Assembly: GCA_963765765.1 (NCBI GenBank) | Contig: CAVXYC010000019.1 | Location: 320,001 to 384,000 of the forward strand | Reading direction: 5' to 3' | Origin: an uncultured Chloroflexia bacterium | Lineage (GTDB): Bacteria > Chloroflexota > UBA6077 > JACCZL01 | Length of the DNA stretch: 64,000 bases | Shown: positions 1-64,000 of the stretch, one piece after another | How the letters are laid out: the number at the start of each line of letters is the position of its first letter | Position numbering within the stretch: position 1 is the first letter of the stretch | The notes under the pieces: generated by a model | What the model was told of the DNA's origin: nothing | Seen by the model: the letters and a program-made list of their open reading frames with translations, nothing else | The model's database searches: none | Position numbers and translations under genes: made by a program

Positions 1-76
1 GCGGCTCCGGCGGTTTCAGCTAGTGTGCAGTGGAGATCCGGGTTCGGAAAAATTTCGGAGCAACGTGTGATTCGAG

Positions 77-1186
77 ATGAATAGCGGCCGCGCTCTCGGC
101 ATCGGAATGATCGTGCTGGGCGCAGTGCTGGGCGTGCTGGTAGTCGTCTGGCTCGTGGTCAACGCCTCGACTGGTGACCTGCAGGCCGGCGGATTCGTCC
201 TTGGCCTCATTGTGATGGCGGTGCTGGCATTGCCGCCGCTCGGTGCAGGGATTGTGATCATGCGCCGAGCTGCTGTCGAGCAAGCCGAACAGGAGCGGTT
301 CGAACGTCGGCGGCAGGTCTTAGAGGCGGACCAGATGTTCCGTACTACCATCGCAAGAGACCTGCGGCAGGTAGAGCGGCGACTGAGTGAGACGCCCGAA
401 CGTTCAGCGTCAACCGTTCGAGCATCGGCCCGCGTGCGCGACCTCATCGACGATGTCGAGCAGGTGGGCTACGACCAGGCTACCTGGCATGACGCGGTCC
501 AGCTCGAGGACCAGGATCTTGACTCGCTACGTCGCTATGACGATCTGTTGCAACAGGGCTTGCGGCGGCTGGAGTCGCAAGTTGACACGCTATCCGACGG
601 TGTCGATGGCGCAGCGAGCGTGTTGACGTCGCTTCAGCAGTGGGATGAGACCCTGGCTCAGCGCCAGGATCTCTTGCTTCGAGGCAAGCGTGCAGTCACG
701 GCCGCGCCCGGCGAGCTGCTCGAGGCGCGACCCAGGCGGCAAGCTGGAGACGTCACTCGACTCGCTCCCGCCGACGCGATCAGCGTCTCCGGCGAAGATT
801 ATCTCGTGGAGCTCACGGTTACCTACTTCGGTGGCGGGAAGACCTGGTGGCTGCATCGCGTGCGCGGTGGCGCGGATGAACGCTGGCTCTACGTTGGGCC
901 GGAGGGGTTGTCGGTCATATTGGCGCAGTCAATCGAGCCGCCGGGCGATCCGCGCTCAGAGATGATTCGCTACAAGGGTTCGGCGTGCCGACCCACCGAG
1001 GAAAGTGATGCCAGCGCGACCATCAAGGGGCCGGAAGGCGATCACGAAGGTATTGGAGTGCACTACTGGCGGTTCGCCGCTCCGGATGGCTCAGTGCTCT
1101 CCATTGAACATTGGCCGGACAGTAAGCGCGCATACGTAGGGAAGCCGCTCAGGTCAGGCGCGCTAGAGATCTTCCACGCAGCCTGA
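77..1186 (+). CDS. Membrane-anchored protein with coiled-coil region and C-terminal DUF4178-like domain
   Basis: Two N-terminal hydrophobic helices, a helical middle, and a C-terminal beta domain (APADAISVSGEDYLVE...TWWLHRV...ERWLYV...LSIEHW) resembling DUF4178. Confidence 0.6.
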   Translation: MNSGRALGIGMIVLGAVLGVLVVVWLVVNASTGDLQAGGFVLGLIVMAVLALPPLGAGIVIMRRAAVEQAEQERFERRRQVLEADQMFRTTIARDLRQVERRLSETPERSASTVRASARVRDLIDDVEQVGYDQATWHDAVQLEDQDLDSLRRYDDLLQQGLRRLESQVDTLSDGVDGAASVLTSLQQWDETLAQRQDLLLRGKRAVTAAPGELLEARPRRQAGDVTRLAPADAISVSGEDYLVELTVTYFGGGKTWWLHRVRGGADERWLYVGPEGLSVILAQSIEPPGDPRSEMIRYKGSACRPTEESDASATIKGPEGDHEGIGVHYWRFAAPDGSVLSIEHWPDSKRAYVGKPLRSGALEIFHAA

Positions 1187-1191
1187 CCCAC

Positions 1192-1279
1192 GTAGCACAG
1201 GCTTGTCTCTTATGCCTTGGACGCACCGGCTTCCTTCGCGGGAGGGGCGCTCAGGCACAGGGGACAAGCCCCGTGCTAC
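1192..1279. repeat. GTAG-type REP pair (REPIN), degenerate copy
   Basis: gtagcacaggcttgtctcttatgcct ... aggcacaggggacaagccccgtgctac inverted arms between convergent genes; same family as 5122-5218. Confidence 0.85.
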
Positions 1280-1285
1280 CTATGA

Positions 1286-2600
1286 TCAGGCCGTTGCGAC
1301 GGCCATCTCGCCGTGGTGCTGGAGAAGCTCCTCGAAGTCCTCAATCTCGCTAATCATGTCGATCGGCCTGACTCGATACGCATCCCCGTGGTGTGGGGCG
1401 AACGGCTCGATGCCCTGTTGGAGATCCTGGGCCATGCGCAGCAGCATGCGTCGAGCCGTAATGATGGCGATATCCGTGGTGCCCAGGTGCTCTCGCCATC
1501 GCTCCGGAATGAATCCCATGCCATCCGTCATGGCCATATCCTGCTCGCGACCGGAGGCAATGCCGGTGAAGTTTTTGGTCCGCTGCATATCGCGATCGAT
1601 CAGGTAGTCATTGTCGCGGGTTCGTTGCGGACGCCAGCAGTCGATGAGCGTGCGATCGCCGGGCAGCTTGAACACGGCACGACTGAGATTCTGCGGGCTA
1701 GCAGTGAGCCGCTCGCGTTCTTCGTCCGTCAACGGCCGCTCGGGATGCGCTGAATACTGGAAGACCATATTGTGCTCATCATCCACCGGCACCCAGCAGC
1801 GGCCGCCACGCGGTGGCACTGGTCCGGGGATCAGGCTCCAGAACGGTAGGAGGAACTGCGTGCAGCGCCAGTAGTAGTCGCCCTGGCCCGTGTTGCGTCG
1901 GGAGCCGTAGATGAATCCGTAGTCCGTCTCTTTCACCGTCAGGCGCGGCGCTCCATCCAGTACCCGCACCACGGTGCCGTCTGCCGTTGTGCGTTGCGGG
2001 AGGCGCTGAGCCGGCGGAGCGTAATCCTGCTTGAACCAGCGATGATTGAAGCTGATGTGCGCCGAGTCGATCTCGCCTTCGGTGGCCTGCATGTAGTTGG
2101 ATTCCTGGATCCAGCTCCGTACCACCCGATGATCGTCCGGCACTCGCGCCCACTCGAACTGCGGGAGCTCCGGCTGCAGCTCCCTGGGGCCCATGTACAC
2201 CCACACCACCCCGCCGAACTCCTTGGCCGGGTAGCTCTTGATCTTCAAGCGCTCCTTGAAGTCGCTGTCGGCCGGCTCGGTCGGCATGCTGACGGTGTTG
2301 CCCTCGACGTCGAACTTCCAGCCGTGATACGCGCAGGTCAGCCCGCTCTCCTCGTTCCGCCCGAACCACAGGTCGGCCAGACGGTGCGGACAATGGCGAT
2401 CCAGAATGCCGACTTTCCCGTTGGTGTCACGGAAGGCGACGAGCCGCTCGCCGAGGATCTGCAAGCGCCAGGGCTCACTATCCGGGACCGGGCAGGTCGC
2501 TGGCCAGCATGGCCGGCAGCCAGAAGCGGCGGAACAGCTCGCCCATGGGTGTCCCGGGGCCGGTGCGGCACAGCAGCTCGTTGTCTTCTCGACTCAGCAT
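1286..2600 (-). CDS. Rieske non-heme iron oxygenase alpha subunit (phthalate 4,5-dioxygenase/LigX-like), one frameshift near 2480
   Basis: N-terminus MLSREDNELLCRTGPGTPMGELFRRFWLP (ATG at 2600), Rieske CPHR...CAYHGW, mononuclear Fe motif EGEIDSAHISFNH. Confidence 0.9.
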
Positions 2601-2783
2601 GTCAGGTCCTCCATATGCACGGAAGTGTACGTCTCGAGTACTCACCAGTGTAATGCCGGAGCGGATTTTCAGAAAGAGGGCGGGAGATCGATGCAGCTCA
2701 GCTTGGACGTATCATCCAACGCGTTCTATCGTACGGATACGATTTTCCCGAATGTCCGCGGTAGAAACTCCCGAAGGTGGCTC

Positions 2784-3326
2784 ATGACTCATCTCCAACC
2801 TGAAAACGTCGCACGGAACGTCAACCCATACACGCTCCCGCCGGACAAGCATGGCTGGCGTGGTTTGAGCATCCCGGGCCACCACAAGCGCAAGTGGTAC
2901 ACCTTGCTCCACAACGAAACGGTCCTGGTGACAGCGTTGCTGCTTATCCCGGGCGAGGCTAGCATCCGCCATTCCCATGAAACCGGTGAGCTCTCCATCC
3001 ACTACAACGGTGAGATGAAGCCGGGCATCTACTGGCACCCGGCAGGAGAGATTCATTCAGGGTCACCGGCAACGCCAGAAGATGAAGCCACGAGAATGGC
3101 GCGTGAGGAAGAGATGATTCGGCAAGCAGGGGATTCGCCGATGGTGGCGCTCTTGCAACAGCTTCTCACCGACCAGCGAGAGATGCGACAGAAGCTGGAC
3201 GCAATTGCCCAGGGTGCAATTGCTCCACGAATCATCGTGGACGTGCTCTTTCCGCCGTTCAAGACGACGATCCATGATCCCGCGTATCCAGAAGAGGTCA
3301 CCATCACCGGTCAGTGGTACGACTGA
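2784..3326 (+). CDS. Cupin-fold hypothetical protein with helical insertion
   Basis: Cupin-like motifs PGEASIRHSHETGE and WHPAGEIHSG; purine-rich gaaggtgg before ATG 2784. Confidence 0.55.
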   Translation: MTHLQPENVARNVNPYTLPPDKHGWRGLSIPGHHKRKWYTLLHNETVLVTALLLIPGEASIRHSHETGELSIHYNGEMKPGIYWHPAGEIHSGSPATPEDEATRMAREEEMIRQAGDSPMVALLQQLLTDQREMRQKLDAIAQGAIAPRIIVDVLFPPFKTTIHDPAYPEEVTITGQWYD

Positions 3327-3376
3327 CCCGCATAGCGGAGCACGGATTTGCCTGAGATAGACAAGGAGATGGACGC

Positions 3377-5110
3377 ATGAGGAATTTCTGGATCCGAGCA
3401 GTCGGAATGCCAGTCATGATGTTGATGGTGATCAGTGGCTGCGCGGCTCCAGCCGCTTCGCCAACACCGCAGCCCGCCGTTAAGGCCACCGCTCCGAGTG
3501 CGGCTGCGCCCACTGCCGGCGCGAACCAACCCGCGGCTGAAAAATCGGCCGCGGGAAAACCGGCCGCTAAACCGACGACGCAGCGCTTAGTGATGTCTGT
3601 GCTTCCGCTCCGAGACGACACCAATGACGTTCGCAATGTGAATCAGCCGGAAGTCTGGTCCCTGCGACCGATGTACGAGTACCTCATTGGCTTTGACCCG
3701 CATACTGGCAAGCTTATTCCGCAGCTAGCCACGGAGTGGAAGCTGGAGCCTGACGGCGCATCGTATCGATTCATGCTGAGGACGGGAATTCCCTTCCACA
3801 AGGGTTTAGGCGACTTCTCCGCTAAGGACGTCGTCTTTTCCTGGAAGGACCTGACGCAACCGGACTCGACCCATGGCGAGTCTGGCTACTGGCGAAACAC
3901 GGTAAAGGACATCGAAGTTGTTAACGACAACGAGGTCGTCTTCCGTCTGGCTGGTCCCGATGCAGGCTTTCTGCGTGCCCTCTCCGAAGCCGAGGGCGGC
4001 ATGGAGATGCGCAGTAAGGCGCAATTCGACGCCAGGGGCGCCCCGACAATGGACACTGAGCCGTACGCGGGTACGGGCCCTTATCAGTTCAAGGAGCGCG
4101 CTCTCGGTCAGTACATTCGCTATGAGCGTGTTCCCTACACGCACTGGCGTAGCACGCCTGATTTCCCAGAGTTTGAGTTCCGTTTTCAGCGCGAGGCATC
4201 CACGCGTATGGCGGCGCTTCTGGCGGGCGAAGTCCAGGTCACTACCCTCCCGCGTGACCTTCAGGCTGAGGTCGAGAAGCGTGGCGGCTACAAAGTGATT
4301 CAGGGGAAGCTCCCGGGCTTCCGGGCATTTCTGACAATGCATTGTTGTTGGCTCAACGATCCGGCCGATCCGTCCAAAGGCTGGGTTTATCCTGAGAGCC
4401 CGCTGATGGATGTCAAAGTCCGCAAAGCCCTGAACAAAGCGATCAATCGCGATGAATTGAACAAAGCCTTTTTCGATGGCAAGGGCGAACGGATGATCCT
4501 GCAGAACTTCCATCCGACCTGGCCTGGATGGAACCCTGAGTGGGAGACGCGCTACAACGACGAATACGGTTATGACCCGGCAAAGGCCAAGGCGCTACTC
4601 GCCGAAGCGGGTAAACCCAACCTCGCTACAGAGGTCATGATCGTTCCGTTTGGTGGAGTAGCCGCGGCAGAAGACATTGCTGAGGCCATTGCCGGCTATT
4701 GGACAACGATTGGAGTAAACGCAGAGCGCGTTACTCCAGATCCCGGTCAGCTCAGTACGCAGCGTCGACAGTTCAAGTGGTCCAATGCATTTGAGTTCCG
4801 TGCGACGAGTGCTGGGCAACTGCTCGGTTCGGTCGTCTACACCAGCGGTCTACAGGTGCGAGGGAGCGCCACTGAGTCGCCTGACACAGAAGCACTTTTG
4901 CGCCAGATCAAGGTGACCCTGGATGAGACCAAGCAAGAGCAGCTCTGGCGTCAGGTCGGCGATCTGATGTTCGAGCAGCAGCGTGCTATCCCGCTGTTCT
5001 GGCTCCCCGCCGAGGCGGTCGTGAACTCGTCCGTTGTCGCTGACTACGACTTCCCGGGCTCCATCTCAGGCACCTGGACGCACATGGATCAGCTAAAAGC
5101 GGTGCAATAG
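3377..5110 (+). CDS. ABC transporter substrate-binding lipoprotein, family 5 (DppA/OppA-like)
   Basis: Signal peptide with lipobox-like ISGC, Ala/Pro linker, LIPQLATEW, GTGPYQF, DVKVRKALNKAINR, YDPAKAKALLAEAG. Confidence 0.92.
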   Translation: MRNFWIRAVGMPVMMLMVISGCAAPAASPTPQPAVKATAPSAAAPTAGANQPAAEKSAAGKPAAKPTTQRLVMSVLPLRDDTNDVRNVNQPEVWSLRPMYEYLIGFDPHTGKLIPQLATEWKLEPDGASYRFMLRTGIPFHKGLGDFSAKDVVFSWKDLTQPDSTHGESGYWRNTVKDIEVVNDNEVVFRLAGPDAGFLRALSEAEGGMEMRSKAQFDARGAPTMDTEPYAGTGPYQFKERALGQYIRYERVPYTHWRSTPDFPEFEFRFQREASTRMAALLAGEVQVTTLPRDLQAEVEKRGGYKVIQGKLPGFRAFLTMHCCWLNDPADPSKGWVYPESPLMDVKVRKALNKAINRDELNKAFFDGKGERMILQNFHPTWPGWNPEWETRYNDEYGYDPAKAKALLAEAGKPNLATEVMIVPFGGVAAAEDIAEAIAGYWTTIGVNAERVTPDPGQLSTQRRQFKWSNAFEFRATSAGQLLGSVVYTSGLQVRGSATESPDTEALLRQIKVTLDETKQEQLWRQVGDLMFEQQRAIPLFWLPAEAVVNSSVVADYDFPGSISGTWTHMDQLKAVQ

Positions 5111-5121
5111 TCATCAAACCT

Positions 5122-5218
5122 TCGTAGCACGGGGGCTTGTCCCCTGTGCCTTGAACGGTCCAGCCCGCGATCGCAGCTGGGACCATCTAGGCACAGGGGA
5201 CAAGCCCCCGTGCTACGA
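5122..5218. repeat. GTAG-type REP pair (REPIN), perfect 30-bp inverted arms
   Basis: tcgtagcacgggggcttgtcccctgtgcct (5122-5151) and its exact reverse complement (5189-5218); each arm has an internal hairpin. Confidence 0.92.
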
Positions 5219-5336
5219 CAGAATTGCGAACGAATTCGACATAGAAGCTCGGCCTGTGGTCCAATCAGGCGGACATTCCCCTTTGAGCGCGGCCCGATGT
5301 AACGCGGCCCCGGCGGGGAATTCCGGGAGGTGAACT

Positions 5337-5456
5337 ATGACAGTGACCTACCGACACTTCTCCGCGGACTCACACCTGGAGATCGACTCCAAGTGGTGGC
5401 TCCCGCGCGTTCTTGCGGCCGGCCCTTACTTCTGGCGCACCATTCGTTCGGCATAG
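5337..5456 (+). pseudogene. Truncated N-terminal fragment of an amidohydrolase-family gene
   Basis: Strong RBS ggaggtg then MTVTYRHFSADSHLEIDSKWWLPRV..., matching the SADSH metal-binding strand of amidohydrolase_2 proteins; stops after 39 aa. Confidence 0.65.
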
Positions 5457-5484
5457 GGTCGCGCTGGTCAGTGATGACGCCGAC

Positions 5485-5511
5485 TGTCACAAATTTCGAG
5501 CCTGTCTCGTC
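5485..5511 (+). promoter_or_regulatory. ECF41 (SigJ)-dependent promoter
   Basis: TGTCACA-N16-CGTC, the established ECF41 consensus, directly upstream of the epimerase-membrane protein-sigJ operon. Confidence 0.85.
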
Positions 5512-5538
5512 TCAGGTTCAAGATGGGAGGACAGAACG

Positions 5539-6510
5539 ATGAAGGTCATGATCGCGGGATCCACTGGAGTGCTCGGTCGCAGAGCTGTCCAGCAGTTTTC
5601 GGCGCGCGGCGATACCGTCTACGGACTGACTCGAAGCGATGACGGCGCGCAGCGAGTCCGGGCATTGGGCGGCGTTGCAGTGGGTGCTGACCTCTTCGAT
5701 GCCGAGGCTATGGCGCGGGCAGTTGAGCACGTTGATGTGGTGGTCCACGCAGCTACGGCCATCCCGAGCAAGACGCGTACCTCAGCGGCGGATTGGGCGG
5801 CCAATGACCGCATCCGAAGGGAAGGCACGGTCGCTCTTACACGGTACGCCTCGCTGGTTGGAGCTCAGCAGTACATCCAGCAAAGCATCACCTGGGTCGC
5901 AAGGCCCGATGACGGGGCCTTCTATGACGAAAGCTCGCCGAATCATCCGTCGCCTGTCACGCAGTCCGCGCTCGATGGCGAGACTATTGCTCAGAATGCG
6001 GGTGAGATCTACGGTTTCAAAGCATCAATCCTACGCTTCGGCTATTTCTACAGCGCCGACTCAGCGCACACTCGACAAATTAGGGATGGCCTCCTGTCTC
6101 GCCGGATGCCGATCATCGGTCGAGGCGACGCGTTGATCAGCAATATCCACGTGGATGACGCGGCGAGCGCCATTGTTGCGAGCGCGGATTCAGGACTTGG
6201 TGGTCTGTGGCACGTAGTGGATGATCAACCCACTTCCGTCGCGAGTCTCTTCGCCACCCTGGCCCAAAAACTAGGCGCTCCCACGCCGGCGCATATCCCC
6301 GTGTGGCTGGCGCGGCTCCTCGTGGGACGTACGACTGTTGACTTGCTCACCATCTCATCCGAGACGTCCAATTCACTCTTCAAGCGAGACACTAAATGGA
6401 ATCCAACGTACGCCACGATTGATTCCGGTCTGGATCAGCTCGTCGCCGCCTGGCGCAACGAAGGGACTTTGCCTCAGCTTGCGCCGAAGACGCTTCGTCG
6501 AGCTGCCTGA
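5539..6510 (+). CDS. NAD-dependent epimerase/dehydratase family protein
   Basis: MKVMIAGSTGVLG Rossmann motif, VVVHAATAIP, LRFGYFY, IHVDDAASA; RBS gggagg. Confidence 0.9.
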   Translation: MKVMIAGSTGVLGRRAVQQFSARGDTVYGLTRSDDGAQRVRALGGVAVGADLFDAEAMARAVEHVDVVVHAATAIPSKTRTSAADWAANDRIRREGTVALTRYASLVGAQQYIQQSITWVARPDDGAFYDESSPNHPSPVTQSALDGETIAQNAGEIYGFKASILRFGYFYSADSAHTRQIRDGLLSRRMPIIGRGDALISNIHVDDAASAIVASADSGLGGLWHVVDDQPTSVASLFATLAQKLGAPTPAHIPVWLARLLVGRTTVDLLTISSETSNSLFKRDTKWNPTYATIDSGLDQLVAAWRNEGTLPQLAPKTLRRAA

Positions 6511-6515
6511 AAGTA

Positions 6516-6977
6516 ATGGGTATGAAGATGAACCGAGCTCAACAATTGCTGATCGGTGTTGTCATCATTCACGCCGTGGTGACAGGCCTCCATGCTGTGG
6601 CCCATACGCGAATTGACGTTTTAGCGACGGTGGAGCAAAGTGTGTTTATTGGTGCCGTGATCATTCTGGCACCCCTGATCGCGGCCGTGGGTCAGTTGAT
6701 GCGACGCGACGTACTCGCGGCGTCCACATTGTTCCTGTCAATGGTCGGCGCGGAAGTCTTTGGCGTGATCAACCATCTGCTTGTTCCGGGTGCTGACAAC
6801 ATCGCACAGGCGCCATCCGGCCTGTGGGGCAGTATGTTTGTCTGGTCGGCGGCCGCCCTCATGCTCGTGGAAGCCGCCGGTATCGTTGTTGGTGCGCTAG
6901 CGTTCGTGGCCAGCCGCCGAACGACGATGAATCAATCCGTGCACTCCGGCGTAGCCCAATCATCCTCACACGCATGA
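6516..6977 (+). CDS. Four-TM membrane protein, unknown function
   Basis: Four hydrophobic segments with His residues in TM1; operonic spacing. Confidence 0.7.
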   Translation: MGMKMNRAQQLLIGVVIIHAVVTGLHAVAHTRIDVLATVEQSVFIGAVIILAPLIAAVGQLMRRDVLAASTLFLSMVGAEVFGVINHLLVPGADNIAQAPSGLWGSMFVWSAAALMLVEAAGIVVGALAFVASRRTTMNQSVHSGVAQSSSHA

Positions 6978-7863
6978 CCGAATCAGTAGCGGAAAAGGCC
7001 AGCGTCTTCGATGCGTACCGTCCGCTGCTGTTCTCGGTTGCTTATCGAATGCTGGGCTCGGTCATGGATGCGGAGGATATGGTCCAGGAGACATTCTTGC
7101 GCTGGCAGCAGGCCAAGGGCTCAGCTCCCGAGTCCGAGCGTGCGTTCCTCACGACGATCGTGACCCGACTGTGCATCGACCACTTGCGCTCGGCGCGCGT
7201 CCGACGCGAGCAATACGTCGGCATGTGGTTGCCGGAGCCCCTCTTGACAGACGAGGATGCGGACCCGGCGGAGACGTCCGTACTCCAGGAGAGCATTTCA
7301 GTCGCGTTCCTGGTACTGCTGGAGGCGCTTGCCCCGGCTGAGCGGGCCTGCTTCCTGCTTCGCGAAGTCTTCGGGTACGACTATGCCGACATTGCTCGCA
7401 TTGTGGGTGTCACCGAAGAACATACCGGCAAATGGTCTCGCGAGCCCGCAAGCGCCTCGCTGAAGGTCGACCGCGCTTTGCAGCCTCCGCATCCGATCAT
7501 GAGCGCTTGACTGAGGAGTTTCGGAAAGCCTGCGCTGACGGAGACACGCGGGGCTTCCTGGCCATCCTGTCCGAAGATGTCACGATCTATGCGGACGGTG
7601 GAGGTAAAGCGTCGGCGGCGCAAAACCCAGTACACGGTCCGGACCGTGTGTCACGATTCTTTGTTGGGATTCTGCAGAAGGCTCCCCCCGGGCTGGCGAT
7701 TACACCCCGAATGATCAACGGTAGGCCGGGGCTGGTCACGACGCTCGGCACTCAAATCATCAACACGATCAGCTTCGAAATTCTCGACGGCAGGATTGAG
7801 AACATCTACATCGTCGTGAATCCGGACAAGCTTCACGCCATAGGTAAAAGCTTGGACGCATGA
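6974..7863 (+). CDS. sigJ: ECF41/SigJ-family RNA polymerase sigma factor with C-terminal SnoaL-like extension (frameshift near 7420)
   Basis: YRPLLFSVAYRMLGSVMDAEDMVQE, YVGMWLPEP, DGGGK and NPDKL signature motifs. Confidence 0.9.
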
Positions 7864-8148
7864 CGCTCCGCGCTCTCGGACCGCGGCGGTCTTCGCCGCT
7901 TTCCCAGGAGCGGAGCGACACCTTCATGACTTCCTTGCCATTCGGTTCGATCGGAAAGTGTCTTAAGTCAACCGACCCGGATCCCGTAATCCGAGCGATA
8001 TGGCCCAACGCATTTCCTGTTGCGGTGACGTAACACTTTCAGCGTGGATGGAATCCTCGCGCATGTACCGGTCCTGGGAGTGCTACACAGCCTGGCGTTA
8101 AGGTGGACCGAAGCGGCAAATAGCGTCACGGCCTAAGGGTGCCTCTGA

Positions 8149-8685
8149 CTACGATGTCTCGGCTTGCAATCGCGTCAGGATGAGATCAACTGCCGCGTTA
8201 AACGAGTCGACGCGGGCGTCAGCGTCATCGCAGCCACTGTACGGTCGGTCGATGAGGATGGAGAAACAGCCAGCCGCTTGTCCAGCACCGATGTCACGCC
8301 AGCGATCGCCAACAACGAACGAGGCTGACGGGTCAATGTCCCACTTGCTGGCGGCGTCCAGCAGCATCCCCGGGAGTGGTTTGCGGCAGTGGCAGATGCC
8401 ATCGCGTCCATGCGGGCAGACCAGGATGTCGTTCAATGGCACTTGAGCCTGGAGCTGAACGTGCATCTCATCCAGAACCTCCTGGGGCAAAAGTCCTCGG
8501 CCGATCTCCGGCTGGTTGGTGAAGACGATACAGATGAGACCCGCGTCCCGGAGTCGCTGCACTTGCGCGCTGGCATCCGGGTAGATGTCAAACTCGGCCA
8601 TGTTGATGGGCGCGAACGCCTGATTATCGCGAACGATCTCGCGCACGAGCACGCCGTCTCGATCTAGAAACGCTGCGCGGTTCAT
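8149..8685 (-). CDS. gmhB: HAD-IIIA phosphatase, D,D-heptose 1,7-bisphosphate phosphatase-like
   Basis: FLDRDGVL, TNQP, CPH...CHCRKPLPGML, VGDRWRDI. Confidence 0.8.
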   Translation of the reverse strand: MNRAAFLDRDGVLVREIVRDNQAFAPINMAEFDIYPDASAQVQRLRDAGLICIVFTNQPEIGRGLLPQEVLDEMHVQLQAQVPLNDILVCPHGRDGICHCRKPLPGMLLDAASKWDIDPSASFVVGDRWRDIGAGQAAGCFSILIDRPYSGCDDADARVDSFNAAVDLILTRLQAETS

Positions 8686-9040
8686 GATCTGGGAGATTCC
8701 TTCTTGGGGCCGTGATGCGGTCTTAGACCAGGCCGACTGCTTGGATCATCTTTCCGATTCAGACACAAACAGTTCTTCAGTTCCACCCAGCGGAATGCAG
8801 GTGGAGATGTCAAGCGAGGGGAGTAGGCGGAGCTGAAGGAAGCCAATTTAATTCAGGCGAAACGGCAAAGAAGCTGTCGGACTTGCAGGACGCGCCGACT
8901 CCAGGGGTAATGCTCCTGAAGCCAAAGAGTTAGCATCCGATGCCTCCCGTGGTGAGTCATAAGCTCACTAAGAGAAATCCTCAGAGCACGGGGAGGACAA
9001 GACACTCCCTGCTCAAAGTTCAAAGCCGCACAATCCCCTT

Positions 9041-9743
9041 TTACAGATTCCACATATATGACGACCGATAGATCGTTATCCCGTAATCACTCCAGTACCA
9101 TGGGCTCCACATAAGCATTTGATCTAACCCGTAGAGAGCGACTTGATGTAATTCGTTATAGACATCAGGGGTAATAAAGGTGCGGTAAGTCCAAGGGCGC
9201 AAGCTGGATAACTTTGCTGCGTAATTGGCAGAGCGACCAACCCAAACTAGGTCATTCGATCCCCGCACGCCTGTCCGAGCGACCAACAAGTTACTCGTAT
9301 CGATGCCCACCGCATGGTGGACTGTGTAGCTGATGCTCGGATACTGAACCTGTAGCCACGGATTGATGATTTGCAGCACACAGTAGTTGATGATCAGGGC
9401 CGATATCACAGCCCTCGAGTTCCTATGGGGGCCAATGTAGACCGCCATAACGCGATCGCCGTCATACGCGGTTATGACACCGTCGTGCGCCTCAATGGCT
9501 TTGGCAGCGCAGCGGAGGAGGCCTTGTAAATCTCGGCGGCGAATTAGGGGAGTATTGAGTAACAAGATTGGTTGACTCAGCCAGGTCAGCGTAGAGCACA
9601 GTGCCCTCTAGGAGTACAGCCTGGTTACCGAGGAGTTGGACGTTTTCGGTATTGGGGACCTTCAGGCCATTGCGTTTGTCCCAGTTAGTTTGGAAAATCG
9701 CACGTACTTCGGCATTCAGTTCATCAGCGATGTCATTGCACAT
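9041..9743 (-). CDS. pycC: Pycsar pyrimidine (uridylate) cyclase PycC-like class III cyclase; two single-base indels near 9520-9545
   Basis: Reconstructed MCNDIADELNAEVRAIFQTNW...TVLYADLAEST...FAAEIYKA.LRCAAKAI...ITAYDGDRVMAV...HAVGIDTS...RGSNDLVWVGRSANYAAKL; closely follows the Pycsar TIR effector. Confidence 0.88.
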
Positions 9744-9744
9744 C

Positions 9745-10648
9745 CTATTTGACGCCGCGATCAGCAACCAGGCTCCGCAATTGGGTGAAGACGGGTCCGA
9801 TTCGAGACGCGAGCGTGTCTGGCTGCCCATCGGAGTATTCGAGTGGCGTAATCCCTAGCAGATCTGTTGGCAAGGAGAGTAGCTCTCCCCGTGGTTGCAC
9901 GATAAAAGTATGGTCCTGACCAATGGCCCCCACAAAGAGTCCCAGCTCAAAGATGACATTGTCACGGGGCACATTTACGGTCTCGCCTCGTCGCTTCAGA
10001 ATGTCGTCAGGTCCGACAATGAAGATGGCGAAGTCAGCATCCTTAGCAATTTTGATAAGACTGGGAAGGGTGTATTCCGACGCCTGGAAGACGCCATCCG
10101 TCCACAGCTGGGTGACGAAATCATCGTGAGACAAACCGAGCTGAATAGCTTGTGCAATGGTTAGGCGCTCGCTTGCGCTTCCGATGAAGATACGAGGTTT
10201 TTCGTTTGGGACGTGGATGAAGCGCCCACGTTGACGAAGTCGCGCCGAAAGTTCAACGGCTAACCGTCGCCAGACGGTTGGGTACTGCGTTGCGACCTCG
10301 GAGAGCTGAGGTTCAGTCAGTTTCGCGACGACCGTTGTCTCTAGAGTCTTAACCGTAGCGCTAGCAGCCCCCGTGGATCGATTGCCGCCATTTCTCCGAC
10401 AGGGTGCCTGCGGGTCGGATGGCTACTGGAAGCCGTGGATCTCGACTCCGACGCTGCCCGCCAGGATGAGATAGACGTCAGTTTCTGAGCTGTCCTGCTG
10501 TATGAGGGTGGTATCGGTCGGGAATTCGAGCAACTCACAAACGTCCCGACCCCTTTTGTAGCGGGCATGCTCCAAGTAGTGCTGTTTGGGAAACTAGTGC
10601 CTCAATGAGGCGGTCACGGGCTGCGGGGCCCTGGAATCGATCAATCAT
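9745..10648 (-). CDS. pycTIR: Pycsar effector PycTIR (cyclic-nucleotide-binding domain + TIR-like NADase), several frameshifts in the N-terminal half
   Basis: Reconstructed MIDRFQG...LIQQDSSETDVYLILAGSV...VGEMAAIDP...SATV (cNMP-binding) then NEKPRIFIGSASE...DFAIFIVGPDD...PRDNVIFELGLFVG...LPTDLLGIT (CAP12/Pycsar TIR). Confidence 0.88.
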
Positions 10649-10839
10649 GATCGGGTGGTGAGATCATTTCCAGAGGCAGTATACCGCTCGTGAATGTACT
10701 GTATGGCAATCGTTATTGCCTTATGCACAAGAATCAATGATGAGGTGAACCATCCAATTAGGTGCACTATACTCAATGATAGAAGCACTAAATGCCAATT
10801 ATTGAAGGAGTCAATCCTGTAACAAACAAACACTTGAAG

Positions 10840-11135
10840 ATGTCAGTTACTCAAGGAGCGCAAGGAGCTCAGGCTATTCCAGGACCTGGAGTCCCCAATG
10901 GAGGGACGATAGGTCAAGTCTTAAACAAAGCCTCCAATACAGATCTCGATACCGAGTAGGGCACATTCACCGTAGCACTGGAAAACATCCCTACAGGCAC
11001 CCCAGCTATCAACATCGGGACAGGGTCAGTTAACGACACGGGATTTGGGTTCCTGGATGGGGTTATCTTAGGTATCCAAGCCCACCTCGATGCCAAGGCC
11101 TCATCCTCCCACACCCAGGCTCACAGCTCTCTTAC
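10840..11135 (+). pseudogene. Decayed phage tail-fibre/collagen-like gene fragment
   Basis: QGAQGAQAIPGPGVPNGGTIGQVLNKASNTDLDTE*...FGFLDGVILGIQAHLDAKASSSHT; in-frame TAG at 10957-10959 where a Trp usually occurs. Confidence 0.6.
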
Positions 11136-11139
11136 CCTT

Positions 11140-11600
11140 CCCTCAGGGACAGCACCTGCAGGGACAGCACCTGCGCAACCAGGTGTTGCGCCCTCGGCCT
11201 GTACAGGCCGAGGCGATTTCCGTGGAGCCACCGCATCCAATGGGGGAGACGGCAGTGGTCCCCGATACGCCGCCTCCGACGAACTTCAGTGGGTTGATTG
11301 ACTCAGCCGTGGAGTCACCCGCGGAGCGGCTGATCGCGCAGCCAGCGGCTCAGGTGGGACCGCAGACCATACACTCGACTTCCCGAACATGCCTGGTTAC
11401 CAGAAGGCGGCGGCAATTGAACGGACCGCTCGTCAGCTCTCCGACGTGAGTAATGTGGACGTCCAGGAGTTCGAGCGAGGCCGACTCGTTCTCGAAGTTC
11501 AGATGGGTGATCCCAGCATGGCTGATCAGATGATTTCGCGCCGGCCGCGATGAACGTGGCCGATCGCTCACCGAACGCCATCACGTTCCAGCTTTCCTAG
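11140..11600 (+). pseudogene. 3' portion of a Pro-rich hypothetical protein lacking its 5' end (frameshifted)
   Basis: Pro-rich segment, then TLDFPNMPGYQKAAAIERTARQLSDVSNVDVQEFERGRLVLEVQM, ending TAG at 11600 and followed by a terminator; no clear start. Confidence 0.45.
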
Positions 11601-11614
11601 TCCCGCACAACGCT

Positions 11615-11661
11615 AATGAGCACGACCCGTAGGGTTAGTTCCCGCCGGTCGTGCTCATTTT
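11615..11661 (+). terminator. Rho-independent terminator
   Basis: aatgagcacgacc...ggtcgtgctcatt stem followed by T residues. Confidence 0.65.
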
Positions 11662-11741
11662 GGCGTACTACGTGCTAGTGTATCTCTAGAGCGGATGCTC
11701 GGGTGCCGATCACCCACACCAGGCATAGGGATGGAAGCGCT

Positions 11742-12131
11742 ATGAGTGAAGCTGAGTCTCGAAGTAAGCCTCGTGTTCTCGTTGTGGAGGATGACCTCGA
11801 TACTCGAGATCTGTTAACCCTTATCCTCGAGGATGAGGGTTATGCGGTGAATGCACTGGGTGACGGACGAAAGGTGGTCGAGCACGTCCGTCAAAATCGG
11901 CCGGACGTCATCACGTTGGATATAGGGCTGCCTGGAATGAGTGGCTCGGCCGTCCTGGACGACCTCGAGCGAGACCCTGTGACGGCGGGCATTCCGGTGA
12001 TCGTTATCTCTGGCCATACCCGCAAGCTAGGCGAGCCTGATCGAGAGCACGCGACGCGCGTGATCGCCAAGCCATTTTACATAACGCAAGTCGTGGACGA
12101 GATCGAGCGAGTCTTAGCGCGAGCGGACTAA
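11742..12131 (+). CDS. Single-domain response regulator
   Basis: VLVVEDD, PDVITLDIGLPGMSG, VIVISG, IAKPF. Confidence 0.9.
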   Translation: MSEAESRSKPRVLVVEDDLDTRDLLTLILEDEGYAVNALGDGRKVVEHVRQNRPDVITLDIGLPGMSGSAVLDDLERDPVTAGIPVIVISGHTRKLGEPDREHATRVIAKPFYITQVVDEIERVLARAD

Positions 12132-12139
12132 AGAGACTT

Positions 12140-12210
12140 CGGTGGGACAGGCATCTTGCCTGTCCAGTTCGACGCGTTCGGTGACGGAAGGCGAGACGCC
12201 TGTCCCACCG
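12140..12210. repeat. GTGG-type REP pair
   Basis: cggtgggacaggcatcttgcctgtc ... ggcgagacgcctgtcccaccg inverted arms between convergent genes. Confidence 0.75.
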
Positions 12211-12215
12211 TACAT

Positions 12216-13421
12216 CTAGATCACGTGTTCATCGCGAAGGTTCCTGATCTCGGCATCATCCATCCCGAGCTCGCTCCGAAGAATCTCCTCCGTATGCTCG
12301 CCAAGTAATGGAGGGGCGGTGCGACCGGTTGCGGGGGTTCTGTCCAATTTGTACGGCACCCCAGGAACTTCCAGGTCGCCGATAGTCGGATGGGGTAAGT
12401 GCATGCGCATCTGGCGGTGCAATACTTGAGGGTGGTTGAAGACCTGGTCCACACCAAGGATGGGCGCTGCCATAACCCCGGCAGCCAGTAGCCGCTGAAC
12501 CCAATCTTCGGAATCACGCGTCAAGAATGCCATCTGCAGGGCGGGGATCAGGTCGGTACGATTGACGACTCGGTCAGGATTCGTGCGGAATCGTGGGTCA
12601 AACGCGAGTTCTGGTAGACCAAGAACGGCACATAGATCAGCGAACTGACGATCATTGCCCGCGCCCGCAATGACGGCGCCGTCTCGAGTCGTGAAAAGCT
12701 GGTATGGCACCAGGTTGGGATGCGCATTCCCAAATCGCTCGGGCGGCTCCCCAGTCATCATGTATCCCGTGCCCACGTTGATCAAGAGGGCCACGATCGA
12801 TTCAAAGAGCGAGCACTCGACATGCTGGCCCTGGCCCGTGCGATCTCGATGGTGCAATGCTCCGAGCACCGCGGAACAGGCAAACATTCCGGTGGTGAGA
12901 TCGGCGAGCGGGAGTCCGGCCTTGAGCGGCTCACCATGGGGCGTGCCGGTGAGGCTCATGAGTCCACCCATCGCCTGCGCGGCGATGTCATATCCTGGCC
13001 TGTCGGAGTACGGGCCGTCAGCACCGAAACCGCTGATGGAGCAGAAGATCAACTCCGGCTGCCACTCGCGCACGGCGTTGTACCCGAACCCCAGCCGATC
13101 CAAAGTCCCTTGCTTAAAATTTTCGATGAGAATGTCGGTTTTGCCGATCAGGCTTCGTAGGATGGCTTGACCACGTGGCTCCTTGAGGTTGAGCGTGATG
13201 CTGCGCTTATTGCGATTGACCGAAAGGTAATAGGCGCTTTCACCACCTGCGAACGGCGGGCCCCATCTGCGGGTGTCATCCCCCGTCCCTGGCTGCTCGA
13301 CCTTGATCACGTCGGCGCCCATATCGCCCAGCATCATCGCGCAGTAAGGGCCGGCCAGAACGCGCGAGAGATCGAGAACGCGGATATTTCGGAGCGGTCC
13401 TTTGGCGTGCGGGTTTTCCAT
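12216..13421 (-). CDS. CaiB/BaiF class III CoA-transferase
   Basis: [59 protein letters not shown]. Confidence 0.95.
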
Positions 13422-13616
13422 GGCGGTCGGATTCTATGCCATGGTGGCACATGCATGGGCTTGGGCCCGCCGACATCCTGTCGGCCCGGCCCCCGAGGGC
13501 CGCCGGAGAGCACCCGAATATCGGTGGCTGATGATATCGCGGGAGACGCCTTGATCGACCGGGCCCACAGGATATCGGTGGTCGCATGCTGGTACGCTCA
13601 ACCTGCTGGAGGGCAC

Positions 13617-13946
13617 ATGCGGCTGACACCCCGTGAGACCGACCGCTTGACGATGTTCACCCTTGCCGAGCTGGCGCGACGCCATCGCGCGCGGGGCATC
13701 AAGCTCAATCATCCCGAGAGCATCGCCTTGATTTGTGATGAGATGCTGGAAGAAGCGCGCGCAGGCCGATCGTATAGCGAGGTATTAGCGCATGGACGCT
13801 CTGTTCTCCGTCGCGCTGACGTCATGGACGGTGTGCCTGAGATGATTCCTACGCTTCAAGTGGAAGCAATGTTCATTGATGGAACAAAGCTCTTAACGCT
13901 TCATCAGCCGATTGGCGATGCCCGAGCCGACAATGATTCCAGGTGA
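13617..13946 (+). CDS. ureA: Urease(-like) subunit gamma
   Basis: [11 protein letters not shown]...[14 protein letters not shown]...EARAG...[10 protein letters not shown]...[18 protein letters not shown]. Confidence 0.9.
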
Positions 13947-14304
13947 GGTGATATTCGGTTCGAAGGCCATTGAGTGCAACTCCGGCCTGAAACCATCGAG
14001 CTCGAGGCGACCAACCAGCTCGCGGTGGCCTATCCAGGTGTGCTCCGCATTACCACTTCTTCGAGGTGAATAGGCGGTTGCTGTTCGATCGCGCGAAGAC
14101 TTTCGGTTTGCGCGCTGGACGTGGTCGCAGGCGGCGGGGTGCGGTCGGAAGGCCGGGGAGACGAAGAGGGTACGACTCGTGCCGCTCCGCGGAGCTCGCG
14201 AAGCATGGGGGTTTAACGGTCTTGCATCTGGTCCCACGACCGCAGAGCGCCTTCCCGAGGCGCTCGATCGTGCCCGCGAGCGGGGCTTCTTGAGCGAGCT
14301 CTGA
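13933..14304 (+). CDS. ureB: Urease(-like) subunit beta, multiple frameshifts
   Basis: MIPGEV...PIQV...[19 protein letters not shown]...GETKRVRLV...GFNGL across frames. Confidence 0.8.
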
Positions 14305-14305
14305 C

Positions 14306-15994
14306 ATGCCATTCGAGATGGATCGGGGACTCTACCAGGGGTTGTATGGACCAACCGCCGGAGATCGCATTCGGCTGGCCGATACGAACTTGATGATCGA
14401 GATCGAGCGCGATGACGCCTCGTATGGCGACGAAGTCCTCGCCGGGTTCGGCAAGACGCAGCGAGATGGCATGCTAGCTACAAGTCGTGGCGGTCACGAT
14501 AGCGAGCTGGATCTGCTCATCAGCAACGTCGTGGTGCTCGATCCCGTGCTCGGGGTGCGGAAGACATCTATCGGGATCAAGGACGGACGGATCGTAGGAC
14601 TGGGGCGGGCGGGGAATCCGGACAACGTCGACGCAATCGATCTGATTGTCGGCTCGAACACCGGGCTCATTACGGCGGAAGGGCTCATTGCTACGGCTGG
14701 GACTGTGGACAGTCACGTGCATGTGGCCAGCACCAGTTTGATCGATGCCGCGCTTTCCGCAGGCACAACCACCCTCGTGGGCATGGGTTACGGGGGTGTG
14801 TGGGACCAGGGAGTCATGCCAGAACGAAATCTGGCCATGCTCCTGGCAGCATTCGAAAGTATTCCCATCAATGTCGCGCTCCTCGCGCGCGGCAGTAGCG
14901 TGGATCCTGGTGCCCTGGAACGAAATGTCCTCTCGGGCTGTGCTGGGTTCAAGATCCATGAGGATGTGGCCGGCTTCCCGGACGTTATCGACAATGCGCT
15001 CACGATTGCGGATCGATTCGATATCCCCGTGGCGCTGCACACCGACGGTCTGAACGAGTCGGGTGAGCTGTCTGACACGCTGGCGGCGATCAACGGACGC
15101 GCGGTGCATGCGTATCACGTGGAGGGCGCGGGCGGGGGACATCCGAATTTGCTGGAGATCGTGGGGGAGCCGCACATCCTGCCCTCTTCAACGACCCCGA
15201 CCGTGCCCTACACCGTGAGCACGGTCGCTGAGCACTTCGACATGATCATGACGGTGCATCGCCTGAGCAGGCTGCTCGACGAGGACGTTGCCGCTGTCCA
15301 GGCGCGCGTGCGGAGCGGAACCATCGCCGCGGAGAGCTTGCTGCACGATCTCGGCGCGATCAGCATCATGTCATCGGACTCACAAGGCATGGGACGCATC
15401 GGTGAGGTGGTGACGCGCACCTGGCAGACGGCGCATCGGATGAAGGAGCTGCGCGGTGGCGATGGCGAGCACGATAACGCGCGGGTGCTGCGCTATCTGG
15501 CGAAGTACACGCTCAATCCCGCCCGCGTACATGGGCTGGAGCGGCATGTCGGCTCGCTGGAGTCCGGGAAACTTGCGGACATCGTCCTGTGGCACCCAGC
15601 CTTCTTCGGCGTCAAGCCTCAGCTCGTGCTGAAGAGCGGCTTCGTTGCCTGGGGCTTCGTGGGTGATGGCAACGCGGCGATTCGCGTTGCCGAGCCGCTG
15701 ATCTATCGCCCGATGTTCGGCGCGCTCGGCCGAGCACCTGCCGAGCTCAGTGTGGCGTTCACCTCGCAGGCAGCGCTGGATTCGGGTTTACGCCGACGCC
15801 TGAACCTGACCAGGCAACTCGTCCCGTTGGGGCCGACCCGCGGCATTCGTAAATCGGACCTTGTGTTCAATGATGCGCTGCCGAACGTCGAAGTCGACCC
15901 GCGGTCGCCGCATCAGGTGACTGTCGATGGCGCGCTTGTGGATGTGCCGCCGGCCTCCGAGCTGCCAATGACGCAGAGGTATTTTGCTCTCTAA
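14306..15994 (+). CDS. ureC: Urease-like alpha subunit (divergent dinuclear amidohydrolase)
   Basis: YGPTAGDRIRLADT, DSHVH, KIHED, HTDGLNE, HVEGAGGGH, SSDSQGMGR, LPMTQRYF. Confidence 0.85.
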   Translation: MPFEMDRGLYQGLYGPTAGDRIRLADTNLMIEIERDDASYGDEVLAGFGKTQRDGMLATSRGGHDSELDLLISNVVVLDPVLGVRKTSIGIKDGRIVGLGRAGNPDNVDAIDLIVGSNTGLITAEGLIATAGTVDSHVHVASTSLIDAALSAGTTTLVGMGYGGVWDQGVMPERNLAMLLAAFESIPINVALLARGSSVDPGALERNVLSGCAGFKIHEDVAGFPDVIDNALTIADRFDIPVALHTDGLNESGELSDTLAAINGRAVHAYHVEGAGGGHPNLLEIVGEPHILPSSTTPTVPYTVSTVAEHFDMIMTVHRLSRLLDEDVAAVQARVRSGTIAAESLLHDLGAISIMSSDSQGMGRIGEVVTRTWQTAHRMKELRGGDGEHDNARVLRYLAKYTLNPARVHGLERHVGSLESGKLADIVLWHPAFFGVKPQLVLKSGFVAWGFVGDGNAAIRVAEPLIYRPMFGALGRAPAELSVAFTSQAALDSGLRRRLNLTRQLVPLGPTRGIRKSDLVFNDALPNVEVDPRSPHQVTVDGALVDVPPASELPMTQRYFAL

Positions 15995-16151
15995 GCGGGA
16001 ATTTCGCTTGAGCGGTCGGGCTGCGACTTCAAGGCTCGTAGTGGGTGCTATAGGATATGGCCTCCGGGTGACGCGCACCACCGCGCCGGAGACCACCGCG
16101 CTACGGAGGCCGTCTCACATGCGATCTCGGCCGGGTGCTGGCCATACCGTG

Positions 16152-16586
16152 TTACTCGGGCAGGTCGATGCTGCCGTCGTCGCGTAATGGAAAGCCAGGA
16201 TTCCAGGCGACCTCCCACAACACGCCCTCAGGGTCGGCGAAGTAGCCGGCATAGCCACCCCAATCCTTCGTAACGCCGGGGCGGACGATCCTTCCCCCAG
16301 CGTTCTGGGCCGCAAGCAGCACCTCGTCCACTTCGTCGCGCGTCCGGACGTTGTGGGCGAGAGAGAAACCTGAAAAGCCGGTCCCCTCGGACGGGATTCC
16401 GACGTCTTTGGCCAGCTCCTCGCGCAACCAGAGAGCGACGATACAGCCGTCGGTATGGAAAAACGCGACTTCTCCCGTTTCTTCGCCAACGGATGAGCGC
16501 TTCCAGCCCATTCCGTCTCGGTAAAACCGAACAGCCCGATCGAGATCACGGACTCCGAGCGTGATGAGAGTTACACGTGGCTCCAT
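16152..16586 (-). CDS. VOC/glyoxalase family protein
   Basis: ITLGVRDLDRAVRFY...WGGYAGYFADPEGVLWEVAWNP. Confidence 0.92.
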   Translation of the reverse strand: MEPRVTLITLGVRDLDRAVRFYRDGMGWKRSSVGEETGEVAFFHTDGCIVALWLREELAKDVGIPSEGTGFSGFSLAHNVRTRDEVDEVLLAAQNAGGRIVRPGVTKDWGGYAGYFADPEGVLWEVAWNPGFPLRDDGSIDLPE

Positions 16587-16694
16587 TGCAGCTCCAATTC
16601 TGGGTTACACAAGGAAGGGCCGTGGGCATTCCACTGGATCAGTCACGATCCGGCGGGACGCTCACGGCCCCAACTCAGTGCTAAATGACCTTAT

Positions 16695-17855
16695 TTAGCT
16701 CATCTTGCCTCGTTCGCCGAGATCGCCGGGGCCCTCGTCAGAGGTGCACCACGGTACGAGGCCCTTCATGGTGCACTTTGCGCCATGGGCCGCTAGCTCT
16801 GACTCGAACATCTCGTGAATGCGGCGCTCCTCGTCGGTGTACTCGATCTGGTTGCCGCCTTCCTTCACGCTCACATCGCCCTTATCCCCCTGCCACGCTG
16901 CCATAGGCTGATAGCGCCGACCGCCGAACTTCAGCGCCAGGTACGCAGCCGGCTCGTTGCCGGTGTTGAAGTGCTGATGGAAGCAGTTGTTGGGTGGAAC
17001 GATGACGCTGTTGCGCTTCCAATCGCACTTTATCTGCTCATCGCCCTCGTTGAACCAGAGCGTGGAGTAGCCCGTTCCGTACAGGATGATGACGTGCGCG
17101 CCCGGGCCATGGCGATGACCCTTCTTGTACGTCCCCACGGGGAATTCAGAGATGTGCGGGGCGGAGGTGTTGTTGGAGAGCTCGATCATGACGTTTCGGC
17201 CATTGGCGCCGCGCTCTTTCCAGGAGTGCAGGTCAATGGTGCGCACGTCGGGGATGAAGTTGGTGTCCCAGACCTTGTTTCGCGCGCGACGGAACAACTT
17301 GCCATCGCCGTTGAAGAACCCGAACTCGCCGGTGAAGCGATCCTTGAACTGGAATGGGTTCCTGAAGACGAAGTCGTCATTGTGGAACAGGCTCATGATC
17401 GTCGGCGCTGTGGTCACCGAGATGAGCCGCGCGGGACGCAGGCCGCTGCCGTTGAAGAACTGATAGGACGCATTGAGCGGAATGGCGAAGAGTGCGCCGG
17501 TGCCCCACTCAAACGTTTGTTTCTCATTCTCGTTGTACCAGACCGAGGTGGACCCCGAACCCGCCACGACGTACACGAGTGCCTCGTACATATGGCTGAC
17601 AGGGTTGGTAGACGCCCCTGCTGGCAGCTCAATCACGTGCAGGTCATTAACGCCGCCGCATCCTTCGAGGTTTACGAAGGAGCCCAGCACGCCATAGCGA
17701 GCCCAGGGCTTGACATCAACGGTGCCCAGGTCTTCAACGTAGTAGCCGCCGACGCTCGGAATTCCCTCGCCCGCTTGCCAGGCCTGATACGGCTGAACAA
17801 TCTTGAGCTCTTCCAGCTCCTCGTTGGTGGTGTTCGCTTTGATCTCAGTTGCCAT
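16695..17855 (-). CDS. Bicupin protein (gentisate 1,2-dioxygenase-like fold)
   Basis: Two cupin repeats: SHMYEALVYVVAGSG and YKKGHRHGPGAHVIILYGTG...PPNNCFHQHFNTG; RBS ggagg before ATG 17855. Confidence 0.8.
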   Translation of the reverse strand: MATEIKANTTNEELEELKIVQPYQAWQAGEGIPSVGGYYVEDLGTVDVKPWARYGVLGSFVNLEGCGGVNDLHVIELPAGASTNPVSHMYEALVYVVAGSGSTSVWYNENEKQTFEWGTGALFAIPLNASYQFFNGSGLRPARLISVTTAPTIMSLFHNDDFVFRNPFQFKDRFTGEFGFFNGDGKLFRRARNKVWDTNFIPDVRTIDLHSWKERGANGRNVMIELSNNTSAPHISEFPVGTYKKGHRHGPGAHVIILYGTGYSTLWFNEGDEQIKCDWKRNSVIVPPNNCFHQHFNTGNEPAAYLALKFGGRRYQPMAAWQGDKGDVSVKEGGNQIEYTDEERRIHEMFESELAAHGAKCTMKGLVPWCTSDEGPGDLGERGKMS

Positions 17856-18045
17856 AAAACGCGTCCTCCTGTGGTCGCTCATCATCGAGATGCTGAGTGC
17901 CGCGCTGGTAATGCACTCGATAGTACCATTGCCCGGCAATTTCTCGTGAGGAGCGTCGGATACATGCCAGACAAGTCGCTCTGGACGCAAATCCCTGGTT
18001 GCAGTAGCTTGGAATGTGACATCGAACACGGAGGAGAGCCACCTC

Positions 18046-18730
18046 ATGCCAAAGCCAGGCAATCGCGTCCGCCTCACCATTCAGCGGCCGTCGGGGCACC
18101 TCCTGGACCAGTTCCGGTATTCATCGCCGCCCGGCGTTGGCGGATGCCATGTATCGCACTGGTTGTATGCGTGATATCAAAACAATTTACACACCGGTGA
18201 AGCGAGTTGTAGGGAGCGCTATCACGGTCAAGGCGCCTACCGGGGATTCGCTGATGGTGCGCAAGGCGCTCGAGATCGCCCACCGCGGAGACGTCATCGT
18301 GGTAGACGCTCGTGGGGACACCACGCGCGCTCTGTGGGGCGGCAATCGCAACCGGCTCGCGGCAAGCAAAGGCGTACTGGGGCTGGTTATTGATGGAGCT
18401 GTACGCGATGTCGAAGAGGCTCGATTGGCCGACTTTCCTATTTTCGCTCGAGGGATTCAGCCCATGGCCAGTGCCTCTATCGGCCCCGGTGAGGTGAATT
18501 TCCCAATCGCCTGCGGCGGGGTCGTCGTGAATCCGGGCGACATCATCGTGGCCGACGAGGAAGGTATTGCTGTGATCTCTCCAGCGGACGCCGATGTTGT
18601 ACTGGCACAAATTGAGAAAGTCACCGAACGTGACGAAGCGTGGGTCTCCGCGATCAACGAGGGAACTGGCTCACAGCTTGAAGAGGTGGATCGCCTGCTC
18701 GAGTATGCCGGGAGCGAGATCGTTTCGTAG
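18046..18730 (+). CDS. RraA-family / 4-hydroxy-4-methyl-2-oxoglutarate aldolase-like protein (5' frameshift)
   Basis: VGSAITV...GDVIVVD...ALWGG...GLVIDGAVRD...VNPGDIIVADEEGI. Confidence 0.85.
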
Positions 18731-18761
18731 GTTTTCCTGTAACTCAGTCCAACGGCATGGA

Positions 18762-18783
18762 GTGGCGCTCCTAGCGCCACTAC
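18762..18783 (-). repeat. Single GTAG-REP-like hairpin
   Basis: Reverse strand reads GTAG-TGGCGC-TAGGA-GCGCCAC between convergent genes. Confidence 0.5.
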
Positions 18784-18795
18784 ATGCCTTGGAAG

Positions 18796-21124
18796 CTAAG
18801 CTCTGGCCTGATGAATGACCTGCCAGACCCGCTCGTCGGCCGCCGGCATGTCGATCTCGTCCGCACCGAAAGGTCGAAGCGCATCGAGCACCGCGTTGCG
18901 CACGGCCGGTGTGGCGCCAATGGTGCTGGCCTCCCCGATGCCTTTGATGCCCATGGGATTGCGCGTAGTCGGCGTCTCCGTGCGATCCAACTCAAAACTC
19001 GGCAGGTTGTGTGCGGTTGGCATCGCGTAATCCATGAACGATCCCGTAACGAGCTGGCCAGTTTCGTCATAGATCACGCCCTCGAAGAGCGCCTGTCCGG
19101 CTCCCTGAGCGATGCCGCCATGCCGCTGACCATCTGCGAGAAGAGGATTCGAGCACTGGGCCGCAATCATCTACCGCGATGTGACGGCGGAGCGTTACTC
19201 GGCCAGTATCTGGGTCGATGTCCACGATGGCAATGTGAACGCCGAACGGGAACGTCTCTCCCTCCGGCGTGTAATGGTGCGTGGACTCGAGGCCATACTC
19301 CATGCCCTCGGGCATCTTTCCCCCGTAGGCGGCGGCAACGACGCGAGCCCAAGGCGTGCTCTTATCCGGTGCGCCGCGGACAGAGAACTCACCGTTGGCT
19401 AGCTCAACGTCATCCGGCGAGGCCTCCATGAGGTTCGCCGCGATCTTGATCATTTTCTCGCGCACATCCACGGATGCCTTGAGCAAAGCAGTGCCGCCGA
19501 GGATTGCGCTGCGACTGCCCATGGTGCCGACACCCGTGGCTACGAGTGCCGTATCCCCATGGATCACCTCAATCTGATCCATGGGGACAGTGAGCTCATC
19601 GGCGATGACCTGTGAGAACGTTGTTTCGTGACCCTGCCCGTGCGGCGAGCTTCCGGTAAGTGCCGTGACCTGTCCGCCGGCCTCCACTCGGATCGTCCCG
19701 CTCTCCCAGGGCCCAAAGCCGCACACCTCCACGTACGCGGCTACACCGATCCCCATAAGCTTGCCAGCCGCTCGGGCTCGCTCCTGTTCGGCGCGCAGCT
19801 CGGAGTACTTCGCCATCTCCAGGGCTTTGTCCAGAGCACGCTCATACTCGCCAGAATCGAACACGCGACCGCCGCATGCCTGGTAGGGGAATTGGTCTGG
19901 CTGGATGAAGTTCACCCGCCGCACCTCGGCCGGATCGAGTTCGAGATCGTGGGCGATGCGATCCATAAGGCATTCCATCAGGTAGATCGCCTCGGGACGC
20001 CCGGCGCCGCGATAGGCGCCGATGGGCGTTTTGTTTGTAAATGCTCCGACGAGATCAAATGAATGCACCGGAATGTCGTAGTTCCCGGGGAGCATCATGC
20101 CTGTGGTCATGCCGAATAGCGGCGTGATGTACTGGTAGTAGCCACCACAATCAAAGGTGACACGCACTTTCATGCCTCGAACGCGCCCATTGGCGTCCAC
20201 GGCGGCGTCCGCCTCCTGTACCTGGCCACGACCGTGCATGGCAGCCTGGAGATTCTCCCGCCGGTCCTCGACCCATTTCACCGGCCGCTCCAGCCGCATA
20301 CTCATGATGCACGCGAGCACTTCCTCAGGCGAGAGATCGATTTTGTTGCCAAAGCCGCCGCCCACCTCAGGGGCGATGACGCGTACCGAATGCTCGGGCA
20401 ACCCAAGCGCCGTTGCCATACGTGTCCGCAAAGAGTGCGGCGTCTGAGTTGATGACCACAGCGTGAGCTGACCGGCGCCCTTCATGACCTTTCGGAAGTC
20501 GGCCACACACCCCCGTGGCTCCATGGCCGCCGGAAGCAGACGTTGGTTGATGACGCGCGTCTTGACGATCTTGTGAGCACCGGCGAACGCGGCTTCCAGG
20601 TCGCCCGTCTCCCGGTGCTGCCGATGTCCCACGTTCGTGCCGAACTGTTCGTGAATGAGAGGCGCGCCATCTTTGATCGCTTCCTCGGGATCGACCACTG
20701 CGTCAAGCGGCTCGTAGTCAACCTCGATAAGCGCCAGCGCATCGCGGGCCGCCGCTCGTGAGTCGGCGATGACTCCGGCAATCGGATCGCCAACGTAGCG
20801 GACCTTGTCCGTTGCCAGGACGCGGCGCTCGGGAGACTTACCATCCTGAAAGGCAGCCATCGGAATAAGCACCGGCAACGGGCCCGTGATCGCGTCGTTC
20901 ACGTCTTCCGCGGTGACCACGGCCAGCACTCCCGGTGCAGCCTGCGCCGCGGTCGTGTCAATGCTGTTGATACGCGCGTGCGCATACGGACTGCGAAGGA
21001 CCCCGAGATACGTGGTCCCCGCAAGATGCAGATCGTCCACGTACGTAGCGCCACCCGTGATGAGCGTGGGATCTTCGCGGCGCTTGATCGGCGTCCCGAG
21101 CAGCCGGGGCTGAGTTACGGTCAT
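18796..21124 (-). CDS. Xanthine dehydrogenase-family molybdopterin-binding large subunit (CoxL form II-like); frameshift near 19160
   Basis: RREDPTLITG, LRSPYAHARI, VGGGFG, AYRGAGRPE, PHGQGHET, GTMGSRS, TGSFMDY, KGIGE. Confidence 0.9.
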
Positions 21125-21277
21125 GTCGTGTCTCCTCGAGGCGAGCAGGCGCGAGCCAAAGCAGTGCGCCCCGCTTGATCTTACCGTCAGACGATTATCG
21201 ATGCGTATTGTTCAGCCGTGCTAGCCTGCTCGATGACCCGGGTTGGCGTATGATTCCCGCCATCTGGAGGCGCAACT

Positions 21278-22025
21278 ATGTACGATGGGTTTCAGGCTGA
21301 AACCACCACGATGGTGGGACACAACGGCGACGTGATTGCCGCCTATCTTGCGAAGCCATTGGGCGCGGGGCCGTTTCCCGCGGTGGCGGTGCTGCACCAT
21401 ATGCCCGGCTGGGATGAGCCTTCCAAGCTCATCTGTGCCAAGTTAGCGTTGCACGGCTACATCGCGCTCATGCCCAACCTGCATCATCGCACGGGTCCCG
21501 GAAGTCCTGACGATCAAGCAGCGGCCGTCCGCGCCGAGGGCGGAAATCCGGATGAGCAGATTCTGGGGGATCTCCGCGGGGCATTGAGGGTCATCAGCTT
21601 GATGACCACCTGGAATGGCAAGCAGGCGGTGATGGGATTTTGCTCGGGCGGACGGCAGACTTACCTGGCCGCGGGGCGCATTCCAGAGCTCGACGCCGCC
21701 GTGGATTGCTGGGGCGGTCGAGTGATCGCCGCGGCAGATACGCTCTCCGAGCGTCAGCCGGTAGCACCCATCGAATACACCAAAGACATCAACTGCCCGC
21801 TCATGGGCATCTTTGGCAATGACGACGCTGAGCCTGATCCGGAGCAGGTCAACAAGACCGAAGCAACACTCAAGGAGCACGGGAAGAACGTACGAGTTCC
21901 ATCGTTACGATGGCGCTGGGCACGGTTTCTTCGCGGTTGACCGACCTGGCTATCGTCCTGTCCAGGCTACAGATGCCTGGAGTAAGATTTTCTCGTTCTA
22001 CGAAAAATATCTACACACCTCGTAA
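21278..22025 (+). CDS. Dienelactone hydrolase family protein (frameshift near 21890)
   Basis: GFCSGG nucleophile motif, GIFGNDD, YDGAGHGFF. Confidence 0.9.
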
Positions 22026-22036
22026 GGAGATCCACA

Positions 22037-22330
22037 ATGTGCACTTACATTTACGAGCACGCCAACGTCCTGGGTAGCGCCAAGGGCCAGAAGGGCTGGT
22101 TCGAAGTCAACCGGGCAAACGTATGCTACGACCATCCGTCGCATGCGCCACTTGATCACGCCCTACTCCTGGATTTTGTGGACTCCACGAAGGGCCCGGA
22201 AGTTCGTGTAGGGCTCGAGCTGAGCTACGAGTCCGCTCAGGCGCTCGTCATTGCCATTACGAACGCGCTGGAAAGCGGCAAGATCGCCCATGCGGGCGTC
22301 CATGGACCCGAGCACGCCGAAGTCGCGTAG
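22037..22330 (+). CDS. Small conserved protein (DUF6295-like)
   Basis: MCTYI...GSAKG..GWF...YDHPSHAPLDHALLLDF...RVGLELS; RBS aaggag. Confidence 0.7.
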   Translation: MCTYIYEHANVLGSAKGQKGWFEVNRANVCYDHPSHAPLDHALLLDFVDSTKGPEVRVGLELSYESAQALVIAITNALESGKIAHAGVHGPEHAEVA

Positions 22331-22368
22331 ATCTGTGGACCGTCCTTCTAGGACGATATGGGTTAAGA

Positions 22369-22402
22369 AAAACGGAGCAGGGATTCAATCCTGCTCCGTT
22401 TT
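22369..22402. terminator. Bidirectional intrinsic terminator
   Basis: aaaacggagcagg-attcaat-cctgctccgtttt. Confidence 0.8.
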
Positions 22403-22477
22403 GTGCGCTGTCATGGAGAAGCAAATCAGGGCCGAGATTGAGTAGGTAGTCGCCGCTCGCAACTTCCCAAGCCCAGA

Positions 22478-23428
22478 TCAGTTGAGCGGTGGTTCCACCT
22501 TCGGCGAAAGATCGGCGTGGTACATCAACAGGGCCAATCGGGCGCTCCGCCCCACTGTGTCGGCTGAGATGTGAGGTATGCCATTGCGACGATCGGATGT
22601 CCCGAGCTTATCGATCATGCCGTCGAAAATGAGCATATCGCCATTACCAGTCGCGAGAAACGGAACCGAGTCGAGCTGGCTCGGGAGCTTTTCGAGTGTG
22701 ATCGGATGTAAGTGGTCGAGCTCGGACATGATGCTTGTCGGCAGGAACATTGCGCCGCCGTACGGATTGAGCCCTTCTTCCAGCAACGAGCTCACCGACG
22801 CGCCCCATGCACCCGCGTTAACGTCGGTGTGCAGCATCGGTGTGATGCTACAGAGAGGCTGATCCTCGTCCTTGTTCAGGACAACCGAAAGCTGCTCGAC
22901 GAAGACGCTCGAGCCAAGACTATCGAGTTGTTCCAGAACTGAAATGATCTGATTCACGAAGCTCAGTGGGAATTCGTCGTCACCTCTCAGTCGGCTCACC
23001 TGATCCTTCCACCACTTCAAGCCACCGACCAGGCTCGAGCGATCGTCAAATTCCCTGATTCTGAGTGAGAGCAGGATATTTCCGTGCGCCGGGCCGCGCG
23101 TGCCTGACGATCTCGAAAGCGCCGTTATGACCTCGGATGGGTTATCGACTGGCCCATAGCCGCCCTTCTCCGCCCGCCAAGGCCAGTCATGGCTCAGCTC
23201 CATGGCTGACAGCAATCTCAGGGGCCAGTCAGGCTTACTCATGGCCCTTCGAACGACGGGGTTATCGAAGGCGCCGCGCCAGACCATCAGGCGCCATGAT
23301 TCATCTGATTCACGCATGGCGCCAACGAGATCCGTAGGGTCTGATCGCACCATCACGACGCCATCCTGAACAGATGCGTCACCGTAATCGAAGCAGAACA
23401 TCGCAACACTCCAGCGATCTACGGTCAA
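22478..23428 (-). CDS. Hypothetical protein, possible Fe(II)/2-oxoglutarate-dependent oxygenase fold in the C-terminal half
   Basis: LHTD...GGAMFL...GDMLIFDG...PHIS...RLALL spacing fits HxD...H...R. Confidence 0.5.
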   Translation of the reverse strand: MTVDRWSVAMFCFDYGDASVQDGVVMVRSDPTDLVGAMRESDESWRLMVWRGAFDNPVVRRAMSKPDWPLRLLSAMELSHDWPWRAEKGGYGPVDNPSEVITALSRSSGTRGPAHGNILLSLRIREFDDRSSLVGGLKWWKDQVSRLRGDDEFPLSFVNQIISVLEQLDSLGSSVFVEQLSVVLNKDEDQPLCSITPMLHTDVNAGAWGASVSSLLEEGLNPYGGAMFLPTSIMSELDHLHPITLEKLPSQLDSVPFLATGNGDMLIFDGMIDKLGTSDRRNGIPHISADTVGRSARLALLMYHADLSPKVEPPLN

Positions 23429-23645
23429 TCAAACCGTAGTGGTCGATCCGAAGTGCAATCACCGCCACGGTTATGGCGGATGGCTACTGGTCCCCATCGA
23501 GTTACAAGTGGTCAGACGGCACTTAGAAGAAACTGCTGCAAGTATGGCCGTTTTGTTGATCTCCGGCCATTGACATCCCAGCGCGGTGACGGATTATCCG
23601 GCCTGGAAGCCCCGCCCTCGACCCGCGCGGCGATTCTAGGTGAGC

Positions 23646-23680
23646 AAAAAGAGGCCGGGAACGTGCTTCCCGGCCTCTTC
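23646..23680 (-). terminator. Intrinsic terminator
   Basis: aaaaagaggccggga-acgtgct-tcccggcctctt, downstream of the minus-strand gene ending 23707. Confidence 0.75.
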
Positions 23681-23706
23681 CTTCTGATCCTAGATTCGAA
23701 TTCGGT

Positions 23707-24565
23707 TCAGGCAACAACCATTGGAACCTGCGTTGGAGCGCTCAACAGCTCAACCGGGCGATTCACCAGCGGCCGTCGGTACAGCCGGTGTCGGGCGCCG
23801 CGGACCTCATGCTCGAGCTGGTAGAGCTTTTCACCGGTGTCTGGATCCACAATATCGACGAAGCGGAACTGGTGGTTATTGATGCCTTCGGACACCAGGC
23901 CGCGTTCGTTCATGAACTCGAAGGGCTTGGAGAAATTGAGGATGTAGATCTGGACGTGATGTCCGTCATATTGCTCTGAAGCGGCCTTGTCTGACTCACG
24001 GAAGATTAGCTCCTGGCTCGTGCCCGATTCGACGTGGGCGGCCGATTCCGTTCGAGCTATCTTCCATGGAGTAAGGCGCTCCAAGGCCGCGCTGGTAGAA
24101 CTCGCCGATGCGTTGAGCAGTGCCACGCGGTACGGAAAACTCTACGTACGGAATGCCGCGTGTCATGCCATTGAAGCGTTCGGACGGGCCGTAGCAGTGG
24201 AACTCGTTTCCCCAGGGACAAATGGCACGAACGTAGTCGCCCTCATCGGAAAACTCAAACTCCGTGCCAGACAGACCATCGCGAATGGATGCCAGGCGGT
24301 CCTTCAGTGCGGTCAGATCTGGAGTAACGATGCCAATGTGGCCAGGGATTCGTTGAGGGTTTCCTGTTGGCAAGTGGCACTGATTCTCGCCCAGGTTCAC
24401 CCACATGTTGTTGACGCCGACCATCATGTACGGATCACGCGTGAACCCCAGGCCAACGATGTAGAACAGCGTTGCTTGGCCCTGATCCGGAACGCGTACG
24501 TTGACATGCTCGAGGTAAAGGATGTTACCGACATCCTCTCCTCGGAGACCGTTCGTATCACTCAT
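23707..24565 (-). CDS. Glyoxalase/VOC-like hypothetical protein (frameshifts near 24000-24050)
   Basis: EDVGNILYLEHVNVRVPDQ...LGFTRDPY...NMWVNLGENQCHLP; YDGHHVQIY...LEHEVR. Confidence 0.7.
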
Positions 24566-24906
24566 TGGCGGCACCCTCCTGATTAGCTCGAATGCTAGCA
24601 GGAGAACGTGAGCCGCGCCACAGTTGGGAGCGTTCAACCTGAGAAGCGCCATGCGCTCCGGCGCACGGATACGCCATGAACACCGAGGATCTTGCCGTCG
24701 TCACCGGAGTTCCGCTCTATTGCGGCTCGGATCCGGACGTTCTGCGCTCGCTTCTGGCAGTCCCGAGAAACTCGTGTTCATGAGAGGTAGAATCACTGGG
24801 CGTCAGAACGCCGTCAAAGATTGCTCGCAAATCAACTCGAATCCTCGTCGCTTGAGTGAAATCCGTTGTCGCCTTGGGTCACGCGCGGTTGTGTATGCTC
24901 GGTCTC

Positions 24907-25723
24907 ATGCAAGAGCAGTCGCGGCAGCTCTCGTTCGAGGATCTGACGAACGATGGTGACCTGTCCATCCCGCCGCCCTTACCCGCTGAGCCGCCACGGC
25001 CTGCCAGGCTGCCTTCTTCCAGCGAAGCGCTCGCCTATGTGCTGGAACGGAGCGCAAGGCGCAAGTCCACGATTCAGATAAGCGTTCTACCTGATCTCAC
25101 TGTGCGGGTGGTGGCGCCCGTTCGCACTCCTCGTTCGCGGATCGATGCATTGGTTCGCGAGCGCCAGGCCTGGATTTTGAAGCGGCGCGATGAGGTTTGG
25201 AGATCGCAGCTCAAACGCGTCGAACGCCGCTGGGAGTCGGGTGAACGGTTGCCATACCTCGACGAGGAGCTCGAGCTACGAATCCGGCCGGTCGCCGGAC
25301 AGAAGATGGTGCAGGCTATTCGTCAGGAGCTCCTGGCTGGACGTCCGGGTGCCGGCGGGGCTTGATAGTTCCGAGCCGATCGTGCGGGTAGTTCACAAGT
25401 GGTATAGCCTCCAGGCTCAACGAGTGTTCGCTCAGCGTGTACTCCACTATGCTGAGCCCCTTGGCGTGGAGCCCATGAGGGTACTGGTGCGCAATCAGTC
25501 AAGCCGTTGGGGGAGCTGTGCGAGTGATGGCAGTTTGCGCTTCTGCTGGCGGCTCATCCTCGCGCCGCAACGAGTCCTTGACTATGTGGTGGTGCACGAG
25601 CTGAGTCATCTGAGGCACCCACATCACCAGCGCCCGTTCTGGGCATGTGTGGAGTCGATCCTGCCACAGTACAACAAGCTTCGAGCCGAGCTGAAACGTG
25701 ATGGGAACAGCTACACACTGTGA
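24907..25723 (+). CDS. YgjP/M48-like (DUF45) zinc metalloprotease-family protein (frameshift near 25330)
   Basis: RSARRKSTIQI...VVAP, QSSRWGSC, DYVVVHELSHL. Confidence 0.88.
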
Positions 25724-25854
25724 AGCGGGAGCTTTTGGAGTGCGGCGAAGACCGCCGCGGTCCAAAGTCTGTAGCTGAGCGTCTAAGTCCCGTCCACGTG
25801 GCCCGCTGTTAGAATTCAGCAAGTTGATGACTACTTTGCAAAGGAGCGAAGCCA

Positions 25855-27073
25855 ATGCTTACACAAGAAGCTAACCAACGCCTCGCCCAAGTAGGTCCCG
25901 GCACGGCCGGTGGCAACCTCCTACGGCGATACTGGCATCCAATAGCCACGGTCGTTGAGCTCGAGAAGGAGCCTGTCCTGGCGGTGAAGCTGCTGGGCGA
26001 GAATCTCGCGCTTTACAAGTCCCCAAATGGTGACCTCGGGCTCATGGCAGAACGCTGCCCGCATCGCGGCGCCAGCATGGTCTACGGGATCCCTGAGGAT
26101 GGCGGCTTGCGCTGTCCGTACCACGGTTGGAAGTTCTCCGAGGAAGGCGCGTGCTCTGGAGCAGCCGGCCGAGCCAGAGGACAGCACCTTCAAGCACCGA
26201 GTGCGCATTCCCGCTTACCCGGTCCAGGAGATGGGTGGGCTGATCTGGGCGTACCTCGGGCCCGCACCGGCGCCAATTCTCCCCAAGTTCGACCTTTTTG
26301 TTCGCGATGACATCAAGCGGTCCATCGGCATCACCGTGCTGCCGTGCAATTGGGTGCAGATGATGGAGAACTCGCTTGACCCTGTCCATCTCGAGTATCT
26401 CCACGGCATGCTGACGAATTACACGCTCAAGAAGCAGGGCAAGCCCCCGTCGGCGGCGGTGAAGCATCATCTCAAGATTGGCTTCGACGTGTGGAAGCAC
26501 GGTATCTCAAAGCGTCGCCTCCTGGAGGGTCAGGCCGAGGATTGCGACGATTGGACGCGCGGGCATCCGATCCTGTTTCCCAACATTCTGGCGGTGGGCG
26601 ACGAAAGCTGCCCTGAGTACCAGATCCGCGTTCCGATGGACGATACGACCACGCTCTACTACTGGTACAACACAAGCCCGTTGGGCCCCGGTGAGGAAGC
26701 TCAGAAGCCGACGGATATTCCGATCTGGGAGAACCCGTACCAGCACGACAATGGCCGTCTCGTGGTCGAGACTGTCAACGGCCAGGACATGATGGCGTTC
26801 CTGACGCAGGGGCCCATCTCTCTGCGCGAAGCCGAACGCCTGGGAACCTCGGATAAGGGCGTCATCCTGTTCCGCAGCGTCATGTTTGAGCAGATGGAGA
26901 GGGTAGCACGGGGCGAAGATCCGCTCGGTGTGCTACGCGATCCGGCGGAGGATGTGATCATTCGCATTCCGCGCGAGAACAAAGCGCACTACGTGGTGGG
27001 TGAGTTCATCGCCGCCGACGACGAGAACATGCCGGCCGCGATCAAGAAGGAATTTACGGGGATCACTCGGTAG
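25855..27073 (+). CDS. Rieske non-heme iron oxygenase alpha subunit (frameshift near 26150)
   Basis: VGPGTAGGNLLRRYWHP, CPHRG...CPYHGW, ENSLDPVHLEYLH, ERLGTSDKGVI. Confidence 0.92.
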
Positions 27074-27255
27074 GCTCTTAATAGGCTGAGCTTTGGAACG
27101 CCCGGGTCCGACCGCCCGGACGTTCCGGTCCCCGGGAATTCCTCATCCCGGTTCGCCTGTTGGTTTAAGGTCGGTTCTGACGTGTTGACGTCTCGAGCGA
27201 GTTCCTCAGCGGGACGCACTGTCGGCCGTTTATCGATCGCACGCATGGGGAGCTC

Positions 27256-28121
27256 ATGATTCATAGGCGACGAGCTATTGCGCTGCTCGCAGTGTCGTTA
27301 GCATCGCTCAGACTGCCTTTGCGGGCTTTGGCGGAGCCTCGGGCAGACGATGCGGGCGAGCCCTCGGATGGCGTTGTTCGAGCGCTTGCGCGCATCAACA
27401 GTTATCGCGACGCCGCGGGTGTCTCACCTGCCGACCTCGACCAGGCTCTGATGCGCTCCGCGGGCGGCCATGTGGCCTATTACGAGCAGAACCTTAATGC
27501 GGGCATGGCAGGGCTCGGCCTGCACCAACAAGCCCCGGAACGCCCGGGCTTCACCGGGGTGACCATGGGGGAGCGGGCGAGCGCCGCCGGTTACCCGGTA
27601 GGCCTGTCACCGAGTTGGCCGGATTTGGCGGCCTTGTGGCTGCGGTGGACTGGGCTATGGACACTGTCAATCACCGCTTGCCCCTCATTCATCCGAGCGC
27701 GCTGGTCATGGGCCTGGCGGAGTCTGTCACCAGCGGCTTCAACGTCATTGCAGTGGGATTGCAGCGCGGGCTCGGCTACGCGGAGCTGCCCTCGTTCTAC
27801 CCGGCGGATGGTGCCGGCAACGTTCCGTTGCACTGGGATGGCGGCGAAGCGCCTGATCCCGCGCCCGACCTGCCCCGCCCTCTCGGCTATCCGATCACCG
27901 TGTGTTTCGGGCTGGGACAAAAGGTGGAGTGGCAGGCACTGGAGCTACGCGGGCCAGATGACCAGCCCGTTGCAGCAACTGTGCGGGAAACTCCGTGGAT
28001 GAGTGCCGCGACACTCATTCCGCATGAGCCGCTGGCTCATTCCACGCGTTACGTGGTGAAGCTAAGCGCCCGGGTTGACGGGGCTGATGCCAGCCGCGAA
28101 ACGTCGTTCCAGACGAGGTAG
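27256..28121 (+). CDS. Secreted CAP (SCP/PR-1) domain protein with C-terminal Ig-like domain (frameshift near 27600)
   Basis: Arg-rich signal peptide, RINSYRDAAG...LDQAL...AGGH..Y, WAMDTVNHRLPLI. Confidence 0.75.
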
Positions 28122-28193
28122 AGAAAATGAGACAGGGACCACCGGACTGGACTTGTCCTGCGGTCCCTGCAGTCGCTTAAGACCTAGTCTCCA

Positions 28194-29507
28194 CTAGCCA
28201 ACTGGGAGGATCAGCTTCTCTCCTCGTCTGGCCGACTCACCAGCCTCGTTAGCAACGTCCCACGGATCGTCATCAGGGCCAATGATGATCTCTTCTGATC
28301 GAATCTTGTTCCAGGGGATTGTATCGCTAAGGCCAGGTGGCTCAATGCCGTTCTGGAGATTTCTGGCAGCGGTGATGAGCTGCTGACGTAAGCGAATGAT
28401 CGCCGCGTCAGCGGGGTAAAGCTGCTCCTGCGTTCGGTCGTAGATCTGGCCCATGCTCTCCGTCATGGCGTAGTCCTGCTCAGGAATCGGCCAAATTCCC
28501 GCGTAGAATGTGCGCTTCTGGGCCGCGCGATCGATCATGTAGTCGTTATCTGCCCTCTTCAAGCGCATGGACGGATTGGCGGGATCCATCAGCATGGAGC
28601 GCTCTTGAAATGCGATGCGCTCGTCCGCGGTGAATGGGCGGTCTTCGTTGTACTGAACATGGATGCGGAAGCAGTTGTAATCGTCAATGGGAACGGCATT
28701 GAGCATGGTTCCCGCACGACCCTGCGCCGCGATGAATGTGTGCTCTGGAAGCACGTGGCAGTTAATGCGAATGTGCTTGTTGCCCTTGTCCGTGGGACGC
28801 ACGGCGATGAGTCGGAAGCCGTATTCCGTATCCTGGACATCGATTTGAGCGTACCGATACTTTGCTCGAATATAGAGCGAATATTGTGGCGAGCAATAGC
28901 CGGGCTTATCGGTCTCAATGCCGACAGGATTCAAATCCTGGTAGTAGGTGTGCAGTGTGCCAAGGTGAGTAGAGTCGATGTTTCCTTCAACACTCTGGAG
29001 CCAATTGCAATAGATCGGTACGCGAGCAACCATGACGTGCTCTGGCTTCAGGTGGTTGTAGACGAAGCTGGGCGGGCTGGGGCGCTTCTCGGGTGGCCCC
29101 ATATACGTCCAGCACAATCCCGCGGATTCGATAACCGGATAGGCTCGCATTCTCACGCGATCTTTGAAATCGTTCCCCGGCGCGTCCGATGGCGCGTCAA
29201 TGCACTTGCCCTCGGGATTGAACTTGAACCCATGGTAGATGCAGGTAATGCCGGAGCCCTGGTTGAGACCATAGAATAGCGATGCGCCTCGGTGGGGACA
29301 GTTCTCCTGGATAAGACCTACGCGTCCATCGGAATCCCGAAACGCAATCAGCTTCTCGCCGAGCAGTCCGACGCGAACGGGCGGCCCCTCCGGCTCGGGA
29401 AGCTCCTGGCTCAGCAGAAACGGCTGCCAGTAACGACGAAAGAGCTCGCCCATGGGCGTGCCCCGATCGGTCCGCGTGACGAGATCATTCTCTTCACGAG
29501 TCAGCAT
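28194..29507 (-). CDS. Rieske non-heme iron oxygenase alpha subunit (phthalate 4,5-dioxygenase-like)
   Basis: MLTREENDLVTRTDRGTPMGELFRRYW, CPHRG...CIYHG, EGNIDSTHLGTLH, EQDYAMTESMG. Confidence 0.93.
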   Translation of the reverse strand: MLTREENDLVTRTDRGTPMGELFRRYWQPFLLSQELPEPEGPPVRVGLLGEKLIAFRDSDGRVGLIQENCPHRGASLFYGLNQGSGITCIYHGFKFNPEGKCIDAPSDAPGNDFKDRVRMRAYPVIESAGLCWTYMGPPEKRPSPPSFVYNHLKPEHVMVARVPIYCNWLQSVEGNIDSTHLGTLHTYYQDLNPVGIETDKPGYCSPQYSLYIRAKYRYAQIDVQDTEYGFRLIAVRPTDKGNKHIRINCHVLPEHTFIAAQGRAGTMLNAVPIDDYNCFRIHVQYNEDRPFTADERIAFQERSMLMDPANPSMRLKRADNDYMIDRAAQKRTFYAGIWPIPEQDYAMTESMGQIYDRTQEQLYPADAAIIRLRQQLITAARNLQNGIEPPGLSDTIPWNKIRSEEIIIGPDDDPWDVANEAGESARRGEKLILPVG

Positions 29508-29742
29508 CCAGCGACCTCCTGGCTTGGTGCGTCAACCGTAGTTGAGGTCTAGTGGAGAGTCAAGAATTGAGAGAAGCTGGAGTGCGATTGGACCCGTGCA
29601 ACGATCAGTTTGACAAAGACAATCGGCAGATTTACGGATAGTCGGGCGAATCCGCGTAAGGGCAGCCTTTGGGCCGGGCCGACAGGATGTCGGTAGTCCA
29701 AAGGCCTCGATTGCAGTCCGGCATATAATTTCCGCGCCCTCC

Positions 29743-31639
29743 ATGTGCGGAATCTGCGGCGTATTTAATTTCGGTCGCTCCGAGCCGGTCACACCTGAGC
29801 TCGTCGAAGCGATGTCAGACACCATGCTTCACCGTGGTCCGGACGACGGCGGACTTTACATGTCGCTGGATCATCGCGTGGGGCTGGGTTTTCGTCGCCT
29901 CAGCATCGTCGACCTTGCCGGCGGCCATCAGCCGATGGCCAACGAGACGGACGATGTCTGGATCGTGTTCAACGGCGAGATCTACAACCACGCCGATCAC
30001 CGCGCGGAGCTGGAGCGACGCGGCCATCCGTACCGAACCCGCTGCGGATACTGAGACGATCGTCCATCTCTACGAAGAGTACGGGGCGGACTGCGTCGAC
30101 CTTCTCCGGGGAATGTTCGCCTTTGCCATCTGGGACGAGCGCCGGCGACGGCTGTTCATGGCACGCGACCGCATCGGTATCAAGCCGCTCTACTACACCG
30201 TGCGCGATGGCGTCTTCCTATTCGCGTCTGAGATCAAGGCGCTGCTATCCCATCCACTGGTTTCGCGTGAGCTTGATCAGGAGGCTCTGCATCACTACCT
30301 GACATTCGCGTCTACGCCGGCTCCCTTCACGCTGTTCAAAGGCATCCAGAAGCTGCCTCCCGGGCACACCATGACTGTTTCGGCGGGCGGAGAAATCTCC
30401 ACGCGGCGTTACTGGGACCCTGCTGCCTTTCGCGGGGATGATCCGCCACGGCCGGAGTGGGAATACGTGGAGCGCCTACGCGAAAAGCTGCGTGAGTCGG
30501 TCAAGCTGCGTATGATGAGCGACGTGCCATTCGGTGTGTTCCTGAGCGGTGGGCTTGATTCCAGCTTGAACGTGGCGCTGATGAGCGAGCTGATGGATCG
30601 CCCGGTGGATACGTTTTCGGTCAGCATCGAGGGTGACGAAGTCAGTGACGAACTTCACTGGGCTCGCCTGGTGGCGAAGGAATTTGGCGCGAATCACCAC
30701 GAGACCACGATTAGCGATCAGACATTCGTCGATTTCTTCCCGAAGATGGTGCACCACCAGGACGAGCCATTAGCTGACCCTGTGTGCGTGCCTATTCACT
30801 ACGTCTCCGAGCTGGCGCGAAAGAACGGTACGATCGTGGTCCAAGTCGGCGAAGGATCTGACGAGCTCTTCTGTGGCTACACGGGCTGGCAACGTTACCT
30901 CTCGTTCTACAGCCGCGCCTGGAAGCCGTTCATTCGGATGCCGGGCCTACTTCGCGGCGCTGCCGCCACGCTCGTTGGACCGGCGCTGTCTCCCACACGA
31001 CGCGATTTTCTGGATCGAGCCGCGCATGACCGTGAGCTGTTCTGGAGCGGCGCGATAGCGTTCTGGGAATCGGAGAAGCGGGACTTGTTGCAGGATCGCG
31101 GAACGGTAACGCTGCCGTGGACTCGTTCGATGTTATCCGTGCGCACCTTGACCGCCTTGACAGCATTTCGCCGGGCAGGATCAGCTTCATCGGATGACGT
31201 TCCTGGAGCTGAATCACCGCCTGCCTGAGCTCCTGCTTATGCGCGTGGACAAGATGTCCATGGCCCAGTCCATCGAAGCCCGGGTGCCCTTTCTCGATCA
31301 CAAGGTTGTTGAGCTGGCGCTGAGTATCCCCTCGTCTCTCAAATACCGTGACGGTGAAACGAAGTACGTGCTCAAGCGCGCGGCGGATGGCATTCTTCCG
31401 CGCGAGATCATCTATCGCCAGAAGGCTGGCTTCTGCGGATCGTCTCGAAACATGCTTTCGCCGCGCCTGCTCGAATTCTCGGAGCAAGTCATTCCAGATT
31501 CATCGATTATCCGAACCACTTCAATCTCCCGGTCGTCCAGATGCTTCTGAGTGATCAGCGTGAAGGGCGGGCGGACAACAGTTTCAAGATCTGGAATCTG
31601 CTCAATCTGGCGCTCTGGCACCAGCATTGGTTCGAGTAG
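29743..31639 (+). CDS. asnB: Asparagine synthase (glutamine-hydrolysing)-like amidotransferase, several frameshifts
   Basis: MCGICG, HRGPDD, FNGEIYN, ARDRIGIKPLYY, LSGGLDSS, GEGSDELF, EARVPFLD. Confidence 0.93.
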
Positions 31640-31729
31640 CTGAGTGCGCGCAGCGCATTAGAGTGCGCGCAAGGATCGCCGCTTCTTGTTCGCGTCGTTC
31701 GCCGATCGCATGGATCAGCCCACCCGCGT

Positions 31730-31855
31730 CCCTGTCATTCTGAGGGACGAGGAATCTCAACGGACTGGATGCGTCTGGTGGCGAGAATAGCGACTCGTTC
31801 TCCGTTGAGTGCCTGCCGATTTCCGTCAGATGCTTCGTCCCTCAGAATGACAGGG
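31730..31855. repeat. Palindromic element (gtcattctgag...ctcagaatgac family)
   Basis: ccctgtcattctgagggacgaggaatct ... agatgcttcgtccctcagaatgacaggg, with inner IR ctcaacgga/tccgttgag. Confidence 0.8.
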
Positions 31856-31988
31856 AGACGGATAGTCAGACAAAGTTACTGGTGACGAATCCGGGCGGAA
31901 TGCGGCGATGCTCACCGGGTGGCTGGGGTGTCTGATTACGTTAAGGACGAGCCGGAATTCATCACGGTTGCAGCGTGACATTTGCCAC

Positions 31989-34406
31989 TTACGCGCCGGT
32001 TGGCTCCGGGGCGGCCTGAGGTGTCTGCAGATGGCTTCGGTCGAATGGAGCCGCCGCGTGAGCGGACTTCCTACGAGCGATCAGCTGAAACAGAGCCACA
32101 ACACCGCCGTGACGGCTGACACGGCCGATCCGACATAGAGGCTGGACGGGATGTAGCGTAACTCCACCCGATGTGCCCGGGTCCAATGCAAGGCCGTACA
32201 GCGCGAGATTGGACCTGACCAGCGTCCAGGTTGTCCGTCCACCCAGGCTTCGCGTTCGGGAAGTAGGCTTCTGAGATCACGAGAGAAAACCGGGCTCGAT
32301 GAGCCCACGTCCAGCGTCAACTCGCCCCTCGGCGTGTCACGCTTCACCACTCGAGTTCAGGGCCTTCATCGCAGGCGCCATTTAGTCTGGGAAGGTCGGC
32401 CACGCCACGATCACTCGTCACAACAACAGCCTGTCGCGATGGATCGAACTTGCTGTCCCGCATGGACCGTGCGGCGCGTGAATCCGTAGTGACACGCTCC
32501 ACGTCGCATACCAGAACGGCTCGCGGAAGCGCGCTAGGGTTCTAATAAATCTTCCAGATGCGTGTTGATTGAGCGACAGGAAAGCGGGCATCCAGATCTG
32601 TGCAGCTATGGATATGCGTCACGTTCAGCGCGTTCAGCAGGGTCAGCCGTTTGGGGATTCCGGCGGTGCCGATCTTTGGAAACCCGGATGGGTCCGCCGA
32701 TGCCTTCACCATGCACCAACGAAGCATAGTCCGCGTATTTGCGTAAGAAGGCCGAGTTGTATCCATCTACGGTAGGGATCTGGAGTCCGATCATCGAGTT
32801 CGGCGTAATCGACTGTTGACAGAGCTGACAGCACTCGGCCGGCATGGAGTGGCTCGAACGCCTGTACGGCTTCCGGGTCCTTCCAGGACCGCTGATGGTC
32901 AGAAACTGACCGGCGAAAGCCGGATACGTCCAGTGCGACAGGCCTCCAGCAATCAACAGCGCTGGAGCAGCCCGACGGGTGACCAGCCAATAACAAGCAA
33001 CGCTAGTAGGCCGAATCCCTGCAGCGTGAGTAGGCTGACGTTCAACCCGCCCAGGAGCGGCCTTGCAGCCAGGTCCTCAGCAACACGGACGCTGGCTGGA
33101 GCGCAACGAGCGCCAGGACGAACGCGGCAACTGCCACGCTGTAAGCGACCGCGCCTATCGAGGCAGTTTTTCCCCTCCTGACTCGCCGGGCGAGCGCATC
33201 GAGTCCCAGCGCTCCAAGCACGGCCACGGCCAAGGCAAAGACGGCTAGAAGACGTGACGGAATCCTGAAGCCTGGGAGAAGCAAGTAATGGATTCGGTAG
33301 ACAGGAAGATCTTCTCCGAATGCAAATGCGAGTGAACCAATCGCCACGATGCTGAAAAGCAACACATAGCGACGATTCCGCGCGAGGAACGCGAATGGGG
33401 CAGCCGCAACGAGCAAGAAGCCCACGTACGAGCATTTCTCCCAGAATGCGCCGGGAAGTCCGTCCTGGAACTGTTTGCGGAAGTCCCCAAACGAATTCGG
33501 GAACAGAATGGTCCAGAGATGGGACAAGGACAGGGAGCCCTTGGTTGATTGATCGAACGAGATCCCGCCACCACGTCCCGCTTCCTGCATCAAACGGAGC
33601 ATGGCAGAGCCTGGAATCCGCTCAGCCCAACAAAGAGGATGGCCAGCACGATAAGCTGACCAACTGGCTTATGCCTTGTGAAGCGAGCCGATGACGGGCC
33701 AACCGGCCAGGCCGCCTGAAAACCGGCAATGAGTGCAATCAGCCCTAGCGCGTAGACCGATGGCTGACTAGCTCCAGCGAGAAATTGCACTATCAACGCG
33801 ATAACCAGGCCGGGATGTGGCAGGAGCCGGCCTGACTCGATGGAACGGAGGGCCAAAGTGGTGACCTGCTGGCATCCAGCAGAACCCATAAATCAGTAGC
33901 AGATGTCCACCAAAGACGCGCGGCATGGACACACCGCCAAGCATGACGCCTATCCTGCACGAGCGCCGCCAGACGGCTGGAGCCGACCTGACGGCACAGC
34001 GCGTAGGTGCCGCGCCGAGCAGCACCAGGTGCATGGCGAGGCTCCACATAAAGAACGCGCCGAGCTCTAAAGGAAGGGGCCGAAGCAGCCAATTAGGCGG
34101 ATAGAAGACTCCCGCCTGGATATCGGCCTGGGCTGGAAATCCGCTGAACACATATGGGTTCCAGAGCGGGAGCTGCCCCTGAGCAAAAGCTTGTCGGTTG
34201 AACGCTTCCCAATTGAACGGCTGATCCATGTCATGCCCGATGACCAATCTGCCCGTGGTCAACGGATCGCGCAAGACGTAGCCCACGAGCGCGACCAAAC
34301 AGAGCACTGCCAGCGCGTCTTGAGAGGAGAGTCGCCGGCGCTCCCTCGCCCCCTGGGAGAGGGTTGGGGTGAGGGGCTCACGGATGGTTCCGAGGGGATC
34401 GGTCAC
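31989..34406 (-). CDS. YfhO-family GT-C membrane glycosyltransferase, many frameshifts
   Basis: GQLPLWNPYVFSGFPAQADIQAGVFYPPN, GFRIPSR, IPTVDGYN, SEAYFP, HRVELRYIPSSLYVG. Confidence 0.75.
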
Positions 34407-34435
34407 CCCACCCGCCCTCTCCCAGGGGGCGAGGG
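34343..34435. repeat. CCCTCTCCC-type palindromic repeat overlapping the start of the YfhO-like gene
   Basis: ccctcgccccctgggagagggttggggtgagggg ... cccacccgccctctcccagggggcgaggg. Confidence 0.8.
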
Positions 34436-34464
34436 GGCCCAGACGGTGCGTCTCGATCTGCGCC

Positions 34465-37400
34465 TCAGAACATGATGAGCAACCAGACAACCAGGATTAC
34501 GGCAGAAACTACACTGCCGATCACGAGTGACTGAGGCTCAAACGAAAGCTCGATTTGATGCTGGCCTTGCGGAACCGAGACGGCCGTGAACACGATGTTG
34601 GCTCGGAGCGCCTCATCGGGCTGGCCCAACCAGGGCCTTACGCTCGCGGTAAAACGCGTCGTTGATCACCAAGAGGCCATCTCCCGTCGCGGAAACGTCC
34701 ATGGCGAGATATCCATCGGAGCGATCGGTCGCTCAAGTCACCACGCTCGTAGATCCGCCACACATCTCTAATGGAGGGAGAAACGGTCGCTTGAATAACG
34801 GCTTTCTTTCTGAAATCAAAATTCTTCTCGGTGATGATCTGCGCAGTCTCGGCGTTCGAGCGGACTTTCACGCGTCGGACACCCAGAGCGCGTGGAAGTG
34901 CAACAGGACTTCGATAGAGCTGCCAGTCTCGGACGCATACAGACGCTCGAACGGAGCACCAGGATCATCGCACGCCTACTTGTTGGCCGTTTCATTCCCT
35001 GCGAGTAGCTGGATCTGACCGTCGTCGCACGCCGCCCGGGTGGCGAGGAGAGGGCCAGCATGTCCGTGGTCCCGGCGGCAGCGCCCACCGATCGTAGTGG
35101 CTCAGTGTTGCGCGCGAGGTGGGTTGGCCAGTCGGGATCTTGAAGATGTTTGCCGCGTCGCGCTGCCTATCCAGAAGAGCAAATTCGTTTCGGCCATCGC
35201 CGTCGAAGTCGCCGACCGCGAACGAAATGCGGTACGTCGGACTCCCGGGCGGCGGACGGAAGTATTGCGGTCCAATAGGCTCGAGTTGGGCGGTCTGGCC
35301 CGACATCCGAACACGCGCTAGACGAATAGTGAAGGTGTCTCCATGCCGATAGAGCAGTGCCACGCTCCCTGATGGATACGTCAGGTCGGGCGGAACGGGT
35401 GCCATCGCGGTCACTTCCGAACCTTCCATGGAGTCCATCGTGCCACTCGCCAGGAGAGGACTCTCGTCGGCTCCGACCCGGTACAGGCCCAATTGAGCCT
35501 TATCTCCTCGTCCACGCTTCATGATGGCCAATTCATCCACGCCATCGCCGTCGACATCGACTGGCGCCATTCCGTGCCGAACTACCTCCTGGCGAATTTC
35601 CACGGGGGTCGAATCGACTCGCACGCGCTCGGGAGGAGTCTCGCTAACTAGACGATAGGCCGCCATCTCGGGTCGGTCGTCGAAGAGAACGACGACGAGG
35701 TACGGGGTCGGGTCGTCTCGGAAGAACCGGCCGACGGCAGCGGCGACCGGAGGTTCCGGTAGTCGCGGCGCCGATGCCCCCCGATCGACATTGGCATTCT
35801 GAGCGCGGGGCTCGATCCCGCGGCCGAGGACGGCACCTTTGTCGACCTCGGCAAGAGCCAGAAGATCGGGCGAGGCGAACTCCGGGCCACGCTCCTCGCA
35901 CGACGGTCCCATTGCATACACCTGAACGGTGGGGCCAGGGCGATCCCTGTCAGGCAAGTTCCAAAACGGACCATAGACTTCGTCAGGATCCCAGGGCAGG
36001 TCGCCATTGCGACCAGCGCTGAATTGAGTGAGCAGCTTTCCTCGCTCGCGCAAAAGCCGCAGGTTCGGCTCCAACTGATCGGGCACGTCGTTTACGCTGA
36101 GGTCGAAGCTGCTAATTGCAACCACATCTCCACACCCGTGACCCGTCAGCTCGTCAGCGATGCCATCAAGCGAGATGTGGGAGATGGGGACGCGGCCATC
36201 GAGATCCGCCCGCAAGCGGTTGATTTCCGCGCTGACAGTCCCGGGGAGGGCGTGGGCGGTTGCTCGGACGTGGCTGGAGGGCGGCAGCGTGCTCTGGATC
36301 CAATCATGCGCGACGACTCGGGTATCCGGCTGCACAAGCAGCCAACTGGATAGTGACAGGTTTGCCGCGGGTTGGGCGAGAGCCACCACCAGTAGCGCTG
36401 TGGCGGCCTTTGTCTGCCAGGCAACCGGTAGGAAGCGCGGAAACGCGTACAGTCCATATCCAGCGCAGGTGGCAAGGAACGGCATTAACGGAATAGCGAA
36501 ACGCACCCAGAATCGTTCCTGAACCATCACGAGAAGTACGTAAGCCGCGAAGGAGCTACCGAGCAGCGCTGTCTCCAACGGACGTCGGCGAATGAGCAGG
36601 CAGAGGCCCCCGCACGCGAGGAGTAGTGGCACGGGGCCGAAGCCCTGCGCCAGCGACGTCAGGTACAGTCGCGTGACCGGGACATCGGCCTGGCCCCGTT
36701 ACTGGGCCGAGACCGGCCTTGGACATATGGCCCCGCAGGGACAACACTGCATCTCGAAATCGGGGCCAGGTCGATAGGCTTTCAATAAGGCCGCTCTGGA
36801 CGCGGAGAATCTCCGCTGTAAGGGAGCTCTGACCGAAGACAGATTGGGGACTCAGGATTACGAATGCCCCAGCGACAGCGACCGACATAACTGCAAGGAC
36901 AACCAAAGCCGTTCGGTACAACTCAAGCCGGCGCAGTCGTCGCTGACGGAGGACGAGAGCGACAATGGGCACAATTGCGACCACAGACACGGCATCGCGA
37001 GTGGCGGCAGCCGCTGCGGCGCACACGCAACAAGCCAACAACCGCCACAGACCGCCGCGCAAGAAAAATCGCGCGGAAGCATAAACGGCGAGCGAGGCGA
37101 AGAACATGGCCGGTACCGTGCTGAGGGCGTAATGAGACTCTCGCACATGGGCGAAGCTCGCACTGAGTAGCAGCGCACTCAATAGTCCGACCGGCGTACC
37201 GAGCAGATCTCGAACAGTCAGCAGCAAGACCAGGACAGTTGCCGCTCCCAGAATGGCCGATGTAACCCGGCCGACAGCATACGCGCGCGCGAGCGTGGGA
37301 TGGCTCTCGGGACGATCCCCTTGTAGGATCGTTTCGGCGGACTCAAGCGGTCCGCCCAGGAGCCCTAGGCGGTCGAGCGCCAGGTACTCCACGGTGAGAA

Positions 37401-37671
37401 GATGGCGGAATAGCGGTGGCTGATTGGTGTATTGGGAGCTGAAGTCCAGTTCAGCAGCAGAAGTAAGACCGTACTCGACGTAGTTGACCTCGTCTGGGTG
37501 CAGCCGCCAGGGTAATTGCCAGGTTATGCCCCAAAGCCGCAGCCCTAGTGCCAGCCCGACTACGAGCAGGAGCATCCAGGTATGCCCAACGGCAGTTCGA
37601 CTCGTGGAGCCAGGAGCGTCAGAGCGCGTCAGCGTCGCCGGGGGGCCCGCTCGTAGAGCGGAAGTCATCAA
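34465..37671 (-). CDS. GT39/ArnT-like (GT-C) membrane glycosyltransferase with FG-GAP/VCBS-like repeats and YfhO-like C-terminus, frameshifted
   Basis: LRLWGITWQLP..LHPDE, PPLF, GRVTSAILG, DTRVVAHDWI, DVDGDGVDEL, GDFDGDGRNEF, C-terminal TM. Confidence 0.65.
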
Positions 37672-38666
37672 CGAGTCAGTAGCATGGTAAGAAGTTTGCA
37701 GGTGGAAGTGGGCTCAAGTGCCGAGCGTCCGCTCAGTCAAGGCTTGGCGGCCACTACTTCGAGAGTTGATGATACCCAAGTTTGCAGCGCGGCAACCATC
37801 CGCCACTGCGGCTTCAAGGCGTCCCTAATTTGAGTTAGATGGTCGTCAAAGCGTCAGTGGGGGATTGTGATCATCGTTGCCCCGAGGTACTTGCATGGAG
37901 CCCAGAATCACCGGGTAGAAGCCTGGACGGCGGACGACGACGATCAAGTCTGGGCTCGGTCCTCCTCGTCCCACGGTGCGGATCTCTGAGTAACTTCTGT
38001 GACCTCAAGTATCGCAGCCGACGAGGCGGGGGTGGGTGGGGGAGAGCTCCGCAAGCAGACGTCCGGTGCCGGCTCGACCGAGGGCGAGCCATACCTGGTG
38101 CGGAGTTCGCGTGGTGCCACCAGCGGTGGAATCGACTCGTCGCCCTCGGGAACTGTTCGCCGTCTGAGCCCATGTACATTTCGTAGTGCTCTCCAGCCGC
38201 GATTAAGCGCCTCGAAGGTGCAGCGGGTGAGTGAGTGAGGGAGACCGGAGCTACTCCCTCGGGGGATCGCCCGACTCATGCCTGATACTGTAGGATCAAA
38301 CGAAAAGAGATTTTGAATCGACGGGTTCGGCAGCCGAGTTCTGTACTCCCCGCGCTGATGAAACTTAACGGCCCGATCGGATCGAGCTCCAATTAAATTC
38401 GACGAGCAGATGGCCGCATACTAAGTGGTGCGGGGAGATGCAGTATTTGCTCGAGGCCTCTGCAATCGTCTGAAACCTACTGTGAACTCTGCAGCGATTG
38501 ACCCGATGCGCGGTGGTCAGAGCACTATCTCAACATTAGACGTCGGGGCAACTCGAACCGAAGGCTGACCCTAGTGCTCGGAGAGATGCAGGTGGCGCAT
38601 ACGTAGTTCCGCGCCCGGAAACAGTTCGTGCTGGCGTAAGAGTTTGCGCTTCACTTCCTCAGGATC

Positions 38667-40829
38667 ATGACCTCAGCTGCTCTGCCGTTGATACACGAAG
38701 CTCCCTCTTTCAGCCAGAAGGTCTGGCTTACGATAGCTGTAGTGGCCCTCGTGGGTCTCTTGACAGCCCCACTACCAACGGCCTGGATCGGGCTGGCAGC
38801 TCTCGCGGCTATTCTGCTTGGTCGGGGCCGTGCACTGGTCGGGGCGGGTGCCGGGCTGCCCTATTGGCTCTCAATAGCCCCGTACATCGCGGGCGCGCTG
38901 GTAGGGTATGCAATATCAATCCGTCCTGGCGCCGCCGAAATCCGCCTGTTCGGCATCCTGGCTGGCGTCGCGGCGTCCACGCTGGTTTTTCTGGCCGCGA
39001 CGTCACCGGACGGCGCCAGGCGAGTCGCCGGTGTCATGCTTGGTATCACTATTGTCGCCACGCCGATCATGTTCTTAGTGGTAACACCATTCCTCCTTCC
39101 GCTCGATCGCTTGCCCAGCGGCTTGATCGGATGGGCTGGTGTTTTAGAGCCGATTCGTCAGCTCATTTTGGATCAGGATGACGTACTGCAGCGGTATCGA
39201 CTCCGCGCTTCGGGCCTGGGCACGCTTTCGGCATTCGGCGTCGGACTGACGCTGGGGCCGTTAATGACTGCGCAAACGCGCAAGACTCGCGTGCTGGCCA
39301 GCCTGGTGTTGCTCTACTTCGGCGTGTTTCTCTTGTTGGCAGGAAACCGCGGGGCAATGCTGAGTGCGGCTGTGGCAACGGTGCTCCTCTTTGCCGGACG
39401 CATGCGCTGGCTTCTCGCTGGTGGGGTAGCCACCGCTCTGGGCGTGCTGCTTATCATGAGCGGACTAGCACTTGCTGGTAGTGGGCCGGGTGATCACGTC
39501 CTAGGTGTGCTTTCCAGTCCCATTACCGACCTCGGCTCCATACAGCGGCGCGTGGAGTTCTGGGATAACTTGTTTTTCCTTCTGGGCGATTTTCGCTTTA
39601 CGGGCGTGGGCCTAGGCGTTCGTTCGGTCCAGGAGATCTATGAGACGTATTTCATCCCCATCGATCCGCGCTTCAGCCACTCCCACAATATCTTTCTCCA
39701 AACGTATCTGGAGCAAGGTCCGCTCGGCTTCATCGGCCTCGTCGGACTCGTGCTGATTGGCTTGGTGTCAGCGTGGCGAACGCTTGCTCGCATCAATCGC
39801 CCGGATTCCAGATCAGCCATCGTGTCGGCCTCCGGGGCCCTGCTCGTGCTTCTTGTGGCTGGACTCACCGAGATTGTCGCGCTCACGGCTATCGGTATGG
39901 TTATGCTTTTCTCTGCTCTGGCGCTTCTCGTGGTCGGTGCTCGTCTCGAGTTCGAAACCAAAACGACACTATCGAGTTCGGTATCATCCCGACCTTCAGT
40001 GGCCAAGGTGATCGCCGTCGTCGGCGTAGGCCTCATTTGTGTCGTGTTCACTTTGCCGCTATTCGTGCGCGCTCAGCCACCGTCCACGGCATCTTCCTCA
40101 GAAGTGCGGGTGAGTTTCGTGGACCGACTTCTCGCTGCAGTTAATCTCAATCAAGGCGCCGTTGAGGTCACCAAGGCGAGCATTGGTGTGGATAGGCCGC
40201 GAGCGGAGCGCGACGAACGACTGGCGGACGCGGAACAATTACTCCTCTATGCGATGGAACGAGATCCTTCCAACCTCGCCGTGTACCGCAATCTTGCCGT
40301 GGTCCACGCGGTCCAATCGCAACGCTCGGCCGCTCGTCGACTACTCAACGATGCTCAGTCGCTGACTGATCCTGATGACAAACGTACGACGTTTCAACTC
40401 GGGCGCCTGTACCGCGATAACGGCGATGTCTCGAGAGCGATCGATGCGTGGACTCGTGCTGGGGCAACTCGACAACTAATCTCCTGGGGGGCCACCGCGC
40501 TTCGACGAAGCCAATGGCGAACGGCGATAGATGTGAACGTCGCAACAATTCACGTGGCGCCATCGGAGCGCTTGCCGTGGCACGGCCTGGCAGTTGCGGT
40601 CGAGCAGACGGACGGCCAGTACGTTGCCGCGGCCACTATGGAACAGCTGGCTGCTCAATATCCAAGCGTGCCTTGGCCGTATCTCGAAATTGGAGACCTC
40701 TCCAGGGATCATGGGAAGCCAGCGCAAGCGCAGGAGTGGTATCGGCGAGCCGCCGTGGTCGCGCCCGAGGAGCCCGCCATTCAAGATCGACTGGCGGACA
40801 TCGGGCAGACGGTCCAGGCGGATCAGTGA
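38667..40829 (+). CDS. O-antigen ligase/polymerase-like (Wzy_C) membrane protein with C-terminal TPR region
   Basis: NRGAML, RRVEFW...FTGVGLG...HSHNIFLQTYLEQGPLG; TPR-like helices. Confidence 0.85.
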   Translation: MTSAALPLIHEAPSFSQKVWLTIAVVALVGLLTAPLPTAWIGLAALAAILLGRGRALVGAGAGLPYWLSIAPYIAGALVGYAISIRPGAAEIRLFGILAGVAASTLVFLAATSPDGARRVAGVMLGITIVATPIMFLVVTPFLLPLDRLPSGLIGWAGVLEPIRQLILDQDDVLQRYRLRASGLGTLSAFGVGLTLGPLMTAQTRKTRVLASLVLLYFGVFLLLAGNRGAMLSAAVATVLLFAGRMRWLLAGGVATALGVLLIMSGLALAGSGPGDHVLGVLSSPITDLGSIQRRVEFWDNLFFLLGDFRFTGVGLGVRSVQEIYETYFIPIDPRFSHSHNIFLQTYLEQGPLGFIGLVGLVLIGLVSAWRTLARINRPDSRSAIVSASGALLVLLVAGLTEIVALTAIGMVMLFSALALLVVGARLEFETKTTLSSSVSSRPSVAKVIAVVGVGLICVVFTLPLFVRAQPPSTASSSEVRVSFVDRLLAAVNLNQGAVEVTKASIGVDRPRAERDERLADAEQLLLYAMERDPSNLAVYRNLAVVHAVQSQRSAARRLLNDAQSLTDPDDKRTTFQLGRLYRDNGDVSRAIDAWTRAGATRQLISWGATALRRSQWRTAIDVNVATIHVAPSERLPWHGLAVAVEQTDGQYVAAATMEQLAAQYPSVPWPYLEIGDLSRDHGKPAQAQEWYRRAAVVAPEEPAIQDRLADIGQTVQADQ

Positions 40830-41091
40830 CGACCCTCAAGCACTCCGGTGCCGCTTGCACCTTGCGGGACCGCTGTGCCGCGGAGGGCCTTCGTGAAACT
40901 CCAGCAGCACAATGGGCCGGAAGGCTAACAGACCCGGCCAGGCGGGGCAGGAACCTGTTCGCTCTGAGGTCGCGGAAGCGTGGGCCAGTGCAGGTCTCAG
41001 GGTTCGAACGACCGTGGCAATCGGTGAATCGCCAGCCAGTCACGCGGCCCGGAGCATCGACGAACGCCATTGACAAGAACCCCAGTCTCGC

Positions 41092-42441
41092 GTGACGCGA
41101 TTCGCTCGGGCCAGCGTTGGTAGCCTGCTGACGCTGGGCTTCGGACTAGTCGCCGGAATATTCATCAATCGGTTGCTCGGCGTCGAAGGCAGAGCCGCGT
41201 ATGCGTTGGCCGTCCGGACCGCGGGTGTCGTCGTCGCGGTCGCCCAGTGGGGCATTCCGGAGGTCATGCTCGGCTCACTTGGTAGAGGCGGTACTCAGTC
41301 GGCGGCGGTCATTGGCTCCGCGCTGGCACTGGCCGTCACGACGTCCTTGGTCCTGAGCGCGGCCTTTCTGGCGCTCGCTCCGCTACTGGCAGATTCGCTA
41401 CTCCAGGGGCTACCGTCGTCGATGCTCGGCCCGGCGGTCGCCTCCTCCGTCTTTAGTGTTGCCTACATCATCCTCCGACGGGTGATTCAGCTTCGCGGCC
41501 AGCTTTTGGTCTACAACGCCTTGGACCTGCTGAAGGCGGTCGTTTTCCTGGCGTTGATCGTCGCCATGGTCCTGTGGTCCGCGGACCAGCGGGCAGGCGC
41601 CATTACCGCGTACCTGTTTGCCGAGGCGATACTGACGCTCCTCGCCGGTGCCTTCGTCTTATGGAAACTCGATCGTTTTTGGAAGATCGATCCTGGGGTT
41701 TCGGTAAGGCTCGTTCGATCTGGCTTCCTGGTCCAGATTGGCATCATCGCCATGTTCTTGGCCGGTCAGGCAGGCTTGTTCGTCATCAACGTCTACGGGT
41801 CGTTGGCAGACGTCGGTTATTATGCGACGGCTCTCGGATTGGCCACGTACGTGACCTTTGTATCGGTCTCGATCCGCTCAGTTCTGCAGTCCAGGCTGCC
41901 CAGTGTTGGGGCACAGCCCCATTCCGTCGCGACTCTGACCGCGACGATCACCCGACACACCTTCATCTGGCTGCTCGTGGCAGCCGCTGGTCTGGGTCTC
42001 ATTGGAAAGCCTGTAATAGTGCTGCTCTATGGAGAGGAGTTTTCACCTGCCTACCTGCCCATGCTGTATTTGCTTCCCGGCATGGTGTGCTGGGGCCTCC
42101 AACAGATCCTGGCCAGCTACTTCAACGCCCTCAGCGAGTTTCGAGTGGGAACGTTGGGAGCCTGGGTCGTCGCGATCGTGGGTATAGGACTCCAGATAAT
42201 CGTGACGCCGGTACTTGGTGTGACGGGTGCTGCGGCTGCGCTGTCGCTTGGCTACGCTACAGCTCTGAGTGTGTACATCGTCCTCTTCTGTCGCCACAGT
42301 GGGTTTGGCTTCTCGACCCTGCTACCGTCAAGTACTGAGATTAGGAGCTACCTCACCATTGTCCGAGGCAGGCTCAACTCTGACTCCGCGAATCCTGAGG
42401 ACAGCAGTGCGGCAAGCACGCCTATTCGCTTCGAGAGCTGA
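41092..42441 (+). CDS. wzx: Wzx-type oligosaccharide flippase
   Basis: About 12 TMs, NRLLGVEGRAAY, VGYYATA, LLYGEEFSPA, PVLGVTGAAAA. Confidence 0.85.
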   Translation: MTRFARASVGSLLTLGFGLVAGIFINRLLGVEGRAAYALAVRTAGVVVAVAQWGIPEVMLGSLGRGGTQSAAVIGSALALAVTTSLVLSAAFLALAPLLADSLLQGLPSSMLGPAVASSVFSVAYIILRRVIQLRGQLLVYNALDLLKAVVFLALIVAMVLWSADQRAGAITAYLFAEAILTLLAGAFVLWKLDRFWKIDPGVSVRLVRSGFLVQIGIIAMFLAGQAGLFVINVYGSLADVGYYATALGLATYVTFVSVSIRSVLQSRLPSVGAQPHSVATLTATITRHTFIWLLVAAAGLGLIGKPVIVLLYGEEFSPAYLPMLYLLPGMVCWGLQQILASYFNALSEFRVGTLGAWVVAIVGIGLQIIVTPVLGVTGAAAALSLGYATALSVYIVLFCRHSGFGFSTLLPSSTEIRSYLTIVRGRLNSDSANPEDSSAASTPIRFES

Positions 42442-42515
42442 CTGCTCAACGTTGACGATTAAGTGTGTATGCTGGCTTGGATGCGGGCGGGTTCGCGTTT
42501 CGCGGACGGAGCCGG

Positions 42516-43745
42516 ATGAAAGTTTCGCTATTCTCCATTGACCCCCTCGGGCGCGGCGGAGCCTACACCTCGGCGCTGGCGGTCTACACCATGCTTAGAG
42601 AGTGGGGACTCGACCCACGCCTCTGGTACTTGAACGCGGGATTATCAGAGGGTCTGACGCCGAAGGAGCTTCTGCGGAGAGGCAGGCTCTGGGACTGTCG
42701 TGACCAGGAGCGGAGAGGAATTCCCGGTGTCGCGGTGGGCCACGTGGCGGCTCGCCTCCCGGCGCTGGCCTACAACTGGTGGCCATACCCGATCATTCGC
42801 CGACGTGTGGCCGAGTACGACATGCACCTTGTGCTTGGTGTCCCGGTGTGCGGCGTGACCGCGGCATTTTTACGCACGCCCTACGTCTGCTGGACTGCGA
42901 CCCTGCTCGGTGACGAGCTCAAGGCGAGGGCGAAGGGTGGCGAGCAGCTTGCTCGGGACATGCTCACGTCTCCTCTCTGGCAATACATGGCGTGGCAAGA
43001 GCGGCTGGTGCTGAGGCGGGCGGCGCGTGTCCTGGCGGTGAGCGAAGAGACCGCGGATCGTATACGGGCCACCGTGCCGGGCGTCGCGTCTAAGTTAGAG
43101 GTGCTCTCGTGGCCGATTGATACAACGTTGTTCCGGCCCGCTGATGCCCAGCGATGCTCTCAAACAGACTCATCTCGTACTCTCATCACCGTCGGACGGT
43201 TGGACGATCCTCGGAAAAATATCCTGAACCTCCTAAGGGCTATGCCCGCTGTCCGAAAGGTGCTTGGGGACGTGCGGCTCAAGCTCGTTGGTGCTGGCGG
43301 TGATGCGGTCCTCGCTACGGCCAGTGGTGTCCCTCTGGACGGCGTGGAGGTCCTCGGTCGCCTGCCTGATGACGTGCTAATCCGTGAGCTTCAAGCTGCC
43401 GATCTCTTCATCTTGCCCTCGCTCCAGGAGGGGCTCGGTCTTGCCGTCCTGGAAGCGATGGCCTGTGGACTCCCTGTAATGAGCACACCAAGCGGTGGGC
43501 CGGAAGCGCACGTGCGAGACGGGCAGACGGGTTTTGTTACGCGCGGATTCTCGGCTTCTACGCTTGCTGATGCAGTGATTCAGGCTCTGGATGATCCGGC
43601 AGGGTTGCGAGCGATGGGCAGGCGTGCCCGAGAAACTATCGTTGCCGAAAGTGGGCGCGAAGTCGTCGCCGCGCGGCTTAGGGCGACCCTCGAGCGCGTG
43701 TATCGGAAAGCGCCCAGCGAATTAGTGGGAGGACAACAGCGGTGA
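42516..43745 (+). CDS. Glycosyltransferase family 4
   Basis: VGRLDDPRKNI, LPSLQEGLGLAVLEAMACGLPV. Confidence 0.92.
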   Translation: MKVSLFSIDPLGRGGAYTSALAVYTMLREWGLDPRLWYLNAGLSEGLTPKELLRRGRLWDCRDQERRGIPGVAVGHVAARLPALAYNWWPYPIIRRRVAEYDMHLVLGVPVCGVTAAFLRTPYVCWTATLLGDELKARAKGGEQLARDMLTSPLWQYMAWQERLVLRRAARVLAVSEETADRIRATVPGVASKLEVLSWPIDTTLFRPADAQRCSQTDSSRTLITVGRLDDPRKNILNLLRAMPAVRKVLGDVRLKLVGAGGDAVLATASGVPLDGVEVLGRLPDDVLIRELQAADLFILPSLQEGLGLAVLEAMACGLPVMSTPSGGPEAHVRDGQTGFVTRGFSASTLADAVIQALDDPAGLRAMGRRARETIVAESGREVVAARLRATLERVYRKAPSELVGGQQR

Positions 43746-44080
43746 ACTCCAACCCGGCTACAGTTCCGACGTCAGGCGTGAAGACGACGATATACCCTAC
43801 CTCGCGCGAATCATCGGTGATGAATTAGGTGAATCGAAAAGTGTCGAGAGCGAGGGAGTGGGCCGCGTGAGCCTCTTCATGTCGGGCGCCTCGGGTGCAC
43901 TCGAGATCGTAACTGGTCCAGTGGGTCGAACGAGCGCGGCTGGCATCGTTGCATCGTTGCCGTTTACGACGGTTTGTCCAGCAGCGTCGGCTAGCGCTGG
44001 TAACTAGGGCACGGAGTCGAGCGACCAGCGCAGTATCGTAGAGCGGGCAAGCCAAATCATGCCCGCTCTACGATACTGCA

Positions 44081-44479
44081 TCAATTGTCAGGATTGAGCT
44101 TGAGCGAGACCGAGTTGATGCAGAACCGTTGCCCTGTCGGCATAGGGCCATCGTCAAACACGTGCCCCAGGTGACCGCCGCAGGCCTTGCAGGTGACTTC
44201 CGTTCGGACCATGCCATGGCTAGTGTCGTCGTGAAGGTTCACCGCTTCCCGGTTGATCGGCTCCCAAAAGCTGGGCCAACCCGAGTGTGATTCGAACTTA
44301 GTGCCCGACTTGAACAGCTCGGCGCCACAAGCAGCGCAGACGTAGGTGCCGTTTGCCTTGGTCTGGACGTACTCCCCGGTGAAAGGACGCTCGGTGCCCT
44401 TCTCACGCAGGATGTAGTATTGTTCCGGCGTCAGTTCTTGTCGCCATTCTTCCTCGGTCTTCTTTACTTCTGCGCTCAC
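44081..44479 (-). CDS. msrB: Peptide-methionine (R)-S-oxide reductase
   Basis: [48 protein letters not shown]. Confidence 0.96.
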
Positions 44480-44756
44480 GTTTGGCCCCCCAATGGTCAG
44501 CATGCGTGGATCTCGAGAAACCGCTGATATTAAGTATAGGCGGATGTATCAGGTCTCTTATTCGACCAGCGTCGTTAAGGGCCGAAGCGGCATCATCAGG
44601 CAAACCTACGGTATCATCGCGCCCAGCATCACAACGCGTGTCCCGAACGCGCGCACCGTCGTCGCTCCAGTCAACTCCGCGGGGTGACCCGTTCCCGATT
44701 GTCTTGAGATTGAATCCCGTCCACGACCCGAGCCCGCGGCGTCCACACCCACAGGG

Positions 44757-45698
44757 ATGCGCGGTATGGCCATGAGCAGCGCGGCAGTTTCCTCAGCAGC
44801 GAATGTCACGTCGCAGCCAGCTCCAACGGAGCTCGGAGCGACGATCCTTATTCCCGCCTATAACGAAGAGGACGGGATAGGTCCCGTCCTGGATCAGCTC
44901 AATCGGGTCATGAGGGAGTCTGGCATCGAGTACGAGATCCTCGTCGTCGATGACGGCTCGCGCGACAAGACGGCCGAAGAAGTTCGAAAGCATGACGTGA
45001 AGCTTGTTCAGCATACGGTAAACCGCGGCTACGGCGCGGCGCTGAAGACCGGATTGCGCCAGGCGCGCCACGAGCTCATTGTCATTACCGATGCCGATGG
45101 TACGTATCCTAATGAGCGGATTCCAGAGCTCATTGGCGAGATGCACGATTGCGACATGGTCGTAGGGGCGCGAACCGGGGAGAACACGCACGTGCCGCTC
45201 GTAAGAAGACCGGCGAAGTGGTTCATCACTCGACTAGCAGAGTCGATCACCGGCTCTGAGATTCCAGATTTGAACTCCGGCTTGCGGGTTTTTCGAAAGC
45301 CGCTGGCGATGGAGTTCTATCACCTCTTCCCGAAGGGCTTCTCGTTCACGACCACCATCACACTCGCCATGCTGACCAATGACTATCCCGTCAAGTTCAT
45401 CCCGATCGATTACCACGCGCGGGTTGGCAACTCGAAAATTCGGCCCATTCGCGATACGGCGAACTTCATTCACCTGATTCTCCGTACGGTCATGTACTTC
45501 GCCCCATTGCGCATTTTTCTTCGGCTGGCCATCTTGCTGTTCGCGGCCTCCATTGCGGTCGGCGCGTACAGTCTTATCGCGCTCGGACGGCTCATGGACG
45601 TTACCGTGGTGGTTCTGGCAGTTGCGGGCCTGCAGGCTGCCATGACGGGGATGCTGGCCGATCTGGTGGACAAACGAATTCCAAGAGGGCGGCTGTGA
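44757..45698 (+). CDS. GT2 polyprenol-phosphate glycosyltransferase (DPM1-like) with two C-terminal TMs
   Basis: LIPAYNEE, VVDDGSRD, NRGYGAALKTG, DADGTY, DLNSGLR. Confidence 0.9.
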   Translation: MRGMAMSSAAVSSAANVTSQPAPTELGATILIPAYNEEDGIGPVLDQLNRVMRESGIEYEILVVDDGSRDKTAEEVRKHDVKLVQHTVNRGYGAALKTGLRQARHELIVITDADGTYPNERIPELIGEMHDCDMVVGARTGENTHVPLVRRPAKWFITRLAESITGSEIPDLNSGLRVFRKPLAMEFYHLFPKGFSFTTTITLAMLTNDYPVKFIPIDYHARVGNSKIRPIRDTANFIHLILRTVMYFAPLRIFLRLAILLFAASIAVGAYSLIALGRLMDVTVVVLAVAGLQAAMTGMLADLVDKRIPRGRL

Positions 45699-47461
45699 CG
45701 CTGACCCAACAACATCGAGACGAAACTAGAGTGCGCGATCTGACCCATGTGTACCTGGAGCGCGCACTCAGCCAAATTCCGCGAATCCTCTCCCTGCAGG
45801 ACCGTAACCCGTTCTCGCCAACGTACGGGTCGTTTCACCGACCGTACTGGCTGGATAAGACCAGCGACTTTCCGGACGCTCTCGCGCAATTCGGCGTGCA
45901 AAGCTTGGCGATCGTGTACGCGCACGAGATGCCCGGCAATATCTATTACAAGCAGCCCAAGATCCGCGACTGGACCATCGCGGGTCTAGAGTACTGGGCG
46001 CGCGTTCAGCATGCGGACGGCTCGTTCGACGAGTTCTATCCTTACGAGCGTGGCTGGGCCGGCCCCACCGCGTTTACCTGTTTCGCGGCGATCGAGTCTG
46101 TGCGATGTCTTGGTGATGATCTGCCGACTCATTCACGGGAGCGAGTGCTGGACGCGATTCGAAAGGCGGCGCGTTTCATCGCCGCTGGCGAATCAGAGGA
46201 AGATCACCTCGCGAATCATCACGCCATTGCCTGCATGGCCGTCTGGAAGGCGCACGAGCTGCTCGGCGACCCCGCGCTCAAAGATGGCTTCGAGCGGCTC
46301 TGGCAAGGCTTCCTACGATATCAGCAGCCCGAAGGGTGGTCGATCGAATACGACGGTGTGGACCCTGGATATCTTTCTGCCACGGTATCATTCCTGGCTA
46401 AGGTCTATCAGACACATCCCACGCCGGAAATTCTTGCGGTGCTGAAATCAGCAGTCGAGTTTGCAAGCTACTTCGTGTATCCCAACGGGTACTACGGCGG
46501 TAGCATGGGCAGCCGACAGACGCTGCACTTCTACCCCCACGGGTTCGAGGTGCTGGCTGATGAGATTCCATTGGCTGGGAGCATCGCTCAAAAGATGCTG
46601 GAGGGACTGGATCAAGGTTGTTTGGTGCCACCAGAGATCATGCCCGACCGCTATCTGCCGTATCGGGTGGCTGAATACCTGCAGGCCTATCTCGATGCTG
46701 AGCCACGCTCAGCGGAGCTGCCGAAGCTCCCATATGAGCGCGCACCATTTACCCAGTGGTTTCGCGGCGCACGCGTGTATGCACGGCGAGGTGAGCGTAG
46801 TTACTTGCTGGTGAACCTTGCCAAAGGCGGCGTTATTAAGTTGTTCGATGTACAGACCGGTGCGCTGATCTTCAATGATTGCGGGATCCTGGGAAAACTG
46901 CAGGACGGTGCGTTGGTCAGCTCGCAGTGGGTCGATCCTCGGTATGAGGTGAACGTCTCAGATGAGATGGTCCAGGTTCATGGCTCGCTGCAGAAAATGC
47001 CGTCCACCAAAACGTTCACGCCGCTCAAGATGGCGATGTTTCGCGGAGTCCTCACGGCTGTGGGCTGGAACGGCCCAGCATCGCACATGATCAAGGGCGG
47101 CATTCGCAAATTGCTGATGCTGGGAACGAGGCCAATACCAGTGCAGTTCCGCCGTCAGATTCGCCTCGACGGCGACAATCTGCTGGTGACCGATCGTCTT
47201 GAGCGGACCGGCGCGGCGCTGTTCGCGTCGCTCATGATTGGCGACGAGTTTGCCGTGCGGTACGTACCACAGTCACGGTATTTTCAGGCGCAAGAGCTTG
47301 GAGTCAATGGTCTGCGACCGAGCCATGCACACATCGAGCAGCTCAACTCGCGCGGGGCGCTGACGGTTGTGCGCCAGGTCGACCTGGACGCTGGCGTCCT
47401 CCGAACGGAGATCGGCGATACGTCGCTGCCGCTAGGCGAGCTTCAGGCGATAAGCAATTGA
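45695..47461 (+). CDS. Uncharacterised alpha/alpha-barrel protein in glycosylation cluster
   Basis: 588-aa intact ORF coupled to the GT2 gene (GTGA overlap); QHADGSFDE, LANHHA, EYDGVDPGY motifs. Confidence 0.7.
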   Translation: MTLTQQHRDETRVRDLTHVYLERALSQIPRILSLQDRNPFSPTYGSFHRPYWLDKTSDFPDALAQFGVQSLAIVYAHEMPGNIYYKQPKIRDWTIAGLEYWARVQHADGSFDEFYPYERGWAGPTAFTCFAAIESVRCLGDDLPTHSRERVLDAIRKAARFIAAGESEEDHLANHHAIACMAVWKAHELLGDPALKDGFERLWQGFLRYQQPEGWSIEYDGVDPGYLSATVSFLAKVYQTHPTPEILAVLKSAVEFASYFVYPNGYYGGSMGSRQTLHFYPHGFEVLADEIPLAGSIAQKMLEGLDQGCLVPPEIMPDRYLPYRVAEYLQAYLDAEPRSAELPKLPYERAPFTQWFRGARVYARRGERSYLLVNLAKGGVIKLFDVQTGALIFNDCGILGKLQDGALVSSQWVDPRYEVNVSDEMVQVHGSLQKMPSTKTFTPLKMAMFRGVLTAVGWNGPASHMIKGGIRKLLMLGTRPIPVQFRRQIRLDGDNLLVTDRLERTGAALFASLMIGDEFAVRYVPQSRYFQAQELGVNGLRPSHAHIEQLNSRGALTVVRQVDLDAGVLRTEIGDTSLPLGELQAISN

Positions 47462-47506
47462 TGAGCGTGACGCGCTGCGGCGCTTCGCGCCCCCTGAGCT
47501 CCCGCA

Positions 47507-48494
47507 ATGATTGAAACAGATCTGCAGGTCGATGCTCCAGCCATCGCCGAGACAAACGTGACCCCGGGCGCGGATACCTGGGCGCCGTGGCGGAATCGCG
47601 GGCTCCTGATTCGCATCGGCGATCTTCATAGTCGTCACGAGCGCCATCGTTGTTGGGCTCATTGGCTGGGTTGGTGCTCGGGACGTGGCGAGCCTCATCT
47701 CCGGGGTCAACCCGCAGCTCATGGTGCTGGCGACGTTGCTCACACTGACCCTCCCGGTTGTGCATGCGTGGCGATTCCGCACCGTGCTGAATGCCATTGG
47801 CTACAAGGTCTCCTCGCGCCGGTCATTTCATCTCACTATGGCGGCCTGGCCAATCAGCTCCATCACGCCATCCAAATCGGGTGACCTCATCAAGGTCTAC
47901 TATCTCCGAAAGGAGGTTCCAGCCACAGTCTCAGCCGGAAGCATTTTAGCCGAGCGAGCCGTGGATGTCGCGGTGCTGGGAGCCATGTCGTTGGTGGGAT
48001 CGCTCTTTTTCGATCGACCCGCGATAACGATCTTTTCAGGTCTCATCTTGCTGGGGATGGCTGGCGTCTTCATCGTTGCGCCGTGGACGCGTCGCTTTCC
48101 GCTGAAACCGGCCTGGCGAGAACGAGTCGACCTTGTGCTTTCCAGTACATATGCGCTGTCACGCTCGCCATCGCTCCTTTTTACCACGTTGAGTTTGACC
48201 CTGCTGAATTGGGCGACTACGGTCTTGATAGCCTGGATACTGTTCCGAGCCGTGGATGCGAATGTTCCCTTGCTTTATACGTTTGCAGCTCTGCCTCCGG
48301 CCCTGTTCGCGGGCCTGATGCCCTTCACGCTGGGTGGCATGGGAACCCGCGACTCCGTCATCATGCTGCTGTTTGAGGGGTATGCAACGACCGCCCAATC
48401 TTTGACGGTCGGGATCCTGTACTCCTTCTTCGGACGGTGGCTCCTGTCGATCCTCGGCATACCGTTCCTGCAGCGACTCATCAAGGAAGGTTAA
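47507..48494 (+). CDS. Lysylphosphatidylglycerol synthase TM-like (UPF0104) flippase (5' frameshift)
   Basis: AWRF, ITPSKSGDLIKVYYL, ERAVD, PFTLGGMGTRD. Confidence 0.85.
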
Positions 48495-48566
48495 TCGCGG
48501 CGGCAAGTCTCTTTCGTCTTCGAAAGAGTACGTTGCCGACATCGCTGCCGCGCGATCTCGCGTCCT

Positions 48567-48695
48567 ATGCCTGAATCCACTCGCTCAGCCTGGATTGCCG
48601 TTTTCTGGATGGCAATCGTTGTGGGTAGCTATCTGATCGTGAGTCTGCGGACTGATATTCCCCGTTTACTGGGGCATCTCACCGGATCGCTGTGA
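48567..48695 (+). CDS. 42-aa single-TM peptide overlapping the start of the GT-C gene
   Basis: MPESTRSAWIAVFWMAIVVGSYLIVSLRTDIPRLLGHLTGSL*, with GTGA overlap. Confidence 0.45.
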   Translation: MPESTRSAWIAVFWMAIVVGSYLIVSLRTDIPRLLGHLTGSL

Positions 48696-50566
48696 CACTC
48701 CTGGGAAACGTCGCCGACCTCGTTGTCTTTCTGTCGATTGCCGTTACGGCGATTGGGCTGGGACGCTGGGCGCTCACGCTCTTCGGCATTGAGCCGGCGA
48801 ATGTCTGGGACGATCTGGTCTTTTCACTCGCTTTAGGTCTGGGCGTTTTCTCATTGTCGGGAGCCGTGTTGGGGCTGATAGGTTTTCTCCGCTGGGAGAT
48901 TGCCTGGGTGCTCTTCCTGGGGATGCTCGCGGTAGCTGCCTTGCCGGCCATGACGTTGTTACGCACATGCTGGTCGGAGCTGAAGATCAGTGTCCCAAAG
49001 ATGCATGGAATCTCGGCCATGGTGACCGGATTCATCGGGCTGATCGTCATTCTTTATTTCATCTCCGCGTTCCATCCGCCGATCGAGGGCGACACGCTTG
49101 CCGGATATCTGGCCACGCCCAGGCGCTACGTGCAGTTCAGCCGTATTGCCCCGCTGCCAGCAAGCTTCTATGACGATCTGCCACTCAACGTTCAAATGCT
49201 CTCCACCTGGGCGCTGCTCTTGCGAGGCGACGTGCTGGCGCAGCTCCTGGTTGGATTCGGATTTGGAATCGCCTGTCTTGCTGTCATTACGGCGCTCTCC
49301 AGAACGATCTTCGGCGGCGGCGTCGCCGCGTGGGCGTCACTGGCATTCTTAAGCTTAGGCGCGGTCTCCTACGCCAACGATTCCACAAAAATTGATGTTG
49401 GCTGGGCTTTCTTCGATCTCGCGTCGCTCCTGGCCTTCAGCTATTGGTACTTCGCCCGCGGTGATTGGCGCTGGCTGATGCTGGCCGGTGTGCTGGGTGG
49501 GCTGGGCCTGGGCTCCAAGTACACGGCACTGTTCACGATGGTCCCTCTTGTCGCCGCTATTGCCTGGCGGACGTTGCGCTGGGATCGTGGCGATATCAAG
49601 CAGCTCATCAGCCGATGGGCCTTGTACCTCGCGCCGTGCATGGCGCTAGGTGGCATCTGGATGCTCAAGAACGCGCTCTACGTCGGCAACCCGGTGTACC
49701 CGCTGTACAACAAGCAGATTCTGGGATACGCGGCGGAGTCGCCGCCCAATCACGCATCTGGTCTGCTTGGCATGATCACCATCATCTGGGACATGTCCAT
49801 GGGGCCATTCGCGTTTGGGTTTGGGAAGACGGTTGGCCCGCTTCTTCTCGCGTCGGTCCCACTCGTTCTGCTCTTGAAAAACCGCGATCGAAAGCTCTTT
49901 CATCTGCTGGCATTCGTCGGCATTGGGTATCTGCTCTGGTACGTGGGAGTGCAGCGTGACCGAAACTTCTTGCCGCAGCTTGCTGTTCTTGGCATCTGCG
50001 GCGGGTACGCGCTGCGAGGATTCACAAGTGCCGCCAGCCCATCGCGGTACGCTATAGCGGCGCTGGCGCTTTTGGCGCCGATCTACGCGCTCGCCACCTA
50101 CAGTTGGGTCCATGTGTACCGCATGGCTCCGGTGCCATACATCATCGGATTGCAGGATCGAGAAGCGTACCTGCGGCGTAACCTTCTGGAGTGGTACCCC
50201 AGTTATGATGCGATGCTCTTCATCAACACGTATCTGCCGACCAACGCGCGAATCATCGGTCTGCATAACGGGAACGGCTACTATCTGGACCGGGAATACA
50301 TACTGTCCGATGACGTGGAGGGGCGGGTGATCCATGACGTCACGACGGATCGCGAGCTTCTCGCAGCGCTGAGGGCGCGTCGCATCACGCACGTCTTTAT
50401 CAATGACTATGTGGTTCAACAGTGGCGCATGGGCTACGGCGGAAAGCAGGGCTACACGGAGTCCCTCGTTGAGCAACCCGACTTTCAATCGCGTTATATG
50501 ACGCTCGTATTCGACGAAGCCGACCAGCATCTCTACGAGCTACGCTACCCGCCGGAGCTTGGATGA
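48692..50566 (+). CDS. GT-C fold membrane glycosyltransferase (ArnT/DUF1420-like)
   Basis: PPIEGDTLAGYL, LGSKYT, KNALYVGNPVYP, multi-TM with C-terminal extracytoplasmic domain. Confidence 0.8.
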   Translation: MTLLGNVADLVVFLSIAVTAIGLGRWALTLFGIEPANVWDDLVFSLALGLGVFSLSGAVLGLIGFLRWEIAWVLFLGMLAVAALPAMTLLRTCWSELKISVPKMHGISAMVTGFIGLIVILYFISAFHPPIEGDTLAGYLATPRRYVQFSRIAPLPASFYDDLPLNVQMLSTWALLLRGDVLAQLLVGFGFGIACLAVITALSRTIFGGGVAAWASLAFLSLGAVSYANDSTKIDVGWAFFDLASLLAFSYWYFARGDWRWLMLAGVLGGLGLGSKYTALFTMVPLVAAIAWRTLRWDRGDIKQLISRWALYLAPCMALGGIWMLKNALYVGNPVYPLYNKQILGYAAESPPNHASGLLGMITIIWDMSMGPFAFGFGKTVGPLLLASVPLVLLLKNRDRKLFHLLAFVGIGYLLWYVGVQRDRNFLPQLAVLGICGGYALRGFTSAASPSRYAIAALALLAPIYALATYSWVHVYRMAPVPYIIGLQDREAYLRRNLLEWYPSYDAMLFINTYLPTNARIIGLHNGNGYYLDREYILSDDVEGRVIHDVTTDRELLAALRARRITHVFINDYVVQQWRMGYGGKQGYTESLVEQPDFQSRYMTLVFDEADQHLYELRYPPELG

Positions 50567-52040
50567 CGCTGTCCGCGATGCGGTTGGGAAGTCTTCAGGG
50601 TCAGAGTTGGTTTCAGCGACTGTTTGATCATCGAAGATGACGGCTTCGCCCCGCATGGCCTGGTAGATCGACTGCAACCGGTTGGCTGGATGCCGTTCGG
50701 TTACCTCGCGCTGGCTTCTGTCATCGCCGTCTCCATCTATGGCTTTTCGGAAGTTCCAATTGGACCGGGGCACTTCATTCTCACCGCGATCGCGCTGGCA
50801 CTTGCGGCGGTTTCGTTGCTGTATCCGGCATTAGGCATCGTGTTCGTGATCGCTGCCGTGCTCATCATGCCGCCAAGCACACGCATTCCGGGGCTCGGGC
50901 CGCTGTCGCCCAACCTGCTATTTTCCGCGTGCACAGTCCTCGGGTTCCTGGTCCGGCTCGTTCGCGATCGACGATCGCTGGCGTGGTCACGATACTATTT
51001 CGCCCTTGTCCCGATGCTGATCTGGCACGCGGCGTCTGCACTGTTCGGGTACGGACCACAATCACTATTCTTCCTGCAGACCTTCGTTCAGGGCACTCTC
51101 CCATTCACAATTTCGAGTACCGCGCAACGCACGCGGCCGATGCTGATCTTAGGGCTCATTGGGCTCGTCACGGCCTACACCGCGCGCAGTCTATACCTGC
51201 TGGTGGTGGAAGGGGTTCCCGTCGTGCTGGAATCCTTACCCGCACTTCAGCGGTGGGCTGGGCCCTCTGCGTTACGGACACACGCTTTATGGCGACCCCG
51301 CGACGGTGCTGGCATGGGTCGCGAATCTCATGGTCGGTCTTACGTTAGGTCTCTTCGTCTTTGCGCGTGGCTGGCCAAGTCGCTGTTTCTTCTTCATTAC
51401 ATTCGTCGTCGCCATGCTTATCGCCTGGATGAGTCTCGCGCGTGGCGGAATGATTGGATCGACGATCGCTGTCCTTGCGGTAGGAATAATGGCGATACGG
51501 GCTCGCCAGTGGGTACCCATGGCCATTGGCGCAAGTGCGGCGGTGATCATCGGAGTATTCGTGTGCTCGTGTTTGCCATTGCTGCCGCACCTCATGGAGA
51601 CGATGGGTATCGATCTTGGCGGCGGAGGTGAGACGCGCGGAGGGATGCTCGTGGAGGGCGTTTCACGATTCACAGGGCCCGGGGTCCCTAACCTGTTAAT
51701 CGGGGACGGACCCGGATCGCGTCTCGGATACCACAGCTACGTAATCAATTCCGCAGTTGATTACGGCTTGCCATTCCTTGGGTTAGTCATTCTGACGTTT
51801 CGGCTTCGTCATTCAGAACGGCGCACGGCTCGTCCGTCTTGTCAGGCGCGGGCGGAGCCGCTGGTCCATGGGGCGGCGGTCGGTCTTTTCGCCGGCGCGA
51901 TTGTGGCGATCTTCCAGGCGGTATTCGATACCACGCTACGCGTAGCGGGTTATGCCATGGTGTTCTGGTTCCTGCGGGGAATCGAGGCGAGTATCTTCTC
52001 AGCAGCCTTTCGTCGGAAGAGTGAGCACTCCGTTCGCTAG
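50563..52040 (+). CDS. O-antigen polymerase/ligase-like membrane protein, frameshifted
   Basis: Multi-TM, SLARGGMI, LIGDGPG...HSYVI...DYGLP. Confidence 0.65.
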
Positions 52041-52083
52041 GGCGCCAGTAAGAAGAGCGGACTGGCGCGCGCACCGTTTGATT

Positions 52084-52236
52084 GTGCGAGTGTTCAATAT
52101 CGTCGTTGTCATTGCGGCCGCCTGGATGATCGCCATCAACGCCGCCTTCTACGTGGCAGTCATCCGCGAGTTTGCCCCCGAGCTTTTCGGCATCACGGTC
52201 TGCTGGCGCGTGGCTGATAGAGCATGCGCATGTTGA
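52084..52236 (+). CDS. Small single-TM peptide
   Basis: VRVFNIVVVIAAAWMIAINAAFYVAVIREFAPELFG. Confidence 0.4.
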   Translation: MRVFNIVVVIAAAWMIAINAAFYVAVIREFAPELFGITVCWRVADRACAC

Positions 52237-52389
52237 CGAGGTCGGGCACAGGCGTCATGTCTGGACTGTGGCGATCCCGCGGCGTTCCAGCGATGCTGGA
52301 AGCCGTCTCGGTGTGCTCCACTTGGCGGGAAATTGGCGAAGACCGTCGCAGTCCAAACGGGGGCCGGGCCGATTCGACCCTCAAGTGCG

Positions 52390-54260
52390 GCCAAGTTAGC
52401 CGTGCTGCAATCCTCATCACGTCGCCATCGCATGCTCCGCATACGGTTATGGTTTGTGGATTCTGAAACGGCTGGGCACTTGCCGACCGGTACAGCTCGA
52501 ACGGTCTGTGTTTGCCATTTTGCTCGGTGCGGGAGTGTTGACTTTCCTGGTACTGGGAATTGGCCTCGTCGGTGCGCTGACAACATTGATTGGCTGGATC
52601 GTCGTGTTAGCGGGTGTACTCTCGCGGCGTTCATGTTGCGGCGGTTGCGATTCGAAACGGCGATCACTGGTTCACTGAGAAAAGCCATCGCCAGATTCCG
52701 CCAGCAGGATCTACTTTCGCCTGGGGCTGCTGGCTGTTTCTCCTGCTGAGCGCGTCGCTCAACTTCCTCGCCGCTCTCGCTCCAGATCTCCGGCACGGAC
52801 GTTCTCGCGTACCACCTTGCAATTCCGAAGCTGTACGTCGAAGAAGGTCGGATCCGGTACGTGCCGGGCGTTTACTACTCCACGGCCGCGTTTGGTCTGG
52901 AGATGATCTTCACCCTCGCCATGCTGCTCGGCTCACCGATCGCGGCGCAGGTCATCCACTTCAGCTTTGGGATCATGGCTGCGTCCGTCGTATACTTGCT
53001 GGGCGCCCGAGTGTATTCACCGCGCGTGGGGCTGCTTGGGCGCAACGCTCTTCTACGCGATTACCGACGTGAGCGTGCAGTCGAGCATCGCGTTAATCGA
53101 CCTCGGCGCTGCCGCGTACTTGCTCGCTGGCATACTGGCGGCGCTGCGGTGGCGCGAGCAGGGCGGTCGCTGGATTGTGGTGGCGGCGCTCTTGGCAGGA
53201 CTGCACGCGGGTACGAAGATGCCCAATCTCGCCGCCGCTGGCGCACTCTGGCTTGCAATGGCCATCGACGTCGCGATGCACCGACAGCTCAGAGCCGCGC
53301 TGCAGCCACTCGCCGTGGCCGCTGGGATCATTCTCGTTGTGGCGGCGCCCTGGTTCATCCGAAGCTGGGCCTGGACCGGAAATCCCGTGTACCCCTACCT
53401 AAACTCCGTGTTCCAGGGCCGGGATTTTTCCGCCGAAGCATCAGAGCGGCAGCTCGCCATTCAGTACTACAAGACCATTGGCGACCGGTCCCTGGATCGC
53501 CTGATTCTGGCGCCCATGCTCCTGACCTTTACGCCCGATGCATTCCGAAGCGGCTATCTGGGCCCGGTGTTTCTGGCTGCGCTGCCCTTTCTCTGGCTGT
53601 CCCCGGTTACGCGGAGCGTCCGATTCCTCCTCATCGTTGCGCTGATCTCACTGCCCGCTTGGTATTTTCTCTACCCTCGCCTGCGGACGCTGCTGCCCGC
53701 CATTGGCACTCTAGTCGGACCTGCGTCCGCCGCGCTTCTCGCGCTGCTCCGCATCCACCCTCTCACCCGCGTGATCGCGGCCGTCAGTCTTGTGTTATGG
53801 CTATCTAACCGCGCTGGCCGCTAATGGGCGCTATCATCTCCCGGCTGTCCCCGTAGCGCTGGGCCTGGAATCACAGGACTCATTTCTGCGCCGACGACTG
53901 CCCCTCGCGGACTCCCAATTCTTCTGGTACGACGATTTCATGGCGATCAATCGAATTCTTCCATCCGATGCGAACGTACTTCTCTGGGACACACGCGGCT
54001 ACTACCTGGAGCGTAAATACATCTGGGCCAATTCCGTCGCACAGGGCCTCATTCCGCAAGCTCAGCAGGAGCGTCCTGCTGAGCTTGTGGAGGCGCTGCG
54101 TGGGCGTGGCACCACACACGTTGCCATGTTTCCAGGGGAGGCGTCCGCGACCTCCGATGTGCCCATTGAACGCCTTCAACGGACATTGCAGGCAAGTGGG
54201 AGTCTGAGGCCGATCTACCAGAGTGAGACGATGGTATTGAGTGAGTTGATTCAGCGATGA
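52390..54260 (+). CDS. Second GT-C fold membrane glycosyltransferase (paralog of 48692-50566), many frameshifts; start approximate
   Basis: AALAPD...DVLAYHLAIPK, HAGTKMPN, RSWAWTGNPVYP, DTRGYYLER. Confidence 0.7.
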
Positions 54261-55207
54261 CCCGCTGGCTCATTCGCCTCATCGGAATCGCGATATTCCT
54301 GGTTCTGCTCTCACGCCTGGATGTCGGCCAGCTTCAGCAAATGCTCCAGCGTACTGATGGCTTCGCCGTGGCCCTTGCAATCGGCCTGGTCATCCCATTC
54401 TTTGCCCTCAAAAGCTGGCGTTGGCAGTTGTTGCTGGAGCGCGCCGGAATCAACGTATCGATCGGACAAAGCCTCTGGCTGTACTTCATAGGACTCTTCG
54501 CCGGGTACGCCACTCCTGGCCAGGTCGGCGAGGCTGTCAAGGCGATGTATCTTGCTCGTTCAGGCCACGCCATGGGTCCGGCATTGGCAACGATTGCGCT
54601 CGATCGCATCCTGGACATGCTGCTTCTCGTGGTGCTGGCTGTCCCTGGCGTGCTACTGGTTGGTGAGAGCCTGGGTCTGGACCGCTTATTCACACTAGCT
54701 GCGCTGGTGCTGGCCCTGGGAGGGTTGATTCTAGGGCTATGGATCATTACATCCCCGGCCCGACTGGAGCCTCTGACTCGCCACTTGTCATTACTCCGCT
54801 ACATGCCGGAAAAGCTTACGTGCGTTTTTCAATCGCGTGAGGGTTCTAGTTCACTGAGCTTTGGCACAGTTGCACGATCCTGGTCACTCTGGCTACTCAC
54901 GCTGGCCGCATACACCGTTCACTACGTACGGTTCTACGTCCTGCTGCTGGCCCTGCATATCAGTGCGCCGCCACCTGTGCTGGCGTTCGTGGCTACACTC
55001 GCGTTGGTATCGGTGGTGGCGCTCGTTCCGGTCACCATCATGGGCGTGGGAACTCGCGATGGCGTCCTGGTGCTCGCCGCCGGCGGATTGGGACTGAGCT
55101 ATGAGGAAGCTGTCGGATTCTCGCTTCTCATTCTCCTGACTTATCTCGCAAATCTCGCTATCGGCTTTGTGTGCTGGATGGGTGATCGGTCGGTGGTGAA
55201 GGCGTGA
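54257..55207 (+). CDS. Lysylphosphatidylglycerol synthase TM-like (UPF0104) flippase
   Basis: KSWRWQLLL, TPGQVGEAVKAMYL, DRILD, PVTIMGVGTRD. Confidence 0.88.
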   Translation: MTRWLIRLIGIAIFLVLLSRLDVGQLQQMLQRTDGFAVALAIGLVIPFFALKSWRWQLLLERAGINVSIGQSLWLYFIGLFAGYATPGQVGEAVKAMYLARSGHAMGPALATIALDRILDMLLLVVLAVPGVLLVGESLGLDRLFTLAALVLALGGLILGLWIITSPARLEPLTRHLSLLRYMPEKLTCVFQSREGSSSLSFGTVARSWSLWLLTLAAYTVHYVRFYVLLLALHISAPPPVLAFVATLALVSVVALVPVTIMGVGTRDGVLVLAAGGLGLSYEEAVGFSLLILLTYLANLAIGFVCWMGDRSVVKA

Positions 55208-56466
55208 GCGACAGCGTGACGGAAAAGGTCCTGTACGTTCACCTGGGCGGCGAGTTCGGTGGAGCTCCGTTCAGCATGATCCAGCTCGCTAAGTCCCTGC
55301 CGCCCGATGAGCTGGAGCCTGTGCTCATCTTCTCTAGTGATGGTCCGGTGGTTCAGTACGCACGCCACCTTGGACTCCAGGCCCGGGTGGTTCCATTCCG
55401 GGATAGTTTGTTTTACGGAGCCCATACGTCGTTTCAGCCCATGATGGTCGCGCGACTGGCGGCGACCATGCGACCGACTGTCCGTCGACTTGAGCGCGTT
55501 ATGGCGGAAGAGCGCCCCGCTATGGTTCATCTCAACACCATCGTGCTCGTGCAGGCAGCGCTGGCAGCTCGTCGGCATGGTGTCCCAATCATCTGGCATG
55601 TCCGCGAGGTGCTTGGTGATCTGGCGCTAGTCCGTGCGCTTCAGATTCGCCTCATCACATCTCTCGCGACGCGCATCATCGCGAACTCAAATGCTTCCGG
55701 TGCGCCGTTCGCAGCCAGCGGAAAGGTCGTGCGCGTCTACAACGGCATCGACACGGAGCAATTTCGCCCTGGTTCTACCGCGGAACGGGCGCAGATTCGC
55801 GCCGAGCTCGGACTCCCAGAGGATGCCCTCGTCGTTGGAATGATTGGAAGCGTCCAACAACCCAAGGGGCATTTCGTCATGCTGGACGCCCTCCAGCATC
55901 TCTGTGACCGATTCAGGGACGTTCGTCTTTTGCTGGTCGCGGGTGGCGTGCCCGAAGGCTATGCGGAGTCATGGAAGGGCCGCGTCAAACGTGTGTTGCA
56001 CAGACCATATGGCTTGCTCGAGGATATGCTCGAGCAAGCCGAGAAGCGTGGGTTGCGGGGTCAAATCCATGTAACCGGATATCGATTGGACGTTCCCCGC
56101 ATGCTCTGGGCCATGGATGTTCTGGCCTTTCCGAGCCAGAAGCCCGAAGGATTTGGGCGCCCGATTGTGGAAGCCATGTCCGCGGGACTTCCGGTAGTTG
56201 CGGTCAATGTCGGAGCGAGTCCGGAGCTTGTGCTTCACAGCGAGACCGGACTCTTGGCGCCGCCTGGTGATGCCCGCGCCCTCGCAGACGCGCTTGGCTG
56301 GATCCTGACCCGCCCGGATCTGCAGATGTCTATGGGGCGGGTTGGTCGAGAGCGCGCCGTCGCAATGTTTTCGGAATCTGAGTACACCGCGTCGGTGCTT
56401 CGCGTCTATCGCAAGGTGTTAGCGGATGCGCGGGTGCAAAAGCCGGCTTCCGGAGCACATCGCTGA
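55204..56466 (+). CDS. Glycosyltransferase family 4
   Basis: GGAPFS, WHVRE, VYNGID, PKGH, PSQKPEGFGRPIVEAMSAGLPVV. Confidence 0.92.
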   Translation: MSDSVTEKVLYVHLGGEFGGAPFSMIQLAKSLPPDELEPVLIFSSDGPVVQYARHLGLQARVVPFRDSLFYGAHTSFQPMMVARLAATMRPTVRRLERVMAEERPAMVHLNTIVLVQAALAARRHGVPIIWHVREVLGDLALVRALQIRLITSLATRIIANSNASGAPFAASGKVVRVYNGIDTEQFRPGSTAERAQIRAELGLPEDALVVGMIGSVQQPKGHFVMLDALQHLCDRFRDVRLLLVAGGVPEGYAESWKGRVKRVLHRPYGLLEDMLEQAEKRGLRGQIHVTGYRLDVPRMLWAMDVLAFPSQKPEGFGRPIVEAMSAGLPVVAVNVGASPELVLHSETGLLAPPGDARALADALGWILTRPDLQMSMGRVGRERAVAMFSESEYTASVLRVYRKVLADARVQKPASGAHR

Positions 56467-56833
56467 CAAACCCGGCTGTGTCGGCGCGACCTCAGTAAAC
56501 AGTCATCTCTCGACTCGGCTCATGGTCGCCGTCCTGGTTGCTCTTGGGCTACTCGCGGTGACCCTGGGAGCTATGAATCTCGATGGCCCGTCGGGGTTCG
56601 ACGAGGGTATTGATGCTTCGGCACTGCTGCTCATGCGTAATGGGCTTCTCCCGAATCGTGATTTCTTTCATGCTCAGGGGCCACTGTTTCTCTTCTTAGT
56701 CATGCCCGCTTTTATCTTCGGTGGCGAGACGTTGACGCTGCCCGCGCGGGCGTGGCATTGGCATTCTTTACGGCCACGACACGGTCCAATTCGAATCGGG
56801 ATGGCTCAACCAATAGGCCGTGAGTCAGGCTGA
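56426..56833 (+). pseudogene. Truncated N-terminal fragment of a GT39/ArnT-like glycosyltransferase
   Basis: TM helix then FDEGI...GLLPNRDFFHAQGPLF; similarity ends near 56760. Confidence 0.6.
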
Positions 56834-56977
56834 GCCTCGCCAGGCAACGCCTTTTGTCTATTCGGCCTTTCTGACGTTGGCCGAGACCATTGATCTTCGC
56901 TGTGCTAACCGCATTAGTCTAACCGCGCTGTCGAAAGTGCGTTCCCTCGATACCGGTGAAGTCGCATTTCGTTCACT

Positions 56978-58327
56978 TTGATAGAAATGGGAATGAGATT
57001 CGGGATCAGCGCGGTTTTGGCCGTCGTGGTTGTTGTGTGCGGGATTGTCATCCACTCCATCGGCTACGCCGCAGAAATAGATCTCGGAGGCCCGGAGCGC
57101 TCGCCCGGGGATGAGATCAGTTTTATTGGGCCCGATGGCGGACTCTGGCTGACACAGATCTCCCGTGGATCTATGCGCCTGCTTCTGGCGCAGGGCGAGT
57201 TCGCAGACTATTTCTGGGCACCCGACGGAAGCCGCATAGCGTACATCGCGGCGGATGGAAGTCTCTCGACCCTCGAGGTTGTGTCCGGCAAACGCGTGCG
57301 ACTCAGTGATGCGTCTGTTGGCGAGGTGGAGTGGTCGCCGGGCAGCGAGCAGCTGATTTTCACGCGCGATCAGCATCTCTGGCTCACGGCGGCGCGCGGT
57401 GGCACGGCAAACAAGCTTACTGAGTGGAGTCCCACTGGTGACGATCGTCTCGCGGAGCTCCTATGGTCCAGTGATGGTCGGTTCGCCGTGTATCAAATGA
57501 GTCGCGAGCAGGGAACCCGCGAGCTTGCCGTCGTTGACGTAAAAGCTCGCAAGACCCAGACGTACCAGCTCGCCAATACATTCGGGGCCACGGAGGCCGC
57601 CGCCGTTTCTCCCGATGGGCGAACCATTGTCGTGCCTCATTGGCAGCAGGGCGAGAGCTCAGATTCAGTCTGCCGCCGATTTGGATCACCGTTGACCGCC
57701 GCCGCTTCTACCCTGGATGGCAGCGCGCAGCTCACGCAGGTAATTGAGACAGTAAGCTTGCCGGGTATGGAACGACACGCCATAGCGTGTTGGCCCCTGA
57801 GTGACGCCGAAGCGATTGCCACGGGCTGGTTTCCCCCGTCGTTCGTACGAGATGGCCAGGTGGCGCTGGTTTCAGCCATCGATGCGCCGTCCGGAATTGT
57901 TGCGATCGATCGCTCTGGTGGAGTTATCGATCCGCGCACACTGAGCCTCGTGAGCCTTTCGGAAGAGGGTGGCAGCATCGCGCGGCGCTATCCCACAGAA
58001 GTGACCTCGAACGGGCGAGTTGCCGCGGTGGCGTATCGTCAGGACGTCGTTCAGAGCCAAGGGGTATGGTTTTCAATCGAGCTTCACGTTGTGGAGCCGT
58101 TCGCTGAAGGTGGTTCGCGTCGTGACGTGATACTGCGAGACGGGTGTTTATGTCCGGACGATCGGTCTGACACCAACGTGTCAGACCTGCGTCTATCCGC
58201 CGATAGCCATCGTGTAGCCTTCACATACTTCCAGAACGGAGTCAATCGAGTCGCTGTCGCATCGCGCAGTGGGGAGGTTGCAATTCTCGGCGACGGTGAG
58301 CGTCCGGTGTGGCGGCCCAGCGAGTAA
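56978..58327 (+). CDS. Secreted TolB-like beta-propeller protein (PD40-like repeats)
   Basis: Signal peptide, WAPDGSRIAY, WSPGSEQLIF, WSSDGRF, VSPDGRTI, PVWRP. Confidence 0.8.
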   Translation: MIEMGMRFGISAVLAVVVVVCGIVIHSIGYAAEIDLGGPERSPGDEISFIGPDGGLWLTQISRGSMRLLLAQGEFADYFWAPDGSRIAYIAADGSLSTLEVVSGKRVRLSDASVGEVEWSPGSEQLIFTRDQHLWLTAARGGTANKLTEWSPTGDDRLAELLWSSDGRFAVYQMSREQGTRELAVVDVKARKTQTYQLANTFGATEAAAVSPDGRTIVVPHWQQGESSDSVCRRFGSPLTAAASTLDGSAQLTQVIETVSLPGMERHAIACWPLSDAEAIATGWFPPSFVRDGQVALVSAIDAPSGIVAIDRSGGVIDPRTLSLVSLSEEGGSIARRYPTEVTSNGRVAAVAYRQDVVQSQGVWFSIELHVVEPFAEGGSRRDVILRDGCLCPDDRSDTNVSDLRLSADSHRVAFTYFQNGVNRVAVASRSGEVAILGDGERPVWRPSE

Positions 58328-58339
58328 GAGGACGCAAAT

Positions 58340-58960
58340 TTGCGCGGTAAGTCCGTGCTACTATGGGGAGGTTGGCAGATGGCGGTAATGGTTCGAGGAT
58401 ATTTGGTATTAGCCTTGGTCATGCTCGGCGCTCAGCTCACAACTGGTTCGGCCGCCGCCGCGCCAGCGAGCGACTACGCGCGGGTAATTGAACGGTACGG
58501 CGCCGCAATCCGAGAGGATTCAGCTCCTACAGCCCCGGTGCTCATGAACGCAGCCTGCAATGACTCGTACCTGATCATTGGGTCCAATGGTCCCTGGAAG
58601 GAAGTATTCAGTGTCGTTGGCGTTCCGGACGAGGAGAGCGAAACTGAAGAGAATGACGTGTTCGGATGGATACTCGCCGAACATACTGTCATCGGCGAAG
58701 ATCCAGGACCGATTGATTGCGGTGCATCCCCGACTTATCAAGCCGGACGCATGGTTCAGAGCTCGACTGAAAGCGGTTGCATGACGCTTCGATCTGAGGC
58801 GAGTTTTGGAGCGGGCGAATCAGACTGTCGTCCAGATGGCACCCCGTATGAGGTGGTCGGCGGTCCAGTCGGTGGTGGGGACGAATGGTACGAGGTGCGT
58901 CCCACATCCGGCGGACCAAACGGTTGGGCCCGCGGTCGAGAGCTGTTCCCCATCCCCTAG
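58340..58960 (+). CDS. Secreted protein with SH3b-like domains
   Basis: Signal peptide; CMTLRSEASF...VVGGPVGGGDEWYEV...GWA. Confidence 0.6.
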   Translation: MRGKSVLLWGGWQMAVMVRGYLVLALVMLGAQLTTGSAAAAPASDYARVIERYGAAIREDSAPTAPVLMNAACNDSYLIIGSNGPWKEVFSVVGVPDEESETEENDVFGWILAEHTVIGEDPGPIDCGASPTYQAGRMVQSSTESGCMTLRSEASFGAGESDCRPDGTPYEVVGGPVGGGDEWYEVRPTSGGPNGWARGRELFPIP

Positions 58961-58996
58961 CCTGAGGCCAGTCTCAATGCATGGATCGGTGGCTTG

Positions 58997-59356
58997 ATGG
59001 CGCGCGTACTCGTTGTTGACGACGACGTGAACATCCGCGAATTTGTCAGCCTTGCGCTCATCGGTGAAGGCCACGAGGTCGAGGTCGCGTCTAACGGGGC
59101 CATTGCACTTGATGTGGTTCAGGTAACGACACCCGACGTCATTTTGCTCGATATGCGAATGCCAGTGATGGACGGTTGGCAGTTTGCCTCCGCCTACCGC
59201 GAGTTCCCCGGTCCAAGGGCCAGAGTCGTCGTTATGACCGCGGCTCGTGACGCAGCTCGCAGTGGAGCGGAGATTAGCGCTGACGGGAACCTCGCCAAGC
59301 CATTTGAGCTCGACGACCTGTTGGATCTCGTGGAGCGTCTAGCTGCAACTGTTTAG
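58997..59356 (+). CDS. Single-domain response regulator
   Basis: VLVVDDD, PDVILLDMRMPVMDG, VVMTA, LAKPF. Confidence 0.92.
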   Translation: MARVLVVDDDVNIREFVSLALIGEGHEVEVASNGAIALDVVQVTTPDVILLDMRMPVMDGWQFASAYREFPGPRARVVVMTAARDAARSGAEISADGNLAKPFELDDLLDLVERLAATV

Positions 59357-59389
59357 CCCGTTTGCGCTCCCGACCTGACGGGGTTCCGC

Positions 59390-59980
59390 CTAGTAGTCGA
59401 GCCCTCGGCGAGCTTGATGACCCTCGTCGAACGGGTGCTTGATCTTCTTCATCTCGGTGACTAGGTCTGCAAGTGGGGTCAGCTCGTGAATGAACTGCTC
59501 GTCTGCGTCATGACCGGTGAGAAGCAGATTCTGGCGGCGTGGACGCGATTTGATGAGGTCGATCACCTGCTCCAGGTCAATCTGACCCTGGCTGATGGCG
59601 CCGAGTAACTCATCAAGGATGATCAGCTCATACTTACCGCTGGCGATTTGCTCGCGCGCAATTTCAAGGCCCTTCTGCGCGGCCTCGCGATGTGCTTCAA
59701 ATGGGTGGGTATCGCCGAGAATGTTTACGAAGCCGATACCAGTCCAGAGGAGCTCAAAATCGGGTTGGAGCCGCCTGGCGCCGACGATCTCCCCCATGGG
59801 CTGGCCCGGCGGCCATTCGCCGGATTTCGTGTACTGAATCATGGAGACTTTCCAGCCGCGACCGACAGCGCGTAGCGCCATTCCAAACGCCGCGGTGGTC
59901 TTTCCTTTTCCCTCACCGGTGTAGATCATTACCAGACCAGGGAGGCCGCGTTCATCGTCCTGAGCAGTCATGCCCGGCAT
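59390..59980 (-). CDS. cobO: Cob(I)yrinic acid a,c-diamide adenosyltransferase
   Basis: YTGEGKGKTTAAFGMALRAVG, LIILDE, LLLTG, ADLVTEMKKIKHPF..G..ARRGLDY. Confidence 0.93.
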   Translation of the reverse strand: MPGMTAQDDERGLPGLVMIYTGEGKGKTTAAFGMALRAVGRGWKVSMIQYTKSGEWPPGQPMGEIVGARRLQPDFELLWTGIGFVNILGDTHPFEAHREAAQKGLEIAREQIASGKYELIILDELLGAISQGQIDLEQVIDLIKSRPRRQNLLLTGHDADEQFIHELTPLADLVTEMKKIKHPFDEGHQARRGLDY

Positions 59981-60021
59981 TATCGCAGTTCACCGACCAA
60001 GGCGCTCCGCGCAGTGTGAAT

Positions 60022-60982
60022 CTAACGGATGTTTACGCTCGATGCGCCTAGGCGTAGGGTCACGTCCAACGTATGGGCGGTGGGTTCAGCCGATCGCGAT
60101 TGATAGACCGTGGTTCTTCCGTCGGCCTGGCTTAATTTGGCCGGGTCTGACTCGAACTGAGCTGAGTCCGCCCTCGGAGTTGATTCGTGTCCGGACGTTT
60201 TCTGGGACAACGATCTCGAGATTGGAAGCCCCGCCTCGGATGGTCGCGGAGGTGGACTCACTGAGCGACGGAAGGTAGATGGTGCTATTTGATGCACCTA
60301 CGTCTAGGGCGAGTCGCGTCACATTGAGCTCGCGGAGATCGACCGTGGATTCAGATGCGCCAATCTTCCCTTCGATCTCTAGAGGAACACCGGCCGCTAT
60401 TTGGAGTGTCATTGGTGCAGTGCGCGGGTCGTCATTGCGGTCAGTAAAAGGATTCATGCGCCAGAATCCGGGAATTCCCCTGCCGCCTGTCAGCTCCAGG
60501 TCTAATCGCCCTACGCCGTCGCGCACACGATAACTCGGAGTATTGCCTTCACCACCCTGCCAGCGTGCCAGGGTACCCGGCTCTTGCAGCGCCCCTATAT
60601 TCAAGTGGGCGCCGCCAACGGTAAAGCTGACCACCGCGCGATTAGCGCCATTGATGCTCTGAGTCTGGATAGTATTAATTCGCGGCCCCGGCTGCTGATG
60701 CGTATGCCACGGTGGCATGCGCATCCAGCTATTGGAGCTGAAGATGACCGTCGCGATGATGGCGAGAATGAGGGCCCCCCAGGGAGCCCTACGCGTGATA
60801 AGCGCCTCCACGCCCAGAGCAATGAATATCAATGGCCAGTACTGGAAGACCCCGCGAACGGTTTCCCAGGAGATATATCCGAGGTTGAGGGCCAGCAATG
60901 TGGCGCCGAGCCCGATCAAGAGCAGCGGGAAGACAATCGGTCGAGAACTATTCTCCCGTGAATACGGCGTTTGAACCGACAT
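60022..60982 (-). CDS. LiaF/LiaG-like envelope-stress membrane protein (DUF5668 TM + adhesin-like beta domain), 3' frameshift
   Basis: FPLLLIGLG...LN...YWPLIFIALG; GASESTVDLREL...GASNSTIYLP; C-terminus LDVTLRLGASSVNIR. Confidence 0.75.
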
Positions 60983-60990
60983 TCGCTAAA

Positions 60991-61491
60991 TCAGCGTCGA
61001 ATCCGCCGTGTAAGAAGCAGCGCTCCAACACAAATCAAGACGGCCGGCCAGAAGATTCGCCAATTCCACCACCAGAGCAGCCCCATGTTTTGAGCCAGGA
61101 ATAACACACCAAGCGCTATCAGAATGAGACCCGCCCAGGTCTGACGCTGTTCTCGATGCCGCCAATGATCTCCACGGCCAATCATAGGAGTTTCGTGCAT
61201 TGGGCTCGTTCCTTCGCGCGTTGGGTCCGTCATATCTCCATCCTCCTCTCCAACGGCGCCTTCGCTCGCTATGACACTCTCTCGCACCGGTACGATGAAG
61301 CTCATGGCGATATAGACGAAGATACCTATGCCATTAATGAGCGCAGCGATGATAAAGACGAGACGAACTAGTGTCGGATCAACGTCAAAATAGTCTGCCA
61401 GTCCGCTGGCCACTCCGGAAATCATCTTTCCGTCGCGATTCCGATACAGTCGCCTGGGCAGTGTTGCCAATGCTTCATTCCTCTCGTTCAT
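60991..61491 (-). CDS. pspC: PspC-domain membrane protein
   Basis: RRLYRNRDGKMISGVASGLADYFDVDPTLVRL...YIAMSFIVP; C-terminal GLILIALGVLFL...FWP. Confidence 0.88.
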   Translation of the reverse strand: MNERNEALATLPRRLYRNRDGKMISGVASGLADYFDVDPTLVRLVFIIAALINGIGIFVYIAMSFIVPVRESVIASEGAVGEEDGDMTDPTREGTSPMHETPMIGRGDHWRHREQRQTWAGLILIALGVLFLAQNMGLLWWWNWRIFWPAVLICVGALLLTRRIRR

Positions 61492-61504
61492 GCGCTATGA
61501 ACTT

Positions 61505-61532
61505 GACGATGCGGAGTACGGCATTGTTGCAC
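61505..61532 (-). promoter_or_regulatory. ECF-sigma promoter for pspC-liaF
   Basis: Minus strand GTGCAAC-aatgccgtactccgcat(17)-CGTC. Confidence 0.7.
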
Positions 61533-61594
61533 TGGAGCAAGGACGGGGCGTCGGTTTCGGGCCAACCACGGATAGCCCTAATCGTTCCTCCGGC

Positions 61595-61622
61595 GTGCAA
61601 CAATAACAGCGGAACTTACGTC
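61595..61622 (+). promoter_or_regulatory. Autoregulatory ECF-sigma promoter
   Basis: GTGCAAC-aataacagcggaactta(17)-CGTC upstream of the sigma ATG. Confidence 0.7.
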
Positions 61623-61637
61623 GTAATCGGTAAGACC

Positions 61638-62300
61638 ATGACAGAGCCAGATTTAGAGCTCATTCATCGGGCCCAGCAAGGCGATCGCGCGGCAGTGGCG
61701 GAGATCGTCGGTTTGCAGCAGCGGTACGTCTACAGTGTCGCGATGACAATGATGCGCAACCCAACGGACGCGGCCGATCTCACGCAGGAGGCCTTCATTC
61801 GATTGATGCGCGCCCTGCCGACCTACCGAGCCGAGACGAAGTTCACGACCTGGTTGTATCGACTGGTGGTCAACCTCGGGCTCGATGAGCTGCGGCGCCG
61901 ATCCCGCCGGATCGACCCGATGACCTTGGACGATGATGCCGCTCCGGATCCGCCAGACCCGTCACTCGCCGCCGATCCGCTGCATCACGCAACGTTATCC
62001 GAAGATGCCGAGCGGGTACGGGCTGCCGTACAAGACCTTCCTATCTCACAACGTCTAGCTCTGACGTTCTATTACTTCGACGATATGACCTACGAAGAGA
62101 TTGCAAACGTGATGAATGTGCCGCTCAATACCGTGAAGAGCCACATCCACCGCGCTAAATCAAAACTTGCCGTCGCACTGCGCGATGAGGAGTCCAGCGT
62201 AGCCGACAGCTCGAGCACGGTCCAACCGCACGAGCGCTCACGGCAAGATTCTGGACGCGGCACGCTTCGCTTTGCATTCGTGGGGGCCAGCGGCGCATGA
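61638..62300 (+). CDS. ECF RNA polymerase sigma factor (SigW/RpoE-like)
   Basis: DAADLTQEAFIR, KFTTWLYRLVVN, MTYEEIA...LNTVKSHIHRAK. Confidence 0.92.
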   Translation: MTEPDLELIHRAQQGDRAAVAEIVGLQQRYVYSVAMTMMRNPTDAADLTQEAFIRLMRALPTYRAETKFTTWLYRLVVNLGLDELRRRSRRIDPMTLDDDAAPDPPDPSLAADPLHHATLSEDAERVRAAVQDLPISQRLALTFYYFDDMTYEEIANVMNVPLNTVKSHIHRAKSKLAVALRDEESSVADSSSTVQPHERSRQDSGRGTLRFAFVGASGA

Positions 62301-62857
62301 GCGAGCAACGGTGTGACGCAAGGCTTTCTTGCGAAGATGCACGGCAGCTCTTGAACGCCCGTCCAGATTTGGAGTCAGCCGCGGCCGAACTCGAGACGCA
62401 CTTGACTGAATGCTCTGCCTGCACTGATTTCCAGAACCTGCAGCACGTTCTCGATCGCCAGCTCACGAGGGCCCTGGTGATGGAGCCTCCGGCGTGGTTG
62501 ACGGCCTCCATCCTTGATGAGCTCAATCCCGCTAAAGCGGTTGCGTGGTGGGCGCGTCCCAGGATCAGTCTGGTTCTGCAGTGGTCATTCTACCTGCTGT
62601 TGACCGGCGGGCTCGTTTTGGGGCTGTTTCTTCCAATGGAGAGCGTATCCGGTTGGATGGAGACGATCCTGGCGATCCCATCACAGCTCGCTGTGGCATT
62701 TGAAGTGCTCATTGCTGTGGTGGGGCTGATTCCTCTGGACACGTTCGCAGGTCTCGTTGACTATTCAGCGTGGCTGTACGAAGCCGTCGCACTTGCGCTC
62801 GTCTTCTGGTGGCTTCGTCAGGGCAGCTCAGCTCGCGAACAGCGTTCTCTAGCCTGA
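62297..62857 (+). CDS. Zinc-binding (HxxxCxxC) membrane anti-sigma factor
   Basis: HLTECSAC motif and C-terminal TM helices; ATGA overlap with the sigma gene. Confidence 0.85.
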   Translation: MSEQRCDARLSCEDARQLLNARPDLESAAAELETHLTECSACTDFQNLQHVLDRQLTRALVMEPPAWLTASILDELNPAKAVAWWARPRISLVLQWSFYLLLTGGLVLGLFLPMESVSGWMETILAIPSQLAVAFEVLIAVVGLIPLDTFAGLVDYSAWLYEAVALALVFWWLRQGSSAREQRSLA

Positions 62858-62911
62858 TTCAGCGTCTCAAACGGTTGAGCCAGCGTTGCGCCAGCGCGCT
62901 GGCTCCGTCAT

Positions 62912-63661
62912 TTACAGATGGGCGCCGCCATCCGACGCCAGCATCTGGCCCGTCACGTAGTCTGAATCAGCGCTGGCGAAGAACACGAACGACGGCGAGA
63001 GCACCGCGGGGCCGGGCCGTAGCCCTTTCCGTGAGCGCGCTTTATCGCCGAGGGTCTGTCGGTCGAATTCATCCAGGGCATCCGTCATTCGCGTTTCGGC
63101 CACGGGCAGGATGCAGTTCACCTGAATGTTAAGCGGCAGCAGCTCTTTAGCCGAGATCTTGGTGAGCTGCAGAATACCCGCTTTCGCCGCTCCGTAATCG
63201 CTGAGACCTGGGACGGCCCTAACTCCGGCCGGTGACGTAATGTTGATGATCTTGCCGCCGTTGCCGCCCTTCATGAAGCGATTCACAATGACCTGAGTAC
63301 AGAAAAACGTGCCAAGCAGATGTGTGCGAATGGTGTCCTCGAACTCCTCCGGGCTCTTCTCCAGCAACGGCGTTAAAGCAATGCCGCCCGCGTTGTTGAC
63401 CAGGATGTCCACCGTCCCGAAAGCCTGGTCGGCAGCTGCTGCCATGCGTTCGACTTCAATGTAGCTTCCGACGTCGAAGAGGCCACCGGCGGCTTCGCCG
63501 CCCAATTCCCTGATCGACTGGATTGATTCATCGAGAGCAGCCTGATCCGACTGGCCGGTGACAAAGACCGTGGCGCCCTCACGCGCGAACTCCTCGGCCA
63601 CTGCCCGGCCAATCCCGCGGCTGCCACCGGTGATCAGCGCTACTTTGCCTTCAAGCTTCAT
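62912..63661 (-). CDS. SDR family oxidoreductase
   Basis: TGGSRGIG, LVNNAG, YGAAK. Confidence 0.95.
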   Translation of the reverse strand: MKLEGKVALITGGSRGIGRAVAEEFAREGATVFVTGQSDQAALDESIQSIRELGGEAAGGLFDVGSYIEVERMAAAADQAFGTVDILVNNAGGIALTPLLEKSPEEFEDTIRTHLLGTFFCTQVIVNRFMKGGNGGKIINITSPAGVRAVPGLSDYGAAKAGILQLTKISAKELLPLNIQVNCILPVAETRMTDALDEFDRQTLGDKARSRKGLRPGPAVLSPSFVFFASADSDYVTGQMLASDGGAHL

Positions 63662-63913
63662 ATTGTCCTCCTAGATTAGGAACGACAGTTTAATCTCGCA
63701 CGCCAGTCGCTTGCGGAGCTCGGTGTGACATTCATAAGCGACCGGTTCCGCGAAACTCATATCCCGACGCATTGGGACCAGCGAGAGCGATCCGTACCAT
63801 CAAGTCACGGCAGCCGAGCCGCACCCGCTACGCCTGGCGTGGTTGACGGCCCTCACAGACGGCGCTACTGTAGGCCCACGCACTCTACAAACGTAGCCTG
63901 GAGGCCATCGGAC

Positions 63914-64000
63914 ATGCCAGTCATCGACTCTGATGCGCACGTCATCGAGACAGAAGCCACCTGGGAATACATGACCGGGGCGGATAAGAAGTTCAAACCA
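63914..64000 (+). CDS. Amidohydrolase family protein, 5' part (runs off window)
   Basis: RBS ggagg, MPVIDSDAHVIETEATWEYM. Confidence 0.75.
   Translation, partial: MPVIDSDAHVIETEATWEYMTGADKKFKP

Follow-up and report, generated by a model that had tools for sequence, protein, structure and literature searches.

The 64,000-nucleotide stretch of DNA analysed here (the window) carries a locus that probably encodes a working hydrolase of the urease family, one that belongs to a separate, conserved clade and would mature without the UreDFG accessory proteins. Judged from sequence, the altered pocket of its alpha subunit is not a sign of decay and defines a well-supported conserved clade.

Gene order and the interrupted ureB

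The locus and its divergent neighbour comprise the following features.

12216-13421, divergent from the ureABC operon: family III CoA-transferase gene (Pfam search)
13608..13613, + strand: Shine-Dalgarno-like GGAGGG, 3 nt upstream of the ureA start codon (read from the sequence)
13617..13946, + strand: ureA, urease gamma-type subunit, 109 aa, intact (open reading frame; Pfam PF00547, Urease_gamma, E 1.1e-39)
13934..14304, + strand: ureB, urease beta-type subunit, frame-interrupted in the assembly (six-frame reading; frameshift-aware alignment)
14306..15994, + strand: ureC-like alpha subunit, 562 aa, intact (Pfam Urease_alpha and Amidohydro_1; TIGR01792; AlphaFold2 model)

The start of ureB overlaps the ureA stop, and its own stop lies 1 nt ahead of the ureC start; as part of the reading given above, the three genes probably form a translationally coupled operon. 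In a profile search the ureA product scored 140.4 bits against NF009712 (cut-off 123), and it shares 59-74% identity with UreA from clade relatives and 61% with the genome's own canonical UreA. The initial annotation had named ureABC here, divergent from a class III CoA-transferase. The transferase gene was found, and ureA and ureC are intact, but ureB is split over three frames, which had been missed.

Five frame changes fall within 164 nt of ureB in the six-frame reading, and frameshift-aware alignment to the UreB of two relatives (G015 and G004) placed them near 13988, 14016, 14047, 14114 and 14145-14151. These could be real mutations, in which case ureB would be truly broken and ureA and ureC would be on their way to being lost in this genome; that the window's loop reads WDQGVMP, differing at two positions from the clade consensus WDLGVNP, also fits such a decaying operon. 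We nevertheless regard decay as quite improbable, given that ureA and ureC (2016 nt) contain no break and that the essential rpoB gene of the same assembly has the same error signature, in the form of three one-base insertions within about 520 nt, near 327268-327786 of contig C20. A contig from public run X2, about 92% identical and covering 14016-14298, has one base fewer at each of 14047, 14114 and 14150, although it comes from a relative rather than the same strain and leaves out the changes near 13988 and 14016; the public-run comparison used DNA contigs of patchy cover, with 13980-14015 spanned by none. Because rpoB has insertions of a similar type and the X2 contig lacks three of the extra bases, we read the ureB breaks with good confidence as assembly errors, and the enzyme is therefore probably complete in the organism. 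Elsewhere in the clade, UreB was found at 31 of 34 loci examined, each time as one unbroken match, with one of these matches cut short by the end of its contig. Third codon positions hold 8 of the 11 differences from relatives in the 3' part of ureB and, where the window's ureC departs from the contig of a close relative, 15 of 20 differences, a bias that likewise argues against decay, as do metagenome proteins that share the loop of the window's UreC and are 91-92% identical to it. A metagenome scan for these 91-92% identical relatives did not recover them.

A remodelled pocket in a conserved clade

The window's UreC combines a urease N-terminal domain (PF00449, E 1.7e-39) with an amidohydrolase barrel (PF01979, E 2.2e-49) and aligned to Klebsiella aerogenes urease at E 9e-167 (HMMER). 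An AlphaFold2 model built with 78 sequences reached a pLDDT of 90.4 and was used, while one built with 14 sequences (58.5) was set aside. With TM scores of 0.93-0.95 to the alpha chains of solved ureases, the model gives the subunit the urease fold, although its identity to those chains is only 44-48%. Against profile models, it scored narrowly above the cut-off of TIGR01792 for urease alpha (689.4 bits vs 680) and below those of NF009685 (678.6 vs 907), NF009834 (615.7 vs 1001) and NF010591 (603.6 vs 1083); the subfamily model NF009686 gave 757.5 against a cut-off of 354.

All six metal ligands align to K. aerogenes urease, bearing out the initial annotation's claim of an intact dinuclear site: H137, H139, K216, H245, H271 and D358 correspond to H134, H136, K217, H246, H272 and D360, respectively. 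K216 is the equivalent of the lysine carbamylated in solved ureases and is predicted to be carbamylated as well. Also kept are H218, D220, H318 and R334/R336, the equivalents of His219, Asp221, His320 and Arg336, which we take to be catalytic or substrate-binding positions of urease, His320 lying in the flap; PDB titles of the structural matches include variants at these four positions. These residues, the fold and the three-subunit gene order are common to the window and canonical nickel UreABC ureases (K. aerogenes 2KAU, Sporosarcina pasteurii, Helicobacter pylori and jack bean).

The pocket is where the two part. The translation contains DSHVH, KIHEDVA, HTDG, HVEG, SSDSQGMGR, GMGYGGVWDQGVMP, MTVHR, AGFGK and NAAIRVAEP, so every altered motif quoted in the initial annotation is present, and the canonical motifs GGGTGP..TPG, HEDWG, MVCHH and SQAMGR are all four replaced. 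The remodelled loop spans residues 160-172 and the flap MTVHR residues 315-319. Across the clade, the loop is shorter than the canonical one and reads G[MQ]GxGxV-WDLGVNP, HEDWG becomes HED[VFST][AG], MVCHH becomes xVHR and SQAMGR becomes SQGMGR. Two of these changes, the shortened loop and the Ala-to-Gly replacement in SQxMGR, proved weaker as arguments for a changed substrate than had been proposed, being common to group B ureases (GGSLGPI--TVGIDxGG, SQGMGR, SAASLMTCEP). Group B enzymes, unlike the clade, keep HEDWG and MVCHH, group with the canonical ureases in the tree and have the gene order ureF-ureABC-ureG-ureD; 20 of their 21 loci were found to be flanked by ureF/G/D.

We placed the window's UreC in an IQ-TREE phylogeny of 93 rows (37 canonical and 56 non-canonical), in which canonical ureases are under-sampled because the peptide patterns used to retrieve loci favour the window's clade. 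The bipartition between canonical and non-canonical rows received an SH-aLRT of 99, and the window's clade, 35 rows from Chloroflexota and Actinomycetota nested in the 56-row branch apart from canonical ureases, received 97. The proposal of a urease paralogue thus stood, in that the window's protein belongs to a distinct clade and does not nest among canonical enzymes. All 35 clade rows retain the six ligands together with H218, D220, H318, R334, R336 and M362. In the altered motifs, D167, G169, V170, P172 and G361 are likewise invariant, with V317 in 34 and R319 in 33 of the 35; residue 166, beside Asp167, is W or S in the clade. In sister clades, this loop and this flap take yet other forms. 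With dN/dS of 0.012-0.316 across 12 clade pairs, the clade is, on this comparative evidence, under purifying selection. That the protein is a non-catalytic relative of urease we consider very improbable: some distant family representatives have lost ligands (P0134, P0141, P0143, P0151 and P0152), but none of the ligand or catalytic positions is lost in any clade row.

Accessory genes and maturation

Using this genome's UreF, UreG and UreD as tblastn queries, we found no ureF, ureG or ureD on the window's contig, in agreement with the earlier observation that no accessory genes adjoin the operon; a UreF or UreD of highly diverged sequence could escape such a search, while UreG is well conserved and a missed UreG is unlikely. 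The genome-wide search for ureDEFG and a canonical ureC that had been suggested turned up something the initial annotation had missed: the genome's only ureFGD set, on contig C11, together with a separate canonical urease operon. Since UreF, UreG and UreD are encoded there, loading in trans is possible in this organism, and the locus might be an ordinary second nickel urease served by the C11 genes, as the TIGR01792 score just above its cut-off would also allow.

The distribution of accessory genes across the family makes such an ordinary nickel enzyme improbable. They were present in the flanks of none of 51 loci of the non-canonical branch, compared with 29 of 30 canonical loci. Moreover, ureG (TIGR00101) fell below cut-off in most clade-bearing genomes (9 of 14), a set that is partly related, with four of the nine in one genus, and that includes two genomes only 80-86% complete. 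Completeness was 100% for G015, 86% for G003, 80% for G004 and 99% for the four same-genus genomes; the other carriers lacking ureG are a MAG with the record title 'chromosome' and Thermalbibacter longus, an isolate. In three of the nine (G015, G315 and G044) the UreG model found nothing even at E <= 0.001. Where ureG was present in G000, G002 and G005, it adjoined a canonical ureC, and the cultured carriers Pseudonocardia spinosispora and Kineococcus rubinsiae also have ureG. These counts support the view, from gene content, that the clade enzyme may not be tied to the usual maturation route, as the initial annotation had surmised.

Several known systems can be set beside the window's enzyme. 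The metal centres of hydantoinase, allantoinase and dihydroorotase are not known to need dedicated chaperones for assembly. These enzymes share the ligand scheme and carbamylated-lysine two-metal site and were the next structural matches (TM 0.45-0.48), with only 16-18% identity to the window's alpha subunit and no gamma or beta subunits. A precedent for maturation without known accessory genes is Bacillus subtilis, presumably weakly ureolytic from ureABC in a genome lacking ureDEFG; its active-site motifs, we assume, are canonical, unlike those of the window's clade. The iron urease UreA2B2 of Helicobacter mustelae is active without accessory proteins and with a metal other than nickel, and its pocket motifs are presumably canonical. 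It too is a second urease homologue within a genome, and its structure (PDB 3QGA) matched the window's UreC at E 5.4e-163, TM 0.93 and 45% identity, which places it outside the clade by identity; unlike the window's enzyme, it is built of two subunits in the Helicobacter manner, and its host organism is a pathogen adapted to life in a host.

In the mechanism that we favour for the window's enzyme, a two-metal centre bridged by the lysine carbamate would assemble without the UreDFG nickel-delivery machinery, either by spontaneous loading or with a metal other than nickel. Water activated by this centre would then attack a very small ureido-type substrate at its carbonyl (or imino) carbon, and H318 of the flap may serve as general acid.

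Candidate substrates and consequences for ureC annotation

Urea is the leading candidate for the physiological substrate of the enzyme, at just under an even chance; some other small compound of the amide, ureido or guanidino type is a slightly less likely candidate. A clade-wide change of substrate, towards a substituted urea, carbamate, other small amide or cationic analogue such as guanidine, is plausible to us without being expected. Complete canonical urease operons co-exist with the clade gene in G000, G002 and G005, which suggests a non-redundant role for the clade enzyme, and the urea-binding protein UrtA scored above cut-off in none of five clade-only genomes. The changes lining the pocket are conserved, and the renewed variation of loop and flap in sister clades is of the sort seen in substrate-diversifying families. 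In the HMMER alignment, the invariant Asp167 stands opposite K. aerogenes Ala167, adjacent to W/S166, and from its place at or next to this substrate-contacting position it could favour guanidine or another cationic analogue of urea; MAFFT and HMMER set the loop gap differently, so the pairing of the two residues may be off by a few positions. On the other side, every residue used in urea hydrolysis is kept, and the loop deletion and the A363G change also occur in group B ureases with accessory genes.

The surroundings of the operon gave little indication of a substrate. Clustering the open reading frames of 44 loci, 37 from clade C and 7 from clade D, we found no conserved neighbours beyond ureA, ureB and ureC, so that of the proposed check for a separate clade with conserved neighbours, the clade was recovered and the shared neighbours were only ureA and ureB. 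Among these loci, a citrate-synthase-like gene recurred in nine, a DUF1989 gene in six and a receiver-domain protein in four, including the window. The DUF1989 gene, near ureC in six Thermomicrobia-type loci, fits a new substrate. The window's own neighbours were without counterparts at relatives' loci, save for one short receiver-domain match. The catabolic setting described in the initial annotation is thus not conserved across relatives' loci, and we ruled out the aromatic-catabolism neighbours as a substrate clue because of this. No riboswitch or credible RNA was found by Rfam search near the operon in the window or at eight relatives' loci; a single 5_ureB_sRNA match sits within the ureC coding sequence and reflects coding similarity. 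A promoter and terminator scan yielded nothing exceeding shuffles.

A broader reading would hold that neither the clade nor the whole 56-row branch is urease at all, and that both consist of chaperone-independent, possibly nickel-free hydrolases of other small ureido or guanidino compounds; we consider this less likely than not, though worth stating for its consequences. No description of the clade appeared in the literature searched, at the level of listings and abstracts. In PMC2667541, 'orphan urease' denotes two marine animals, and PMC10753782 was not relevant to the clade. In a table of PMC7365893, four Nitrolancea genomes, which may or may not carry the clade gene, are entered under 'Urea degradation' as 'no'.

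The gene ureC is a widely used marker of ureolysis, and annotation pipelines label clade proteins 'urease subunit alpha'. A branch without nickel-loading genes and with a rebuilt pocket may differ in metal, maturation route or substrate, and the existence of cultured carriers (Thermalbibacter longus, Pseudonocardia spinosispora and Kineococcus rubinsiae) makes the question directly testable. Any such difference would bear on how urease metal centres form without UreDFG and would alter what soil and hot-spring metagenomes are taken to say about nitrogen-cycling capacity. If the clade proteins are not ureases, 'ureC' calls in soil and hot-spring Chloroflexota and Actinomycetota would overstate ureolysis and hide other reactions of the nitrogen cycle.

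Operon structure and reading frames

Three tightly coupled genes lie on the forward strand of the window:

13617-13946, +, ureA, 109 aa, with GGAGGG upstream
13934-14304, +, ureB-like stretch, its ATG overlapping the ureA stop
14306-15994, +, ureC, 562 aa, starting 1 nt past the ureB stop

Pfam and NCBIfam both assign ureA to Urease_gamma and ureC to Urease_alpha and Amidohydro_1. ureC passed TIGR01792 narrowly (689.4 against a cut-off of 680) and fell under the cut-off for three other urease-alpha equivalog models. By fold, subunits and ligands the locus belongs to the urease family, and it has neither the canonical pocket motifs nor the accessory genes by which that family is also recognized. 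A receiver protein (single-domain response regulator, 11703-12131, +) is encoded upstream of the operon. Three Thermomicrobia-type loci (L037, L039, L041) likewise have similar receiver proteins upstream of ureA.

The same genome, G000, carries a canonical urease operon on another contig, C11 (L006 = G000:C11:30000-46000, ~5500-13600), comprising urea-type ABC transporter genes, ureA, ureB, ureC, ureF, ureG and ureD. All motifs are of the canonical type there (GGGTGPADGTRATTCTPGP, HEDWG, MVCHH, SQAMGR), and identity between the C11 and window UreC is just 49-50%. A whole-genome tblastn search found no ureF, ureG or ureD in G000 besides this set.

The initial annotation named the operon ureABC, but ureB is not intact: the gene has no open frame in the assembly, its pieces being spread over three frames. 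When it was aligned, with frameshifts allowed, to intact UreB from the relatives G015 and G004, one extra base was placed near each of 14047, 14114 and 14145-14151, and two changes near 13988 and 14016 offset each other. These five changes fall within 164 nt and together leave the frame unshifted. No frame changes were seen in ureA and ureC, 2016 nt combined. The ureB breaks are probably an assembly error, since the essential gene rpoB, an independent contig and third-position bias all point that way. Outside the window, on contig C20, rpoB of the same assembly was read in three frames, with three single extra bases relative to RpoB of G005 (~C20:327786, 327614, 327268) that span ~520 nt before the frame is restored, a signature like that of ureB. 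A frameshift over ~170 RpoB residues would be incompatible with life. Record 10 of the independent public run X2 is a contig that aligns over 14016-14298 with 21 mismatches and is one base shorter at 14047, at 14114 and at 14150. Its source is a related strain rather than this one, and no contig spans the changes near 13988 and 14016. Between the window and relatives, the third codon position accounts for 8 of 11 differences in the 3' part of ureB and 15 of 20 in ureC. In the C11 operon, ureB, ureC (near the N-terminus) and ureG are each interrupted by a single frame change. By eye, a CoxL/xanthine-dehydrogenase-like gene (18796-21124, -) and a Rieske oxygenase (25855-27073, +) in the window each run over two overlapping frames and a dienelactone-hydrolase-like ORF (21278-21940, +) has an odd end, probably reflecting further assembly indels. 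Insertion errors seem to be clustered locally in this assembly.

Active site, phylogeny and selection

All motifs quoted in the initial annotation were found in the ureC translation. Alignment to Klebsiella aerogenes urease, whose catalytic and ligand residues we take to have the roles familiar from the urease literature, matched most of these positions, and the loop GTGPAAGTHATTCTPG is three residues shorter in the window. PDB titles record that urease variants at K217, H219, D221, C319, H320 and H134 were studied.

Residues of window UreC and their K. aerogenes counterparts (HMMER alignment)
H137, H139: H134, H136, aligned
K216: K217, same residue
H218: H219, kept
D220: D221, kept
H245: H246, kept
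H271: H272, kept
H318: H320, kept
D358: D360, kept
V317: C319, changed
R319: H321, changed
G361: A363, changed
V221-A222: W222-G223, changed

An AlphaFold2 model of window UreC (78 sequences, pLDDT 90.4) superposed on solved urease alpha chains with TM 0.93-0.95 at 44-48% identity, and none of the solved ureases was closer. Protein search returned at least 120 relatives among the matches listed, at 56-92% identity and far closer to window UreC than the canonical copy in its own genome; their source names include Chloroflexota MAGs, Nitrolancea, Thermomicrobium and Pseudonocardia.

We built a tree of 93 rows (IQ-TREE quick search, LG+G4) from UreC of 80 loci of named genomes, the window and C11, dropping the truncated row L079, together with 12 of 20 full-length representatives of a 50%-clustered library, the other eight being degenerate or very long-branched. 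A branch with SH-aLRT 99 separated 37 rows (canonical group A, group B and a few others) from 56 non-canonical rows. Within the latter, the window falls in a clade of 35 rows (support 97) titled Thermomicrobia/Chloroflexota or Actinomycetota (Pseudonocardia, Kineococcus, Streptosporangiaceae, Acidimicrobiaceae), in support of the separate urease paralogue clade proposed initially. All 35 rows retain the six ligand positions, H218, D220, H318, R334, R336 and M362. In the new loop, D167, G169, V170 and P172 are equally invariant, as is G361; V317 is present in 34 of the 35 rows and R319 in 33. dN/dS over 12 pairs was 0.012-0.316. Clade-wide conservation and purifying selection therefore mark the pocket changes as a selected state and not as decay.

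Sister clades on the non-canonical branch differ further at the same sites. In one, from Dehalococcoidia MAGs (L052-L055, L060, L062, L063), much more of the loop is missing (GAG------LNTTGR), HEDEG is present and the flap reads QVHN/S, with ligands kept and accessory genes absent nearby. On the canonical side, group B (21 loci, including L059, L064, L066, L070, L074, L076, L077 and L098) has the order ureF-ureA-ureB-ureC-ureG-ureD and the motifs GGSLGPI--TVGIDxGG, SQGMGR and SAASLMTCEP. It shares the shortened loop and Ala-to-Gly change with the window clade but, unlike it, keeps MVCHH and HEDWG; accessory genes flank 20 of its 21 loci, which cautions against making too much of the two shared changes. 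Its hosts are Alphaproteobacteria, Burkholderiales, a Mycolicibacterium, a Domibacillus and some Dehalococcoidia. Library representatives P0134, P0141, P0143, P0151, P0152, P0160, P0164, P0191 and P0215 are full-length and urease-alpha-like (34-44% identity), with several metal ligands lost, and are likely non-catalytic relatives. Two likely binning or labelling problems concern L049 and L022: a contig binned as Janthinobacterium lividum carries a Kineococcus-like ureC of the clade, and G015, titled 'Proteobacteria bacterium', belongs by grouping to the order of the window's genome.

Accessory genes and neighbourhood

Using UreF, UreG and UreD of G000 as queries, we searched up to 10 kb on each side of every locus, less at contig ends. 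None of 51 non-canonical loci had ureF, ureG or ureD in these flanks, and 29 of 30 canonical-side loci did. Across 14 clade-bearing genomes searched whole with TIGR00101, nine had no ureG over the cut-off: G015 (100% complete), G003 (86%), G004 (80%), G193, G254, G315 and G322 (one genus, 99% complete each), the isolate Thermalbibacter longus and a MAG whose record is titled 'chromosome'. These nine are related in part: they fall into at least four genera, not counting two genomes without an assigned group. Three of them (G015, G315, G044) gave zero UreG-model matches at E ≤ 0.001. ureG over the cut-off, or in two adjacent pieces, was found in G000, G002, G005, Pseudonocardia spinosispora and Kineococcus rubinsiae, adjoining canonical ureC in the first three. 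A Dehalococcoidia sister-clade genome, its record titled 'chromosome', was also without ureG. Gene content suggests that the clade is independent of UreF, UreG and UreD; the 0/51 loci and 9/14 genomes support the different maturation route first suggested.

ORF clustering over 44 loci found no conserved neighbours beyond ureA, ureB and ureC, the recurrent ones being citrate-synthase-like (9), DUF1989 (6) and receiver-domain proteins (4, including the window). The window's neighbours (CoA-transferase, glyoxalase-fold protein, bicupin, RraA-like and CoxL-like proteins) have no counterparts at the relatives' loci, so the catabolic context noted initially is not conserved, and the neighbourhood offers no pointer to a substrate. 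Gamma and beta are fused in five Actinomycetota loci, other genes separate ureB and ureC in a few, and no riboswitch was found in the window or at the loci of eight relatives. In six Thermomicrobia-type loci (L028:5384-6085, L040:11724-12362, L032, L034, L031, L046), a DUF1989 gene, of a family linked with urea carboxylase and carboxyguanidine deiminase systems, lies beside clade ureC or at most a few kb away. A peptidase C45/acyl-CoA:6-APA acyltransferase-family gene lies immediately upstream of ureC in L048, L051 and L058, in two of them between ureC and ureA/ureB.

Possible mechanism and substrate

The mechanism proposed for the clade enzyme draws on its fold, ligands, catalytic residues, purifying selection and missing nickel-delivery genes. 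A carbamate-bridged two-metal centre would self-assemble without accessory delivery genes. Centres with the same ligand scheme self-assemble in hydantoinases, allantoinases and dihydroorotases, and self-assembly also occurs in the H. mustelae iron urease and in B. subtilis urease. Once formed, the clade centre would hydrolyse a very small planar substrate, with flap H318 as the general acid. That substrate may be urea, as all needed residues are kept and many genomes have no other urease homologue; against this, at least three genomes also hold a canonical operon, the pocket changes are conserved, and the urea-binding transporter protein UrtA was over the cut-off in none of five clade-only genomes. 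The HMMER alignment sets invariant Asp167 opposite Ala167, whose backbone contacts urea in urease. The added carboxylate could favour a cationic urea analogue, an idea that is only a lead because MAFFT placed the loop gap a few residues away from HMMER's.

The clade is not described in the papers we found, a set thin on subscription journals and supplements, so earlier work may exist. The significance lies not in this one locus but in a whole branch of 'ureases' that is large, conserved and accessory-less, and whose metal and substrate can be tested in cultured carriers.
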